A DNA stretch of 64,000 bases, taken from contig CALWGY010000007.1 of assembly GCA_944380265.1 (NCBI GenBank), positions 230-64,229 on the forward strand, given 5' to 3'. This DNA comes from an uncultured Clostridia bacterium (GTDB lineage Bacteria > Bacillota > Clostridia > Christensenellales > UBA1242). A program made the position numbers and the translations under genes. Numbering within the stretch: position 1 is the stretch's first letter; each line of letters starts with the position of its first letter. The notes beneath the pieces were generated by a model that did no database searches, was not told the origin of the DNA, and saw only the letters and a list, made by a program, of their open reading frames with translations. Shown piece by piece: positions 1 through 64,000 of this stretch.

Positions 1-84
1 GCTCCCGGCTTGTCGTTCGCTTCGCTCTCTTGCTAAAAACTTGCCACAGGCAAGTTTTCTTAACGCGTCGCCCCTTCGGCACCA
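1..84 (+). repeat. Short palindromic tRNA-associated repeat element (5' part outside the window) ending in a tRNA-Leu-like 3' tail
   Basis: 1-74 matches the reverse complement of 63763-63836 with 5 mismatches by eye. It contains the hairpin AAAACTTGCC-ACA-GGCAAGTTTT and ends CCTTCGGCACCA (acceptor 3' strand + discriminator + CCA). Confidence 0.85.
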
Positions 85-87
85 AGC

Positions 88-120
88 AAAAATAGTAACC
101 TTTGTGGGTTACTATTTTTT
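88..120. terminator. Bidirectional intrinsic terminator
   Basis: AAAAATAGTAACC-loop-GGTTACTATTTTTT, between the tRNA tail and the convergent ABC-F gene. Confidence 0.85.
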
Positions 121-130
121 TATAATTTTT

Positions 131-1783
131 TTATTTTTCTTGTTTTAGTTTTTTCAACTTTTGTTCTTTGTAATAATCATAATTGCCAACATATTCAGTT
201 GTTTCGCCACCACAAAATTCAATAACTTTGTCGGCAAACTTGTTAATAAAAAACCTATCGTGGCTAACAAAAATAAGTGTTCCATCAAAACTTTCAATTG
301 CATCTTCCAAAACTTCTTTTGTGGGAATGTCTATGTGGTTTGTTGGTTCATCAAAAATTAAAGTGTTAATTTTTTGTTGCAAAAGTTCGGCAAGTTTAAC
401 CCTGATTTTTTCGCCACCACTCAAATTTTCTACTTTTTTGTTAACATCTTCTTTATAAAACTGAAATTTTGCTAAAATTCGGCGTGCTTGTTGTTCGTTA
501 AGTGCAAGTTCTTCCTTAAAATATTCAAGCAAACCTTGTTTTCCATTTTTAAATTCTATAATTTGTGGTAAATACCCCACTTTAACGCTTGGTCCAACAA
601 ACACTTCACCCAAAACTTGCAAGTCTTGTTTTCCCATAACAGTTTTTATAAATGTGGATTTTCCACTTCCGTTTGCACCAATTAATGCAACTTTTTCTTT
701 TGCACAAATGTTCACATTAACATTTTTTAAAATTGTTTTTCCGTTAGGAACAACAACTGTTAAATTTTTTGTGCTAACAATGGTTTTACTCGATTTTTTG
801 TCTTCCTTAAAACCAACATCAATCTTTTTTGTTTCCTTTGGTCTTTGCACTGCATTTTTTTTGATACGGTCAAGTTGTGTTTGCAACGAATGTGCTCTGT
901 CACAAAGTGTGGAACTGTTTGTTGCCATTCCACGTTCAGAAAAATATTTAATGCGTTCTTCCAACCTTTTAATTATTAGTTGTTGGTTTTTATAGTCTGC
1001 CATTTGTTTTTCAAATTCACGCTCAACTTCCTGCAAATATCCAGAATAGTTGGTTGCATAAACTTTTGCAAAGCCATTATTAATTGCCAAAATTTTGTTT
1101 GACATTTTATCCAAAAAATATCGGTCATGCGAAACAATTACAGTTGCACCCTTAAACGATTTTATGTAACCTTCCAGCCACTCAATTCTGTCAATGTCTA
1201 AGTGGTTTGTTGGTTCATCTAACAAAAACAAATCTGGTTTGTTTAAAAGGGCTTTTGCCAGTTGCACAAGAGTTTTTTCGCCACCGCTTAAATTGTTGTA
1301 ACTTTGGTGCAAAATGCTTTTATCAATTTTCAATCCTTCCACAACCGTGTTAATGTTAACTTCCACATCATAACCACCCATAAGCGAAAACTGTTCAAGC
1401 AAGTTGCAATATTTCTCCATTAATTCATCATACTTGTTTTGTGGCATGGAAAGCAAAAGTTGTTGTTGCATTTTGTTAAGCCTGTTTTCCATTTCGTTTA
1501 TGGTTTTAAATGTTGACCTTAAAATTTGATACACTTCCCTTTCATCATTAACACTTGAACCAGTTTGATCCAAATATGAAACTCGTGCATCTTTTTTTAT
1601 GTTAACAATCCCTTTGTCTGCCTTTTCAAGCCCAGCAATAATTTTTAGAAGTGTTGACTTTCCACAACCATTTGGCCCAACAATGGAAATTGATTCACCT
1701 TCATTAAGCGAAAAAGAAACATCTTCAAAAAGCTGCCCATAACCAAAATTTTTTGATATTTTGTTAACATCTAGAATAATCAA
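131..1783 (-). CDS. ABC-F family ATPase (ribosome-associated, ribosomal-protection-like)
   Basis: Two ABC domains (GPNGCGKS/LSGGEK/LLDEPTNHLD and GANGSGKS/LSGGEK/IFDEPTNHID) joined by a helical linker; no TM segments; TTG start after GAGGAAAGG. Confidence 0.9.
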   Translation of the reverse strand: MIILDVNKISKNFGYGQLFEDVSFSLNEGESISIVGPNGCGKSTLLKIIAGLEKADKGIVNIKKDARVSYLDQTGSSVNDEREVYQILRSTFKTINEMENRLNKMQQQLLLSMPQNKYDELMEKYCNLLEQFSLMGGYDVEVNINTVVEGLKIDKSILHQSYNNLSGGEKTLVQLAKALLNKPDLFLLDEPTNHLDIDRIEWLEGYIKSFKGATVIVSHDRYFLDKMSNKILAINNGFAKVYATNYSGYLQEVEREFEKQMADYKNQQLIIKRLEERIKYFSERGMATNSSTLCDRAHSLQTQLDRIKKNAVQRPKETKKIDVGFKEDKKSSKTIVSTKNLTVVVPNGKTILKNVNVNICAKEKVALIGANGSGKSTFIKTVMGKQDLQVLGEVFVGPSVKVGYLPQIIEFKNGKQGLLEYFKEELALNEQQARRILAKFQFYKEDVNKKVENLSGGEKIRVKLAELLQQKINTLIFDEPTNHIDIPTKEVLEDAIESFDGTLIFVSHDRFFINKFADKVIEFCGGETTEYVGNYDYYKEQKLKKLKQEK

Positions 1784-1924
1784 TTTCCTTTCCTCTTAAA
1801 TTTGTTGTTTTAATAATTTAATAAAAATATAACAAAAATGTCAAATTTTATGTTTGCTTTTAATTAATTTGAAACTTTTTAATTGTGCAAATTATATAAT
1901 TTTTGTTAATTTTCATATATTTTA

Positions 1925-1953
1925 TTGACAATGTGTAAATTTTACACTATCAT
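1925..1953 (+). promoter_or_regulatory. Sigma-A promoter with a palindromic spacer
   Basis: TTGACA-17 nt-TATCAT; the spacer holds GTGTAAA-T-TTTACAC. Confidence 0.7.
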
Positions 1954-1980
1954 ACAAGTGTAATTAAAAAAGGGGGAAAA

Positions 1981-3084
1981 TTGATGAACAAAAAAGAAAT
2001 TCACACCATTGTTTTAACTGGTGGACCATGTGCCGGAAAAAGCACTGCACTATCTAAAATTGAAAAACTTTTAACAAACCTTGGCTTTAATGTTTTGCTT
2101 GTTAACGAAACAGCTACCGAACTAATTTTAAATGGACTAACAATTAAGCGTTTTGGGCTTGTTTATTTTCAAAAAGTTTTAACTGAATATTTGTTACAAA
2201 AAGAAAACACCTATTTTGAAAGTGCAAAATTGATAAATGGAAAAACTGTTATTATTTGTGACCGTGGCGCAATGGACGCAAAAGCATATGTTGGAGAAAA
2301 AATTTTTAAATCTATAATTAAAAATTTGCATTTAACCGAAACAGAACTTATGAACCGCTATGACGCTGTAATTCACCTAACAACCGCAGCAGATGGTGCC
2401 GAAGAATTTTATTCAAACGAAAGCAACTCTGCCCGTTATGAGTCAATTGAGGAAGCCAAACTTGTTGACAAGGAAATTTTGAAAGCATGGACTGGTCACA
2501 ACAAACTTAGAATTATTTCCAACAACGGCACTTTTGAAGACAAAATTAATGCGGTTTTGGAAACTGTTTGTTCAATTATTGGCGTTCCAAAACCAATGGA
2601 AATTGAAAGAAAATTTTTGATTGTTAAACCTGATTTTAATTACATTATTTCAAATTATGATGCAAAACACTACAAAATTGTGCAAGACTATTTAATTAGC
2701 GAAAATAATATTGAACGCAGAGTTAGAAAAATTTTTAAACCTGATGGTTGCAACTATTATTACACTGAAAAACGAAACATTTCCGACATAAAACGTTTTG
2801 AAGTTGAAAGGAAAATTTCCGAAAAAGAATATTTAACATATCTTGAATTTAAAGACCCAAACTTTAAAACGATTGAAAAAGAAAGATTTTATTTTGTTTA
2901 TAAAAACCAATATTTCGAACTTGACAATTACAGTTTTATGCCAGACACTGCAATTTTAGAACTTGAAATGGCAAACGAAAATCAAACCGCCATAATACCT
3001 GAATTTATTGATGTTTTAAAAGAAGTAACGTTCAATCCAAAATACAAAAACTATAACCTAGCAAAAATAAATAAAAAACATTAA
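1981..3084 (+). CDS. P-loop NTPase (AAA_28/NadR-Ttd14-like) fused to a C-terminal CYTH domain
   Basis: IVLTGGPCAGKS Walker A, ICDRGAMD, HLTTAADGAE; CYTH signature EIERKFLI and ILELE. Confidence 0.85.
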   Translation: MMNKKEIHTIVLTGGPCAGKSTALSKIEKLLTNLGFNVLLVNETATELILNGLTIKRFGLVYFQKVLTEYLLQKENTYFESAKLINGKTVIICDRGAMDAKAYVGEKIFKSIIKNLHLTETELMNRYDAVIHLTTAADGAEEFYSNESNSARYESIEEAKLVDKEILKAWTGHNKLRIISNNGTFEDKINAVLETVCSIIGVPKPMEIERKFLIVKPDFNYIISNYDAKHYKIVQDYLISENNIERRVRKIFKPDGCNYYYTEKRNISDIKRFEVERKISEKEYLTYLEFKDPNFKTIEKERFYFVYKNQYFELDNYSFMPDTAILELEMANENQTAIIPEFIDVLKEVTFNPKYKNYNLAKINKKH

Positions 3085-3240
3085 CACTATAACTAAAATT
3101 TCACGTAAAAACTTAAAATTATGTTAGCAAAACAAAAAAAGTTGCACAAATATGCAACTTTTTTGTTTAATTATTTTTGTATTTATTATTTTTAGTGATA
3201 TAATTAAATAGTTTTATTTTAACATTTAAGGAGAATCACA

Positions 3241-4002
3241 ATGAATCCAGAAGTTTTTGGCTGGCAACACTTAACCTATATTGCAATTTTTGTTGTTCTT
3301 GCAGTTGTAAGTTTGGTGTTAATTAAAAAATTTGTTAAAGATGAAAAGGTTTTAACAATTATAATCAAATCTGTTGCAGGAGCACTATTTCTAGCAATTT
3401 TGTGGAATAGAATTTCAATTGCAATAAAAAACAGCAACGCATTATACTTAATACCCGACACCTTTTGTGGTTTAAGTAGCACACTTTTATCACTTAGCGT
3501 TTTAATTGGTAAAAGAAATTGCGGATTTTTACACTTTATTTCCTACCTTGGCGGTGTTGGCGGTTTAATAACCATAATTTACCCTGACTTTTTGGGTCAA
3601 AATCCATCATTTTTCTATCCACCAACAATTTCAGGTTTGCTACATCACACAATAATGTTTTATTTAGTTATTTTAATGCTATTAACAAAATGGTTTGTTC
3701 CAACTCTTAAAAAATGGGCATGGTTACCTTTGGGACTTTGCTGTGTTATGACATATGGTTTGTTTTTAATGTCGGCACTAGGTTTTAGTGGTGCAATGAA
3801 CATAACTGGTCCACTTTTGGAAGGAACAATTTTTAGTTGGTGGTTCACAGGAATTTTGTTAATTGCCCTTTCAACATTAATTATGTGTGCTTTTGATTAC
3901 TTTAACATTTGGCGTAAAAATAAAAAATTAAAACCTTCAAACGAAAACAATATCGAACAAAACAACAATGAAAACCCAAAAACAGAAACCGAAGCAAAAT
4001 AA
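3241..4002 (+). CDS. Integral membrane protein, YwaF/TMEM164-like
   Basis: Multiple TM helices; FGWQH, PDTFC, IYPD and LLHH motifs; RBS AAGGAG. Confidence 0.65.
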   Translation: MNPEVFGWQHLTYIAIFVVLAVVSLVLIKKFVKDEKVLTIIIKSVAGALFLAILWNRISIAIKNSNALYLIPDTFCGLSSTLLSLSVLIGKRNCGFLHFISYLGGVGGLITIIYPDFLGQNPSFFYPPTISGLLHHTIMFYLVILMLLTKWFVPTLKKWAWLPLGLCCVMTYGLFLMSALGFSGAMNITGPLLEGTIFSWWFTGILLIALSTLIMCAFDYFNIWRKNKKLKPSNENNIEQNNNENPKTETEAK

Positions 4003-4126
4003 ATATTTACAATGATTAATAAAAACCAACTTAAAAATTTAATGCAAAATTAAGTTAAAATAAAAAGAGAAAGTTTTAAAACTCTCTTTTTTTAAATATT
4101 AATTAAAAACATTATAAAAAACAATT

Positions 4127-5353
4127 TTAAATTAATCTTGTTCCTTTAATTCCATCTGCAAATCCGCAAGGAGCAGAGCAAACATAATTTGGAAATGTGC
4201 AACGTGAACCTTTTAAATATTTTTCTAACACTTGTGCCATTTCACTTTTTTGGTCTTTTAATGCTTTATAATATTTATTTAAAGTTTCATTTGTTTGATT
4301 ATCAATTTCAAGTTGTGCATTTGTGCATTTTCTTTCATAAAGTTTTAGCAAGAAATGATTAAGTGTTCCAAATTCATTAATTGTTACCATTGTGCCAATT
4401 GGAACATTTTCTTCATTTTTCTTAATGTCGGTTAACCACTGTTTAACAAGTTTTTCATCTGACCTTATAATTGGTGGTATGTAATATTCCCTAACATCAG
4501 GCAAGTCGTCAATGGAATAATCAATGGTGCGGTGGCGTTCTGCTTGTGCAAACTCAGCAAATGAACCTTTGTAACTTGTGGAATAAACACTTGGGCCAAA
4601 ATGTGTTTCCGCTTTTGGTCCATTATTAATAAGATTCAAACCACTAACACCAAAACTTGCCATTTTTTTGCCGTGGTCTGAAAGTGTTTTATCAAAGTAA
4701 GGAAGAAGTTCAAGTTTTTCGCAAAACATTTTCATTTCTGGAATTAATTTTTCAAAAAACTTTGAGTGCTTTGGTTTTTCAATTTCGTGCTTAATATATC
4801 CATGAATGTAATTTAATTGCCTATATGAAACTGTGTGAACCATAATAACATTTTGTTCATAAACTGAGTTTAAATATCTAGCATTTTCTTGTGCAAGTTT
4901 TAAACATTTGTTATCAGTAAAAAAGTTTGGGAATTTTTCTGCATAAGTTTCTTTAATTTTTGTTTTAAAAATTTCAACCCACTTATCATAAATTTTTTGT
5001 TTTTCTTCACTTAATGCAAGTTGTGTGTATCTGCCAGATTTTTCGCTTGTGTTATACCAACCCAAATTGTTAAGTGTCATGGCAAGTGCTTTACTTACAT
5101 TTTCTAATTCTAGTGTTACAAAAACATGGTCGTAAACGCTGTGGTGTCCGTTGTTTTTTGTTTGATTAACTCTAGCAATGGTTTTTTCACGATTTTCATT
5201 GTTCAAATTTTCATATGTGCTTTTCATATAGCAAACGCCTGCATATTTGCCGCACATATCTTCAAACATTTCTTTTTTTGTTAGTTCACAATTTTTAAGC
5301 ATTTCACTGTTTTGTTGTGCACTGCGTGTTTCAGCAATCAAATTAATTTCCAT
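4127..5353 (-). CDS. FAD-dependent thymidylate synthase-like protein (ThyX/Thy1), double length
   Basis: GHHSVYDH, SEKSGRY and ENARY in the N-half; AQAERHRT and RKCTNAQLEI in the C-half. Confidence 0.7.
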   Translation of the reverse strand: MEINLIAETRSAQQNSEMLKNCELTKKEMFEDMCGKYAGVCYMKSTYENLNNENREKTIARVNQTKNNGHHSVYDHVFVTLELENVSKALAMTLNNLGWYNTSEKSGRYTQLALSEEKQKIYDKWVEIFKTKIKETYAEKFPNFFTDNKCLKLAQENARYLNSVYEQNVIMVHTVSYRQLNYIHGYIKHEIEKPKHSKFFEKLIPEMKMFCEKLELLPYFDKTLSDHGKKMASFGVSGLNLINNGPKAETHFGPSVYSTSYKGSFAEFAQAERHRTIDYSIDDLPDVREYYIPPIIRSDEKLVKQWLTDIKKNEENVPIGTMVTINEFGTLNHFLLKLYERKCTNAQLEIDNQTNETLNKYYKALKDQKSEMAQVLEKYLKGSRCTFPNYVCSAPCGFADGIKGTRLI

Positions 5354-5566
5354 AACCTTTTCCCCTTTTTAATAACATTTTTCTAATACTAGCATTTAAA
5401 GTTTTTTAAGTCAAACATCAAAAACAAAAAAAAATGAAGTTACAAAACTTTGTAACTTCCTATAAATTTTTTTTAATTTAATTAAATTTTGTTGTTAAAA
5501 AAAATGATACACTGCAAAATAAGTTAAAAAATTTTTAAGCAAAATTATTTATTTTAAAAAGGTTTT

Positions 5567-6415
5567 TTAATGCCCCAAAATTGTTTTTTGTTCATCTAAA
5601 CTATAATCGTTTAAAGCCATATTAATTGCACTTGCAACAACATAAGATGTTTTTTTTATGCTTGCTTCAACATCTTTAACAGTTAAAACCAAGTTGTTAA
5701 AATTTTGTTTTAATAATGTGTTAAAAATGGCTAAATTTTCATTTTTTTCAACACTTTGCATAGGACTTTGCATAGCACTGTTTATTGCACTTTCAACAAA
5801 ACTTTTTGCATAAACAACAAATGGCACTCCAATGGAAACAATGTTTGTTTTAATGGTTTTTTCGTTTATGCCTTTTCTTTTGTTTCCAACGCCTGCACCG
5901 GGATTAAAGCCACTGTTTGAAATTTGAAAATTTGTTACAAGTGTGTCGTATGAATTTGCGCACAAAGTGTCTAAAATAATTATTGCATCTGGTTTAATTA
6001 TGCTTTGAACACTTTTAATTATGTCGGCACTTTCAATGCCAGTAAGACCAAACACACTTGTTGAAATTGCACTAACCTCACATTTTGCATCAATCAAATT
6101 TCTGGTTGCAATTATGTGCTTTAAACACTCAGTTCCAAAACTGTCGGCACTAATGTGCCTGTTACCAAGCCCAACAACCAGCACTTTTTTGTAGCCCTTC
6201 AAAAAAACTTTTAATGTTTTGCAAAGTTCTTCAATTAAAAATTCTTCTTCCGTTAACGATTGAAACATTAAGTTTTTTGCATTAAACAAAACATAAGTAT
6301 AACCTGAATCTAAAAACTTTTGTTTTGTTATGCCATATTTTAAGTTCATTTTTTTTCCATGCTTAATTTGTTCGCTATCAAATTCCGTAACTAACTCTGT
6401 CATTTTTAACTCCAC
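5567..6415 (-). CDS. gpr: GPR spore germination endopeptidase
   Basis: VLVVGLGNRHISADSFG, GLTGIESA, IILD, PGAGVGNKRK, SIGVP, LTVKDVE; near rpsT as in Bacillota. Confidence 0.9.
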   Translation of the reverse strand: MELKMTELVTEFDSEQIKHGKKMNLKYGITKQKFLDSGYTYVLFNAKNLMFQSLTEEEFLIEELCKTLKVFLKGYKKVLVVGLGNRHISADSFGTECLKHIIATRNLIDAKCEVSAISTSVFGLTGIESADIIKSVQSIIKPDAIIILDTLCANSYDTLVTNFQISNSGFNPGAGVGNKRKGINEKTIKTNIVSIGVPFVVYAKSFVESAINSAMQSPMQSVEKNENLAIFNTLLKQNFNNLVLTVKDVEASIKKTSYVVASAINMALNDYSLDEQKTILGH

Positions 6416-6666
6416 AATGCATATTTAATTTTATTATGGCAAATTTTAGCAGTATTATTTTAAATTAACATATTAACATTTGTGCATAACAAAAATTATT
6501 TAATTAAAATAAATTTACAATTTTAAAACAATTTGTAGAAAAAACAAGAAAATTGATTTGTTATGGAAAATAAAATTTAAAATGATAAAATTTTACGCAT
6601 ACAATATTGAAAATATTCTGCTTGTCAATTTATAATTGAGTTATAAAACAAGGGAGGATATTACAT

Positions 6667-6903
6667 ATGAACAGTTGCACAATTACACAAAATTTTGGAA
6701 ACATTATTTTACAATACATACTTATTTTAACTAAATGTGAAAAGTTACATACCAAACTTGAAGGATTATATGCAAAAGCGAATAACACAAAGTTACGCAT
6801 TAACAACAAAATATTTAAAATTAATGATGCCCTAAACAAATTGTTTGTTGAATTATTAAATTATCAATGGCTTATTGAACTTTTAGGCATTGCCACTTTT
6901 TAA
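6667..6903 (+). CDS. Small hypothetical helical protein
   Basis: GGGAGG RBS upstream of the ATG; terminator-like hairpin near 6945-6980. Confidence 0.55.
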   Translation: MNSCTITQNFGNIILQYILILTKCEKLHTKLEGLYAKANNTKLRINNKIFKINDALNKLFVELLNYQWLIELLGIATF

Positions 6904-7122
6904 CAATACATAATTAATTTTAACTAAAATTATTTTTTAACTAAAAAAGAGCCTTATTTTTAGCATAAGGTTCTTTTTTGTTTTTGGTGCTTATGTGGTT
7001 TTTTAATTTAATGTATTAGTTAACAACTTTTTTAATTTTAAAATTAACAAAAAACCAAAACTGTATCTTGTTGTTCTTGCTTAAACAAAAAATTGTTATG
7101 TTTACGTTATTTAAGCAAAAAT

Positions 7123-7148
7123 AAAAAAAGTGCAATTTTGCACTTTTT
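7123..7148. terminator. Intrinsic terminator after rpsT
   Basis: AAAAAAAGTGCAA-TT-TTGCACTTTTT. Confidence 0.75.
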
Positions 7149-7151
7149 AAA

Positions 7152-7793
7152 TTACTTTGTTGCTTTTTTAGCGGTTGATTTTTTAACAGTTTTCTTTTCT
7201 TCTGCTGCTTCTTCTTTAACAGCCTTTTTAGCAGTTGTTTTTGGTTCTGCTTTTTTGGTTGTTGCTTTTTTAGTAGCAGGTTTTTTAACTTCTTCTGTTG
7301 TTGTTTCAGCCTTTTTTGTGGTTGCTTTTTTAGCAGTTGTTTTTTTGGTTGTTGTTTTTGGTTCTGCAACTTTTTCTTCTTTTACTTCCTTTTTAGCAGC
7401 TGTTTTTGGTTCTGCTTTTTTGGTTGTTGTTTTCTTTGTTGCAGATTTTTTAACTTCAACTGGTTCTTCCACTTTTTTAGGTTCTTCAACAACTTCAATG
7501 CCCTTTGGAGCTTCTGCTGCTTTAACTTCACCTTTTGCTTTTGCAAGAGCATAAGTTAAACGAGAAATTTTTCTAGAAGCATTGTTTTTGTGTAAAACAC
7601 CTTTTGATGCAGCACTGTTAAGTAAACTAATAGTTTCTTTAAGTTTAGCCTCTGCTTCAACAAATTCACCATTTGCAACTAGTGCACGGAATTTTTTTGT
7701 GTATGTTGCAATTGTTGTTTTAACCAATCTGTTTTCAGCTTTTTGGCGATTAATAACTTTAATACGTTTTTTTGCTGATTTAATGTTTGCCAC
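7152..7793 (-). CDS. rpsT: 30S ribosomal protein S20 with a long Lys/Ala/Thr/Glu-rich C-terminal extension
   Basis: MANIKSAKKR...AASKGVLHKNNASRKISRL core; GTG start after AAGGAG; ~125 extra residues of KKATTKK/KAEPKTT repeats. Confidence 0.95.
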   Translation of the reverse strand: MANIKSAKKRIKVINRQKAENRLVKTTIATYTKKFRALVANGEFVEAEAKLKETISLLNSAASKGVLHKNNASRKISRLTYALAKAKGEVKAAEAPKGIEVVEEPKKVEEPVEVKKSATKKTTTKKAEPKTAAKKEVKEEKVAEPKTTTKKTTAKKATTKKAETTTEEVKKPATKKATTKKAEPKTTAKKAVKEEAAEEKKTVKKSTAKKATK

Positions 7794-7922
7794 TTGTTTT
7801 CTCCTTAAAAATGTTCTTATTTTTTGAAATCTGCATTATTTTATCATATTAATTATATTAAAGCAAGAAAAATTTTAAAATGTTATATTAATTTTTTGCT
7901 TTAATTCTTAATTTTTTTGAAT

Positions 7923-8888
7923 TTAGAAATTTAAAATTTTCAAAACTAAATACCAAATTGCAAGTTCAACTGAAATTGCACTTGTTTTAAGTTCAAGTTC
8001 TAACGAATCAATTAAATTAACAATTTGTTTTAGTTGCAATTTTGAAAACATTTTGCTTTGTTTGTAAGCAACCGTTATTGCATAATCTTTAACACCAAGC
8101 ATTTGCCCAAGTTCACTTTTAGAAAGGTTTGATGTTGCACAAAAAAACAATCTTCTAAAATGATTATAAATTAACGGAACCAAGTTTTTAAAAACATCTT
8201 TTTTGCTTTTTAATGCTTCCAAAATTTCAAACACCTTAACTCTGTTCTTTTTTGCTAAATTTTCGGTTAGTTCATAAATTTGAAATTCCAAAGTTTTGTT
8301 AACTAACAACTTAACATCTTTTTCTTCAATAAGTTTTTTATCGCTAACAAAACTAACAAGTTTTTCTAATTCCTTAACAGTTTTTGTTAAATCATAAACA
8401 CAATATTCGTTTAATGTTGTTAATGCAGTTTTGGTTATTTGTGTTGAAGTTTTTTTAAGTTCGTTTAAAACAAACTTATTAATTATGTCTTCCGTTAGCC
8501 TGTTGCAATCAACAATTTCAAACAAATTTGTGTTGTTTTTTAATATGTCGCTTTCCCCTGCCACAACAACCAAAACACTTTGTGGGTTTGGACTTTTTAA
8601 ATATGACAAAAGCGCGTTTTGATTTGTTATGCTTGTTTTAATTTGCAAATATACCACAACAAGTTTTTTCCCATCAAAAACCGGCATTGTGTTTAAAGAT
8701 GCAACAACATCTTCAAAATTAACATTTTCACCAATAAACTTAACAAAATTAAGTTCTGGAAGATTAATTTTTAGTGCGTTAAAAATTAACTCCACACTTT
8801 TGTTTAACAAAAATTCATCGGAGCCTGTTAACAAATAATTATTAAATATGTTACTTTTTAAAGAATTTTTTAGTTCAATATATTTCAT
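7923..8888 (-). CDS. holA: DNA polymerase III subunit delta
   Basis: YLLTGSDEFL, TMPVFDGKKLVVV, ELEKL; conserved comEC-holA-rpsT order. Confidence 0.9.
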   Translation of the reverse strand: MKYIELKNSLKSNIFNNYLLTGSDEFLLNKSVELIFNALKINLPELNFVKFIGENVNFEDVVASLNTMPVFDGKKLVVVYLQIKTSITNQNALLSYLKSPNPQSVLVVVAGESDILKNNTNLFEIVDCNRLTEDIINKFVLNELKKTSTQITKTALTTLNEYCVYDLTKTVKELEKLVSFVSDKKLIEEKDVKLLVNKTLEFQIYELTENLAKKNRVKVFEILEALKSKKDVFKNLVPLIYNHFRRLFFCATSNLSKSELGQMLGVKDYAITVAYKQSKMFSKLQLKQIVNLIDSLELELKTSAISVELAIWYLVLKILNF

Positions 8889-8948
8889 ATTTTTTCTTTT
8901 TAATTTACAACCAATTTAAGTATATACATTTTTTTTATTTTAGTAAAG

Positions 8949-11093
8949 TTAGTTGTTGAACAAATAAATTATTTCTCCTTGAAATCTTATGTTCTTGTTT
9001 GTTACAAAATACTTTGAAATTAAACCAAAATTTAAAAAATCAAAACTTTTGTTTGTAAAAACATAATCATACTGCAATTCTTCAAATACAATGCTCATAA
9101 CTTGATTTTTTGAAACATCATCAGATAACATTAAAATTAAATTATTATTATGTTCAATTTTAAGAGCATAATCGTTGTTGTAATTAAAGTAATGTTTAAA
9201 TTTAACATCATCAATTTCAAAACTTTCGTCTGTAAAACTAACATATGCAAATTTGTTAAAGCCACTAAACATTCTGCTTTCATAAATTGAATTTACAAAA
9301 ACCTTTTTAATGTCATAATTTTTTGACAACTCACTTATTAAGTTATAGTCCTTATTAGAAAAATTACTAATTACAACATAGTCAATTTTTCCAACATTTT
9401 TGTTGTTTAATTCTTTAACAACATTCTTTTGGGTTTCAACACCATTTAGCACCAAAATGGTGTTTAATTTTTCAGTTCCCAAAACCAAATAATTGCCACT
9501 TGATGTGTAGGAAGTTGTATAAAAACTTTCATCAGTTTTTGTTGGAATGTTAATTATGGCAGCGCCTGAAACAATAACCAAAATTATAACGCAAGAAACT
9601 ATTGCTTTAAATTTTAAGTTTGCAAGCGCATAACCAATAAAGTAAATTAAGAATAGCGATAACGCAACCAGCAAATAACTAAACTTAAACACTTTAAAGT
9701 TTAAAAAATTAATTTCAGCAAACATGTTTGCAAGCAACTTAACAAAATGCAACAGCAAGTTTGGAACAATTAACAAATAGTTAATAAAAGGCAAAATTAA
9801 ACCTAAAAACGAAATAACAAATAATATGTTAAAACAAACTGAAAATAGTGGCAAAACAATCAAATTTGAAAACACCGAAATAAAATTTATTTCATTAAAA
9901 CTTTGTGCCGTAACACACATTATTCCAAGGTTAACAGAAAGCGACACTGCAAGCGAACTAGACAACGCATTTGGACATTTAATTTTTTTAAGCATCTGCT
10001 TAATTGGTCTAGACAAAGTTATAATTGAAAGGACACAAACAAAACTTAACTGAAAGCCAACAGAATAAATGTATAATGGATTAATTAACAAAACAATTAT
10101 TGCCGAAAGTGATAATGAGTTTAGTGCATCATATTGTTTTCCATAACTTTTTGAAATTATTAGCACCATGCTCATAATCATGGCTCTTAAAACACTTGGT
10201 GTGAAATTGCACAAATAAGCGTACAACAACAAAATTAAAAATATTATTATGTTTGAAACATTTTTGTTGCACTTAATCAACTTAAAAAATGCCACCAACA
10301 TTGCAACTAAAAACCCAACATGCAAACCAGAAACTGCCAAAATGTGTGCAAGCCCAGAAAACTTGAAAACATCATAGGTGCTTGCCGACATGTTTTCTTT
10401 TTCACCAAACAAAACTGAATATGCAACAGATGCATTTGTTCCATTTAAAAATTTATCTAAATTATTTTTTATTGACTTTTTAACAACATCTTTAAACATT
10501 AAATTTGTTTCAAGCACAGTTACTTCTTCTAAATTTGCTGTGCTTTTAAAATTGATGTTATTAATTAAATAGTTAATGTTATCAAAGTTGTTTTCCACAA
10601 CAACCAAGTTAATGTTTGCACTAATTTTGCATCCTGACAATATTTTTTCATTAACACTACCATCATAATTAAACAAAACCAGTTCCAAATTTCCACTTGT
10701 CTTTTCACCGTTAAAACTTAAATTCTTAACGTTCACAACTGTTCTATTATCATAGTTTTTAACCGAGTCCACCACTCCACACATTTCAACATCTGCACTA
10801 GTTAAGTTGTTAGTTGGATTAATTGAAACCAAACCGCCAATCATTCCAACAACCGAAAATACTAAAATTAAAACACACAAAACAAAATGTTTTGCACTTT
10901 TATTTTTAAAATTAATAAAAATGCAAACAGAAAGCAAAACAACAAGTGCTGTAACAAACAAAATTAGCAAAACCAAATTAAAAACAGTTTTACCTAAAAC
11001 ATAGTTTGTTACAACAACTATTCCAACTATTAAACTTATTGCACATAATAAAATTGGTCTTAGGTTAAATATTTTTTTCATTTGTAATTTCAA
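8949..11093 (-). CDS. comEC: ComEC/Rec2 competence protein
   Basis: SGLAHILAVSGLHVG, PSVLRAMIM, GFQLSF, NLIVLP; degenerate C-terminal MBL-like region. Confidence 0.92.
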   Translation of the reverse strand: MKLQMKKIFNLRPILLCAISLIVGIVVVTNYVLGKTVFNLVLLILFVTALVVLLSVCIFINFKNKSAKHFVLCVLILVFSVVGMIGGLVSINPTNNLTSADVEMCGVVDSVKNYDNRTVVNVKNLSFNGEKTSGNLELVLFNYDGSVNEKILSGCKISANINLVVVENNFDNINYLINNINFKSTANLEEVTVLETNLMFKDVVKKSIKNNLDKFLNGTNASVAYSVLFGEKENMSASTYDVFKFSGLAHILAVSGLHVGFLVAMLVAFFKLIKCNKNVSNIIIFLILLLYAYLCNFTPSVLRAMIMSMVLIISKSYGKQYDALNSLSLSAIIVLLINPLYIYSVGFQLSFVCVLSIITLSRPIKQMLKKIKCPNALSSSLAVSLSVNLGIMCVTAQSFNEINFISVFSNLIVLPLFSVCFNILFVISFLGLILPFINYLLIVPNLLLHFVKLLANMFAEINFLNFKVFKFSYLLVALSLFLIYFIGYALANLKFKAIVSCVIILVIVSGAAIINIPTKTDESFYTTSYTSSGNYLVLGTEKLNTILVLNGVETQKNVVKELNNKNVGKIDYVVISNFSNKDYNLISELSKNYDIKKVFVNSIYESRMFSGFNKFAYVSFTDESFEIDDVKFKHYFNYNNDYALKIEHNNNLILMLSDDVSKNQVMSIVFEELQYDYVFTNKSFDFLNFGLISKYFVTNKNIRFQGEIIYLFNN

Positions 11094-11205
11094 CGTTTAA
11101 AGTATAGCAAAAACATTTTACTTTAAAAAATTATTTAAACAAATTTAAGAATAATTTAATTTTTAATACAAAAAATAAAACAAAGTAAATTTAGGAGATG
11201 ATATT

Positions 11206-11379
11206 ATGGGAACAAATAATATTTGCCGTTGTAACACAACACAACCACAAGGAGAATATGTTTGCTGCAATTGTGGAACACACATTGAACTAGACAAACT
11301 AAGCACACTTCCCGCTTGCCCAACTTGTGGAAACGACACATTCACAAAAAACAATTCCGACGTTTTTTTCATAGAATAA
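11206..11379 (+). CDS. Small zinc-ribbon protein (57 aa, not in ORF track)
   Basis: Own translation MGTNNICRCNTTQPQGEYVCCNCGTHIELDKLSTLPACPTCGNDTFTKNNSDVFFIE*; AGGAG RBS; two CxxC pairs. Confidence 0.8.
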   Translation: MGTNNICRCNTTQPQGEYVCCNCGTHIELDKLSTLPACPTCGNDTFTKNNSDVFFIE

Positions 11380-11702
11380 AATTTATGATTTAAAAAAATT
11401 TTAAGCGTTGTTATTTGTGCCATTAAACATTATAATTTATTCTTAAAGTTGTTTTTAAATTAAAAAATTTAAAAAGGCAAAAGTGAACAATTTTTAATTT
11501 ATTAAATTTTAAACAGCAAAAAAATAAAAGAGAAAAAACTCTTTTATTTTTTGTTTTAATTTTATGGCATTAAATTTTACATTTTAAATTTTTATGTTTT
11601 GTTTTTTTTTACGTTATTTTAAATTTTAATTATTTTTATGTTTCACTTCAACTGCTTAAATTTTTTATGTTAAAGTTCAAATTTTTATTGTGTTAAAAGT
11701 TA

Positions 11703-13979
11703 TTAATAATAGCACGCTTCAAAAACATCATTTAAAACATCGGAATAAACTCGTTTGTTAATGCTTCCAATTTCTTCTGGTGTTGTGCCAGACAAAACAA
11801 ACTTATTGTTAACCACTTGCACCAAATTTAGGTTATAAAACTTAATGTTTCCAATAACGCTAACATTTTTTGTTGATAGTTTTATAAGTTCAATTTTAAC
11901 AAGTAAATTTTCGTGTGGAATTGCCTTATAATAATAAACATCTTCCCCCACACTCATTTTATAACCAAACGCCCTAATTTTAGAATTAAAATTAATTTCG
12001 TTAATTGCAATACCATTAAACTCGTTACATAGTGTGTTTGAATAGTTATAATTGTTAGCAATAAAAACTTGTTTGTTAATTTGTTTGAATGGTTCAAACT
12101 TGTGCTTAGGCAATTTTTCTTGTTCAATTTCAACTGGATGAATTAATGCAACTTTAACATCTTCGGTTTCCATTGCAATTTCGTTTAAGTTAACATAAAC
12201 ATTTTTTAATGTATCTTTTTCGTAGCCACCCCAAATTAATGTGCTAGCAATTTTTTTCAAAATTGGATTTGATAATATGTTTGCTTTAAATGTTGCAATG
12301 CTCCAATATCTTTTTGTTTGATATGCTTCTTTAAATTTGTCAATTTGATGGCGGATTTCGTTTGTTAACTCATTAAAATATTTTAAAGCATCGGCAGTGT
12401 CAACAAAATTTGGATTTCCCAAATTAACATAACTTTGTGTTGTCATGTTTTTAACTTTAACAGTTAAATTATCATCAATTTCAAACAGCAAATTGTCACC
12501 ATTGCAAACAATTTGTTTGGCTCCATTTTCGCTAAGCCCAAAATTGCTTACCATTTCATCTAAATAATCAAGTGCCGAAATAGAATTGTTTTTTGCTAAA
12601 ATTTCCAAAAAGTTGTAGTAAATTTTTTTGTTGTTGCTTTCCATGTAAAGTTGTTTAATTAAACTTACAACTTTTGGAACATTGGTTTCCACCAAACAAC
12701 CCAAAACAAAATTGCTAAGTTCAGTGTTTCCAAGACAAGTTGGAGTTAAATCCACCAAATCGGAAACAACAAAATCGGAACAAAGTGTGCAAATTAAAGC
12801 CACAATCCATTTGTTATCCCATGTTATTTTGTTTTCTAAACTTGCAAACAAATTTTTACCCAAATTGTTAAGTTCGTTTTCTGGGAAAAAATCTTTTAAA
12901 TAAGCGTACTTTTTAATAACAAGTGGAGAAGATATGTTTTTAAAAATGTTAAAAATGTAGGTTAACACTTTGTCACTAACCTTAACACCATTTTTAAAAT
13001 ATGTTAAAAACTTTGTGCTAATTCCAACTTCTGTTTCAATTTCTAGGTTAAGGTCAACAAAATCAATAAAGTCTTTAATTGTTTCAAACTTAATGTTTTT
13101 GCTTAGTTCAATTTCATCTTTTAAAATGTTTTTTAGTTCTTCATCTTTAATTTGATTATAAAGTTCTGGCAAAGTGTTTTTAACATCTTGCGAAAAGGTT
13201 AAATAAAAATTTAGTGCAATTTTTTGTTTTTCGCCTGATTGTTTTAAAATGTAGGATTTAAGTTCGCTAAGCCCAACTTGTTTGTTCGCCAAAAACACTT
13301 CATAAAGTTCATCTTTACTAAAATAATTTCCAGTAACCAAATTTTCGATTATGCGTTGTGCCCCTTTGTTTGAAAACAAATCAACATAAATTAAATATCC
13401 TTGCTTATAGTTTTCTTCAGTGTTTATATAATTTAAATAACTTGCTTCGTTGTTTGAAATAATTCCTTTCAAAAATTCTTTTGCTGGTCTTAAAAATTTG
13501 TTGCATGGTTCGTTTGGTTTAGAACTGTAAATATAAAACAAAAATGGAATAATTTTAAAGTTGTCAATTTCACTATACTTAACCGCTTCAATAAACCTGT
13601 CAAAATATCTTTCATTAAAATCATAGGAGGCATCTTTGCTAACATAACTAACATCGCCAATATGGTTAACAAATGTACGTGAGAAAAATTTTGCAATGTC
13701 GTTAAAGTGTTCGGTGTTAATTAACATGTTTAAAATGTAACTTAAATAAAATTTATAATCTTTTAACTGAAACAACATGTCGGCAATTTCAAACAAGTCT
13801 TGTTCAACAAAATTAATATTTTTAATTTTTTCACAAACACTTTTGTTGTTTGGCACATTAAAAGTGAAATTAATTAAGTCATCACCAATTAAATTAATTT
13901 CTTCATAACCAAGTTTTGCATTTGTAAAAATTTCTAAAATTGATTTGTTAATTGTTTCTTTTGTAATAAAATATGGCAT
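11703..13979 (-). CDS. DUF4132-domain protein
   Basis: C-terminal motifs NFGLSENG, RYWSIATFKANILSNPILKKIASTLIWG, LIHPVEI, PFKQINKQVF. Confidence 0.7.
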   Translation of the reverse strand: MPYFITKETINKSILEIFTNAKLGYEEINLIGDDLINFTFNVPNNKSVCEKIKNINFVEQDLFEIADMLFQLKDYKFYLSYILNMLINTEHFNDIAKFFSRTFVNHIGDVSYVSKDASYDFNERYFDRFIEAVKYSEIDNFKIIPFLFYIYSSKPNEPCNKFLRPAKEFLKGIISNNEASYLNYINTEENYKQGYLIYVDLFSNKGAQRIIENLVTGNYFSKDELYEVFLANKQVGLSELKSYILKQSGEKQKIALNFYLTFSQDVKNTLPELYNQIKDEELKNILKDEIELSKNIKFETIKDFIDFVDLNLEIETEVGISTKFLTYFKNGVKVSDKVLTYIFNIFKNISSPLVIKKYAYLKDFFPENELNNLGKNLFASLENKITWDNKWIVALICTLCSDFVVSDLVDLTPTCLGNTELSNFVLGCLVETNVPKVVSLIKQLYMESNNKKIYYNFLEILAKNNSISALDYLDEMVSNFGLSENGAKQIVCNGDNLLFEIDDNLTVKVKNMTTQSYVNLGNPNFVDTADALKYFNELTNEIRHQIDKFKEAYQTKRYWSIATFKANILSNPILKKIASTLIWGGYEKDTLKNVYVNLNEIAMETEDVKVALIHPVEIEQEKLPKHKFEPFKQINKQVFIANNYNYSNTLCNEFNGIAINEINFNSKIRAFGYKMSVGEDVYYYKAIPHENLLVKIELIKLSTKNVSVIGNIKFYNLNLVQVVNNKFVLSGTTPEEIGSINKRVYSDVLNDVFEACYY

Positions 13980-14183
13980 TAAATTTCACCCCATAAATAA
14001 CTTTTACAATACAATTTTATCACACACTAAAAATTTTAAAAACAAAAATGCTTATTTAAAACAAAATAAGAACACCAAAATTTGTGTTCTTACTCTTTTT
14101 TTAATGCTTTCTTTTTTATTGTGTTCTTACTTTTTAAGTTTTTACACTTAATAAATTCTTACTTTAAATGTATTATTATTTTT

Positions 14184-15008
14184 TTAATATTCAATTTTAG
14201 AATTTGAATCAATTAGTTTAATAACTTCCGCTTCTGTTACAACCTTAACAACTTTGTTGTTGTCATCTAGCAAATAAAACAAAGTGAAGTTTGATGAATT
14301 AATGTGTTTTATAATTTTATAAATTGGCGTGTTTTTGTTGATGGCATAACTTTTTATTTGCATAGGCTTTGTTACTTGTTTAGAAAAGTTTTCGACATAT
14401 GTGCGTTCAAAATATATGTTTGCATCATTCCCAAAACATGAAGTAAACAAAAATATTGAAACAAAAAAGAAAGTTAAATTAACACCATAAAAAACAGAAA
14501 CAACAAATAAAACTGCAAATATAAAACTGAAAACAAAACCTAAAATTTTCATAATTTTATATGCAATAATTCTTTTTTCCTTGTGCAAAAACACACATAT
14601 TAGCACCCTTCCACCATCAAGTGGAAACACTGGAACCAAATTAAAAATTGCAAGAGCCAAGTTTGAAAGAACAAACATTTGTGTGTATGCATAAGTTATT
14701 GGAAATGCCCACCAAACTGCAACACACCAAACCACCAAAATTAAGTTAAGCACGGGGCCGGCAAGTGCAATAATGATTTCATGCTTAGGATTTATTATTT
14801 GGTTCTTTCCGCCCAAACCTGCACCATATGGCATAAACACAACCTTATTTAGCGTGTAACCCAACTTTTTTGCCACAAAATAGTGTGCATATTCGTGCAA
14901 GCACAAAACAACAAAATAAACAACAAATTGTTCTAGCCAACCAAAATATATTAAAACAAAGGCTAGCAAAATGAATAATGGATGAAACTTTATTGAGAAT
15001 TTTCCCAT
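14184..15008 (-). CDS. spoIVFB: Stage IV sporulation protein FB, M50 intramembrane metalloprotease
   Basis: HEYAH, IALAGPVLN, FNLVPVFPLDGGR; follows a spoIVFA-like gene and minDE. Confidence 0.85.
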   Translation of the reverse strand: MGKFSIKFHPLFILLAFVLIYFGWLEQFVVYFVVLCLHEYAHYFVAKKLGYTLNKVVFMPYGAGLGGKNQIINPKHEIIIALAGPVLNLILVVWCVAVWWAFPITYAYTQMFVLSNLALAIFNLVPVFPLDGGRVLICVFLHKEKRIIAYKIMKILGFVFSFIFAVLFVVSVFYGVNLTFFFVSIFLFTSCFGNDANIYFERTYVENFSKQVTKPMQIKSYAINKNTPIYKIIKHINSSNFTLFYLLDDNNKVVKVVTEAEVIKLIDSNSKIEY

Positions 15009-15610
15009 AATATTTGATTCTTATCTAACGTTATGTTTGTTTGTTTTATGCCATCAACATAAACGGAAAATCTAACCACTTCGCCAACAGTTGCAGTTGC
15101 AATATCTTTACCTTTTGCAACCACTTCACCCAAAACCACACCTAATATGCCAATGTTTTCAATTCTGGAAAAAATGTTTCCACTGTGTGCAATTTCAATA
15201 TATTTTTCACCACTTGGCAAAACGCCAACTGCTTTAACAATTCCATCTTCTGGCGAAAGCACCATAATGCTTGCATCAATTGTGTAATGCAATTCTCCAT
15301 TAACGCTTTCAACCTTACTGCTTTTTATTGGAGTTGACAGTTTAAGTGTTTTTTTGTTGGTGTTGCTAGAAAATTTGCCAGTAAAAATTATTCCACCAGA
15401 ATCGTTAAACAAAGAATTTATGGGTGCATAAATTTGCGAGCATAAACTTGCATATCCATTAAAAACATTAACATATTTAATCATGCAGCAACTAAGCATT
15501 AAAACAACTAATGCCACACCACTAAATAAAAAATTTTTTCTTGTTTGCTTTTTTATGTAAACATGCTTAATTTTATTTTGCGAAATGCCACTAACCTTTA
15601 AGTTTTTCAT
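14990..15610 (-). CDS. spoIVFA: SpoIVFA-like protein (N-terminal TM + degenerate M23 domain)
   Basis: VLSPEDGIVKAVG...YIEIAH...GEVVAKGKDIA M23-like pattern; overlaps the spoIVFB start. Confidence 0.7.
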   Translation of the reverse strand: MKNLKVSGISQNKIKHVYIKKQTRKNFLFSGVALVVLMLSCCMIKYVNVFNGYASLCSQIYAPINSLFNDSGGIIFTGKFSSNTNKKTLKLSTPIKSSKVESVNGELHYTIDASIMVLSPEDGIVKAVGVLPSGEKYIEIAHSGNIFSRIENIGILGVVLGEVVAKGKDIATATVGEVVRFSVYVDGIKQTNITLDKNQILWENSQ

Positions 15611-15672
15611 ATTACCTCGTTTTAATATTCTACAAAATAATATGACAAAATTTTTAACAATATTACAATTTA

Positions 15673-15912
15673 TTATTCAACAATTGCCCCCAAGTTTTTC
15701 AATCTTCTAACCTTTGCATATGCATTAAAAACAAAAAAACCATATTCATCAATTGTTATTGTAACATCCAAATCGTTACTGTTAATTTCCATATAATTTT
15801 TAATTGTATTTAACAAATCACTTTTTAAAACGTTAATAATTCTAAGTGGGTTTTCTTCCTTATCAGCAACCAAAATTTGTTTTAATCTTGCTTCACTTTT
15901 AACCAGTTCCAT
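15673..15912 (-). CDS. minE: Cell division topological specificity factor MinE
   Basis: ARLKQILVADK, LKSDLLNTIKNYMEI; immediately after minD. Confidence 0.8.
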   Translation of the reverse strand: MELVKSEARLKQILVADKEENPLRIINVLKSDLLNTIKNYMEINSNDLDVTITIDEYGFFVFNAYAKVRRLKNLGAIVE

Positions 15913-15913
15913 T

Positions 15914-16708
15914 TCACACCAACTTTCTAATTTTTTTTCTTAATCCACCAATTATGCCCTTATATTTTTTTGTGCAATCAAAAAAATTTCGTTCGCCATT
16001 ATGTATGTTTTTTGCAATGTAAATAAATGCTTCATATGCCACACTGTTTTTGCTAACTGCTCCACCAGTGTTAAGTGCCAAACTTATTCCATCATCGTCT
16101 GGCACAACTCCAATTAAGTCGGCATTCAAATATTCTTTAATTGTGTTTTCATTAAACATTTCGCCATTAACAATCAAATCGCCCCTAACACGGTTAATTA
16201 AAATTTTTACAGAATTTAGGTTGTAACTGTTAAGAAGTGTTAACACCTTGTCGGCATCTCTAATTGCTGAAATGTGCGGAGTTGTTACAACAATTGCTTC
16301 ATCAGCACACTTAACCGCCCTATGAAAACCAACTTCAATGCCTGCTGGACAATCAATTAAAATATAGTCAAACATGCTTTCAATTTGCGAAATAATAAAA
16401 TTTATTTGCTCGCTTGTTATGTTGAAATTGTTAACCGAGTGCACACTTGGCAAAACATAAAGTTGCGGATTAAAAAAATCTTGAATAAGTGCTTGTTTTG
16501 CCCGACACTTGCCTTTTAAAACATCAATAACATCATAAACAACTCTGTTTTCAACACCCATAACAACATCTAAATTGTTAAGCCCAAAATCAACATCTAA
16601 AATTAAAACTTTCAAATTTAAGTTGCTAAGTGCAACACCCAAATTGGTTGTTACGGTTGTTTTTCCAACTCCGCCTTTGCCTGATGTTATAACAATTTTT
16701 CTTGCCAT
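15914..16708 (-). CDS. minD: Septum site-determining ATPase MinD
   Basis: ITSGKGGVGKTT, DFGLNNLDVVMG, IDCPAGIE, AIRDADK. Confidence 0.95.
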   Translation of the reverse strand: MARKIVITSGKGGVGKTTVTTNLGVALSNLNLKVLILDVDFGLNNLDVVMGVENRVVYDVIDVLKGKCRAKQALIQDFFNPQLYVLPSVHSVNNFNITSEQINFIISQIESMFDYILIDCPAGIEVGFHRAVKCADEAIVVTTPHISAIRDADKVLTLLNSYNLNSVKILINRVRGDLIVNGEMFNENTIKEYLNADLIGVVPDDDGISLALNTGGAVSKNSVAYEAFIYIAKNIHNGERNFFDCTKKYKGIIGGLRKKIRKLV

Positions 16709-17043
16709 GTTTCACCTTAAATTTTTAAAATTAACATTTTAAGTTTAAGGTTATTTTTTTTGTGTGTAAAATTTTATGTTAAAATTTTTTTAAATTTGTT
16801 AAGTTGTGTTCCATATTTTTATTTTATTCTACAAATTGTGTGCTCTAATTTTGTTTTGGACAATGGTTAAAATTTTCATTTTTTATTTTAACAGCCATTT
16901 TTTTAACACATAATTAACCAAATAATAACTTAATTAATATTTTTGTTTATTTGTTATGTATTTTAAAAATTTGTTATTTATAAACTACTTATTATTTTTT
17001 TATTAAATTTTATTTACATAAAAAAAAGAGAGTTTAAACTCCC

Positions 17044-18066
17044 TTAACCTTTAAATTCTTTACAAATATTGTTAAGCAATGTTTGGTTGTTAAGCAAATT
17101 GCCCGCGCCCATAATAACACTGCTATCTGGGTCAACATCAACATAAACTGGCAAATTAAGAATTTTTGATAAATACTTATCAACCCCAGTTATGTTTGAA
17201 ACTCCACCACAAACATAAATTCCAAATTTGTTAATGTCTTGCAAAACTTCACTGCTACACATGTTTAAAAGTGTTTCACAGGAATCGGCAATTTTGTTAA
17301 ACGCCCCACAAATTATTGGCAAAATGTCGTTTGAAAAAATTCTAATTTCTTTTCGGTGCTTTGTATCATTTTCTAAACCCACAACATTAATTGAACTAAT
17401 ATCGTTTGACAAAAGCGAACCAATGCTGTTTTTTATTGTTTCAACGGTGTTATCGCCCAAAACAACTTGAAAATTTTCTTTAACAAAATCTGCAATGTTT
17501 GCATCAATTTGAACACCGCCAACATTAATTGTTGCGCCTCTAATTATGTGATTGTTGTTTATTATGGAAATATCCGTAACACCACCACCAACATTAACAA
17601 CCATATGTGAATTTGGGTCGTTTTCTTCAACTTCCATTCCAATTAACGCACAAACACCGCACGGAATTAATGCCGCAGATGTTATGTTTAATGCATATGC
17701 CAAATCTCTAATTTTGTTTTTTTCTTCTCTGGTTAAACCACAAGCGTGAATAAACACAACACGTTTTTTTGGTTTGCCAAAGCCACTTGGAGCAACTTTT
17801 TTCAAAAACTCTTTAAGCATTAATTTTGCAAGTTGAAAGTTTGCAATAACCCCTTCAACAATTGGAAAAAACACTTCAATGCTGTTGTTTGTTTTGCCAA
17901 TAAGTTTTTTGGCATCAATTCCAACGCATTTTACAACTTTTTTGTTGTTTACTGTTTCAATTGCAATGCAACTTGGTTCTTTTAGTGCAACGCCCAAACC
18001 AGCTGCATAAATAACTGTGTTGCTTGTTCCTAATTCAATTGCCAAATTAAACTGTGCCATGTTCAC
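17044..18066 (-). CDS. Divergent MreB/Mbl-like actin-family protein
   Basis: AIELGTSNT, EPSCIA, PIVEGVIANF, VNVGGGVTD, GIYVCGG; several catalytic residues altered. Confidence 0.8.
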   Translation of the reverse strand: MNMAQFNLAIELGTSNTVIYAAGLGVALKEPSCIAIETVNNKKVVKCVGIDAKKLIGKTNNSIEVFFPIVEGVIANFQLAKLMLKEFLKKVAPSGFGKPKKRVVFIHACGLTREEKNKIRDLAYALNITSAALIPCGVCALIGMEVEENDPNSHMVVNVGGGVTDISIINNNHIIRGATINVGGVQIDANIADFVKENFQVVLGDNTVETIKNSIGSLLSNDISSINVVGLENDTKHRKEIRIFSNDILPIICGAFNKIADSCETLLNMCSSEVLQDINKFGIYVCGGVSNITGVDKYLSKILNLPVYVDVDPDSSVIMGAGNLLNNQTLLNNICKEFKG

Positions 18067-18331
18067 CTCACTAAAACTTTAACATATTGTAGCAAATTTA
18101 TTAAATTTTAAAAAACAATTTTATTAAACATTATTGTTAATTATTATTTTTAGTTTATTTAAATGAATTTGAATAATTTTAAATCAAACAATATAACTAT
18201 TTTTTTTAATCAAAAAACTTAAACCTTGTAACACAAAACTCATTTTAAACAAAAAAATTATTAATTAGTTTAAATAAAACACAAAAAGCAAAAGGATATT
18301 AAATAAAAAAAGCAAAGAATTATCTTTGCTT

Positions 18332-19840
18332 TTATAAAATTTCCAAGTTTTTGTTGTATGCACGTTTAAAATCTGTTGTTGAATATTTTGCTTGTTTAAT
18401 TTCAAGTGGAACTTCGCCTTTTGTTATGGTTTTCATAATAACACTGTCACCCAAAATGTCACAACTAATGTCAACAACATTGCCAAACTTTGTGCAATCC
18501 AAACTTGATGCAATTTGCAAAATTACAGCCAATTTTTTAACAGCGTCAAGGTCGGCATCAGTAACCAAATCTTTATATTTAACCCAATCAGATAAGTTAA
18601 AGTTGTCAACATCACGCATAAGTGATGTGAATGCTGCAAGCACAAGTTCCTGATGGCTAACACCATAAATTTGCGAGTTTAAAATAATGTTAAAACTAAT
18701 TTTTTCTGGATTATCGTTTGTAACACGCAAACCCGAAGCATACATATAACTTGCAACTCTTAAAACTCGAACATAACTTCTGTTAAGTTTGTGTAAAACT
18801 TTTAATTGTTTAAACAATATCATACTTAAATTGTAAACATGTTCTGCATTGTTTGGTTTTTTATCATAAAACTCATTTAAAATTTGCAAACTATAACCCA
18901 AATTATCACTAATTGGTTTTTCTAGTGTTAAAGGCAAAACATGATTTAACAAAATTCCATGGGTTAGTCCAGTTTTGCTAATTGCTAAGCAATCTTTGTT
19001 GCAATTTGATGTTATTGCAGAAATAATTGCAAGCCCTGCTGGCAAATTTTTTGTATTTTCAGCTGAAACGCCTTTAATTTTAGAATTTTTGGTTATATCT
19101 AAACCTGAAACAACAGCATAAACTTTTTCAACATCTTCTTTTAAAAGTGAATAGTTGTGTTCAATTTGTAATGGATATTTTTTTGCTCGGCGACTAACTT
19201 CGCCCAAACTTAAAAACACATCGCCTGCACCAATAATTTCATATTCTTCATCCAAGTCGAAAATCCAGTTTTGGTCTTTAAGTTCGTTGTAAACAAAGTT
19301 TTTTGCTTCGTTCATTAAGTCTTTTGTGGATTTTCCTTCAAACTTTTCAGTTAAGTTAACTGAACCAAATGGCAAAATGAATGTGTTTAAAATGTTTCTT
19401 CTGTTATAAAGCAAAATTTCAGTGTTATAATTTGTAACGTTAACAATTAATGCTTTTGGTTTGTTAAACGAATTAATAACTGCTGTGTAAACATAATTAA
19501 TTTCTTGTTCTGGTGTTAAAATGTTAAATTTTAAATTTGTGATGCTAAAAATTTCATTTAAAAAGCCATTTTGATTTTTTGCTTCGTTAATTTTGCTTGT
19601 TGCCACGCAAATTGTTTCCAAAATGCCTTGTTCATCAATCATCTTTTTAAACACTGACAAAACACAAACAACTTCTTTTATAATTGTTGATTTAATTATG
19701 TTTTCATCATTAAAATCTTTCATTAAATTAACTGGAACACTTACATGGTCATAAATCAAAAATGATTTGTTTTTAATAACATCAGCAAAAATTAATTTAA
19801 CTTCTGTTGTGTTTAATTCTATAATTGCTACCTTATCCAA
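18332..19840 (-). CDS. Ppx/GppA-family protein with C-terminal HD-like domain, degenerate motifs
   Basis: Ppx layout (ICVATS, LTPEQEI, LPFGSV, IGAG, GLTHGIL, AEHVYNLS). Start re-assigned to TTG 19840 behind AGGAG. Confidence 0.8.
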   Translation of the reverse strand: MDKVAIIELNTTEVKLIFADVIKNKSFLIYDHVSVPVNLMKDFNDENIIKSTIIKEVVCVLSVFKKMIDEQGILETICVATSKINEAKNQNGFLNEIFSITNLKFNILTPEQEINYVYTAVINSFNKPKALIVNVTNYNTEILLYNRRNILNTFILPFGSVNLTEKFEGKSTKDLMNEAKNFVYNELKDQNWIFDLDEEYEIIGAGDVFLSLGEVSRRAKKYPLQIEHNYSLLKEDVEKVYAVVSGLDITKNSKIKGVSAENTKNLPAGLAIISAITSNCNKDCLAISKTGLTHGILLNHVLPLTLEKPISDNLGYSLQILNEFYDKKPNNAEHVYNLSMILFKQLKVLHKLNRSYVRVLRVASYMYASGLRVTNDNPEKISFNIILNSQIYGVSHQELVLAAFTSLMRDVDNFNLSDWVKYKDLVTDADLDAVKKLAVILQIASSLDCTKFGNVVDISCDILGDSVIMKTITKGEVPLEIKQAKYSTTDFKRAYNKNLEIL

Positions 19841-20019
19841 TATCAACACTCCTTGAATTTTTAATTTTGCTTTTCCACCACAAAACAAAATCAAGTTTTT
19901 AACTACTATAATATACCATAAATAAAACTTTTTGTATAGATACTTTTGTGAATTTGCATAAAAAAATTAACTTGTAAAATTTTACAAATTAATTTTAAAA
20001 CAATAATTCAAACAACAAA

Positions 20020-20193
20020 CTATTGAAGTTTGATTGCTTGAACTGGGCAAGTTGCAACACATGCTCCACAAGAAATGCATTTTTGTGGGTCGATTTGTGC
20101 AACACCATCTTTTAAAACAATTGCTTCAACTGGGCAAGTTGCAACACATGCTCCACAACCCACGCAAATTTTTTTATCTGCTACTGCTGCCAT
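20020..20193 (-). CDS. 2x[4Fe-4S] ferredoxin (57 aa, not in ORF track)
   Basis: MAAVADKKICVGCGACVATCPVEAIVLKDGVAQIDPQKCISCGACVATCPVQAIKLQ*; two CxxCxxCxxxCP motifs; AAGGAG RBS. Confidence 0.95.
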   Translation of the reverse strand: MAAVADKKICVGCGACVATCPVEAIVLKDGVAQIDPQKCISCGACVATCPVQAIKLQ

Positions 20194-20656
20194 TTGTTTT
20201 TCTCCTTATGTTTAAAACTAAACAAAGTATAGCACAAATAAAAATTTTGAGCAATAAATTAAATCAAAACACAAAAATTGAATAAATTTTTTTTTAATTT
20301 TTTGCACCAAATCATAATTCAAAATAGCAACAAATTACAACTTTATTTAACAAAAAATAATATTTTAAAAAACACTAAACTTTAAATTAAAAACACACCA
20401 ACCCATAATTTTGTTGGTTAGTTATATTATAATTAAAACTTGCATTACTTGTTTTTAACATTAAAACAGCCCATTAAAATTTTTTATAAAAAACTTTTAA
20501 ACAAGAAAAAAACAATATAAAAATTGCTTTTATAAATTTGTTAATGTTGTTATTGTTAAATTAAACAAATAACAAAGTTTAACTTAGTTTTTATAAGTTT
20601 GCATAGTAGTATTCAAACACAAAATTATGTTTAAATAAAGGCATTTTATTATGTTT

Positions 20657-21085
20657 TTATTTTTCACATTTAAAAACTTTTGTTTTTTCAATTTTAACGT
20701 ATTTTTTCTTTTTATTTTTAACAATCTGAATAATTGTTTGTGCTATTTGCATAACCCCAATTATTAGCAAAAACACACCAAACAAAATTTTTAATGTTTT
20801 GTTGTTTGTGCTAACAGCCAAAAAACTTGCACCAACACTTGCCAAAATTCCTGTTATTATAATTGGCAAACCAATTTTAAAATCAACCAGTTTGTTTTTT
20901 ATGTGAATTAGCAAACTAACAACGGCACATGGCAAAAACGCAAGCAAGTTAATTCCTTGTGCTTGTTTTTGTGAAATACTAAAAAATATTGTTAAAATTG
21001 GAATTAAAAGTGTTCCACCACCCATGCCCATTCCTGCAACAACTCCACTTAAAATTCCTGCAACAATAAACCATAACCAATCCAT
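20657..21085 (-). CDS. TauE/SafE (TSUP) family half-transporter
   Basis: GMGMGGGTLLIP, QAQGINL; four TM segments. Confidence 0.85.
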   Translation of the reverse strand: MDWLWFIVAGILSGVVAGMGMGGGTLLIPILTIFFSISQKQAQGINLLAFLPCAVVSLLIHIKNKLVDFKIGLPIIITGILASVGASFLAVSTNNKTLKILFGVFLLIIGVMQIAQTIIQIVKNKKKKYVKIEKTKVFKCEK

Positions 21086-21097
21086 AATTTATCCTTT

Positions 21098-21793
21098 TTA
21101 AATTAACATTTTAATTGCCCCTGCAATTATTACCAAACTAAATATAATCCGTAAAAACACATTATTAATTTTCTTTAAAATCAATGCACCAGCAATGCCA
21201 CCAACAACAAATCCACCCGAAACAAATGCTGCTGTTTGCCATTCAATTGTTCCTTTTAGCATGTAAACCACAAAACTTGCAATGCTAAGTGGCAACATAA
21301 TTAAAATGGTTGTTGCGTGTGCTTTTTTGTCTGGCATTTTTAAAAGCATGGTTAATGTTGGAACGCAAATCATTCCACCACCACCGCCCCAAAACCCGTT
21401 AATAAAACCAATGAATAATCCGATTATTAACAAGTAAACACCTTTTAAAATTTTGCTTTTATGTTTTACCAAATAAAAAACATTTTTGCTTTTTAAATTT
21501 TTGTTAAAAAGTTGTTTTGTTTTAAAGTTTGCCACCACATAAAATTGGTTAAGTGTTGTTTTGTTCATTTTTTTGTGAACTTTTAGTTTTGCACCATTTT
21601 TTTGTTTTAAATTTTTAACCACAACTTGCGCATTTACCCTGTTTGCTTTAAAACAAACTTTAATTCCGCCACTGTTTTTTAACATTGGTTTTAACTTTAC
21701 GGTTTTAAACTTAAATTTTTTTTCATCTAAGTTTTTTGTGGGTTTTTCTATTAACTTTTTTTTAAATAATTTGGTTTGTTTTGTTTTTTCCAT
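21098..21793 (-). CDS. TauE/SafE family half-transporter with a Lys-rich N-terminal region
   Basis: GFINGFWGGGGGMICVP, KKAHATT; alternative TTG start at 21433 behind AAAGGTG. Confidence 0.8.
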   Translation of the reverse strand: MEKTKQTKLFKKKLIEKPTKNLDEKKFKFKTVKLKPMLKNSGGIKVCFKANRVNAQVVVKNLKQKNGAKLKVHKKMNKTTLNQFYVVANFKTKQLFNKNLKSKNVFYLVKHKSKILKGVYLLIIGLFIGFINGFWGGGGGMICVPTLTMLLKMPDKKAHATTILIMLPLSIASFVVYMLKGTIEWQTAAFVSGGFVVGGIAGALILKKINNVFLRIIFSLVIIAGAIKMLI

Positions 21794-22035
21794 GTTTTTA
21801 TTTTGTGTAAAACTTAATTTGCTATGAGTAAAAATTTAAAAAAAGAATATACTAAACTTAGTTACCAAATTTTACCAATAAATTAAACTTTACAAATGTT
21901 TAAAATCTAGCATGAAAAATACATGTGATAACTGATATATATTTAAAATTAGTTGCGTGCAAGCCCAATTTTTTATATAATACTAATTGTTTATAAATAT
22001 ATATTATTACTAAAATTTAAAAAGCATGGTGAATT

Positions 22036-25000
22036 ATGAAAACTAAGAACAAAAAATACAAATTTAAACGATTTTTGGTTGGAGGAATGTTGGCGTTAAG
22101 TGTGTTTAGCACTTCTTTTTTAGTGTCTAATTTTGAAAATAATCGCTTTAATGCCCCAGTTTTTGCAAACTATCAACAAGTTCAAACATCAATTTCTAAC
22201 AGCGACTTTTCTTCTTATAGCACATCAACCGACCCATACACTCCTAACAACTGGACTTTTGAAAATCCACTAAGCAATGAAAGCATAAAATATGGTGTAA
22301 TTAATGTTTACGACACTGTTTTCCCAGATAAAATGTCGGATTATGAACTAACCCAAAATCCTGGTGTTCCTGCTGGAAACCCAACACAAGGTTCATCTGA
22401 CCCACTTTACAAACACCTAATGATTAACAGTTATGCAGGTTTTGGCAGAGCGGGCTACACAAGCAGCAGTTTCACACTTGATTCAAACAGTTACTACTCA
22501 ATAACAATAACCTTAAAAACTTCCGACCAAGCACAAGCCTCGGTTTATTTAAGTGGTTTATCAAAAGAAGATGTTAATGCTGAAATTACAAACATCACAA
22601 CTTTTGGTTCTTGGGAAACATACACAATTTTTGTTGAAACCGATGAATTCACTTCCGAAACTGCAACACTAGAATTGTGGCTTGGAAGCAAAGAACAAAA
22701 CGACACTTGCCAAGGTTATGCCCTATTTAACAAAGTTACTTTAACAAAATATAGCGAATCAACATACAGAAAAAATTTAGACAATGCCGACAAAAACCTT
22801 TCAAAAACAGTTTCACTATTCACCCCTACTTATGTTGATTTAATTAACAACCCTAACTTCAACGAAAACGCAAGTTCAGAAACCCCAAATGTTATTAATG
22901 GTTGGGAAATTGTTGAAGGCACAAACGATGAAACACAAATGTTAAAAGTTGTTTCAACATCAAACTATAATGCAAGCATCGACACAGCTTCTGGAATTGC
23001 AAACCCAGGCACAAACTTTAAATCTGACGACAGTGATGTGCTATTCATTTACAACAAAGAAAGTGGCACACAAGCAATAAAATCAAACGAATTCACCATT
23101 GAACAAAACCAACTTTACATGATTTCTGTTTGGGTAAAATCTGATTGTGGCGTTGGCAGTGGTGCAACTTTAAAAGTTGAAGAAGTTGATGAACGCACCG
23201 ATGAAGAAAAAGAAGAAGATGATGAATTTACACCAAATTCAGCAACCTTAACCACAGCAACATCAATAACAACAAACGCAACCACAAACAACTGGACTCA
23301 ATACAAAATTTTTGTTGAAGGTCACCCATTAAAAAACACAAAGGCAACCCTTCAAATTTGGTTGGGAACAGAAGATGCTAAAACCGAAGGTTATGCTTTT
23401 ATTGACGATATTTCAGTTCAAAAAATAAGTTACACAACCTACACAAACGGTTCAACAAGTGGAACAAATGCAACCTACACATTTAACACAAATAACACAC
23501 AATTTGTGGTTGCAAACGGAAACTTTAATGTAACACAAAAAACAGAAAACGAACTAACCTACCCTTTAAATGCCACAAACTGGACAAACACAGTTGATGA
23601 TGAAAATTATTCCGAACAAAATTTAAGTGGCATTATTAACACAAAAAACAGTGAATTTGAAAAATTAAATCAAACAATTAAAGATAAAAACTTGGGCGTT
23701 GTTGTTTCAAATCCAGGATTAACACCTGCACAACAAATTAGTGGTGCAACACTAGAAACTTCAAGCAACAATGTTTTAATGATTGGAAACACCGTTCAAA
23801 CTTCACAAAACTTTAAATCTGATAATTTCACATTAACAGCATCAAATTATTATAAAATTTCAATGCTTGTTAACACTCAATTTATTGAACCACAAAATTC
23901 TGATGATAACACAGGTGTTCAAATTAAATTTGCAAACGACACATTCACTGCCCTAAACCTTCAAAACATTAACACTTATGGTGAATGGAAACGAATTAAT
24001 TTGTATGTTCACATTGGAACAACTTTTGTTGATTACAACTTAACTTTTGCACTAAACAATGTTCAAGGCTTTGCATTCTTTGATGATGTGTTTGCCTTTG
24101 ATTCAACAGAAGAAGAGTTTAATGCAGCAAAAGGAACCAACGAATATAAAGTTGATTTGGCAGTTGAAATGAACGACACTTTTGATGTTAACTCAAACAG
24201 TGGTTCTGCCCTAAACGAACTTTACAACTGGACAGCAACAAATCACACAGAAATAGATTCTGTAACCTATGGTGCACTAGACACCAGCAAAGACACAAGC
24301 ACTGTGTTTGCTGGAATTAGCAATCCTGGTGCAACAACAGGCAACAATGTTTTGGCAATTCGAAGCAATGTTGACACATACTTCACTTTAAAAGCATCAC
24401 AAGCAATTGATTTAAGTGTTGATGGATATTATAAAATAACAGTTCAAGTTAAAACCGTTAACATTTCACAAGAAGAACACAAATATGACGACGAAGGCAA
24501 CATGATTGAATTTGGTGCAACAATTTCATTAGATGGCTTTGACAAATCATTTAATGCAATTAACACCCAAAAAGATGATGTTACTGGTTATGCAACTTAC
24601 ACATTCTACATCAAACCAACCGAAGACCTTAAAACTTATGTTCAACTTGGTTTGGGTGCAGAAGACAATTTGGCAAGCGGATATGTGTTCTTTGATGACG
24701 TTGTTGTAACTCAATTTGAAAGCGAAGCCGCATACAACGAAGCAGTTTCAACCGATCAAAGCAAACGTTCGTTAATTTTGTCAGAACAAACAACAACAGA
24801 TGATGATGGCACAACTGGTGATGAAGACACCTTTGTTGGAAACGAATTTAACTGGGTTATTGTTCCATCAGTGCTTTTAAGTTTGGCAATTATTATTGCA
24901 ATTGTTGGAACAACTGTTAGAAAGTTTAAATTTACAAAACAACCAAAAATTAAAACAAAATATGACAGAAGAAAAACTGTTGAAGTTGATTTAAGCAAAC

Positions 25001-25776
25001 GTGAAAGAATTGAATTAAGACAAGAAATTATTGCAGAACTTAATGCAGAATATGGCGAAATTGGTGCAGAAATTGAAAAACTAGCAAATGACTTTGCCGC
25101 TGAAAAAGAAAGAATTAACAAACTTCACGAAGAAAAACTTAAAGCGTATGAAGAAATTAAGCAAGCAATTATTATTGAACGTGAAAAAGCAACCAGAGAA
25201 TACAACAACAAACTTGCAACAACTGAAAACTTGACCGAAGCACAAAAATCAAAATTTGAAAAAGAATTTAAAGCATACATTGCAAAACTTGATAAACGTG
25301 CAAACGATGAAGCTAAAAAGGTTACAAGAAAAGACCGTGAACTTGAAGTTGCTGAAGCAAAACATGTTCAAAAAGTTAAAGTTTTAACTGAAAGACAAAA
25401 ATATATTCAAGAAGAAATTGCAAGAATTGAACGCGAAATTGAAGAAATTGCTAAACAAGAAGAAATTATGTGGAACGAATATAGGCGTGCAAAAGAAGAA
25501 GCTAAAAAACAAAAACTAGAATATTTAGCACAAAGACGCAAAGAAAAAGAAGAAAACAAGGCTAAAAAACAAGCCGCTAAACTAGAAGAAAACAAAACTG
25601 ATTTAAATTCAAGCACCGCCGAACAAAAAACTGATGAAGAAAAACCACAAAGCGAAAGCGATGAAGTAAACAACGAAAACAACAATTCTGATAAAGTTGA
25701 AAACAGTTCTGAACCTGTTGAACCTGCAAAAAATAGTTCTTCAAATAATGAAGACAACAATTCTTCAAATGAATAA
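22036..25776 (+). CDS. Large type-I membrane protein: signal peptide, ~4 CBM4/9-like beta-sandwich repeats, one TM helix, cytoplasmic coiled coil
   Basis: Repeated NxxF...W...NPG...LxI...YxI...W...Y...FDDV pattern; TM WVIVPSVLLSLAIIIAIVG; E/K-rich tail. Confidence 0.75.
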   Translation: MKTKNKKYKFKRFLVGGMLALSVFSTSFLVSNFENNRFNAPVFANYQQVQTSISNSDFSSYSTSTDPYTPNNWTFENPLSNESIKYGVINVYDTVFPDKMSDYELTQNPGVPAGNPTQGSSDPLYKHLMINSYAGFGRAGYTSSSFTLDSNSYYSITITLKTSDQAQASVYLSGLSKEDVNAEITNITTFGSWETYTIFVETDEFTSETATLELWLGSKEQNDTCQGYALFNKVTLTKYSESTYRKNLDNADKNLSKTVSLFTPTYVDLINNPNFNENASSETPNVINGWEIVEGTNDETQMLKVVSTSNYNASIDTASGIANPGTNFKSDDSDVLFIYNKESGTQAIKSNEFTIEQNQLYMISVWVKSDCGVGSGATLKVEEVDERTDEEKEEDDEFTPNSATLTTATSITTNATTNNWTQYKIFVEGHPLKNTKATLQIWLGTEDAKTEGYAFIDDISVQKISYTTYTNGSTSGTNATYTFNTNNTQFVVANGNFNVTQKTENELTYPLNATNWTNTVDDENYSEQNLSGIINTKNSEFEKLNQTIKDKNLGVVVSNPGLTPAQQISGATLETSSNNVLMIGNTVQTSQNFKSDNFTLTASNYYKISMLVNTQFIEPQNSDDNTGVQIKFANDTFTALNLQNINTYGEWKRINLYVHIGTTFVDYNLTFALNNVQGFAFFDDVFAFDSTEEEFNAAKGTNEYKVDLAVEMNDTFDVNSNSGSALNELYNWTATNHTEIDSVTYGALDTSKDTSTVFAGISNPGATTGNNVLAIRSNVDTYFTLKASQAIDLSVDGYYKITVQVKTVNISQEEHKYDDEGNMIEFGATISLDGFDKSFNAINTQKDDVTGYATYTFYIKPTEDLKTYVQLGLGAEDNLASGYVFFDDVVVTQFESEAAYNEAVSTDQSKRSLILSEQTTTDDDGTTGDEDTFVGNEFNWVIVPSVLLSLAIIIAIVGTTVRKFKFTKQPKIKTKYDRRKTVEVDLSKRERIELRQEIIAELNAEYGEIGAEIEKLANDFAAEKERINKLHEEKLKAYEEIKQAIIIEREKATREYNNKLATTENLTEAQKSKFEKEFKAYIAKLDKRANDEAKKVTRKDRELEVAEAKHVQKVKVLTERQKYIQEEIARIEREIEEIAKQEEIMWNEYRRAKEEAKKQKLEYLAQRRKEKEENKAKKQAAKLEENKTDLNSSTAEQKTDEEKPQSESDEVNNENNNSDKVENSSEPVEPAKNSSSNNEDNNSSNE

Positions 25777-25787
25777 CAATAACAACA

Positions 25788-25816
25788 AAAAAAACCACCA
25801 AAATGGTGGTTTTTTT
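25788..25816. terminator. Bidirectional terminator
   Basis: AAAAAAACCACCA-AAA-TGGTGGTTTTTTT between convergent genes. Confidence 0.85.
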
Positions 25817-25863
25817 AATTTAATTTTTATTTGCATGCAATAAAATTAATTTATTGTTAAAAA

Positions 25864-26946
25864 TTAAATTAACTTAATGTAAGCAACACGTTTTTTGTGT
25901 TTTATGTGTTCAAATTTTTCAACCAATTTTTTACCAAATTCATCAAAAATTATTGGGTTTGTGTTTGCAGTTGTTATGTTATATTTTCTAAATCCCAACA
26001 AAAGTTTGCTTGCAATAAGTTCTTCAATTCCTGCATTTTGATGTTTTGGACTAACGCAAACAAACAAAATTTCCGCATAATTCGGTTTTTGAAACGACTT
26101 AATCATTTTAAAACTTTGCATTGAAAGCAAACTTCCTTTGCTTTTTTTAAGTTCCTTTGCAATGCCCGGAATTGCAAGACCAAACCCAACAACATTGTTT
26201 TGTTTGTCCACAACAATGCTAATAAAATTCAAATTAATTAAAAACTTAAATGTGTTAATTAATTTTTCTTTAAGTTTTGGAGTTATTGGCACTGCCCCAT
26301 AAACAGGAATATAACATTCATTAATCAAATCAAAAACTTGTGTTTTATATTTCTTTAATAATGTTCCAGCATGTTTTGTTTTAACATTAAAAAAATCATC
26401 TGTTTCAAGTTTTATGTTAAATGTGTTTGGTTCCATAATTTTGCATTCAACAAAACTTGCTTCTGGTGTGTAACCGCACTTTTCAATTAAAGTTTTGTAA
26501 TATGGAAAATTATATTGTGTAATAATGTTCCCTTCTTTGTTAAAGTCAGAAACCTGAACGCCCATTTTTTCTAGGTCATTAAAACCCATTGGACCATGAA
26601 CACAATTCATACCATTGTTTTTTGCCCACTCTTCAATTTTAGAAAATAATGCTTGTGCCACTTCAAAACTGTTAATGCAATCAAATCTTGTAAACCTAAC
26701 ACGCTTTTGGTCGGTTTTTTCGTTGTATAAATTATGTATTATTCCGCCAATTCTGCCAACCACAATTCCGTTTTGTTTTGCCAAATAAAACACGCATTTT
26801 TCATCTTGCGAATTATTATTAAAAATTGATAGTTCCGAAATTTTTAAACTTGGAACATAATATTTGCAATCTTTATAAAGATTTATTGGAAAATTAACAA
26901 ACTCGTGTTTTTGTTTGTTAGTTTTAACCTCTAAAATTTCAATCAT
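25864..26946 (-). CDS. GNAT-fold N-acetyltransferase (YghO-like)
   Basis: VGRIGGII, RFTRFDCIN, EEWAK..GM..VHGPMGFNDL, YNFPYY. Confidence 0.75.
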   Translation of the reverse strand: MIEILEVKTNKQKHEFVNFPINLYKDCKYYVPSLKISELSIFNNNSQDEKCVFYLAKQNGIVVGRIGGIIHNLYNEKTDQKRVRFTRFDCINSFEVAQALFSKIEEWAKNNGMNCVHGPMGFNDLEKMGVQVSDFNKEGNIITQYNFPYYKTLIEKCGYTPEASFVECKIMEPNTFNIKLETDDFFNVKTKHAGTLLKKYKTQVFDLINECYIPVYGAVPITPKLKEKLINTFKFLINLNFISIVVDKQNNVVGFGLAIPGIAKELKKSKGSLLSMQSFKMIKSFQKPNYAEILFVCVSPKHQNAGIEELIASKLLLGFRKYNITTANTNPIIFDEFGKKLVEKFEHIKHKKRVAYIKLI

Positions 26947-27110
26947 TAAATTATCACCTAAATTGAATATATAACCAAAAATTCAGCATTTGCTAAACTT
27001 AATTTTTTTAAATTTTATACTTAACATAGTGTATTATTTTTTTTAAATATAGTCAATTTTTTAAATTAAACACAAACATTTTTGGTTACTTTTAACATTG
27101 AATAAAAATT

Positions 27111-27545
27111 TTACAACTTTATCATCTGTCCAATAAACAATTTTTCAGTTTTTAAATTGTTCTTTTTAATAATTTCTTCCTTGCTTACGTTAAATTTGGA
27201 GCAAATTGAATTTAATGTATCAAGCACACCAACAACAAAAATTTCGTTGTTTTTTGGTTTAAACAAACACACCGGTTCTTTTGAGTTGTTGCAATATAAC
27301 CCCAACTTTGAAAAGTTGCTTTTAACACTTTCAGCATTCCCTTTAAAAACAAATTCTCGCTTTAAATTTGCAATAATTTTAAATTCTGTTTTTTGTTCGG
27401 GAATTTCGAGCACACTTGGCAAGTTATTTGTTATGTTGTTGTGTTTAATAAGTTGTGAGGCACTAACATTAAATTTTTGTGCAATGCTTTCAATTGTGTC
27501 AAATTTTTCAACATTATATAAAATTTTCATAAAACACTTCTCCAT
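27111..27545 (-). CDS. LysM-domain protein (two LysM)
   Basis: YNVEKFDTIESIAQKFNVS and VVGVLDTLNSICSKFNVS...LFIGQMI. Confidence 0.8.
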   Translation of the reverse strand: MEKCFMKILYNVEKFDTIESIAQKFNVSASQLIKHNNITNNLPSVLEIPEQKTEFKIIANLKREFVFKGNAESVKSNFSKLGLYCNNSKEPVCLFKPKNNEIFVVGVLDTLNSICSKFNVSKEEIIKKNNLKTEKLFIGQMIKL

Positions 27546-27653
27546 TATAAAATATATATGCCATTATTAAAAATTTTTTGATTTTTTTATTTTAATTTGT
27601 CAAGTTTAGGAACTTTTAATAATAAACATATAAAAAAGTTTTGAGGTGTAAAC

Positions 27654-29192
27654 ATTAAATCTTTATTTAAAGCAGTTGCAGTTTTAACCATATTTTCCGT
27701 TTTAACACGGTTTTTAGGCTTTATTTTTAAAATATTTTTGTCCAGAACCATTTCAACCGAACTACTTGGAGTTTACTCAATTGTAACAAGTGTTTTTATG
27801 GTTTTTGTAACCATTTTAAACTCTGGACTACCCTTGGCTGTTTCAAAATCTACAACAATTAATTTTGAAAAAGATTCCAAAAAAAGTAATGGTTCGGTTT
27901 CTAGTGCATTAATTATTAGTTTAATAATATGTGCGTTAATTTTAATTGTAATTCTACTTGGAAAACCACTACTTGAATCATATTTTGAAGATAACAACGC
28001 GTATCTTTTTCTTCTTTTAATGTTACCAGCAATAATTTTTACTGGCGTTTACACGCCTTTTAAAGGTTATTTGTGGGGAAGAGAAAAGTTTTTTCATGTT
28101 AGTTTGGTAGAATTTATTGAACAAATCATTAGAATTATTACATACTTTGTTTGTTTTTACTTGTTCTCATTTTCAAACAACCTGTTCCCAGCAGGAATTT
28201 CGGTTAGTGTTGCATGCGTTTTAAGCACAATTGTTGGAATTATTATTTTTCATTCCTTAAAAGGTCGTCTGCAAAGCCCAAAAACATGCTTTAAACCAAT
28301 TTTAAAGTCATCTGCACCAATAACACTTGTTAGGCTTGCAACAAGCCTTATGCAACCATTTATGGCGTTTTTGCTGCCTTTAAGGCTTGTGCAAGTGGGG
28401 TTTACTAGCGAACAAGCCCTAAGCCAACTTGGAATTGCTATGGGAATGACCATGCCCTTGCTTTCCATCCCATCAACCATAATTGGGTCACTTGCCATGG
28501 CAATAATTCCAAATTTAACAAGTTTGAATAATGAACATGACACATTAAAACTTAAAAAACAAATTTCATTATCCATAACATTCACTCTTTGTTGTTCGTT
28601 TATTGTAATTCCATTTTTTATTGCTCTTGGTGAACCAGTTTGTTTGTTTTTGTTTGACAACATAACTGCCGGAACTTATTTAAAAGATGCTTGTTGGTTA
28701 ATAATTCCAATGGGTGTTTCGCAAATTACAACATCAATTTTAAACAGTTTAAATTTGGAAGTTAAAACATTTAAGTATTATTTATATAGTTGCGTAATTT
28801 TATTTTTATCAATTTTAATTTTGCCAAAATATGTTGGAATTTATGCCCTACTTTATGGAATGGGACTAAGCACACTTTTAATTGCTGTTTTAAACATTAT
28901 TAAAATTAACAAAACAATTGGAGCAAGCAAAACATATTTAGGAATAATTTTAAAACTTATAATAATAACAATTCCAACTGTGTTTTTAACAAAATGGATT
29001 TATAATTTAAGTGTTTTGTTCTTCCCAAGAATTGTAAGTTTAATTTTGTGTGGTGGAATTAGTGTTATTGCTTTCACGGTTTTAATGGCAGTGTTTAGTA
29101 TTATTGATGTTCAATATTTTAAAATCATATATAAAGTTAAAATTAAGGAATTTAAAAATAAAAATAGAAAATTAAAAAGCAAAAAAACATAA
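27654..29192 (+). CDS. spoVB: SpoVB/MurJ-like MOP flippase (polysaccharide biosynthesis protein)
   Basis: Many TM helices; GLPLAVSK, EQIIRI. The frame extends 28 codons upstream of the track start to an ATT behind GAGGTG. Confidence 0.75.
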   Translation: MKSLFKAVAVLTIFSVLTRFLGFIFKIFLSRTISTELLGVYSIVTSVFMVFVTILNSGLPLAVSKSTTINFEKDSKKSNGSVSSALIISLIICALILIVILLGKPLLESYFEDNNAYLFLLLMLPAIIFTGVYTPFKGYLWGREKFFHVSLVEFIEQIIRIITYFVCFYLFSFSNNLFPAGISVSVACVLSTIVGIIIFHSLKGRLQSPKTCFKPILKSSAPITLVRLATSLMQPFMAFLLPLRLVQVGFTSEQALSQLGIAMGMTMPLLSIPSTIIGSLAMAIIPNLTSLNNEHDTLKLKKQISLSITFTLCCSFIVIPFFIALGEPVCLFLFDNITAGTYLKDACWLIIPMGVSQITTSILNSLNLEVKTFKYYLYSCVILFLSILILPKYVGIYALLYGMGLSTLLIAVLNIIKINKTIGASKTYLGIILKLIIITIPTVFLTKWIYNLSVLFFPRIVSLILCGGISVIAFTVLMAVFSIIDVQYFKIIYKVKIKEFKNKNRKLKSKKT

Positions 29193-29240
29193 CTTAAACG
29201 TTATGTTTTTTTAGTTTGTTTAAAGAATAAAAATTTTTAA

Positions 29241-29978
29241 ATGTTAAAAAATATTAATATGACATACACATTAATAACACGAAGCATTGTAATTTACTTT
29301 TTGGTTTTCATTTTGCTTAGAATTATGGGCAAACGCCAAATTGGCGAAATGCAACCCTTTGAACTGGTTATAACACTTATTATTGCCGACCTTGCAACCA
29401 TTCCAATGGCAGAAACCGCCTTGCCACTGGTTCATGGCATAATTCCAATTGTAACACTTGCAATAATTCACTTTGCCCTAACCTTTTTAAGCATGAAAAG
29501 TTTGTTTTTTAGAAAACTGATTAATGGCAAACCAATAATTGTTGTTAACCCAAACGGAGTAGATTACGAAGCTTTACGAAAACTTAATATGAACTTTAAC
29601 GACCTTATGGAAAACTTGCGTGGTTGTGGATATTTTAACTTAGAAGAAGTTTTGTATGCAATTATGCAAACAAACGGCACCTTAACAGTTTTGCCACGTG
29701 CACCATATGCTCCGCTTAATGCAAACAACGCAAAAATTGATGTTGAGCCAAGCAGTTTGCCAATAATTTTGATTAGCGAAGGAAAACCTGTTAAGGAAAA
29801 TTTGAAACTTGCAAAACTTGAACAAAGTTTTTTAGATGAACAAATCAAAAATGCAAAACTAAACCCAGATGACGTTATTTTTGCACAAATAAACAGCCAA
29901 GGCAAAATGTATATTCAACCAAAAAACGAAAGTTTTGTTGTTATTGAAACTAACTACAAAGGAGAAGGAAACTGGTGA
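29241..29978 (+). CDS. DUF421 (YetF/YdfS-like) membrane protein
   Basis: LRIMGKRQIGEMQPFELV, GKPII, QTNGTLTVLP. Confidence 0.9.
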   Translation: MLKNINMTYTLITRSIVIYFLVFILLRIMGKRQIGEMQPFELVITLIIADLATIPMAETALPLVHGIIPIVTLAIIHFALTFLSMKSLFFRKLINGKPIIVVNPNGVDYEALRKLNMNFNDLMENLRGCGYFNLEEVLYAIMQTNGTLTVLPRAPYAPLNANNAKIDVEPSSLPIILISEGKPVKENLKLAKLEQSFLDEQIKNAKLNPDDVIFAQINSQGKMYIQPKNESFVVIETNYKGEGNW

Positions 29979-30361
29979 AACGAACAATTACAATTGTGGT
30001 TTTGTTTGTTTTGTTAATAGTTTTGGCAACTTACGAACTTGTTATGGTTGACAAAATTATAACAAAACTTGATAACTTAACTTTAACCATTCAAACAGAA
30101 ATAAAAAACAACAAAGATGACATCACTGTTGCCACAAATAGCATAACAGAAACAAAAAGTTTTTGGGACAAACACGAAGATAATTTGTGTTTAATGTTTA
30201 ACCACAAGGATTTAAGCACCATAACCGACACACTTTCAAGGCTGTTAAGTTACGCAGAAAATAACGATTACGACAACGCCATTGTTGAAGCAAATTTACT
30301 TAAAGAATATTCCGAAAAGAACCGACACATAATGGGATTTAACATGCAAAACTTTTTGTAG
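29975..30361 (+). CDS. DUF4363-like protein
   Basis: N-terminal TM, W....LCLMFNHKDL, C-terminal QNFL; overlaps the DUF421 stop codon, a usual pairing. Confidence 0.7.
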   Translation: MKRTITIVVLFVLLIVLATYELVMVDKIITKLDNLTLTIQTEIKNNKDDITVATNSITETKSFWDKHEDNLCLMFNHKDLSTITDTLSRLLSYAENNDYDNAIVEANLLKEYSEKNRHIMGFNMQNFL

Positions 30362-30374
30362 AAACAATGTAGCA

Positions 30375-30456
30375 AACTGCGATGTTAAAATTTTACAGAA
30401 GTAAAATTTTAAAAAAATTCTAACGAATTTTTGTGCTTTCGCACAACATCGCAGTT
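30375..30456. other. Nested palindrome forming a four-way junction
   Basis: A 12-bp closing stem AACTGCGATGTT/AACATCGCAGTT encloses three hairpins with 4-nt loops. Confidence 0.8.
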
Positions 30457-30649
30457 AAATAAACATAAGTTGTGCTCACTTATTTTTTTAAATTATTTAC
30501 TTTCAAATTTCAATAATACAAATTATGCTTAAAACTTAATAAATTTTGTTTATAAAAACAAAAAAAAGTGTAACAACATAATTACACTTTTTTTATTAAT
30601 ATTTTTAATTTTTTACTTAATTGTTTTCAAACTTTTTTTTAAGTTATGC

Positions 30650-31186
30650 TTATTCTTCAAAAATTGCATTTCTGTAAAGTTTATCATTAATTAAGTACAT
30701 ACTCATTTGATAAGTTGAAAGCACTGCCAAAACAAACATAATTGGCACAATGTATATGGTTTCAACATTAAATTTTAAAATTTGCATAACAACAACTGCA
30801 ATTAAGCATGCAACAATTAAAACAGCACAAATAATACTAAAAATTGTTGTTCCATTAAGTTTGCTTTTTGGATTTATTTCCAATGCATTTTTATAGGTGT
30901 AAAAACCATTTTCAATAATTTCGGCTTTTGCTTTAACGTTTAATTTGTAATCTTTAACCAAAACAAATAAGTAGAAAATTGCAATTAATATGCCAATGCC
31001 TGCAAACAAATATAAATTGTAATCGCTAATTTTTTCGATTATTCCAAACACAATAACGCCCAAACTTGCCAAAATTGAAATGCCAAACAACACAAAATAT
31101 AAAATTGCTAAACTAATTTTTCGTTGAACTAAGTTTAACGATTTTTTTTCAATAACTATTTCAGAAACAAACATTTTCCCCTCCAA
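30650..31186 (-). CDS. Hypothetical 4-TM membrane protein
   Basis: Four hydrophobic segments; GGAGGG inside the first codons suggests the second ATG is the start. Confidence 0.7.
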   Translation of the reverse strand: MEGKMFVSEIVIEKKSLNLVQRKISLAILYFVLFGISILASLGVIVFGIIEKISDYNLYLFAGIGILIAIFYLFVLVKDYKLNVKAKAEIIENGFYTYKNALEINPKSKLNGTTIFSIICAVLIVACLIAVVVMQILKFNVETIYIVPIMFVLAVLSTYQMSMYLINDKLYRNAIFEE

Positions 31187-31230
31187 AAATTAAAATGTTT
31201 TTTCATTACATAGTAAGTATAACATAAAAC

Positions 31231-34047
31231 TTATTTTTTTAGGTAGGGTTTTAAGTATTTTCCTGTAATACTTTTTGAATTTTTACAAATTTCTTCTGGC
31301 GTGCCATATGCCACAACTTGTCCGCCCTGGTCGCCACCTTCTGGTCCTAAATCAATAATGTAATCGGCAATTTTAATAACATCCAAATTGTGTTCAATAA
31401 TAACAATTGTGTTACCATTTGCAACAAGTTTGTTTAAAATTTTAATAAGCTTGTCAACGTCATACATAGAAAGTCCTGTTGTTGGTTCATCTAAAATGTA
31501 TAACGATTTTCCAGTGCTACGTTTGCTTAATTCTGTTGCAAGTTTAACCCTTTGAGCTTCACCACCACTAAGTTCGGTTGCTGGTTGTCCAAGTTTAATA
31601 TAACCCAAACCAACATCATAAAGTGTTTGAAGTTTGTTTTTAATTTTTGGAACATTTTCAAAAAATTCAACTGCTTCCGCAATGGTCATTTCCAAAACAT
31701 CATAAATGCTTTTGCCTTTATACTTAACTTCCAATGTTTCTTTATTATATCTTTTTCCACCGCAAACATCACAAGTAACATAAACATCAGGCAAAAAGAA
31801 CATTTCAATTTTGTTAATTCCTGCTCCCGAACAATTTTCGCACCTGCCACCAGCAATGTTAAAACTAAATCTGCCAGAACTGTAACCGCGCTCTTTTGCA
31901 TCAGTTGTTTTGCTAAACAGTTCCCTAATGTCGGTAAACACATTTGTGTAAGTTGCCGGGTTACTGCGTGGGGTTCTGCCAATTGGGCTTTGGTCGATGT
32001 TAATAACTTTGTCAAGTTTGTCTAAGTTGTTAATTTGTTTATATTTTCCTTCAATTAAACTGCTTTTGTTTAAAATGTTGCTTGCTGCTGGATACAAAAT
32101 TTCGTTAATTAAACTACTTTTTCCACTGCCAGAAACACCTGTTATTGCAGTTATAACACCAATTGGAATGTTAACATCAACATTTTTTAAGTTATTTTGT
32201 TTTGCACCTTTAATTTCAATGAAACCTTTTTCAATTTTGCGTCTGTTTGAAGGTGTTTCAATTTTTAATTTTCCACTTAAATATTGTCCTGTTATGCTTC
32301 TTGGTTCATCAATTAAATTTTGCACACTGCCAGTTGCAACAACTTCTCCGCCATGAACGCCAGCATATGGACCAATGTCAACAATGTAATCTGCTGCCCT
32401 AATTGTGTCTTCATCGTGCTCAACAACAATAACAGTGTTGTCTAAATCTCGCAAGTTTTTAAGTGTTGCTAAAAGTCTATCATTATCGCGTTGATGAAGC
32501 CCAATGCTTGGTTCATCTAAAATATATAAAACTCCTGTTAATCCACTTCCAATTTGTGTTGCAAGCCTAATTCGCTGTGCTTCGCCACCACTAAGCGTGC
32601 TTGCCGAGCGCGAAAGTGTTAAATAATTTAATCCAACATTAATTAAAAAATTAAGTCTTGCATTAATTTCTTTTAAAATTGGAGCGGCAATTTGCTCTTG
32701 AGTTTTTGTTAGTTTTAAACTTTCAATAAATTCCTTAATTTTAACAACAGATAAGTTTGTTAATTCAATTATATTTAATTTTTTAATTTTAACATTTAAC
32801 GCGTCTTGTTTTAATCGTTGCCCATGGCACATATCACAATCAATTTCGGTTAAATATTTGCTTAGTTCGGTTTTAACAAACTCCGAGTTTGTTTCCCTAT
32901 ATCGTCTTTCAAGGTTTGGAATTATTCCTTCAAACTTCATAGGTGTGGTTTTTTCTTGCCCTTTATATCTGTAAGTAACATCAATTTTTTCACCTTTTGT
33001 GCCATACAAAATCATATCAATCATTTCGCGTGGTAAATCTTTAATTGGTGTGTTTAAACTAGCATTAAACAACTTGGCAACCGACCTAAAAAGCATTTTG
33101 CACATGGAATTTTCATATGCCCAACTTGCAGCATTAATTCCACCTTCGGCAATGCTTAGATTTCTGTTTTTAATAATTTTGTTTTCATCCATTATTTGTC
33201 TAAAACCAAGCCCACTGCAACCAGGACATGCACCAAAAGGTGTGTTAAAACTGAAAAGCCTTGGTGCAATTTCTTCAATGCTATATCCGCAAGTTGGACA
33301 ACTGTGATTTGTGCTGTAAAGCGTTTCTTCACCATTTGCTTCAACAATAACAATTCCATTTGTAAGTTTTAATGCTGTTTCCAAACTTTCAGAAAGCCTA
33401 GTGTTAATTTCTGGTTTTATAACCAACCTGTCAATAACCAAATAAATGTTGTGTTTAATGTTTTTATCTAGCGAAATTTCCTCATCTAACATATAGTTTT
33501 CGCCATCAATTTTTGCACGCAAATAACCGTTTTTTAAATAGTCCGCAAGTTCCTTTGCAAAAGTTCCTTTTTTGCCACGAACAACTGGCGCAGTTATAAC
33601 AATTTTTGTTCCTTCTTCCAAACTTAGCACTTGGTCAATTATGTTATCAATTGTTTGTGTGGAAATTGGTTTGTTGCAATTTGGACAATATGGCGTGCCA
33701 ATGTGAGCATACAAAAGCCTTAAATAATCATAAATTTCCGTAACAGTTCCAACTGTGCTTCGTGGATTGTGTGAAGTTGTTTTTTGGTCAATTGAAATGC
33801 TTGGACTAAGCCCATCAATTATGTCAACATCTGGTTTGTGCATTTGACCCAAAAACATTCTGGCATAACTCGACAAACTTTCAATGTATCTTCGTTGTCC
33901 TTCTGCAAAAATTGTGTCGAAAGCCAGTGTGCTTTTTCCACTGCCAGAAACACCAGTGAAAACAACCAACTTGCCACGTGGAATTGTTAAATTAATATTT
34001 TTTAAATTGTTTTCTCTTGCCCCTTTAATAACAATATCTCTTAACAT
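31231..34047 (-). CDS. uvrA: Excinuclease ABC subunit A
   Basis: GVSGSGKS twice, AEGQRRYIESLS, zinc fingers, LSGGEAQR twice. Confidence 0.99.
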   Translation of the reverse strand: MLRDIVIKGARENNLKNINLTIPRGKLVVFTGVSGSGKSTLAFDTIFAEGQRRYIESLSSYARMFLGQMHKPDVDIIDGLSPSISIDQKTTSHNPRSTVGTVTEIYDYLRLLYAHIGTPYCPNCNKPISTQTIDNIIDQVLSLEEGTKIVITAPVVRGKKGTFAKELADYLKNGYLRAKIDGENYMLDEEISLDKNIKHNIYLVIDRLVIKPEINTRLSESLETALKLTNGIVIVEANGEETLYSTNHSCPTCGYSIEEIAPRLFSFNTPFGACPGCSGLGFRQIMDENKIIKNRNLSIAEGGINAASWAYENSMCKMLFRSVAKLFNASLNTPIKDLPREMIDMILYGTKGEKIDVTYRYKGQEKTTPMKFEGIIPNLERRYRETNSEFVKTELSKYLTEIDCDMCHGQRLKQDALNVKIKKLNIIELTNLSVVKIKEFIESLKLTKTQEQIAAPILKEINARLNFLINVGLNYLTLSRSASTLSGGEAQRIRLATQIGSGLTGVLYILDEPSIGLHQRDNDRLLATLKNLRDLDNTVIVVEHDEDTIRAADYIVDIGPYAGVHGGEVVATGSVQNLIDEPRSITGQYLSGKLKIETPSNRRKIEKGFIEIKGAKQNNLKNVDVNIPIGVITAITGVSGSGKSSLINEILYPAASNILNKSSLIEGKYKQINNLDKLDKVINIDQSPIGRTPRSNPATYTNVFTDIRELFSKTTDAKERGYSSGRFSFNIAGGRCENCSGAGINKIEMFFLPDVYVTCDVCGGKRYNKETLEVKYKGKSIYDVLEMTIAEAVEFFENVPKIKNKLQTLYDVGLGYIKLGQPATELSGGEAQRVKLATELSKRSTGKSLYILDEPTTGLSMYDVDKLIKILNKLVANGNTIVIIEHNLDVIKIADYIIDLGPEGGDQGGQVVAYGTPEEICKNSKSITGKYLKPYLKK

Positions 34048-34049
34048 GT

Positions 34050-36011
34050 TTAATCCTTTTTGTTTAGTTGTTTTTTAAGTTCCGAAATTTCATTCCTTAA
34101 AACAATTGCCTGTTCAAAATCCAAACTATCACTTGCAATTTTCATTAGTGCTGTTAACTTATTAATTTCGTTTGGAATATCCTTTTTGTTAATTTTTGTT
34201 TTATGTGTTTCCTTTTTAGTAATTTCAAGCGTGTTTTTAACAGGTTTTATTATTGTTTTTGGTGTTATGTTGTGAATTTTGTTGTATTCCGACTGAATTT
34301 TTCTACGTCTGTTGGTTTCATCAATTGCAACCTTCATGCTGTCGGTTATTGTGTTTGCATACATAATAACCTTTGCTTCGGCATTTCTGGCAGCACGCCC
34401 AATGGTTTGGATAAGTGCCCAACTGCTTCGTAAAAAGCCTTCCTTGTCGGCATCCAAAATGGCAACCAATTTAACTTCCGGAATATCCAGCCCCTCACGA
34501 AGAAGATTAATGCCAATTAACACATCAAACTCTTTAAGCCTTAGCGAGTTTATAATTTCCACACGTTCAAGTGTGTCGATGTCGCTGTGCAAATATCTAA
34601 CTTTAATTTTTCGTTCACTTAAATATCCCGTTAAGTTTTCTGCCATTTTTTTGGTTAAAGTTGTAACCAAAACACGGCCATTATTTTCAATTGTTTTGTA
34701 AATTTCGGTTATTAAATCATCAATTTGTCCATCAATTTTTCTAACAAAAATTTCTGGATCCAAAAGTCCTGTTGGCCTAATAATTTGTTCAACAATTTGG
34801 TCGGAATGTTCCTTTTCATATGGTCCCGGAGTTGCCGAAACAAACACAACTTGATTAAGTTTTTTTTCAAATTCCGAAAAATTTAGTGGTCGGTTGTCGT
34901 ATGCTGCTGGCAACCTGAACCCATAATTTACAAGATTGGTTTTGCGTGATAAGTCACCAGCATACATTCCCCTAATTTGTGGAATTGTCATATGGCTCTC
35001 ATCAATAAACACCACAAAATTTTTCTTGAAATAATCAAGCAAAGTGTATGGTGGTTCGCCTGGCTTTCTGCCATCAAAATATCTTGAATAGTTTTCAATT
35101 CCTGAACAATATCCAACTTCTCGCATCATTTCTAAATCATAAAAAACACGTTCCTTAATTCGTTGCGCTTCAATAAGTTTTCCAGCATCTTCAAATTCCT
35201 TAACACGAACCAAGCAATCTTGTTTTATTTGTTCATATGCTTGTTCCAATTTTTCTTGCGTAACGGCATAGTGGCTTGCAGGCAAAATGAACGCATGGCT
35301 TAAAGTTGAAATACGTTTTCCTGTTACAACATCAATTTCCGAAATACTTTCAATTTCATCTCCAAAAAACTCGAACCTTATTGCAACATCGGAACTGGAA
35401 GCGGGAATAACATCTAAAACATCGCCCTTGCTTCTGAATGTTCCACGTTTAAACTCCATTTCGTTTCGAGTATATTGCAAACTAAGCAATCGTTTAATAA
35501 CTGTGTTTCGTTCAATTTGGTCACCAGGTCTTAAACTTATGCACATGCTCGAATAGTTTTCTGGTTCACCCAAACCATATATGCAACTAACCGATGCAAC
35601 AACAATAACATCGTTTCGTTCAAACAACGAACATGTTGCTGAGTGCCTAAGTTTGTCAATTTCATCATTGATGCTCATATCCTTTTCAATGTATGTGTCG
35701 GAACTAACAATGTAGGCTTCTGGCTGATAATAATCGTAATAACTAACAAAATACTCAACTCGATTATGTGGAAAAAACTCCCTAAACTCGTTGCAAAGTT
35801 GGGCTGCCAATGTTTTGTTGTGTGCAATAACCAGTGCCGGCCTATTAATTTTGTTAATTATGTTTGCCATGGTAAAAGTTTTACCGCTTCCGGTAACACC
35901 AAGTAATGTTTGAAACTTTAAACCATCATTAATGCCTTCAACAATTTTGTTAATTGCTTGTGGCTGGTCGCCTGTTGGCGAATATGGACTAACTAAATCA
36001 AATTTTTCCAT
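34050..36011 (-). CDS. uvrB: Excinuclease ABC subunit B
   Basis: [38 protein letters not shown]. Confidence 0.99.
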
Positions 36012-36054
36012 GATTCCTTCTTAAATATTATTGTCAAAAATTTTTAAATTTAAC

Positions 36055-36066
36055 AAACATATGTTT
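36055..36066. promoter_or_regulatory. Candidate LexA (Cheo) box upstream of uvrB
   Basis: AAAC-ATAT-GTTT, a variant of GAAC-N4-GTTC, just upstream of uvrB. A second candidate CGAAC-AAAT-GTTT at 36231-36243 overlaps a hairpin. Confidence 0.5.
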
Positions 36067-36309
36067 TAATTTATTTCACTTAAATAATTTTAACATCACA
36101 TAGTTTGCATTAAACTTAAAAATTTAAATTGTAAAATTAAAACACTAATTGGGGTTAAGTGATTTTTGCACGATTAACACCCACCCAACTTTACAATTGT
36201 TTTACACATGTACATATAAAAATAATAAATCGAACAAATGTTTTATTCGATTTATTATATCATATAACTAAAATATTGTGAATATTTTGTATTAAATTTT
36301 TGTTAATTT

Positions 36310-36672
36310 TTAAAATTTAAAAATTGCTTTTAATATCATTGTTATAGCAAAAGAAACACATGCTAAAATAACTGTTCTAATTAAAATTAAGTAGGCTTTT
36401 TTCTTAGTGTTTTTTTGGTCTCTTTCAAAACTTTCGCCCTTCGATTTTAAGGAAATGCAATAAACAAGTTTTCCGTTTTTATCGGAATTAACCAAATCAA
36501 TGTAATTTTCTAAAACCAAACCATTTAAAATTTGTTCTAGTTCAATATTATTAATTTCATATTTTGGTTGCAAAAAGTTTAAAATGTCTTCTGGTTCAAT
36601 AAGCGAACTTTTTTTGCCAGAACATTCCGTAAACAAAAATTGCATAACCTTTTTTTCTTTTCCGTTTAGCAT
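36310..36672 (-). CDS. Small putative winged-helix protein with a C-terminal TM helix
   Basis: L..L....YID...YCISLKSKG pattern; hydrophobic C-terminus; paralog of the upstream ORF. Confidence 0.7.
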   Translation of the reverse strand: MLNGKEKKVMQFLFTECSGKKSSLIEPEDILNFLQPKYEINNIELEQILNGLVLENYIDLVNSDKNGKLVYCISLKSKGESFERDQKNTKKKAYLILIRTVILACVSFAITMILKAIFKF

Positions 36673-37046
36673 TAAATTAACCCTTTACCATACAAAAATA
36701 TTGCTAAAAAAGCACCTAAAAACGCCATTATTCCACTAACAAACATTGTTATTATTAACATTTTGTTAACGTGTTTTATTGTTTTACTTTCACGTGTGGA
36801 ATCTTCCAAAATCATTCTACCCTTAGGCAAAACACACAAACAATATGTGTCGTTTTCGGCATATTTTATGTCAATATATTGCCCCGTTTTTAAGTATTCT
36901 AAATTTTGGTCCAATGCCTCTTTATTAACTTTGTATCTGTTTGGAAATTTGGAAATTAAGTTGTTATAATCAATAACCTTATAAGTTCCTTCTTCACAAA
37001 TAGCATTTAAAATTTTTAAAGTTGCTGTTGTTTTTTTATCTAACAT
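36672..37046 (-). CDS. Small putative winged-helix protein with a C-terminal TM helix
   Basis: LEYLKTGQYIDIKY...YCLCVLPKGR; hydrophobic C-terminus; stop overlaps the next start (TAATG). Confidence 0.7.
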   Translation of the reverse strand: MLDKKTTATLKILNAICEEGTYKVIDYNNLISKFPNRYKVNKEALDQNLEYLKTGQYIDIKYAENDTYCLCVLPKGRMILEDSTRESKTIKHVNKMLIITMFVSGIMAFLGAFLAIFLYGKGLI

Positions 37047-37198
37047 ATTTCACCTAAAATTGTTATTATTAATTGTAACAAAATACTGAATATTTTGTAA
37101 AATAAACTTTAATCATTTTTTATTTTTAACAATATTTTTGTCTTTTATTTTAAATTTTAAAATAAATTAGTTCTATATTTTTATTATTGATTAAAAAC

Positions 37199-37230
37199 AA
37201 AAAAATAACCGCTTTATGCGGTTATTTTTT
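37199..37230 (-). terminator. Intrinsic terminator
   Basis: AAAAAATAACCGC-TTTAT-GCGGTTATTTTTT. Confidence 0.85.
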
Positions 37231-37241
37231 ATTTGTTAGGT

Positions 37242-40200
37242 TTATTTTTTCTTATTGTTTTTTGAACCTTTTTTGGTTGAACTTTTCTTTCTTCCTGTTA
37301 TTACAAAGTATGCAACAACACCAACTAAAATTAAGGCAGAAACAATAATTAGAATTGTTCCAACAATAGGTTTAATGTTGTTTGTATTTCCTTCATCTTC
37401 GGAAACAACAATTTTGTAACTTACTGTTGTTGGGTTTCCTGCTTTATCTTCAACAGTAATTCTTAATTCATATGTGCCAGATTTTTCAAATTTCCATCTG
37501 TATGAATTTTCTTTACTTGAATCGTCAGCATATTCGTTTTTAACAACTGAACTTGATGGGTCATACATGTTAACAACAATGTTGTAATCTGCTTTGTCCA
37601 CATTTTCAGGAACTTTAATTGCTTCACTTCCCTTAATGCCATCAATTGTTATCATGTCTAGGTTAAATTCATAGTAACCATTTAAGTTTGATGAGTTAAT
37701 TAAATCTTTTTCGGAATCAACCCATTCAACTTCTGGAGCATCAGTGTCACCAACATTAACCGAAACACTTAGTTCTGTTGAATTTCCTGCTGCATCAGTT
37801 GCAATGTAGGTTATTTTGTAAACGCCTTGTTCTTCGGCATTAAATTCATAACGGGTTGTTTTGATTGGGTTGCCGTAAGCATCGCTTCCAGTTGGAACTT
37901 CAACTTCTTTAACACCTTCAACTTGGTTGTTATCTTTGTCGTAAACTTTAACAACTAATGTGATGTCTTCAACAGGTGTTTGGTCATAGTCGTTGTTAGA
38001 ATTGTCTTTGTCACGATATCCATCGTAAAGTTGTAAAACACCAGGAGCTTGAACAGTTACATATCCTTTTTCTTCATCCCAAGGAACATTTGTTAAAATT
38101 TTGTCTTTTTCAAGTTCGATGGTTGGTTTTATTGTGTCGGTTGCAGAAACTGTGTAAGATTTGCTTTCAGTTTTGTTACCTTCTTTGTCCCAACCATAAT
38201 ATTTAATAACATAGTCACCAGCAACTGATGGTGTGAAACCAACAGTGCCCATTGTGTTAAGTGATGGTCCTTCAACAAGTTCCCAATATGTTCCGGCTTT
38301 TCCTTCAACACGGCTTTCATATGGAACGTTTGTTGTAATATCAGTTAAAATTTCACCACTGTCTGTTAAGGTTGCAGCTGGAACTTCAACAAATTTTCCA
38401 ACTTCAACAGCACTTGTGAATGGGTCGTAACTACTTAAAACGATTGTTGGTTTTTCGGTGTCTCTAACCCTGATTCCATAACTTTTTGAAACAATGTTTC
38501 CACCAGCATCACGTGCAGTGTAAGTAATTGTGTAAACACCGCTGTAATCTGCTGTGAAAGTTCCATTTTGAACAGTGTAAGTGTTGTTTGTAACCGTTGT
38601 TCCATCGGAATCATATGAAACTTCTTTTTTGTAGGTTGAATTTTTAAGAGTAACCGTTTTTCCGTATGGGTTTTTAACTTTAACTGAAATGTTTAAGTTT
38701 GTGTCTTCTGTGTCGGTTATAACAAAGTCTGGAAGTTTAACAAGGTCTTTTTGTGAGAATGCTGGAACTTGTTTTCCATCAACAGTTATCATACCCTTAT
38801 TGTCAATTGTTTCAGTAATTTCATTTTTAGTTTGCAAATTTGTGAAGAATGCATCTGCATTAGTAAATTTTGGAGCAGTGCCATCTTCTGTGTTAATTAA
38901 TGTAACTTCTCTTGTTATTTGCTTATATTGTCTGTTTCCATCTTTTACTGCATAATCGTTGTATGCAACTGCATGAATGTAAATTTTATCTTGTGAAGTA
39001 ATTCCTTCAACTTTGCTTAAATCTAAAACTAATTGTCCATCATCGTTAAGTGTTGTTATTTCATTTTTAGTTTCGAAATTGCTTGCATCAAAAGAATAGT
39101 AAACTCTTGTTTCAACACGTGTGTCGTGTTTGTCTGATGCACTTGGTTGATTCATTGTTATTATTGCATCTTTTTTAGCATAACTTGTTATTGCTGAAAA
39201 GTTTAGTGTTGGTAACAAGTAATTGTCTTCGTCATCTTTTAAGGTTGCATCAGATGTTAAAACAGTAACATCATAGGAATCCATGTAGCTGTTGCCTGCT
39301 TCATCTTTTGCTTCAAACCTAATTGAATATGTGCCTTCGGAATTAAATGTGTATTCTGCCCATTCATTTGCAGGATAATCTTCCCTTGTTCCATCTGGTA
39401 ATGTTTTACGAATTGTTGTTATGTTACCATTTGAACTTTTAACACTTCTTGTGAATGTTAATTTAGAAAAATCGGAAAAATTATCGTTTGCATAAATTGC
39501 AGGAACTTTTATGGTTGCTTTTCCATCTGCACCCAAAACAACAACCGAAGGAATGTCGTATTTAGCATTTCCAATTGCTTCTGTAATTTTTTCTTGAAGT
39601 TCTTTTTCATCTAAATTTACATTTTCTTTATCAGCAGCGTTAAACAACAAAACATCTGTTCCTTCATCGTAAAGATTGTTTTTGTCAACATCACGATAAA
39701 CTGTGTTAATGGTTGTTTTGCCTGTTTCTTCATTTGTTGTGTAAGTGTAGTTGTTGCTTACTGCAAGGGTTGGTCTAACATTATCCTTAACATCTTCAAT
39801 TAAAAATGTGCTTGTTTGACTTTTTAAGTTAAACAAAGGAATTGATGCTTGATATGTTACTTGATATTTACCCTTTAATGTTGGTGTGAATTTGTCATCT
39901 TCAACAGTAAATTCTGTTCCACTTTCAACATGAGTAACTTTAATTGTTACATAAGCATCAAGTTCAACACTAGAATCTTTTTTATCAAAAACTTTAATTT
40001 CTGGCAATGTTGTTTCAACACCCAAAGTTGCACTTGTTGGTTTTGATGTTTTATAACTGAAATTTAGTTCAATTTTGCTTGAATCAAAATTGTCCTTAAC
40101 AACAAAACTGTCTGTTTTGTAATCTTGAACATAACCACCATTATAGTAACGATAAATAATTTCATAAACACCTGCTTTTGCTGGTGTGAAATCATAAGTT

Positions 40201-40799
40201 TTATCTGTTGGATTATATGCAAGTGGTTTTGTTCCAGAAGAAGGGTCATCTTTGCTTACAACATAAACTTTTAAGCCTTCATTTTCTTCATCAAAAACAA
40301 TTTGGCTTTCAGTTAATTCTTCGTCGTTTTCTAAAACATCTGGAAGAGGGATTTTGATTTGTTGATTTGTTTTAACTGTTGCAGGAATAACATGATTGCT
40401 GTTTTTTGGAAGAGAAATTGAATATTCATCTCCTTGAACCAAAATTCTTAGTTCTTCTGTAACAGTGTCCATTTGACCTTCTTTTACTGCGGAATATTTA
40501 ACAGTGTAATATCCCTTTAAAGTTGGAACAAATTTGTTACCATCACTTAAAGTAACTTTTTTTCCTCGTGGGTCTGTAACAGAAATGGTAACAGTTGCAC
40601 CATTTTGTGCTGTTGCAGTTGGAAGAATGATTTCTTGTCCAACTTCCCCATTGCCTTCAAATCCGCTTATTTCAATTAAATCGCCGCTTAAAATTGTGTC
40701 GTTTGTATAGTCTGCTCTAACACTGAATTGTGCATGTGCACCAAGTGTTGTTGCCGACACAGATGCTAAAATAAGTGGAACAATGTATTTACCTTTCAT
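37242..40799 (-). CDS. Large surface protein with tandem Ig-like repeats and a C-terminal TM anchor
   Basis: Signal peptide; repeated GxYxIxYxAxDxAGN...V.V.DT..P units; TM followed by a Lys-rich tail. Confidence 0.8.
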   Translation of the reverse strand: MKGKYIVPLILASVSATTLGAHAQFSVRADYTNDTILSGDLIEISGFEGNGEVGQEIILPTATAQNGATVTISVTDPRGKKVTLSDGNKFVPTLKGYYTVKYSAVKEGQMDTVTEELRILVQGDEYSISLPKNSNHVIPATVKTNQQIKIPLPDVLENDEELTESQIVFDEENEGLKVYVVSKDDPSSGTKPLAYNPTDKTYDFTPAKAGVYEIIYRYYNGGYVQDYKTDSFVVKDNFDSSKIELNFSYKTSKPTSATLGVETTLPEIKVFDKKDSSVELDAYVTIKVTHVESGTEFTVEDDKFTPTLKGKYQVTYQASIPLFNLKSQTSTFLIEDVKDNVRPTLAVSNNYTYTTNEETGKTTINTVYRDVDKNNLYDEGTDVLLFNAADKENVNLDEKELQEKITEAIGNAKYDIPSVVVLGADGKATIKVPAIYANDNFSDFSKLTFTRSVKSSNGNITTIRKTLPDGTREDYPANEWAEYTFNSEGTYSIRFEAKDEAGNSYMDSYDVTVLTSDATLKDDEDNYLLPTLNFSAITSYAKKDAIITMNQPSASDKHDTRVETRVYYSFDASNFETKNEITTLNDDGQLVLDLSKVEGITSQDKIYIHAVAYNDYAVKDGNRQYKQITREVTLINTEDGTAPKFTNADAFFTNLQTKNEITETIDNKGMITVDGKQVPAFSQKDLVKLPDFVITDTEDTNLNISVKVKNPYGKTVTLKNSTYKKEVSYDSDGTTVTNNTYTVQNGTFTADYSGVYTITYTARDAGGNIVSKSYGIRVRDTEKPTIVLSSYDPFTSAVEVGKFVEVPAATLTDSGEILTDITTNVPYESRVEGKAGTYWELVEGPSLNTMGTVGFTPSVAGDYVIKYYGWDKEGNKTESKSYTVSATDTIKPTIELEKDKILTNVPWDEEKGYVTVQAPGVLQLYDGYRDKDNSNNDYDQTPVEDITLVVKVYDKDNNQVEGVKEVEVPTGSDAYGNPIKTTRYEFNAEEQGVYKITYIATDAAGNSTELSVSVNVGDTDAPEVEWVDSEKDLINSSNLNGYYEFNLDMITIDGIKGSEAIKVPENVDKADYNIVVNMYDPSSSVVKNEYADDSSKENSYRWKFEKSGTYELRITVEDKAGNPTTVSYKIVVSEDEGNTNNIKPIVGTILIIVSALILVGVVAYFVITGRKKSSTKKGSKNNKKK

Positions 40800-41125
40800 A
40801 ATGTGGGAATCTCCTTAAAAGTAATATAAATAATTAAACTAACTAATTTTATCTTTTTTAGTACTAATTGTCAACGAAATAATACAACAAAAAAGGCTAA
40901 CTTAACTACATTTATTAACTTAAAACATTATAACAATTGTTTTAACAAAATTTTTAAGTTTTTTTGTTGATTATGTTTTTAATATGAGTAATTTTTTTCC
41001 AAAATATGTAAAATTTTTTGTAAAATTTTTCCAATTTGTTTATTACTTTTTTAAAAATAAAATAAGTTAACACAATTTAAAACCAACAACTTGCCAATTT
41101 TATTTAATAAATTTTAAAATTTTTA

Positions 41126-41153
41126 ACACAATTTTTTGGGTTTAGCATAGTAT
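41126..41153 (+). promoter_or_regulatory. SigK-like sporulation promoter
   Basis: AC-N16-CATAGTAT matches the AC-N16/17-CATA-N3-T pattern, upstream of the Cys-rich ORF. Confidence 0.55.
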
Positions 41154-41263
41154 GAAGTATAAAAGCAAATTTGAAATTGTTTAAGTATTAAATTTTTACA
41201 TATTAAAACACTTAGTTAAAATTAAATTCTGATTTGCTTTAAACTAATTAGGAGGATTTTAAC

Positions 41264-41470
41264 ATGTTTTTCGGAATGAACAATATGGGCGGTTGCGGTG
41301 GAAACTGCAACGGCGGAAATAACAACAATTGCTGCTGCTTACTATTAATTTTATTATTATGTGGTTGTGGTTGCAATGGCGGCATGAATGGAAATGACAA
41401 TTGCTGCTGGAATATAATCTTTATTTTATTGTTACTTTCTTGCTGCGGCTGTTCTCCTTGCAACAATTAA
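41264..41470 (+). CDS. Small Cys/Gly/Asn-rich protein, probably spore coat/exosporium
   Basis: AGGAGG RBS; two NNCC-hydrophobic-CG units; own terminator. Confidence 0.75.
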   Translation: MFFGMNNMGGCGGNCNGGNNNNCCCLLLILLLCGCGCNGGMNGNDNCCWNIIFILLLLSCCGCSPCNN

Positions 41471-41491
41471 TATATTTTAATTTAAAAATTT

Positions 41492-41523
41492 AAAAAATAG
41501 CAAACTTCGGTTTGCTATTTTTT
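41492..41523. terminator. Bidirectional terminator with a UUCG loop
   Basis: AAAAAATAGCAAAC-TTCG-GTTTGCTATTTTTT. Confidence 0.9.
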
Positions 41524-41564
41524 GTTTTACTTTTTTATTACATTTGTTTTACTTTTTTATTACA
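41521..41564. repeat. 22-bp tandem duplication (x2)
   Basis: TTTGTTTTACTTTTTTATTACA twice. Confidence 0.8.
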
Positions 41565-41607
41565 TTTAAAAGTTTAAATAACTTTAAAATTACAAATTTT
41601 TTTTGTT

Positions 41608-43200
41608 TTATTTGTTTTTAATAAAGTTGATAATTTTAAGTTTTAGTTCGTCAATGTTAATGCCTTCTTCTGCCGAAATGTAAACCGTGTTTTCATTTTT
41701 CATGCCCGGCACTTCAACAAAACCTGGCAACAAATCAATTTTGTTAAAAACTGTTAAAACTGGTGCTTTTGTCCCAATCTTTTTTAAAACTGCTTCAACA
41801 ACTTGCATGTGTTTTTTGTAGTTTGGGTCAGAAAGGTCAACCACGTTTAAAAGCAAATCGGCATATTTGGTTTCTTCCAAAGTTGAACTGAACGCATCAA
41901 TAAATTCGTGTGGTAACTTGTTAATAAAACCAACTGTGTCAACAAGTAACACTTCTTTGTTGTAATCAAGCCACAAGTTTCTGGTTGTTGTGTCAAGCGT
42001 TGCAAACAGTTCATCTTTTGCATAAAGTTTTTCACGTGTTAACAAATTCATAAGTGTGCTTTTTCCACTGTTTGTGTACCCAACAATGGCAACTGTTTTC
42101 TTTTTGGAAAACTTACGGCTTTGCCTGTTAATTTCACGAGTTTTCTTAACTGTTCTAAGTTGTTTTTCTAGTTTTTGAATTTTTTCAAGAACAACACGTT
42201 TGTTAAGTTCAAGTTTTGTTTCCCCGGGGCCTCGCATTCCAACTCCGCCACCAAACCTTCCATCGGTTTCAATAAGACCAGAAAGCCTTGGAAGCGAGTT
42301 TTTTAGTTGTGCAAGTTCAACTTGCAACTTTCCTTCACTGGTTTCGGCACGCATTGCAAAAATATCCAAAATTAACATGCTTCGGTCAATAACCTTAACA
42401 CCCAAAGCAAGTTCCAAATTGTTAATTTTGCTTCCGTTTAGTGCATTATCAAAAATAACCAGGTCGGCTCCGTCAAGTTTAACTGCTCTGGCAACTTCAT
42501 CTAACTTGCCTTCACCAATCATATATTTTGGGTCTGGCTTTGTGCGTTTTTGCCAAATTTTGTTAACAACCAAAATTCCTGCTGTGGTTGCAAGCCCTTC
42601 AAGTTCCTTTAAGTCGGTAACAATGTCGTCATCTTTTTCAATTTCAGCCATAACCAAAACTGCACGTTGTTGCCTAACATATCCGTTAAACATGTTAATT
42701 GGTTGTCTTTTTTCTTTAAAATCGTATTTTTCAATTTTTTCTAATAATCCATATTTGTTAATATACAAAACATTTGGCACATACACAATGTCCATATCCT
42801 TTCCATTTGGATAGCCAACATGTGCTCCAACCATGCCCGTAATTGATGTTCCAATTGCACAAACACAATCAAACTTATAGTTTGTTAAATTAACTTTGTC
42901 TAGGGCTGTTAAGTTGCTATCCCCCCTTGGCACAGTGTGAATTAGCCTAATGCCATTAAGTCCGCCATCAACTTTGTCTAGTGCAGAAAAATCGACTCTT
43001 TCCTTTTCGGAAACAAAAATATCTTTAACAACACCTTTGCGGTTAATTAACACATCAACTTGAAGTCCTGTTTTGTTTGTTATTTGAACCATAAGTTTTA
43101 ACAAGTCCATGTCAATAAAATCGTGCTTTGAACAAACAACACTAAAATATTCGGTTAATTTATCTTTTAAATCTTTATTAAGCCTTAAATCTATTTTCAT
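41608..43200 (-). CDS. hflX: GTPase HflX (long N-terminal form)
   Basis: ILDIFAMRA..EGKLQVELAQ, RGPGETKLE, GYTNSGKST, DTVGF, NKID. Confidence 0.95.
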   Translation of the reverse strand: MKIDLRLNKDLKDKLTEYFSVVCSKHDFIDMDLLKLMVQITNKTGLQVDVLINRKGVVKDIFVSEKERVDFSALDKVDGGLNGIRLIHTVPRGDSNLTALDKVNLTNYKFDCVCAIGTSITGMVGAHVGYPNGKDMDIVYVPNVLYINKYGLLEKIEKYDFKEKRQPINMFNGYVRQQRAVLVMAEIEKDDDIVTDLKELEGLATTAGILVVNKIWQKRTKPDPKYMIGEGKLDEVARAVKLDGADLVIFDNALNGSKINNLELALGVKVIDRSMLILDIFAMRAETSEGKLQVELAQLKNSLPRLSGLIETDGRFGGGVGMRGPGETKLELNKRVVLEKIQKLEKQLRTVKKTREINRQSRKFSKKKTVAIVGYTNSGKSTLMNLLTREKLYAKDELFATLDTTTRNLWLDYNKEVLLVDTVGFINKLPHEFIDAFSSTLEETKYADLLLNVVDLSDPNYKKHMQVVEAVLKKIGTKAPVLTVFNKIDLLPGFVEVPGMKNENTVYISAEEGINIDELKLKIINFIKNK

Positions 43201-43211
43201 AAGACCTCCTT

Positions 43212-44000
43212 TTAAACAAACACAGCCATTGTTTTGTTAACAGATAAAACCATGTTGTTTATTTGTTCATTAGTTAAAGTAACAAAATTTTCGTTGTGTG
43301 CTTTAATCACTTTAAGGTTGTTTGCAATTTCGTTAATTCTGCTTCCTAGCACCAACCCTTTAATTGGTTGCAAATTTTGTTCGTTTGCACACTCGTTAAA
43401 TAAACTGTAATTTTGATTAAAGTAGTTTTCAAGATTGTTTGAAAACTCCTGCAAATTTTCAAATTCATCAAAATTAACACCTTCCACAAAAATGTTTGTG
43501 AAAATGTAAACCCCCAGTTCATCAAGTGAAACTGAAAAACTTGAATTGTTAAGTGCAAAGTTAAATGCTTTTTGAGTTTTTTGTTGTTTTGTTAATGCTA
43601 AAACATATTTGTTTTTTAAATAGTTATCTTCACTGTAAAGTGAACTTTTAATTAAATTTGAATTTTCTTGCATAAGGTTTTTTGCATCAACGGTTAAAAC
43701 AAAACTGCCGTAATTTTCATTATCGTAAAAAATTTCGTAATACTTTTCAACTTTTTCATATTTGTTTGTTTTAATGCTTAAATTAACTAACGAGTAAAGT
43801 TGATTATAGTTTTCTGTTTTGTTGTATGAGCGTTCCAAATAGTTTAACGCCATGTTGTTTGCACCCATACTGTAAAACCAATTACTTAAAGTTAAAGGAA
43901 AAAAGAAATGCAAAACACTAAAAACTGCAACAAGTAACAATAGCATTACTAAAAATGTGATTAAAACAGGTTTTACTATGTTATTTTTTACATTCATCAT
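43212..44000 (-). CDS. Hypothetical protein with N-terminal TM and helical-repeat-like body
   Basis: AAGGAG RBS; co-oriented and closely linked to hflX. Confidence 0.7.
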   Translation of the reverse strand: MMNVKNNIVKPVLITFLVMLLLLVAVFSVLHFFFPLTLSNWFYSMGANNMALNYLERSYNKTENYNQLYSLVNLSIKTNKYEKVEKYYEIFYDNENYGSFVLTVDAKNLMQENSNLIKSSLYSEDNYLKNKYVLALTKQQKTQKAFNFALNNSSFSVSLDELGVYIFTNIFVEGVNFDEFENLQEFSNNLENYFNQNYSLFNECANEQNLQPIKGLVLGSRINEIANNLKVIKAHNENFVTLTNEQINNMVLSVNKTMAVFV

Positions 44001-44126
44001 TTTCTCCTTTATTTTTTATAATTAAAGTATATCAAATAAAATTTTAAAAATAAAGGCTTTTTAAAATAGTTGAAAAAAAACGAACAAAATTGTTCGCTTT
44101 TTAATTTTTTTTTTACTTAATTTTTG

Positions 44127-44828
44127 TTAAATTGTTTTCTTTGCCATAATTTCGTTGCTTATTGGGTCAATTATAACTGCAAAAGTTTTGCCATGCCTTG
44201 AAACAAAGTTAACATACCAAAAATAATGATTTTCTTTAAGTTCTGTGTCGTTTAAAATTTTTATGTAACACTCGCCACAAAATTCATCATTTTCAATTAG
44301 TGTGTTAAGTTCCTTTTTAAGTTCGGAGCAAGCAAGTTTTAAAGCATTTTCGTGGTTAACATTCCAACCACTTGCAACATTAGAAATTTGCACACTATCA
44401 ACAAATTCACCAGCAATAATTTTTGCACTAACAACATCGGTTGTGTCAATTATTTTTTTAACATCACAAACATATGTGCCATCATATGGATTTTTTTCCA
44501 AAACACCATCATATCTGGTTGTGCCAACCGTTAAAACATAGTTAACAACTTCTGGCATAACAACATCGTTTTTAAGTGTGAAAGTTAAAACGCCAAACTC
44601 AACAGGTTCGGTGCAATATCCGTTAATAACATAATCTTTTTCTCGCGTCCCACTAATCAAACTAACTTTAATGTTTTCTGTTTCACCAACATACAAATTG
44701 TGCCTAACTTCTGCAATATTTTTTGAAGCCAAAGTATAAAGTTTTGAACTTGAACAAGCACTAAAACACATAACCGAACATAACACTAACATTAAACTTA
44801 AACAAAATTTTTTCATATTAATTTCCAC
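44127..44828 (-). CDS. Putative lipoprotein
   Basis: MKKFCL...FSAC lipobox; PepSY-like C-terminus (WYVNF...VIIDPISNEI); SigE-like TCATAAT-N14-CATAAAC upstream. Confidence 0.7.
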   Translation of the reverse strand: MEINMKKFCLSLMLVLCSVMCFSACSSSKLYTLASKNIAEVRHNLYVGETENIKVSLISGTREKDYVINGYCTEPVEFGVLTFTLKNDVVMPEVVNYVLTVGTTRYDGVLEKNPYDGTYVCDVKKIIDTTDVVSAKIIAGEFVDSVQISNVASGWNVNHENALKLACSELKKELNTLIENDEFCGECYIKILNDTELKENHYFWYVNFVSRHGKTFAVIIDPISNEIMAKKTI

Positions 44829-45027
44829 AAATTTAATTTTTTTATATGTTTATGTTTAAGTTTTTATAATTATGAAAAAAACAAACCAAATTTTGGTTTG
44901 CTTTTGTTAAGTGTTATTAATTCAATATTTGTTTTTTACGTTATAATTTGTATTTGTTTTAGTTTTAAAATTGCTATGTTATTTTTTATTTAAAGCAAAA
45001 AACATTTAACAAATTTAAAACTTAAAA

Positions 45028-45474
45028 CTAAATTTCATCTAATGATTTTATGCGATTAATGTGCCTGTCGCCTTCAAATTGAGTGTTGAAAAACATTTTT
45101 AAGCATTCAACCAATTTTTTGTTACTAAATTTTGGATAGCCTTTGTAGCCCACACCAAAACAAATAACATTTGCATCTTCATGAAGTCTTGCAAAATATG
45201 CTGTTTGTTTGTTGTTGCAAAAAAATGCTCTAATGCCTTTTGTGCGGTTCCCTGCCATTGCAACACCAATGCCTGTTCCACACAAATAAATGCCCCTGTT
45301 GTTTTTATCTTCTAAAATTTTTTGATTTGCTTTTTTAACATAGTCAACATAACTGTCGGTTTTTATGAATGTGTCGGCTCCAACACTTTCCCATTCGTAA
45401 CCATTTTCAGTTAACCATTTTTTAACAAATTTCATTCTTTCAACGCCATTGTGGTCGTTCGCTAGATAAATCAT
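45028..45474 (-). CDS. rpiB: Ribose-5-phosphate isomerase B family protein
   Basis: IYLANDHNG, GIYLCGTGIG, ARLHEDANVI, FEGDRHINR. Confidence 0.9.
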   Translation of the reverse strand: MIYLANDHNGVERMKFVKKWLTENGYEWESVGADTFIKTDSYVDYVKKANQKILEDKNNRGIYLCGTGIGVAMAGNRTKGIRAFFCNNKQTAYFARLHEDANVICFGVGYKGYPKFSNKKLVECLKMFFNTQFEGDRHINRIKSLDEI

Positions 45475-45913
45475 AGAGTTCTCCTTTTTTTATTAGTTCC
45501 ACAATTTCATCACAAACAAAACTTAAAATTTTTGCACATTTTTCATATTCAACCAAACTTTGTCCATATGGGTCGGGCAAATCTATGCCGCTTGAAAACT
45601 CACAAAGGGCTTTTGTTGGTGCAACATTTTTAACATACTGGGCATGAGCACTTGTTATTGGAATTAATAAAGTGTTTTTTGTTATCATATTTTTTGTTAA
45701 CTGCTTTGCATTTCTAATGCGAGCAACAATACCCATGTTTTTTAACGCTAAAATTGTGTTTGTGTTTGTTTTGCTGTTTGGTTCAACCATAATGCCAGCA
45801 CTATCAACCAAAACATTTTTAATGTTTTCTTTTTTTAGTTTTGCACGCAAAATTGCCGCTGCCATTGGACTACGACATGTGTTGCCAGTGCAAACAAATA
45901 TTATTTTTTTCAT
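45440..45913 (-). CDS. Low-molecular-weight protein Tyr/Arg phosphatase (YwlE-like)
   Basis: FVCTGNTCRSPMA, DSAG, DPYG; next to rpiB as in ywlE-ywlF. Confidence 0.9.
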   Translation of the reverse strand: MKKIIFVCTGNTCRSPMAAAILRAKLKKENIKNVLVDSAGIMVEPNSKTNTNTILALKNMGIVARIRNAKQLTKNMITKNTLLIPITSAHAQYVKNVAPTKALCEFSSGIDLPDPYGQSLVEYEKCAKILSFVCDEIVELIKKGELYDLSSERPQWR

Positions 45914-46040
45914 TTTTTCCTAACCTTTTTCCCATTTATAATTTTAGCATAAACCAAAATTTTATCAAATTAATTTTAAACAGTACAAAAGCCAAAATTT
46001 GTTTTAATAATTAAAGAAAAAATGTTAAAATAATTTTAAT

Positions 46041-46505
46041 ATGATAACACAAGAAAAAATGTATGATATATTTTATAATAATCAAGAGTTTGTAAACTTT
46101 GTTAACACCATTCATTTTAAAAAAGCAACGCCCAACGAAAAGGTTTTAAAAGCCATGTTAAACCACAAAGTTTATGCTGCCTTTTTGTGTTCGGTTAACA
46201 AAAATTTAAACAAAAAAGAAATTGAAAAAACGCTTGCTCCATTTGAAAATAATTTTTGGTTGAGAAAAGAACCACTTTGCTTAATTTTGTTTTTAAAAGA
46301 AGTTAAGAAAAAACGCACTCAAATTAATTTGGTTTATAACTTTTTCACAAAAACAAAGTTAATTTCTTCAATTTTTGCGTATTTGAACATGCTAACAAAC
46401 AAAACCGCAGTAAAGCCAAAAGTTATTGAACAAATTGCCGAAATTGTTGATGAAAACACAATGCAAGCATTAAACCTAATTTTAAAGCATGGGCTTGTTA
46501 AATAA
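46041..46505 (+). CDS. Hypothetical protein
   Basis: 154-codon ORF in AT-rich DNA; no family recognised. Confidence 0.6.
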   Translation: MITQEKMYDIFYNNQEFVNFVNTIHFKKATPNEKVLKAMLNHKVYAAFLCSVNKNLNKKEIEKTLAPFENNFWLRKEPLCLILFLKEVKKKRTQINLVYNFFTKTKLISSIFAYLNMLTNKTAVKPKVIEQIAEIVDENTMQALNLILKHGLVK

Positions 46506-46703
46506 CACATAAAAAAACATTTTAGGTAAAAAAAATAAAATTATTAAAATTAAAATTTAATCACATAAAAAAGCATAAATAAAAAACTAATTTAAATGTA
46601 AAAAAACATAAAAAATCTAACAAAAAAATCATGCTTATGCATGATTTTTTTAATAAAATTTTCATTTTTTAAATTATAAAGTTTTTGTTTTTTTTAACAA
46701 TAA

Positions 46704-47294
46704 TTATTTTAGTTTTAAATTATATTTTAGTTCCTTAATTTTTCTGTTGATTGCATTTTTTGTTGTGCTTTCTGCTGGCACCATTTTTAAGTAGTCAACA
46801 GCACCAGTTTTAAGTTTTTCATATTCATCCAAAACAAATTTAACATCACTTGGTTTAGTGCTTAAAAATCCACCCTTTAAAGCACCTTCCTTAGTAAAAT
46901 CTAAAAGAACAACTGCCGATGAATCAAACACAACAAAATCCATTTGTCCACTGTTTTTTGTGGCATATGTTTTTTGCCCTAACTGATTTAAAACAAAAAC
47001 ACGCAAGGCTTCAAACTTTAAATAAGTTGAAACAGGTTCATTAACAAAATACAAATGTTCAATTTTTTTATTGTCATCAATTAACACATTATCCAAAAAA
47101 TAATCGGCAAGCATTTGTTCAACTTTTTTAAGGTTTAATGCCGCATACTCATTAAAAATTTCATCATAGTTGCCAGAATAATCTTGCAAAGTTCTAAACA
47201 CCTTAACTTGCTTGCACTCTTCAAACAAACTTTCCAAACAAGAATAAATTTCATCCCTAACCAAATATTCAGTTTGCTCTAATTTTTCAATCAT
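46704..47294 (-). CDS. Hypothetical protein, possibly DUF6879-like
   Basis: AAGGAG RBS; C-terminal DFVVFDSSAVVLLDFTKEG.L.GG....P..V resembles DUF6879. Confidence 0.55.
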   Translation of the reverse strand: MIEKLEQTEYLVRDEIYSCLESLFEECKQVKVFRTLQDYSGNYDEIFNEYAALNLKKVEQMLADYFLDNVLIDDNKKIEHLYFVNEPVSTYLKFEALRVFVLNQLGQKTYATKNSGQMDFVVFDSSAVVLLDFTKEGALKGGFLSTKPSDVKFVLDEYEKLKTGAVDYLKMVPAESTTKNAINRKIKELKYNLKLK

Positions 47295-47381
47295 AATTTT
47301 CTCCTTAAAAACTTATTAAATTTTAGCACATTGCCCCAAATTTTTCTAACAAATATTGGCATGTTGTTAAAATTGTTAATA

Positions 47382-47409
47382 TTGACACTTTTTAATTTTA
47401 TGCTATACT
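47382..47409 (+). promoter_or_regulatory. Sigma-A promoter with extended -10
   Basis: TTGACA-16 nt-(TGc)TATACT. Confidence 0.7.
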
Positions 47410-47442
47410 TTTATTAGTTAAATTTTTTTAGGAGCAACCACT

Positions 47443-48096
47443 TTGTCTAATTTTATTTATAATAACAAATTAATAGATGGAAAAATTGGAATACAAGAAT
47501 TAATGGTTAAATTCCTTGAAAATAAATTTGGAAATGTTTCAAAAATAATTTCCGAAGCAGAATTTTTTGAAGCGTTAAAAACAGCAAACTTCACACATAG
47601 CCTTGATAATGCCATTTTAGTTTTAAAACAATATGGCATTAATTTGCAAAACGAAACAACACTTGAAGCAATTAAACAATATTTGGTTAAGTGCTTAGAA
47701 AAATCAATTTTGGTTGCAAACAAACAAGTTAAGGAAAGCAAAATTAACAACGCAAGTTATTATCGTGAAGCACAAGCAATAAACCAAAAAGGCATAATTG
47801 AAGGTGCAGTTAATTTGCGAAGTTTGTTTGGCAGTTTTGACTATTTGGTTAACTACTTAACTAATGCAGTTTTAAGTGCAGAACTAATTTACACTGCCGA
47901 AAACAACGCTATTAAAACCTTACGAACAAAAAATCAAAGTTTGGAAAACGAAACTTTGCAGGCTGTTGACACATATGTTAAAGTTAACCTAAACTTGGGC
48001 AACATTTTAACCACATCAAACCCAAAAGAAATTGAAGCTTTACTTAAAAACTACAACAATCAAAGAAGTACTATTCAAACAACAAAAAAACCTTGA
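47443..48096 (+). CDS. Hypothetical protein
   Basis: TTG start after AGGAG; promoter upstream. Confidence 0.7.
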   Translation: MSNFIYNNKLIDGKIGIQELMVKFLENKFGNVSKIISEAEFFEALKTANFTHSLDNAILVLKQYGINLQNETTLEAIKQYLVKCLEKSILVANKQVKESKINNASYYREAQAINQKGIIEGAVNLRSLFGSFDYLVNYLTNAVLSAELIYTAENNAIKTLRTKNQSLENETLQAVDTYVKVNLNLGNILTTSNPKEIEALLKNYNNQRSTIQTTKKP

Positions 48097-48115
48097 AAAT
48101 TTCAAGGTTTTTTTT
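48084..48115. terminator. Bidirectional terminator ending rplM-rpsI
   Basis: AAAAAAACCTTGAAA-A-TTTCAAGGTTTTTTTT. Confidence 0.85.
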
Positions 48116-48118
48116 AAA

Positions 48119-48541
48119 TTAACGTTTGCTATATTGTGGTGCTTTTCTAGCCTTTTTAAGACCAGGTTTTTTACGTTCTTTAACTCTTGCATCACGTGTT
48201 AAGAAGCCTGCTTTTTTAATTTGTTCTTTCAAATTTTCTTCCGCTTTAACAAGTGCACGAGCAATTGCTTGTCTAATTGCACCAGCTTGTCCGCTAAGTC
48301 CGCCACCATGAACATTAACTAAAATGTCATATTTTTGAGCTGTGTTTGTTAATTCAAGTGGTTGGTTAACAATAAGTTTTAAAGTTCCCAAACCAAAGTA
48401 TTCATCAATGGATTTTTTGTTAATTGTTATAATACCATTTCCATTTGGAACAAGTCTAACTCTGGCAATTGATTGTTTACGACGACCAGTTGCAGAAAAT
48501 TCAACTCTTTTGTTTGCAGGTATCGATTTTTTTGCTGCCAT
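48119..48541 (-). CDS. rpsI: 30S ribosomal protein S9
   Basis: [37 protein letters not shown]. Confidence 0.99.
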
Positions 48542-48984
48542 TATTTAACTCCTCCTACTAATTTATATGGTTTTGGTTGTTGTGCAGTGTGTGGGTGTTC
48601 TGCTCCTTTGTAAACTTTAAGTTTTCTAAACATTTGTTTACCCAAACTATTTTTTGGTAGCATTCCCTTAACTGCCTTTTCTAAAACAAAATCACTTTTG
48701 TCTTTCATTAAATCTTTGTATGCTGTCTTTTTAAGACCACCAGGATATCCTGAATGACGATAGTAGAATTTATCTGTCATTTTGTTTCCTGTTAAAATCA
48801 TTTTATCTGTGTTAATTACAACAACATAATCTCCTGCATCACAATGAGGGGTGTAAGTTGGTTTGTGTTTTCCACGAAGAATGCTTGCAACTTGGCTTGC
48901 AACTCTGCCTAATGGCATGTCAGCAGCATCAACTAGTAACCACTCGCTGTTTACAGTTTGTGCATTTGCCATAACTGTTTTCAT
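48541..48984 (-). CDS. rplM: 50S ribosomal protein L13
   Basis: [36 protein letters not shown]. Confidence 0.99.
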
Positions 48985-48994
48985 ATATTCAAAT

Positions 48995-49126
48995 CTCCTA
49001 AAAATTTTTATTTATTAAAATGTTTTAATTTATTAGTTACAACATTCTTTGTGGGGCTAGTACAAAAAAAAGTGCAACCTTTAAATATTGCAAGTTAAGT
49101 ATAAATAAAAAATCAAAACTTGTCAA
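48995..49126 (-). promoter_or_regulatory. rplM promoter and ~100-nt leader (candidate L13 leader)
   Basis: TTGACA-17-TATACT at 49126-49098; the leader has hairpin potential and a GCCCC element typical of Bacillota L13 leaders. Confidence 0.55.
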
Positions 49127-49167
49127 GGTTATTTAGCACTTTTTTAGTTAAATAATCATTAAATTTA

Positions 49168-49809
49168 TTACATTATTTTTTTATTATTTAATTCATTAAC
49201 ATGTTGCATTATTCTATATCTTTCAACAATAGCTTGTGCCGTGCGATTTACTTTCCACCAAGACACACTATTATTTAAACTTTGTGTTGTTTCCAAAGCT
49301 TGCAGATCAAAAATGTCGGAAATAAATGAATACTTTGCTAATTTTTTATATTGATTTGTTTTTAAAAACAAACTTTTATTCAATGTTTCATTTTCAGCAA
49401 ACTTTGTTGCATAGTTTGGAAATTCCAAATTTATTACATGGTTAAAAGGTTTTAATAGTTCAGCAATTTTTTGTTTATCAGATTCATTAAAATAATGTGC
49501 TTGACTTGCACCAAAATCAATAATTGCAGGCATAGAAAGTTTTGTTAAAATTTCTTCCACCATTTTAATTTCAAACTGTTTTTGATACATTAGCCACAAT
49601 TTTTGATCTTTTTTAAGTAAATCATCTGACAACTTTTTATCAAATCCATATTTTGGATAATAAACACTTCTTAAATCATCTAAATTTAACTGTGTTAACC
49701 CTAATATGTTTGAAAGAGTTGCCGAAAGCAAACTTTTACCAACACCAATTGGTCCAATTAAAATAATTGAATTTTCATAAACATAATTTTTGTTTTCCAT
49801 ACAAAACAT
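49168..49809 (-). CDS. Shikimate-kinase-like P-loop kinase
   Basis: IILIGPIGVGKS, LDD, IIDFGA. Confidence 0.65.
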   Translation of the reverse strand: MFCMENKNYVYENSIILIGPIGVGKSLLSATLSNILGLTQLNLDDLRSVYYPKYGFDKKLSDDLLKKDQKLWLMYQKQFEIKMVEEILTKLSMPAIIDFGASQAHYFNESDKQKIAELLKPFNHVINLEFPNYATKFAENETLNKSLFLKTNQYKKLAKYSFISDIFDLQALETTQSLNNSVSWWKVNRTAQAIVERYRIMQHVNELNNKKIM

Positions 49810-49870
49810 TTTAACATATTAATTAAAAATGTCAATATATGCATATTTGCTTAGTTTTGTTCAATATCCG

Positions 49871-51703
49871 TTAAACATCAATGTTGTTTTTTCTTCTAAA
49901 ATCAGCACGTCCACGTTGTGTGTGATCCAAAATAATTTTTCTAATTCTTAAACTTTGTGGAGTAACTTCCAAAAGTTCATCATCGTTTAAAAATTCCAAA
50001 CATTCTTCAAGTGTTAGTGGCTTAACAGGTTCAAGCCTTAATGCTTCATCGCTTGCACAACTACGCATGTTTGAAAGTTGTTTTCTTTTGCAAACATTAA
50101 CAACAATGTCATCGCCCTTTGGGTTCATTCCAACAACCATTCCCTGATAAACTTTTGTTCCTGGTGTTATTAATAGTTTTCCACGTTCTTGTGAATTATA
50201 TAGTCCATACTGAACGGCTTCGCCTGTTTCATAAGCAATTAACGCACCAAAATTACGTCTGTCAATGTGACCCTTATATGGTGCATATTCTTCAAAAATT
50301 GAACTCATAACACCTTCACCCTTTGTGTCGGTTAAAAACTGGCTTTTATATCCAAACAAACCACGTGATGGAATTAAAAATTCCAACCTTGAACGAGTTC
50401 CAACATTTGTAAGTGACACAAGTTCACCTTTTCTTTCACCCATTGCAACCATAATGTTTCCAACACAAGTTTCAGGAACATCAATAACCAATCTGTCAAT
50501 TGGCTCACACTTAACACCATCAATTTCCTTAATTAAAACTTTTGGCATGCTAACCTGAAATTCATAGCCATCTCTGCGCATGTTTTCAATTAAAATTGAA
50601 ATGTGCATTTCTCCCCTGCCAAGCACTCTAAAACTGTCGGCACTGTCGGTGTCAAAAACTTTTAAACTTAGGTCCTTAACTGCTTCTTTATATAACCTAT
50701 CTCTTAAATGCCTGCTTGTGCAATATTTTCCTTCTTTTCCAGCAAATGGGCTGTTGTTAACACTAAATGTCATTTCCACGCTTGGTTCGCTAATTTTAAC
50801 AAACGGAATTGCTTCAATTTTTTCTTTTGCACAAACTGTGTCGCCAATTGTAACATCGGTGCTGCCTGCCAAACAAACAATGTCGCCAGCAGATGCTTCT
50901 GGATGTGGAACTTGTTTTAACCCTTCATACAAAAACAAATTACTAATTTTAAATTGATGACTTAAATTTGGGTCGTGATAATTTGTTACTGCAACTGTTT
51001 GCCCAACCTTAATTGTTCCACGTTCAATTTTTCCAACTGCAAGTTTTCCCAAATAATCGTTTTGTTCGGTGGAACTAACAAGCATTTGAAAAGGTTCATT
51101 TTTATCGCCAGTTGGTGCAGGAATATAATCAATAATTTTTTGAAGTAATGGCTTAAAATCAACCGGTTTTTCGTTAAAATCAAGTGTTGCAACCCCTTCG
51201 CGTGCAGATGCATAAACAAATGGGCTGTTAAGTTGTTCCTCTGTTGCATCAAGTTCCAAAAATAGTTCAAGCACTTCATCAACAACTTCCTTAACTCGTT
51301 GGTCTTTTCTGTCAATTTTGTTAATAACAACAATAACTTTGTGGTTAAGTTCTAGTGCCTTTTTAAGCACAAATCTGGTTTGTGGCATTGGTCCTTCAAA
51401 ACTGTCAACAACCAAAAGAACTCCATCAACCATTTTTAACACCCTTTCAACTTCGCCACCAAAATCGGCATGTCCTGGGGTGTCAACAACATTAATTTTA
51501 ACACCATTATACATAAGTGCTGCGTTTTTGCTAAAAATGGTTATTCCACGTTCACGCTCTAACGCATTACTATCCATAACACGGTCAACAACTTGTTGAT
51601 TTTCTCTAAACACGCCACCTTGTTTTAGCATTTCGTTTACCAAACTTGTTTTGCCATGGTCAACGTGTGCAATAATTGCTACATTTCTAATATTAACACT
51701 CAT
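49871..51703 (-). CDS. typA: Translational GTPase TypA/BipA
   Basis: [39 protein letters not shown]. Confidence 0.98.
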
Positions 51704-51893
51704 AACTTTTCTCCTTAATTAATATGCAAAACAAAAACTTGGTTTCGCATATAACAAATCTCATTAAAACGGAAATAATTTTAGCACAATCTTAAAAAAA
51801 AGAAAAGTGCTAAATAAAAAAAATATTTAAGTTATAGGCTTTGTTAACTTAAATATTTAATTTTTTACCACAACCTAAAACCCCAATCTTATT

Positions 51894-52529
51894 TTAAATT
51901 AAACTTAAAATTTGGCTTTGAACTGCGGGTTGGGTTTGTTCATTTGTTTTCTCATCGTCGGTTTGGGTGTTGTCTAACTCATCATCAGTTTGTTCAACAT
52001 ATTTTGTTATGTTTAAGTTAACCGTGAAGTTGCCTCTTAGTGGCTTTGAAAAATTTTGTTTTGAAATAACAAAAGAAACAACCTTAACTTCGTTTGGTTT
52101 AAACACAAAAGTGTTTGTTAGTTCTTGTTCAACATTATTAACATAAAAAACAAGTTTTCCGTTTTTTCCTGGTCCTTTAATTTCTAAACTTGCAACCGCA
52201 TCATAAAAGGACATATTGTTAATTTCAAATTCAATTGTTATGCTGGAATTATCACTTTTAAACAACAAATTTTTGTTTGTGAACGAATGTGTTTTTTCGT
52301 TTGTTGTTGTGTTTTCAAAAGTAAAATATGAATATGGATTGCCATTTTCAGCATTTTTAATGTTTATTGACACACTTCCCAAAACATTTGTTGCCGAAAT
52401 GTTAATAAAAGAATTTAAGTTTGGTGTGTACAAAATTATGAAATAAAACGCCAAAACAATGCCTGTCATAACAACAAGCGAAATTGAAATTATTATGGTG
52501 TTAATCCATTTTCTTGAAAGCCTTTTCAA
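51894..52529 (-). CDS. Hypothetical membrane-anchored beta-rich protein
   Basis: N-terminal TM followed by an Ig-like stretch and an acidic tail. Confidence 0.6.
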   Translation of the reverse strand: MKRLSRKWINTIIISISLVVMTGIVLAFYFIILYTPNLNSFINISATNVLGSVSINIKNAENGNPYSYFTFENTTTNEKTHSFTNKNLLFKSDNSSITIEFEINNMSFYDAVASLEIKGPGKNGKLVFYVNNVEQELTNTFVFKPNEVKVVSFVISKQNFSKPLRGNFTVNLNITKYVEQTDDELDNTQTDDEKTNEQTQPAVQSQILSLI

Positions 52530-52629
52530 TGTTTTACCTTTTATTTTTATTATTATATTCTATTACATTTTACCATTTTAAACAAACAATTATTAATTAA
52601 AAAAACAACTTAAAAATTTTAAGTTGTTT

Positions 52630-53361
52630 TTAGTTTTCAAGTTCATAATTGTCTAAAATTTTGTTAATGTCCATAATGTCGGTTATGGTAATAATTCCTA
52701 GTGGCGGTTCTAAAAGTGTTCCTGTTTTTGTTATTAAAATACAAAGCAGTTTTCTGTTTTCAGTAAACAAATTTAAAACTTTATCTAATGTTATTTTTGC
52801 ATTAACAATTGTGTAGTAGTTTTCGTTGGAAAATTCCTTTATTGCTTCTTCAATTGTGGTGTTTTGCAAAAATTCGCAAATATCACGTTTTTCATAAATT
52901 TTTTTGCCAATAACATCAGCAATTTTTTGACCATTAGCAACACCAATTAGCATTCCATTTTTAAAAATTGGAATGGTGCTAAAACCACTTTTATAGCCAT
53001 ATTCCAAAACATCTTTTAACTTAACATCATATTCAATTGTGCTAACAACTTTGTTACAAACAGTGTTTATGGCAAGTGGTGGTGTGCAAATTAACTTTGC
53101 AATTCTTTCATATTCTTCAACAACATCATCGTGTGGTTCAGCAATAACTAAGTCTGGATTACTGTTGTGAACAATTGCATTTCTTAACCTTCCAAAATCT
53201 ATTAATTGGTCCTCATATTTTGCAACAAGCGAATTTGTTCTTGCTGCTTTTCTAATTGCTTCGGTGTAACTTATGCTACGCTTCATGTCCCCTTGAATTC
53301 TAAGAGCCGAATCAATTTGATTATATGCTTTAATAAAACGTCTTGAATTTCCTGTGTCCAT
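52630..53361 (-). CDS. CBS-domain protein
   Basis: LRNAIVH, IAEP N-domain; CBS pair (GFSTIPI...LIG; PLGIITITDI). Confidence 0.85.
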   Translation of the reverse strand: MDTGNSRRFIKAYNQIDSALRIQGDMKRSISYTEAIRKAARTNSLVAKYEDQLIDFGRLRNAIVHNSNPDLVIAEPHDDVVEEYERIAKLICTPPLAINTVCNKVVSTIEYDVKLKDVLEYGYKSGFSTIPIFKNGMLIGVANGQKIADVIGKKIYEKRDICEFLQNTTIEEAIKEFSNENYYTIVNAKITLDKVLNLFTENRKLLCILITKTGTLLEPPLGIITITDIMDINKILDNYELEN

Positions 53362-53529
53362 TTAACCTTTTTCCTTATATTAACTTTACTTAATTAGTTT
53401 ATCACAATATTAAATTTTAACAAAACAAAATTGTCTAATAACAAAACTTTAAAAAATTGTGTGTTTACTAAGCAATTTGTTAATTTTTATTTATTTTATG
53501 TTTTTTTAATTAAATTTGAAAATAAAAAA

Positions 53530-53797
53530 ACCGCACGGCTATAATTGGAAACACTTGTATTATGCCTTAAAAGTAACCAAATCTCCTTTAAAGCTTCCTT
53601 ATGGCACATATTTTAATCTACTTAATGCTGCTGCCTTCCGGCCCTGACATGATTCACAGCAAAATATTGCATAAGACCTTAAAATCAACAATTCAATTAA
53701 ATTTAATAACATAAACAGTTATTCCCGCATATAGTTTGTCGGCCCCACATATAGCGTTTGGGTTTAGAGTGCCGCTAAAACTCTGCCTAAGTGCGGT
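53530..53797 (-). ncRNA. ffs: Signal recognition particle RNA, large bacterial type with Alu domain
   Basis: Minus strand has the S-domain GUGAAUCAUGUCAGGGCCGGAAGGCAGCAGC. The 5' ACCGCAC pairs with 3' GUGCGGU before a U-tract; the 5' end is Alu-like (UAGCGGCAC); 268 nt. Confidence 0.95.
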
Positions 53798-53856
53798 ATA
53801 TATAATATATCACATCTAAAACTAAATTGCAAGTTAACATATTTAAAATTTGTCGA

Positions 53857-54447
53857 TTAATCAATATTATTGGAGTTTTTAAATTTTTCTTTTAGCATTG
53901 CAACCATTTTTGCAGGCATTGCATCAATAACACGCGTTCTAAGTTCCACCAAATTATATTCTTCTGATAACTGATATTTTAAAAGTGGAATGTTAACAGC
54001 ACTAAGTGCTTTAACAACATTTGGATGCAAAACTTTCATTTGTTGCTCAACTGGATTTGGCTCAAACAAATCAATTGCAAGCACTGGTTGCATTGTGTCC
54101 TTCAAAAACACACAAACATCAACATATTGGCTTAAAATGGTGTTGTAAAGCACCTTATCGTTTTTTGGTTGAACCAAGTTATCGACCCCCACTCTTGGAA
54201 AAGCAATGAATTCAGCAGGCAAAATTTTGTACAAATCTTTTAAAAACTGCATTTCATTTTTTTTCGTAAAACATGGTTTTAATTCAACATTAACAACCTT
54301 TGGTTCATCTTTTGTAACTAATCCACGATCTTTGCCATATGTGCGTTTTAAACCCCAAATAATTAGCCCCGCCACAACAAAAATCATAACAATAATAATT
54401 ATTGGAATTAAAACATCTTTAAGTTCGCTACTTAACAATAAACTCAT
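53857..54447 (-). CDS. DUF2726-domain protein with an N-terminal TM helix
   Basis: E..F...L, FPRV, YVDVCV, PVLAIDL, NIPLL. Confidence 0.7.
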   Translation of the reverse strand: MSLLLSSELKDVLIPIIIIVMIFVVAGLIIWGLKRTYGKDRGLVTKDEPKVVNVELKPCFTKKNEMQFLKDLYKILPAEFIAFPRVGVDNLVQPKNDKVLYNTILSQYVDVCVFLKDTMQPVLAIDLFEPNPVEQQMKVLHPNVVKALSAVNIPLLKYQLSEEYNLVELRTRVIDAMPAKMVAMLKEKFKNSNNID

Positions 54448-54559
54448 AAAACTTTATCCCCTTATGTGTTTAGTTTAGCATACAAAACCTGGTTTGTAAA
54501 TACCACAAAAATTAACACAAACAAAAACAGTTTTCAGTTTTAATTTGCTTATTTTTTAA

Positions 54560-55237
54560 CTATCTGTTTTCAATTTGCCAATCAATTGGTTTTTCGCCCA
54601 AACTTTCCAAAATTTCATTCGTTTTTTTAAAGCAACCATTTCCAAACCAACCACCTTGGTTTGCACTCATTGGGCTTGGATGTGAAGCTGTTAAAACATA
54701 GTGATGTGATGTGTTAATGTTTTTTCCAATTGCTTTTGCGTTTGCTCCCCACAACAAAAACACAACAGGTTTTTCACGTTTGTTTAACATTTCAATTATT
54801 GCGGTGGTAATTTGTTCCCACCCTTTTCCTTTGTGGCTGTTTGGTTTTCCTGCTTCAACAGTTAAAACACTGTTTAACATCAAAACCCCTTGTTTTGCCC
54901 ATTTTGTTAAATTTCCGTTGTTTGGAATGTAACACCCAAGTTCAGCATTAATTTCCTTAAAAATGTTTTGCAAACTTGGTGGAATGGCAACATTTCCTTC
55001 CACAGAAAACGAAAGCCCATGTGCTTGATTTGGCCCATGATATGGGTCTTGCCCAATAATTACAACTTTAACATCATCAAACTTAACATTATTAATTGCA
55101 TTAAAAACATTTTCTGGCTTTGGATAAATTGTTTTGGTTTTATATTCCTTATTTAGCCACGAACACAAATTTTTAAAATTTTCACTTTCTAACTTATCTT
55201 TTAAAAGTTCATACCAACTTTTTGAAATAACAAACAT
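54560..55237 (-). CDS. ung: Uracil-DNA glycosylase
   Basis: GQDPYH, AHGLSFS, IPPSLQNI, SHPSPMS. Confidence 0.98.
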   Translation of the reverse strand: MFVISKSWYELLKDKLESENFKNLCSWLNKEYKTKTIYPKPENVFNAINNVKFDDVKVVIIGQDPYHGPNQAHGLSFSVEGNVAIPPSLQNIFKEINAELGCYIPNNGNLTKWAKQGVLMLNSVLTVEAGKPNSHKGKGWEQITTAIIEMLNKREKPVVFLLWGANAKAIGKNINTSHHYVLTASHPSPMSANQGGWFGNGCFKKTNEILESLGEKPIDWQIENR

Positions 55238-55383
55238 AACTTTTCACCTAAAACTTATTTTAATCATTTTAGCATGTTAACAACTTTAAAACAAATTATT
55301 GGTTAAAATATACTAAATAGTTTGTTACATATTGAAAATTTTGTTTTTAAATGCTAAAATTTTAATAATCAAAGGGAGTTTTT

Positions 55384-56949
55384 ATGGGAAAAAATATTAG
55401 AATGAATAAAAATCTAAATTTTAATGGCGCAAAATGTAATGGCTCGCTAAAATCAAAATTTCCAATTAAAAAAGTTGTTGACCCAGAACATTCACAATAT
55501 ATTAAAGTTGCATTAGAAACAAGTAAAATTTTAAACTTGCGAAGACAAGCTGCAATGAACAATATTTCTCAACTTAAAAAATATGCTAGTGCAGCAAGAG
55601 ATTATGCTAAATATGCTTTACGTGAACGTTTAGAAGAAAAACAAAGTAAAACTGGAGTAACATATCCAACACCACAAACATTTTTGAATTATGAAATTGC
55701 ACCTTCCAAATTAACAAAATCTGGCGATATTGCCACCCCAATTATTAAAAGTTCACTTGAAACATTAGCCGAAACATTTAATGTGGAAGACTCCATTCCA
55801 ATAATGGCAGGAAACACTTTAATAAAACAGCTTATTAATGCTCCAAAAACAATTGTTGGCGAAATGGCTTTTAACGCAGTTGGAAAACATGACCGACCAT
55901 GTTTTGTTATTAGAAAACTTTTAACTTGCAAAATCAACAACTTAACATATTTATTGCTTGCCGATGAAAAATACTATCAAAACTCCCCAACTGTTGCATA
56001 TCCCCTAACTTTAATTGCTTGTGGTGAAACAAGTTGTGCTTGTCAACTTTCCAGAATTGATAGTATTGGTCATTTGGGAGCCGACATAGCAAAAAATTTG
56101 GAAATTGATGATCAAGTTTCAATAGAAATTCCTGATTATTTACTTGAAAAATTTGAATCTTCACATCACAACGCAGTTCCATCAAATGGTAAAAAAAGTG
56201 GCACAGCAAAAAAAACACATGTTAGAAAAATTGCAGGAACACACCACATTCATGAACGCGATGACAATTTTGAACTATTATATGCTCTTTCACACATGGC
56301 AAAAACCACAATTTATAGATGTGAACCTCAAAAATTTTTAAAGTTTAATGCAAAAGAAATCAGAGCCGCAGACTTTTATGTGGAAGGACTAGATTCAGCA
56401 AAAAATAATTATTTAGAAACATTAAAATTAATATCCGCTGCCACAACACTTGAACAAACCGATGCATTACACAACTCTGGCGTTATTTCAACTGCACTTT
56501 TACAAGAATATTTTGCAAAAAAATATAATATAACAAATTTTCAACCAAACCCACAACTTGCCCAGTTTTTAGATGAGCTTAGAACATTTAAGCCAGACCG
56601 ACAAATTAAATTTTTTGACGCATATTCACTTGTTGGTGAAAGACCATATATGTTAATTCCTACCCCACAAAACAACAAACTTGAACAAGGCGTTAAAAAA
56701 ATGGAAGGAAAGCTTTGCGACTATGACTATGCAAAAGAAAAACACCCAGAAATTGTTGAAGAATATAGAAAATATAAACAAGCAAAACAAGCACAATCTG
56801 AAAACTCACAAACAAGTGTAACACCAGAAAATGCAGATAATAATGAAGAACAACAAGCACCTGTTCAAGAACAATCAAATTTAACTTCAACAAACCCAAA
56901 TGAACAAATAAATTCGCAATCAAAAAACAATGGTGGAAAAAGCCAATAA
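55384..56949 (+). CDS. Hypothetical protein with a His-rich central motif
   Basis: 521-codon ORF with AAGGGAG RBS and terminator; Q/N-rich disordered tail. Confidence 0.75.
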   Translation: MGKNIRMNKNLNFNGAKCNGSLKSKFPIKKVVDPEHSQYIKVALETSKILNLRRQAAMNNISQLKKYASAARDYAKYALRERLEEKQSKTGVTYPTPQTFLNYEIAPSKLTKSGDIATPIIKSSLETLAETFNVEDSIPIMAGNTLIKQLINAPKTIVGEMAFNAVGKHDRPCFVIRKLLTCKINNLTYLLLADEKYYQNSPTVAYPLTLIACGETSCACQLSRIDSIGHLGADIAKNLEIDDQVSIEIPDYLLEKFESSHHNAVPSNGKKSGTAKKTHVRKIAGTHHIHERDDNFELLYALSHMAKTTIYRCEPQKFLKFNAKEIRAADFYVEGLDSAKNNYLETLKLISAATTLEQTDALHNSGVISTALLQEYFAKKYNITNFQPNPQLAQFLDELRTFKPDRQIKFFDAYSLVGERPYMLIPTPQNNKLEQGVKKMEGKLCDYDYAKEKHPEIVEEYRKYKQAKQAQSENSQTSVTPENADNNEEQQAPVQEQSNLTSTNPNEQINSQSKNNGGKSQ

Positions 56950-56956
56950 AATATTT

Positions 56957-57000
56957 AAAAAAAAGAACTTGAAATTTAATTTTTTCAAGTTCTTTTTTTT
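56957..57000. terminator. Bidirectional terminator
   Basis: AAAAAAAAGAACTTGAAA...TTTCAAGTTCTTTTTTTT. Confidence 0.85.
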
Positions 57001-57001
57001 A

Positions 57002-58324
57002 TTAAATGTTTTCTTTTAACAATTGTTCAATTTTTAAAATTGCATCATTAGTTTTAAGTTCATTTCCTTCAACCATAATCCTAATAACATTTTCTGTTCC
57101 GCTTGGTCTAACAACCACTCTAAGTTCAGGATATAATTTTTCAATTTTTTCAATTTGTTTTTTAAGTAACAAATTTTTATCAAAACTTGCTCTAACTTGC
57201 CTTGAAACATTAACATTTTTAATTGTTTGTGGAACTTTTTGCAAGTGCAACAAAAACTCGTTTAAGTCAATGTTTTCAGTTATAACAATTTTTAACAAGA
57301 ACAACGCATTTAACAATGCATCACAAGTTGTGTTTAGTGTTGAAACGCAAATGTGTCCGCTACTTTCTCCACCCAAGCAATAGTTGTTTTTTAACATTGC
57401 TTCAATAACGTTTCTATCTCCAACATCGGTTCTAATTAAATTTATGCCAAGGTTTTTAAAACTTTGTTCTGTTCCGCTGTTTGTCATAATTGTGCCAACC
57501 ACCACTCTGGAATTTAGTTTGTTGGTTTTAAGCATATAACTTGCAAGCACAAACAACAAATCATCGCCATTTAACACTCTGCCATTTTTTAGCACAACAA
57601 TCAATCTGTCAGCATCGCCATCAAAAGCAAAACCAAAATCACATTTGTGAAGTTTAACTTCTTCCTTCAACTTTTCAACATTTAATGCTCCGCAATTAAC
57701 ATTAATTTTTTCGCCATAAGCATCATTGTTAATAAGCACAACATTTGCATTCAATTTTTTTAACACATCTTCTGCAATTTTAAAACACGAACCAAATGCT
57801 GTGTCAACTGCCAAATTAACACCACTTAAATCGCATCCAACTTCCGAAACCAAAAAATTGGTGTAAGTGTTAACCAGTTCTTTTGCGTGAATTATGTTTC
57901 CTTTGTTTTTAGATGCCGCAACATTTTTATCAATGTAGGCTTCAATTTCTTGTTCTTCTAAACAAGTGAATTTGTAGCCTTTGTTGTTTATTAATTTAAT
58001 GCCATTCATGTTTGGAGCATTGTGCGAAGCCGTTATCATAACGCCTGCCCCAACATCCAATTTGCTTGCCAAATAGGAAACGCAACCAGTTGGAACAATT
58101 CCAATCATTTTTGCCGTAACACCATAGTCACAAAGACCACTTGCAAACGAATATGCAAGCATATCGCCCGAAACCCTAGTGTCTTTTCCAATTAACACAC
58201 TTAAAGTTTTTTTATGTTTTTTTAAATATATTGCCAAACTTTTTCCAACATTGTATGCAAGCAAACATGTTAAATCCTGATTAACAACTCCCCTTATTCC
58301 GTCTGTTCCAAAGTATTTAGCCAT
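57002..58324 (-). CDS. glmM: Phosphoglucosamine mutase
   Basis: KYFGTDGIRG, ITASHN, FDGDADR, GESSGH, RPSGTE. Start set to ATG 58324 behind GGGAG. Confidence 0.9.
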   Translation of the reverse strand: MAKYFGTDGIRGVVNQDLTCLLAYNVGKSLAIYLKKHKKTLSVLIGKDTRVSGDMLAYSFASGLCDYGVTAKMIGIVPTGCVSYLASKLDVGAGVMITASHNAPNMNGIKLINNKGYKFTCLEEQEIEAYIDKNVAASKNKGNIIHAKELVNTYTNFLVSEVGCDLSGVNLAVDTAFGSCFKIAEDVLKKLNANVVLINNDAYGEKINVNCGALNVEKLKEEVKLHKCDFGFAFDGDADRLIVVLKNGRVLNGDDLLFVLASYMLKTNKLNSRVVVGTIMTNSGTEQSFKNLGINLIRTDVGDRNVIEAMLKNNYCLGGESSGHICVSTLNTTCDALLNALFLLKIVITENIDLNEFLLHLQKVPQTIKNVNVSRQVRASFDKNLLLKKQIEKIEKLYPELRVVVRPSGTENVIRIMVEGNELKTNDAILKIEQLLKENI

Positions 58325-58488
58325 AAACACACTCCCAAATTTAAAATAACAATAAGTATATATGTTACACACCAATTGTTTGTTAAATTTGTTTTTTCAA
58401 CAACTAGATTTTGTTTATTAAAACTAATTAAAACACAATTAATTAAAAAATGAAACCAAACTAAACAAATTTTGGTTTCAAATTTTAA

Positions 58489-59415
58489 TTACTTATTTTG
58501 ATTAATAAAACTGTTTGCGTTTGTTGCTGCAATTGCGCCATCGGCACAAGCAGTTACAATTTGCCTTAATCTTTTAACCCTAACATCTCCACCTGCAAAA
58601 ACACCTGGCTGATTTGTTTCCAAATTATCATCAACAGCAACATAGCCGTGTTCATCCAAATGAATTGTGTTTCTAACAAGTTCGGTGTCAGGTTCTCTGC
58701 CAATGGCAATAAATGCACCGCTCACATTAACAGTTTTTTCTTCGCCAGCATCGTTAACAAATTTAACAGCGCTTAAAACATCTGTTCCCAAAAATTCTTT
58801 AACCATTGAATTGTGATTGATGTTTATGTTATGTTTATTGTTCATAATTTTTTCAAGTTCATCAAGCAAAATTTTTTGGCAAGTAAATGAAGGCAAGTTG
58901 TTAATTATGGTTATTGATTTTGCAATGTTACTTAAATAAATTGCATCTTGAACAGCACTGTTTCCGCCACCAACCAAAACAACATCTTGGTCCTTAAAAA
59001 TTGCACCATCACAAACAGCACAATAGCAAATGCCTCTGCCAATAAAGTCGGACTCTCCGTTAACACCCAAAGTTCTTGCTCTTGCACCCATACTTAAAAT
59101 TATTGTGTTAGCAAAAACTTCCTTGTCTTCAACAATAATTAAATTGTTCATTGGCGAAAAGTTTATTGATTTTACTTCACCATAAATTGTAACAGCACCC
59201 AAAAGTGTTGCTTGCTCGTGCATTTTTGTTGATAGTTCCATGCCACTAATGCTAACAAAACCCGGATAGTTCTTAACTTCATAAGTTAAACTTGTTTGAC
59301 CACCAATCATATTTTTTTCAATTATTGCAACACTTAGCCCACTTCTTAATGCATAAATTGCTGCTGTTAATCCACAAGGACCAGCACCAATAATCACAAC
59401 GTCATATTTTTCCAT
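58489..59415 (-). CDS. trxB: Thioredoxin reductase
   Basis: GAGPCG, CAVCDG, GGGNSA, VFAGGD. Start set to ATG 59415 behind AGGAG. Confidence 0.9.
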   Translation of the reverse strand: MEKYDVVIIGAGPCGLTAAIYALRSGLSVAIIEKNMIGGQTSLTYEVKNYPGFVSISGMELSTKMHEQATLLGAVTIYGEVKSINFSPMNNLIIVEDKEVFANTIILSMGARARTLGVNGESDFIGRGICYCAVCDGAIFKDQDVVLVGGGNSAVQDAIYLSNIAKSITIINNLPSFTCQKILLDELEKIMNNKHNININHNSMVKEFLGTDVLSAVKFVNDAGEEKTVNVSGAFIAIGREPDTELVRNTIHLDEHGYVAVDDNLETNQPGVFAGGDVRVKRLRQIVTACADGAIAATNANSFINQNK

Positions 59416-59476
59416 TTTATCTCCTAACAAGTTTTTACAATTATATCAAATAAATTTTCTTTAATCAAACAAACAA

Positions 59477-60001
59477 CTATTTAGCATCTTTTTTATTTTT
59501 TAGTTTTTCAACATATCTATTTTGCATTTTTTCCTTAATAAAGTTTTTATATTCATAAAACTGGTCATCAATTTTCATAATTAACGCATCATTGTTTGCT
59601 AAACAAATTAATAAATAATTTTTTTCTTCAATCATTTTAACAATTTTGTTGTAATCAAAACTTTGAGTTATGGTTTGATCATTAACTTTTGATGTTATGT
59701 TTAATGTGTTGCCAAACACATATTCAATTTCCACATTATGATTTTTCAAGTTTTTTTTCATTTGTAGTTTTAAAAACACTTCTGGAAGCCCCACAAACAA
59801 AATAAGCACCAAACCTGTTGCCACAAACAAACAAATTGCAATATCAATTTTTTTAAGCACCACCGAAACAATTGCTAAAATAATAAATGCAAAAGCAAAA
59901 ATTAACGAACCAATTCTGGTTTGTTTAATCATTCCTTTTTGGCTTAGCATAATTAAATCTAGGTCATATTTTGTAACGTTTTTATACATTTTTTTCTCCA
60001 A
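59477..60001 (-). CDS. YcxB-like membrane protein
   Basis: Two TM helices followed by a YcxB-like soluble domain. Confidence 0.55.
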   Translation of the reverse strand: MEKKMYKNVTKYDLDLIMLSQKGMIKQTRIGSLIFAFAFIILAIVSVVLKKIDIAICLFVATGLVLILFVGLPEVFLKLQMKKNLKNHNVEIEYVFGNTLNITSKVNDQTITQSFDYNKIVKMIEEKNYLLICLANNDALIMKIDDQFYEYKNFIKEKMQNRYVEKLKNKKDAK

Positions 60002-60134
60002 CTAATTCTAGTTTATTATACCATAATAAAATAATTTACCAAATTTAATAATTAATTAATTTTTAAAACTAAACTAATTTGACTAAATTTAAAATATATT
60101 TTAAAATTGATAAAAAAAATTTTAAGGTGTTACC

Positions 60135-60599
60135 ATGTCGGAAAAAGATGTTACCAAATACTTCACAAAACTTGGCATACAAAACAAAATTATAACTTTA
60201 AACCAATCAGCTGCAACAGTTGCACTTGCTGCACAAGCATTAAATTGTGAAGAAAAGCAAATTGCAAAATCGTTAACATTTTGGCTAAATGACCAGCCAA
60301 TTATGATTGTTTGCGCTGGCAACGCAAAAGTTGACAATAAAAAATTTAAGGAAACTTTTGGCGTTAAGGCAAAAATGTTAACCCCACCAGAAGTTGAAAC
60401 GCACATCGGCCACAAAGTGGGTGGTGTTTGTCCTTTTGGAATTAAAGATGGCGTTAAGGTTTTTTTAGATGAATCTTTAAAACAAATGGAAGTTGTTTAC
60501 CCTTCTGCTGGCAACGTTAATGTTGTAACAAAATTAACAATTGAAGAACTTGAAAAATATTCAAACTTCACAAAATGGGTTTGTGTTACAAACTATTAA
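60135..60599 (+). CDS. YbaK/EbsC family aminoacyl-tRNA deacylase
   Basis: ATVALAA, IAKSL, GGVCPFG, VFLDESL, PSAG. Confidence 0.92.
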   Translation: MSEKDVTKYFTKLGIQNKIITLNQSAATVALAAQALNCEEKQIAKSLTFWLNDQPIMIVCAGNAKVDNKKFKETFGVKAKMLTPPEVETHIGHKVGGVCPFGIKDGVKVFLDESLKQMEVVYPSAGNVNVVTKLTIEELEKYSNFTKWVCVTNY

Positions 60600-60664
60600 C
60601 CCTAAACTTTAAATTATCTTAAATTAAAATATAAATATAATAAAAAATTAAGAGGCTTAAATTT

Positions 60665-61558
60665 TTAAGTCTCTTTTTTTGCCTTGCACGGATTAACATG
60701 CACAAAGCAATCTTTAACAAAATAAAAATTGTTTTTAGTTTCAATTTCAACATTTTCAGCAATTTTGTGTGCATCAATTAACGTTAAATTTTCATTTGCA
60801 CAAATGTCCACTTCAACAAAAACTTTGTCGCCAAATTTTCTGGTTTTTAAATTGTCAATTTTCAAAACTCCATCAATTTTAACAATAACATTAAAAATTT
60901 TGTTTTCAGTTTCTTCATCGCATGCCTCATCAGTCATTTTTCTAATTGCATCAACAAAAATTGAAATCGATGCCTTAACAATAAACAAACATATAACAAT
61001 GCTTGCAATTGCATCTAAAATTGGAACACCCAACATTGCACCAACAACTCCAACCAAACTGCCAACAGAACTTAATGCATCGCTTCTGTGGTGCCAAGCA
61101 TCGGCACAAAGAGCACTTGAATTAATTTTTTTTGCTGCCCTAATTGTGTACCAATACATTGCTTCCTTAACCACAATTGAAACAACCGCCGAAACCAGTG
61201 CCAAAGTTCCAATTGTTAAAGCACCATAGTTTTGTGTAATAATTTTGTTAATGCCAACATATCCAATGCTTAGCCCTGTTGCACAAAGCATTATCGACAA
61301 AATTATTGCTGCAACACATTCAAACCTTTCATGCCCAAATTCATGATTTTTATCCGATTTTTTGTTTGAAATTTTAACGCCAAACATAACAACAAAGGTG
61401 CTTAAAACATCACTGCCTGTGTGAACAGCATCGGAAATTGTTGCAATTGAATGCGTTAAAATTCCTGCAATAAATTTAAATATCATTAACAAAAAATTGC
61501 AAATAATTGTGATTATTGAAACTTTATAAGCCAATTTTTTGTTGCTAATTAGTTCCAT
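60665..61558 (-). CDS. Cation diffusion facilitator (FieF-like)
   Basis: SDAVHTGSD, HEFGHERFE, ADAWHHRSDALSS, VHVNP. Confidence 0.93.
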   Translation of the reverse strand: MELISNKKLAYKVSIITIICNFLLMIFKFIAGILTHSIATISDAVHTGSDVLSTFVVMFGVKISNKKSDKNHEFGHERFECVAAIILSIMLCATGLSIGYVGINKIITQNYGALTIGTLALVSAVVSIVVKEAMYWYTIRAAKKINSSALCADAWHHRSDALSSVGSLVGVVGAMLGVPILDAIASIVICLFIVKASISIFVDAIRKMTDEACDEETENKIFNVIVKIDGVLKIDNLKTRKFGDKVFVEVDICANENLTLIDAHKIAENVEIETKNNFYFVKDCFVHVNPCKAKKET

Positions 61559-61666
61559 AAATTTTCTCCAAGAAAAAACAAAAATTTAAGCACAGCAATT
61601 TTGCCTGCTTAATTCATACTATTCCAAGTTTTAAAAAGTTGCTAAGAAAATATAAGTTTAGTTTAT

Positions 61667-61695
61667 AAAAAAAACACCAGTAAAACTGGTGCTTT
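61667..61695 (-). terminator. Terminator ending the oapA-ORF transcript
   Basis: Minus strand AAAGCACCAG-TTTTA-CTGGTGTTTTTTTT. Confidence 0.75.
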
Positions 61696-61745
61696 CTCAT
61701 TGTTAATAAAGAAAGATAGGTTAAATAACTTATTTGTTTAATTTT

Positions 61746-62018
61746 TTACAATGCAATTGAACTAATTTTTTTAAGGCGTTTAAAAGGAATTGGTGTTGTT
61801 CTGGTTGAAACATTTTTGTCAATCCTTAAAACTTTTGCTTTTAACAATGTGTTGTTTTTACCAAATGGAACATAAACAAAATCGTTTTCCTTTAAAGCAA
61901 CAATTTCAGTTATGTACCAATAAATTTCTCCTTTAAAATCACCATCAACAATTTCAACTTTTGCTAAATTTACAAAATCAATTTCTTGCAGTTTTCCACC
62001 TGCCATTGAATGAATCAT
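61746..62018 (-). CDS. Small beta-barrel-like protein with a KOW-like motif, directly downstream of oapA
   Basis: ATG 62018 behind AAGGTG, 17 nt after the oapA stop; KVEIVDGDFKGE and VYVPFG motifs. Confidence 0.7.
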   Translation of the reverse strand: MIHSMAGGKLQEIDFVNLAKVEIVDGDFKGEIYWYITEIVALKENDFVYVPFGKNNTLLKAKVLRIDKNVSTRTTPIPFKRLKKISSIAL

Positions 62019-62035
62019 AACTAACACCTTAATTA

Positions 62036-62818
62036 CTAATTTTGTTGATTAATAGTTTCATCTTTTAAATCTGATTTTTCACTTTCAACATCATTTAATG
62101 TTTCTTTATTTTTATCAGTAGTTATATTATCGCTAATTTTTTCAGCATTTGTTTGAGAACTGCTTAAATCAGTAACATCACTTCCCTTGTAATCTTTGTT
62201 TTTGATGTTATTTTTTTTATTTTTGTTGTTTTTGGCTGTTGCCTTACTGCTTTTCTTAAAACTAAAAATGCTCATAACTTTTCCAATAATTAAAATTATT
62301 TGGTCGCAATATTTAAGCGAAAATTTTTTCATTAAAGCCTTGCCACAAATTAAAAGTGAGGCAATAACAGCCGAAACCAACGATGCCACCACAATTCCAG
62401 CAAATTCAGACATGTTTTGTTTGATTAATGATGTTGTAACAGCAGCACCCGCAGCACCACTCAAAATTCCACAAATATCACCTAAAATATCGGCAAATAT
62501 GCTGGAAACTCGGTCAGCATTTTTTTGCAAAATTATCGCTTCTTTTGCACCTCTAACTTTTTTTGCAGCCATTGCACGAAAATTTTTTTCATCACATGAA
62601 GCAACTGCCATACCAATCATATCGGTGATAATTGCAATGATTAAAAACACAATAATAACAATAATCGAAATAATAATGCTTGCCTCGTTTAATGCAACTT
62701 CACTTAAAATACCAAATGCCATTGATAAACAAAAAGACAAAACAAGCACAATAAGTGGCCACTTAAAATATTTAGCGAACTTTGATTGATTTTTTTTCTT
62801 TCTGGGGTTTGCAGACAT
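62036..62818 (-). CDS. oapA: OLE-associated protein A (DUF21/CNNM-like TM protein) with a charged C-terminal tail
   Basis: TDMIGMA, FRAMAAKKVRGAKEAI, NADRVSSIFADILGDICGILSG (D-x3-D), GKA; lies just downstream of the OLE RNA. Confidence 0.9.
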   Translation of the reverse strand: MSANPRKKKNQSKFAKYFKWPLIVLVLSFCLSMAFGILSEVALNEASIIISIIVIIVFLIIAIITDMIGMAVASCDEKNFRAMAAKKVRGAKEAIILQKNADRVSSIFADILGDICGILSGAAGAAVTTSLIKQNMSEFAGIVVASLVSAVIASLLICGKALMKKFSLKYCDQIILIIGKVMSIFSFKKSSKATAKNNKNKKNNIKNKDYKGSDVTDLSSSQTNAEKISDNITTDKNKETLNDVESEKSDLKDETINQQN

Positions 62819-62942
62819 ATTAAAAAAATATTCTCCTTTTAGTTTTAACACTATTCTATCATATTTTATATTATATTGTTTAACATTTTTGTTTTATTAA
62901 TTAAAAATACAATAATTAACAAAACAAAAAATGTGATATATT

Positions 62943-62974
62943 AAAAAAATAGAGCCCAGATAATTAAGGGCTCT
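62943..62974 (-). terminator. Intrinsic terminator immediately after OLE
   Basis: Minus strand AGAGCCC-TTAATTATCT-GGGCTCT-ATTTTTTT. Confidence 0.8.
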
Positions 62975-62975
62975 A

Positions 62976-63535
62976 CGAAGACCACAGAATTAGTAAACCT
63001 TGTGTCATAGGTTCGGTCGGATTTCCCAGCCTTGTACTTAACGTCACCGTTAAAGCAGTTTCCTTTTAAACAAGACATAACACCGAATCGCCACTCAGAA
63101 CACACTATAATCCTACTTCTGCTAGCTACCCAGCAACAGTCTAGAAGTTTTCCTTAACAACCACATTTACTATTCGCTTGTTTTGCAAACATAGTTTCAT
63201 AGAAAGATGTGAATCAACTTTGGCCAAAATTAATTCGCATATATAATCTAATCCCCAGTATGCTCACTCAAAGCAGGCTACTCTGCACACGGCTTTTACC
63301 GCATTGCAGGTTCTTACCAAGAGAGTGGAAAATTTAATTTGCACCCTGTTTGGTCTCCGCGAAAATTGGGTCGACAGCTATATGCCATTATAACCTGCCC
63401 AATAATCTTAACTTCCAGCACAAACCCCAATTTGGGCAATCAAAGCTTGCACCAGAAACTTCATCGATGTGCCCTTCGACGCTATTTGCTTCGTCGTCCT
63501 AGCAATTGTGATTGACTAGAATACTGCATCTTCAC
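62976..63535 (-). ncRNA. ole: OLE (ornate, large, extremophilic) RNA
   Basis: Minus strand shows the OLE hallmarks UGCAGUAUUCUAGUCA, AAGGGCACAUCGAUGAAGUU.CUGGUGC, UGUGCUGG.AGUUAA, GAACCUGCAAUG and UGCAG.GUAGCCUGC.UUGAGUG. The 5' GAAGAUGCAG pairs with 3' CUGUGGUCUUC, and oapA lies downstream. Confidence 0.93.
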
Positions 63536-63541
63536 AATATA

Positions 63542-63571
63542 ATTATATCATATCACACAAAAAAAAATCAA
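63542..63571 (-). promoter_or_regulatory. Sigma-A promoter for ole
   Basis: TTGATT-18 nt-(TGa)TATAAT ending ~7 nt before the OLE 5' end. Confidence 0.75.
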
Positions 63572-63703
63572 CTACTCGCAATTGCGTCAAACATTGTCCC
63601 AAACATAACTACAAATTGTTAAGATTCAAAATTTTATTAACTTACATTTAAACATTAATTTGTTAAATTAAAGCCGTGAAATTAAATTTGCATTCTTGTA
63701 AAT

Positions 63704-64000
63704 TTGTTTATAAAAACAAAAAAACCAAGTATTTCTACTTGGCTTATTTGGCTCCTCAAGCAGGGGCGACGCGTTAAGAAAAGTTGCCTGTGGCAAGTTT
63801 TTAGCCAGTGAGCAATGCGAACGACAAGCCGGGAGCAACTTGTTTGCGGTCTGGGTCCGACAGGACCGAACCGTGGGTTCGAATCCGTGTTTTTATAGGT
63901 TTGTTTAAAAAACAAAAAAAACCAAGTATTTCTACTTGGTCTATTTGGCTCCTCAAGCAGGGGCGACGCGTTAAGAAAAGTTGCCAGTGGCAAGTTTTTA
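63704..64000 (-). repeat. Tandem 197-bp repeat of the tRNA-associated element (1.5 units visible); each unit ends in a tRNA-Asn-like 3' tail plus terminator
   Basis: TGGCTCCTCAAGCAGG at 63749 and 63946; terminator CCAAGTATTTCTACTTGG at 63725 and 63922; core matches window 1-74. Confidence 0.9.

Follow-up and report, generated by a model that had tools for sequence, protein, structure and literature searches.

A short non-coding repeat flanked by copied tRNA sequence in uncultured Clostridia: a probable mobile DNA element of stem-loops

The end of the window, by which we mean the whole 64,000-nt stretch analysed (C7:230-64229 of a source genome, G000, of 1.21 Mb in 16 contigs and 98% complete), raises the question of how a tandem non-coding unit came to carry, in each copy, the 3' end and terminator of a tRNA in a stretch inside which ARAGORN detects no tRNA gene. 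Positions 63703-64000 hold, on the minus strand, a whole unit and the beginning of the next, and a repeat finder reports within the window a direct repeat of 63674-63803 with 63871-64000 (85% identity, spacing 197). The original prediction, made from this sequence, had described 197-bp tandem units, and these are present with all the motifs quoted for the minus strand: GGATTCGAACCCACGG, GGTCC-TGTC-GGACC, ACTTGCC-ACA-GGCAAC, TTAACGCGTCGCC, CCTGCTTGAGGAGCCA, and the hairpin CCAAGTAGAAATACTTGG with a T-run behind it. In the longer contig the repeat finder gives three in-register copies with spacings of 197 and 178 nt. The tandem repeat at the window end is genuine and is more than a chance match.

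A tRNA gene had been expected just beyond the window, and when the contig was extended ARAGORN located tRNA-Asn(GTT) on the minus strand, 124-198 nt past the window end (C7:64353-64427). This gene has its own terminator, which is followed by unit A (178 nt; its core is shortened) and then by unit B (197 nt, in the window); the remainder of unit A, another repeat copy and the tRNA-Asn(GTT) gene occupy C7:64230-64427, beyond the window. The complete unit B scores 134.1 bits (E=1e-44) against R1, a covariance model with three hairpins built from 23 copies. The features of the window, with both of its ends included, are as follows.

1-72, plus strand: final core of a tandem array that consists of cores alone, with a 100-nt period (R1, 69.5 bits)
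73-125, plus strand: tRNA-Leu(CAA) tail copy and Leu terminator copy, in agreement with the tRNA-Leu gene of contig C10 (3' end and terminator)
63703-63764, minus strand: distal direct repeat of 62 nt, which recurs after the tRNA and after unit A
63765-63866, minus strand: core of unit B (R1, 134.1 bits; 19 of 19 pairs covary)
63867-63889, minus strand: left arm of unit B, made up of a T-arm in diverged, reverse-complemented form (CACGGATTCGAACCCAC) and then a direct GGTTCG
63890-63961, minus strand: middle direct repeat, with the tail at 63961-63946, the terminator, and the spacer between units A and B
63962-64000, minus strand: 3' part of the unit A core (R1, 58.4 bits, model positions 69-125), cut at the window end

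Each unit is composed, in this order, of a left arm, a conserved core with covarying hairpins (put at about 85-105 nt, and more widely at about 70-125 nt), a duplicate of the tRNA 3' end that starts at a CC, and a terminator copy. The tail of the Asn units, CC-TGC-TTGAGGA-G-CCA, corresponds to the end of the tRNA-Asn gene, beginning with C61; in the distal repeat of unit B this stretch, namely CC, the 3' strand of the T-stem, the 3' strand of the acceptor, G and CCA, lies at 63764-63749, and the remainder consists of the terminator hairpin (63742-63725), a T-run and about 15 further nucleotides. The match among the three 62-nt repeat copies stops at ...TAAACAAA, after which the sequences diverge. 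The inferred re-creation of about 60 bp of tRNA tail plus terminator in each unit is borne out by this 62-nt direct repeat. The core of unit B contains the hairpins Pa (GGTCC-TGTC-GGACC) and Pb (GCAA..TTGC), an optional 20-nt insert, and at its 3' end a long imperfect hairpin, GGC..CTAAAAA-CTTGCC-ACA-GGCAAC-TTTTCTTAACGCGTCGCC. An OLE RNA (RF01071, 393.8 bits in Rfam) is located at window 62962-63548 on the minus strand, about 150 nt downstream of the units.

Two features go beyond the original prediction: a third copy of the element at the opposite end of the window (1-90, 69.5 bits with R1) and an inverted copy of the target to the left of each core. The third copy belongs to an array that breaks the assembly: it starts after tRNA-Leu(CAA), where contig C10 ends, and resumes at the start of C7. 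It consists of head-to-tail repetitions of the core alone, 93-95% identical to the core of the Asn locus, and is closed by the Leu tail copy CCTTCGGCACCA at window 73-84. The Asn and Leu loci therefore have the core in common, while their arms and tails are specific to the local tRNA.

The inverted copy constitutes most of the left arm, which is the reverse complement of the target spanning the insertion point, typically from -14 to +3, followed by a loop of 0-4 nt and a direct copy of about -11 to -5 (5-13 nt). Because the reverse complement of a hairpin keeps its stems, the arm appears as a T-arm in which only the loop is flipped. CGAACC in the left arm of unit B is able to pair with GGTTCG, and in fresher copies elsewhere the arm is exactly reverse-complementary to the T-arm of the local tRNA; beside a threonine tRNA with the unusual T-loop GGTCCG, the variant is found in both parts of the arm. 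In 28 of 76 copies the inverted arm matches over 12-21 nt with one mismatch or none, against a chance expectation estimated at about 0.006 per copy. No inverted arm is seen at the empty tRNA-Asn sites of five genomes of the same genus, nor does any near-perfect inverted T-arm lie downstream of the 36 ARAGORN tRNAs of the window's genome, and the arm therefore comes with the insertion. Pseudo-tRNA-Ile copies in three genomes (G028, G026 and G065) show a left direct copy of 15-23 nt with no adjoining inverted T-arm.

Sites of insertion were compared among 123 unique copies, dereplicated from 162 loci. A tRNA lies within 400 nt of 82 of them (upstream in the same sense for 67, upstream and antisense for 10, downstream for 5), further off for two, and is not found in the fetched locus for the other 39, many of which stand at contig ends or within arrays and some in other contexts. 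The association with tRNAs would be about 25-fold over chance, tRNA genes with 400-nt margins being estimated at about 3% of the genome. Ninety-nine copies have 250 nt or more of sequence upstream; in 68 of them the stretch behind the core is repeated there, at a distance of 68-281 nt, and in the other 31 it is not. The expectation that copies would sit behind tRNAs with a matching tail is thus supported by the 67 same-sense upstream cases and by these 68 recurring tails. The direct repeat measures 12-114 nt in the 78 copies having one, and CC stands immediately 5' of the repeat in the intact copy in 67 of 70 non-tandem cases. With a slash for the site, T-arm targets (about 47 copies) read TTCRANNCC/ or have the CC that closes the T-stem, anticodon-arm targets (11 copies) read AAAATCC/, and targets in the D-loop on the antisense strand (9 copies) read GCTCTACC/AACTGAGC; the remaining sites are few and include the 3' end of tmRNA. 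About two dozen tRNA species are targeted, on either strand, and 1-4 A/T bases of the target (AAT, AT or A) have been lost from between left junction and CC. The tRNA 3' end had been proposed as the target; the actual target is a CC in a stem-loop and not the 3' end as such.

The conserved core was examined in 118 copies (105 distinct) aligned to R1. Standard pairs occupy 93.4% of the pair cells compared with 70.5% in shuffles, a percentage that the fit to the model biases upward. Over the 105 distinct copies, compensatory changes were found in 19 of 19 pairs, and they are visible in a raw MAFFT alignment too; the signal is destroyed when the partners are slid. Mutual information also revealed the long-range pairs G60-C107 (GC 88, CG 6) and G67-C101 (GC 89, TA 7), which indicates that the 3' module is one long imperfect hairpin, stopping 2 nt before the junction. 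Only 21 G-T and 34 A-C combinations occur among the 1781 cells, with no strand bias, and a C-C mismatch is conserved in 33 rows. A functional RNA usually admits wobble pairs, and does so on one strand only. The observed pattern of pairing fits hairpins that are read as DNA or on both strands.

Relatives of the core were searched for at several taxonomic depths. Within the same family, R1 gave 281 matches in 92 of 151 genomes and 44 of 58 genera, copy numbers that are lower bounds, as nearly all of the genomes are metagenome-assembled (MAGs) and arrays collapse or end contigs; blastn was positive in 23 of 36 further genomes of the family. The matches are compact (110-150 nt) save for a few fragments at contig ends. 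Across the order, 44 genomes among the 151 sampled were positive, with matches in 13 named families plus others. An apparent confinement to one family, suggested by blastn (0 of 24 other families), was an artefact of sensitivity, as the R1 matches across the order demonstrate. A split parent element was likewise considered for blastn matches to the two halves of the core, which are really complete, divergent, compact copies. A degenerate pattern retrieved 90 loci from a public genome collection, nearly all of them titled uncultured Clostridia, Clostridiales, Christensenella, Christensenellaceae or Catabacter, with a few Firmicutes, Eubacteriales, Ruminiclostridium and Lachnospiraceae and three contigs of one Eggerthellaceae bin.

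The original prediction knew no name for the element, and the collections searched supply none. In Rfam, window 60000-64000 gave nothing besides the OLE RNA and a chance sroD match at E<=1, and four other loci gave nothing besides a tRNA at E<=0.1. The unit had no blastn match in phage and plasmid collections, two degenerate patterns had 0 matches among IMG/VR viral contigs, and no description of a comparable element was found in those parts of the literature that the search reached.

Evidence that the element moves comes from comparison of filled and empty sites, as had been proposed. In one genus the tRNA-Asn site is filled in the window's genome, G002, G005, G006 and G009 and empty in G001, G003, G004, G007 and G008. 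A second case is provided by G266, a complete, single-contig genome of 2.6 Mb from another family, which has 16 R1 matches, all of them placed from 21 kb to 1.31 Mb along its 2.61 Mb; the copies examined are not at tRNAs. Here an unrelated multi-hairpin repeat is filled with a 69-72-nt module in 7 of its 24 copies and empty in 17. The filled site, in the loop of a perfect hairpin, reads GGGAATCC/module/CCCCCTTGAG, and in the empty copies, one of which is divergent, AATT, ATT or TATT replaces the module. These insertions are simple and without duplication, and two of the seven filled copies bear an additional piece of about 110 nt.

The cores themselves do not follow the tRNAs beside which they lie. 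Identity between cores at different tRNAs within one genome has a median of 0.84 (n=13, up to 0.95), and between genomes it is 0.78 both for the same tRNA (n=155) and for different tRNAs (n=1599). Along a tree of 60 cores, 36 changes of tRNA label are counted, compared with 43.9 in shuffles (minimum 38) and a possible minimum of 16. The identity medians and the number of label changes together imply that the cores are not tRNA-specific lineages. The similarity of cores within a genome could reflect gene conversion and not recent movement.

An enzyme for this movement was sought in the element, around it and in whole genomes. The element itself is without an enzyme gene, as had been noted from the outset. 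RVT_1, Y1_Tnp, the TnpB zinc-ribbon domain, IS110, resolvase (serine recombinase), rve and Cas1 are without a match in the window's genome, whose only tyrosine recombinases are four: one XerS-like, one short, and two beside ordinary tRNA-integrated islands. The region upstream of the XerS-like gene shows, by eye, no likeness to the core. Neither Y1 nor RVT_1 was found in the complete genome G266, and G273, which carries copies, has no Y1; among five high-copy genomes tested, Y1 is present in three and RVT_1 in one. The Y1 loci of three other genomes have no related hairpin and no R1 match. When 932 ORFs from about 150 element loci were clustered, no recombinase recurred, and the recurring genes were housekeeping genes only. 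Of the tyrosine integrase, reverse transcriptase and HUH genes raised by the original prediction, the window's genome has tyrosine recombinases only. A helper acting in trans is possible, as a MAG may miss its plasmids and phages.

The explanation that we prefer, with a probability of roughly 0.6, is that the repeat is a non-autonomous, non-coding mobile DNA element which inserts at a CC, through a putative single-stranded intermediate and with arms of putative replicative origin. The indispensable part would be the imperfect hairpin of about 50 nt that ends 2 nt before the right junction. Insertion takes place directly 5' of a CC that lies within the loop of a hairpin or borders it, with replacement of the preceding 1-4 A/T bases, and in these small genomes the preferred stem-loops are those of tRNA and tmRNA genes (T-loop, anticodon arm, and D-loop on the antisense strand). 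A dispensable hairpin, such as the repeat of G266 or the pseudo-tRNA-Ile of G028, G026 and G065, receives a simple insertion. At tRNA genes that are apparently single copy, the products seen begin with the intact gene and its terminator and then carry a partial duplication: an arm that folds back (about 12-21 nt spanning the target site in reverse complement, then 5-13 nt from its left in direct copy), the core, and once more the gene from its CC onward, over 12-114 nt and usually including the terminator. Tandem arrays may arise from repeated events or from unequal exchange.

Most copies lie in the sense of the tRNA, and at apparently single-copy tRNA genes every product seen retains the whole gene. 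In a co-oriented, heavily transcribed tRNA gene, the sense strand is both the template of lagging-strand synthesis and the non-template strand of transcription. We infer that the insertion acts on single-stranded, folded DNA. The duplication and the fold-back could result from snap-back or template switching in replication or repair, and selection would then remove the gene-breaking products, so that only those with a whole tRNA survive. The enzyme would have to act in trans or be a host function. Other routes were considered for the order of the segments: conservative site-specific recombination, CTX-like single-strand integration and staggered-cut transposition do not give it exactly, and neither target-primed copying nor a symmetrical tandem inversion duplication reproduces it exactly.

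The alternative that survives best, which we nevertheless regard as unlikely, is a miniature integrative element served by a tyrosine integrase in trans, in which the unit (tRNA 3' end, terminator, arm and core) would leave as a circle of about 200 bp and re-integrate in Campbell style, by site-specific recombination, into the 3' part of the matching tRNA gene and so build arrays. An intact tRNA on one side with a displaced 3' fragment on the other, and the frequency of tandem arrays, are consistent with such an origin. So are the sites in the T-loop and anticodon loop, which Williams is said to have described in 2002 as the sublocations of classical integrases, and the presence in the window's genome of four tyrosine recombinases and two ordinary tRNA-integrated islands. 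In G002, moreover, the tRNA-side and distal terminators are not the same, and it is the distal one that looks like the terminator of the empty G007 site; this case is ambiguous, however, as both terminators are related hairpins. The integrase route suggested by the original prediction fits poorly with a repeat whose length varies from 12 to 114 nt, with the loss of 1-4 target bases at junctions that keep no common overlap sequence, and with insertions in the antisense D-loop and in a non-tRNA hairpin. In addition, the cores form no tRNA-specific lineages, no integrase gene recurs near the loci, and the inverted arm is left unexplained.

Less probable again is a structured RNA or DNA signal useful to the host and tied to tRNA operons, for processing, termination or regulation, in which the tail and arm would be functional. 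Conservation of sequence and structure across an order argues for a function of this kind, as do the intrinsic terminator that closes each unit, an RNA fold slightly more stable than that of shuffles (z = -2.4), and the position of the element directly upstream of the OLE RNA at the window locus. A signal of this type is difficult to reconcile, however, with its patchy presence (59 of 151 genomes of the family are without a match, and five tRNA-Asn sites in one genus are empty), with the different tRNAs involved in different genomes, with both orientations relative to the tRNA, or with the empty and filled copies of a repeat that is not a tRNA. Wobble pairs are nearly absent and show no strand bias, the spacers have no promoter-like sequence by eye, and Rfam offers no match.

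A SINE-like retroelement, whose RNA with a tRNA-like CCA tail would be reverse-transcribed and inserted by target priming, appears very improbable. It would account for a 3' junction that is precise, with CC microhomology, beside a variable 5' junction, and for the variable length of the target duplication, and the core-only Leu tandem with its 100-nt period could be the rolling copy of a circular template. On the other hand, the insertion by reverse transcriptase considered in the original prediction becomes unlikely in view of the lack of RVT_1 in the window's genome and in the complete G266, with one positive among the five high-copy genomes. The repeat also continues for about 20 nt beyond the T-run of the terminator, so that the copied flank exceeds the transcribed sequence; insertions in antisense have no tRNA-like RNA end; and the covariation is of the Watson-Crick type only. 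Finally, an assembly artefact or chance repeat can practically be dismissed: arrays do break assemblies, as the Leu array that ends C10 and starts C7 illustrates, but the same architecture recurs in independent assemblies of more than 90 genomes, single-contig ones included.

Beyond the preferred explanation, it is conceivable, although we hold it as a tentative and rather doubtful proposal, that the element represents a new class of mobile DNA: a gene-less module of about 70-125 nt with replication-coupled insertion into single-stranded stem-loops beside a CC and flanks built from the target (its hairpin in flipped copy and a duplicated gene end), assisted by a replication or repair enzyme of the host or by an unrecognised helper. 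If so, tRNA and tmRNA genes that are apparently single copy would be colonised without being destroyed. If the element is mobile as read here, reduced gut Clostridia, with genomes of about 1 Mb almost without recognisable transposases, would still host a small active parasite or a tolerated passenger that has solved the problem of insertion into essential tRNAs by always leaving one whole gene. The combination seen at the junctions, namely a fixed CC, a few lost A/T bases, a flipped target hairpin and a duplication of variable length, is one that we cannot match to any described transposition or integration pathway, and the junctions offer a concrete handle on a DNA transaction that would lie outside those pathways. 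In practical terms, the arrays break MAG assemblies at tRNA loci, the pseudo-tRNA fragments can mislead annotation, and the covariance model is usable as a marker for the bacterial order.

Among known systems, genomic islands and CIMEs that integrate at tRNAs resemble the element in the succession of an intact tRNA, an inserted segment and a displaced tRNA 3' part, in tandem accretion and in the use of T-loop and anticodon-loop sites. The element differs from them in measuring only 125-200 bp without an integrase, and R1 found no long versions of it; its repeat is variable in length, target bases are lost, an inverted copy of the target is present, and antisense and non-tRNA targets are used. 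The two ordinary islands of the same genome, at tRNA-Lys and tRNA-Ser, have neither the core nor an inverted arm. With MITEs, REP/BIME sequences, Rickettsia palindromic elements and Correia elements, the element shares a short, non-coding, hairpin-rich, multi-copy and transposase-less nature and a patchy occurrence. Unlike MITEs, it does not possess its own terminal inverted repeats, the left arm depending on the target and being complementary to it and not to the right end; nor does it have a fixed short target duplication (12-114 nt here), and its arms are copied from each target.

IS1397 and ISKpn1, which insert in REP loops, reportedly share with the seven filled copies of G266 the choice of an extragenic hairpin loop as target. 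The two insertion sequences are autonomous members of the IS3 family with fixed duplications of 3-4 bp, whereas the element described here is gene-less. The order direct, inverted, direct and junctions at a hairpin recall, as an analogy only, the TIDs (tandem inversion duplications) of Salmonella and the termini of parvoviruses; TIDs and the flip/flop forms of parvoviruses are, however, general products of replication with no conserved inserted core attached to them. Folded sites of the integron attC and CTX type resemble the element in the evolution of their hairpins only, and one XerS-like gene is present. As for IS200/IS605, PATEs and REP sequences with RAYT, no Y1 exists in the window's genome or in G266, and elements of the IS200/IS605 type reportedly make no target duplication. 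The mechanism of this group nevertheless offers likenesses in a subterminal imperfect DNA hairpin with conserved mismatches near one end, a short target defined by sequence and a preference for the strand expected to be single-stranded. The hairpins of the element are subterminal, and their structure rather than their sequence is conserved, as in the PATE or REP/RAYT derivatives of IS200/IS605.

Two features lie at or near the ends of the window:

Window 1-125, plus strand, continued at the end of contig C10 (L003, 1233-1681): core-only tandem array behind tRNA-Leu(CAA)
Window 62962-63548, minus strand: full-length OLE RNA gene (RF01071, 393.8 bits, E=2e-113)

The tRNA-Leu(CAA) array is composed of head-to-tail cores without the other parts of the element, with a period of 100 nt and GCGTCG joined to GTCC at the junction. 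At least six core units are visible, the assembly is broken by this array, and no core-only tandems were seen at the remaining loci examined. At the opposite end, the element array behind tRNA-Asn adjoins the OLE RNA gene, which lies directly downstream of it; the genome carrying this gene is reduced (1.2 Mb) and comes from an uncultured lineage of gut Clostridia.

A second type of small tRNA-linked insertion was observed behind tRNA-Ile, in the same genome and at loci L023, L026, and L033:

Contig C6 of G000, 1180-1500, outside the window: tRNA-Ile insertion

Here, the anticodon arm is copied in inverted orientation, and this copy, interrupted by a 37-nt two-hairpin piece, is followed by a direct partial tRNA copy starting at the anticodon loop; in G000, the T-loop of this partial copy carries a mere remnant of the core (GCTCCAAA). 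Locus L013 has yet another short core, with a tRNA-Ile tail of its own.

Targets other than tRNA genes were also identified. In higher-GC MAGs, shorter versions of the element, corresponding to the 52-79-nt 3' module, occupy other repeated hairpin-containing sequences (L078, L085, L144, and L145; L099, L100, and L134), and their tail is the reverse complement of an upstream hairpin strand. At L177 (G215:C31), a single copy is located behind the 3' end of a tmRNA gene, and its arm and tail both match that gene (GCGGGGAGT... / CCCCGCATGTCC..). The complete 2.61-Mb chromosome of G266 (contig C1) harbors a separate multi-hairpin repeat (24 copies, 20 on the same strand; L178-L223) that includes GTCATCGACAAAGTCGATGAC and TTCAAGGGGGAATCCAATTCCCCCTTGAG among its sequences and has no match in Rfam. 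All 16 hits of the core covariance model in this chromosome, together with 21 of the 24 repeat copies, fall within 21 kb-1.31 Mb.

Two ordinary tRNA-integrated islands are present in G000, both outside the window:

Contig C1, 24411-27562: island of ~3 kb at tRNA-Lys(CTT), its repeat beginning in the anticodon loop
Contig C2, 7909-26716: island of 18.7 kb at tRNA-Ser(TGA), its repeat beginning in the T-loop

An integrase gene adjoins the tRNA in the tRNA-Ser(TGA) island. Unlike the element, both islands lack the core and the inverted arm.
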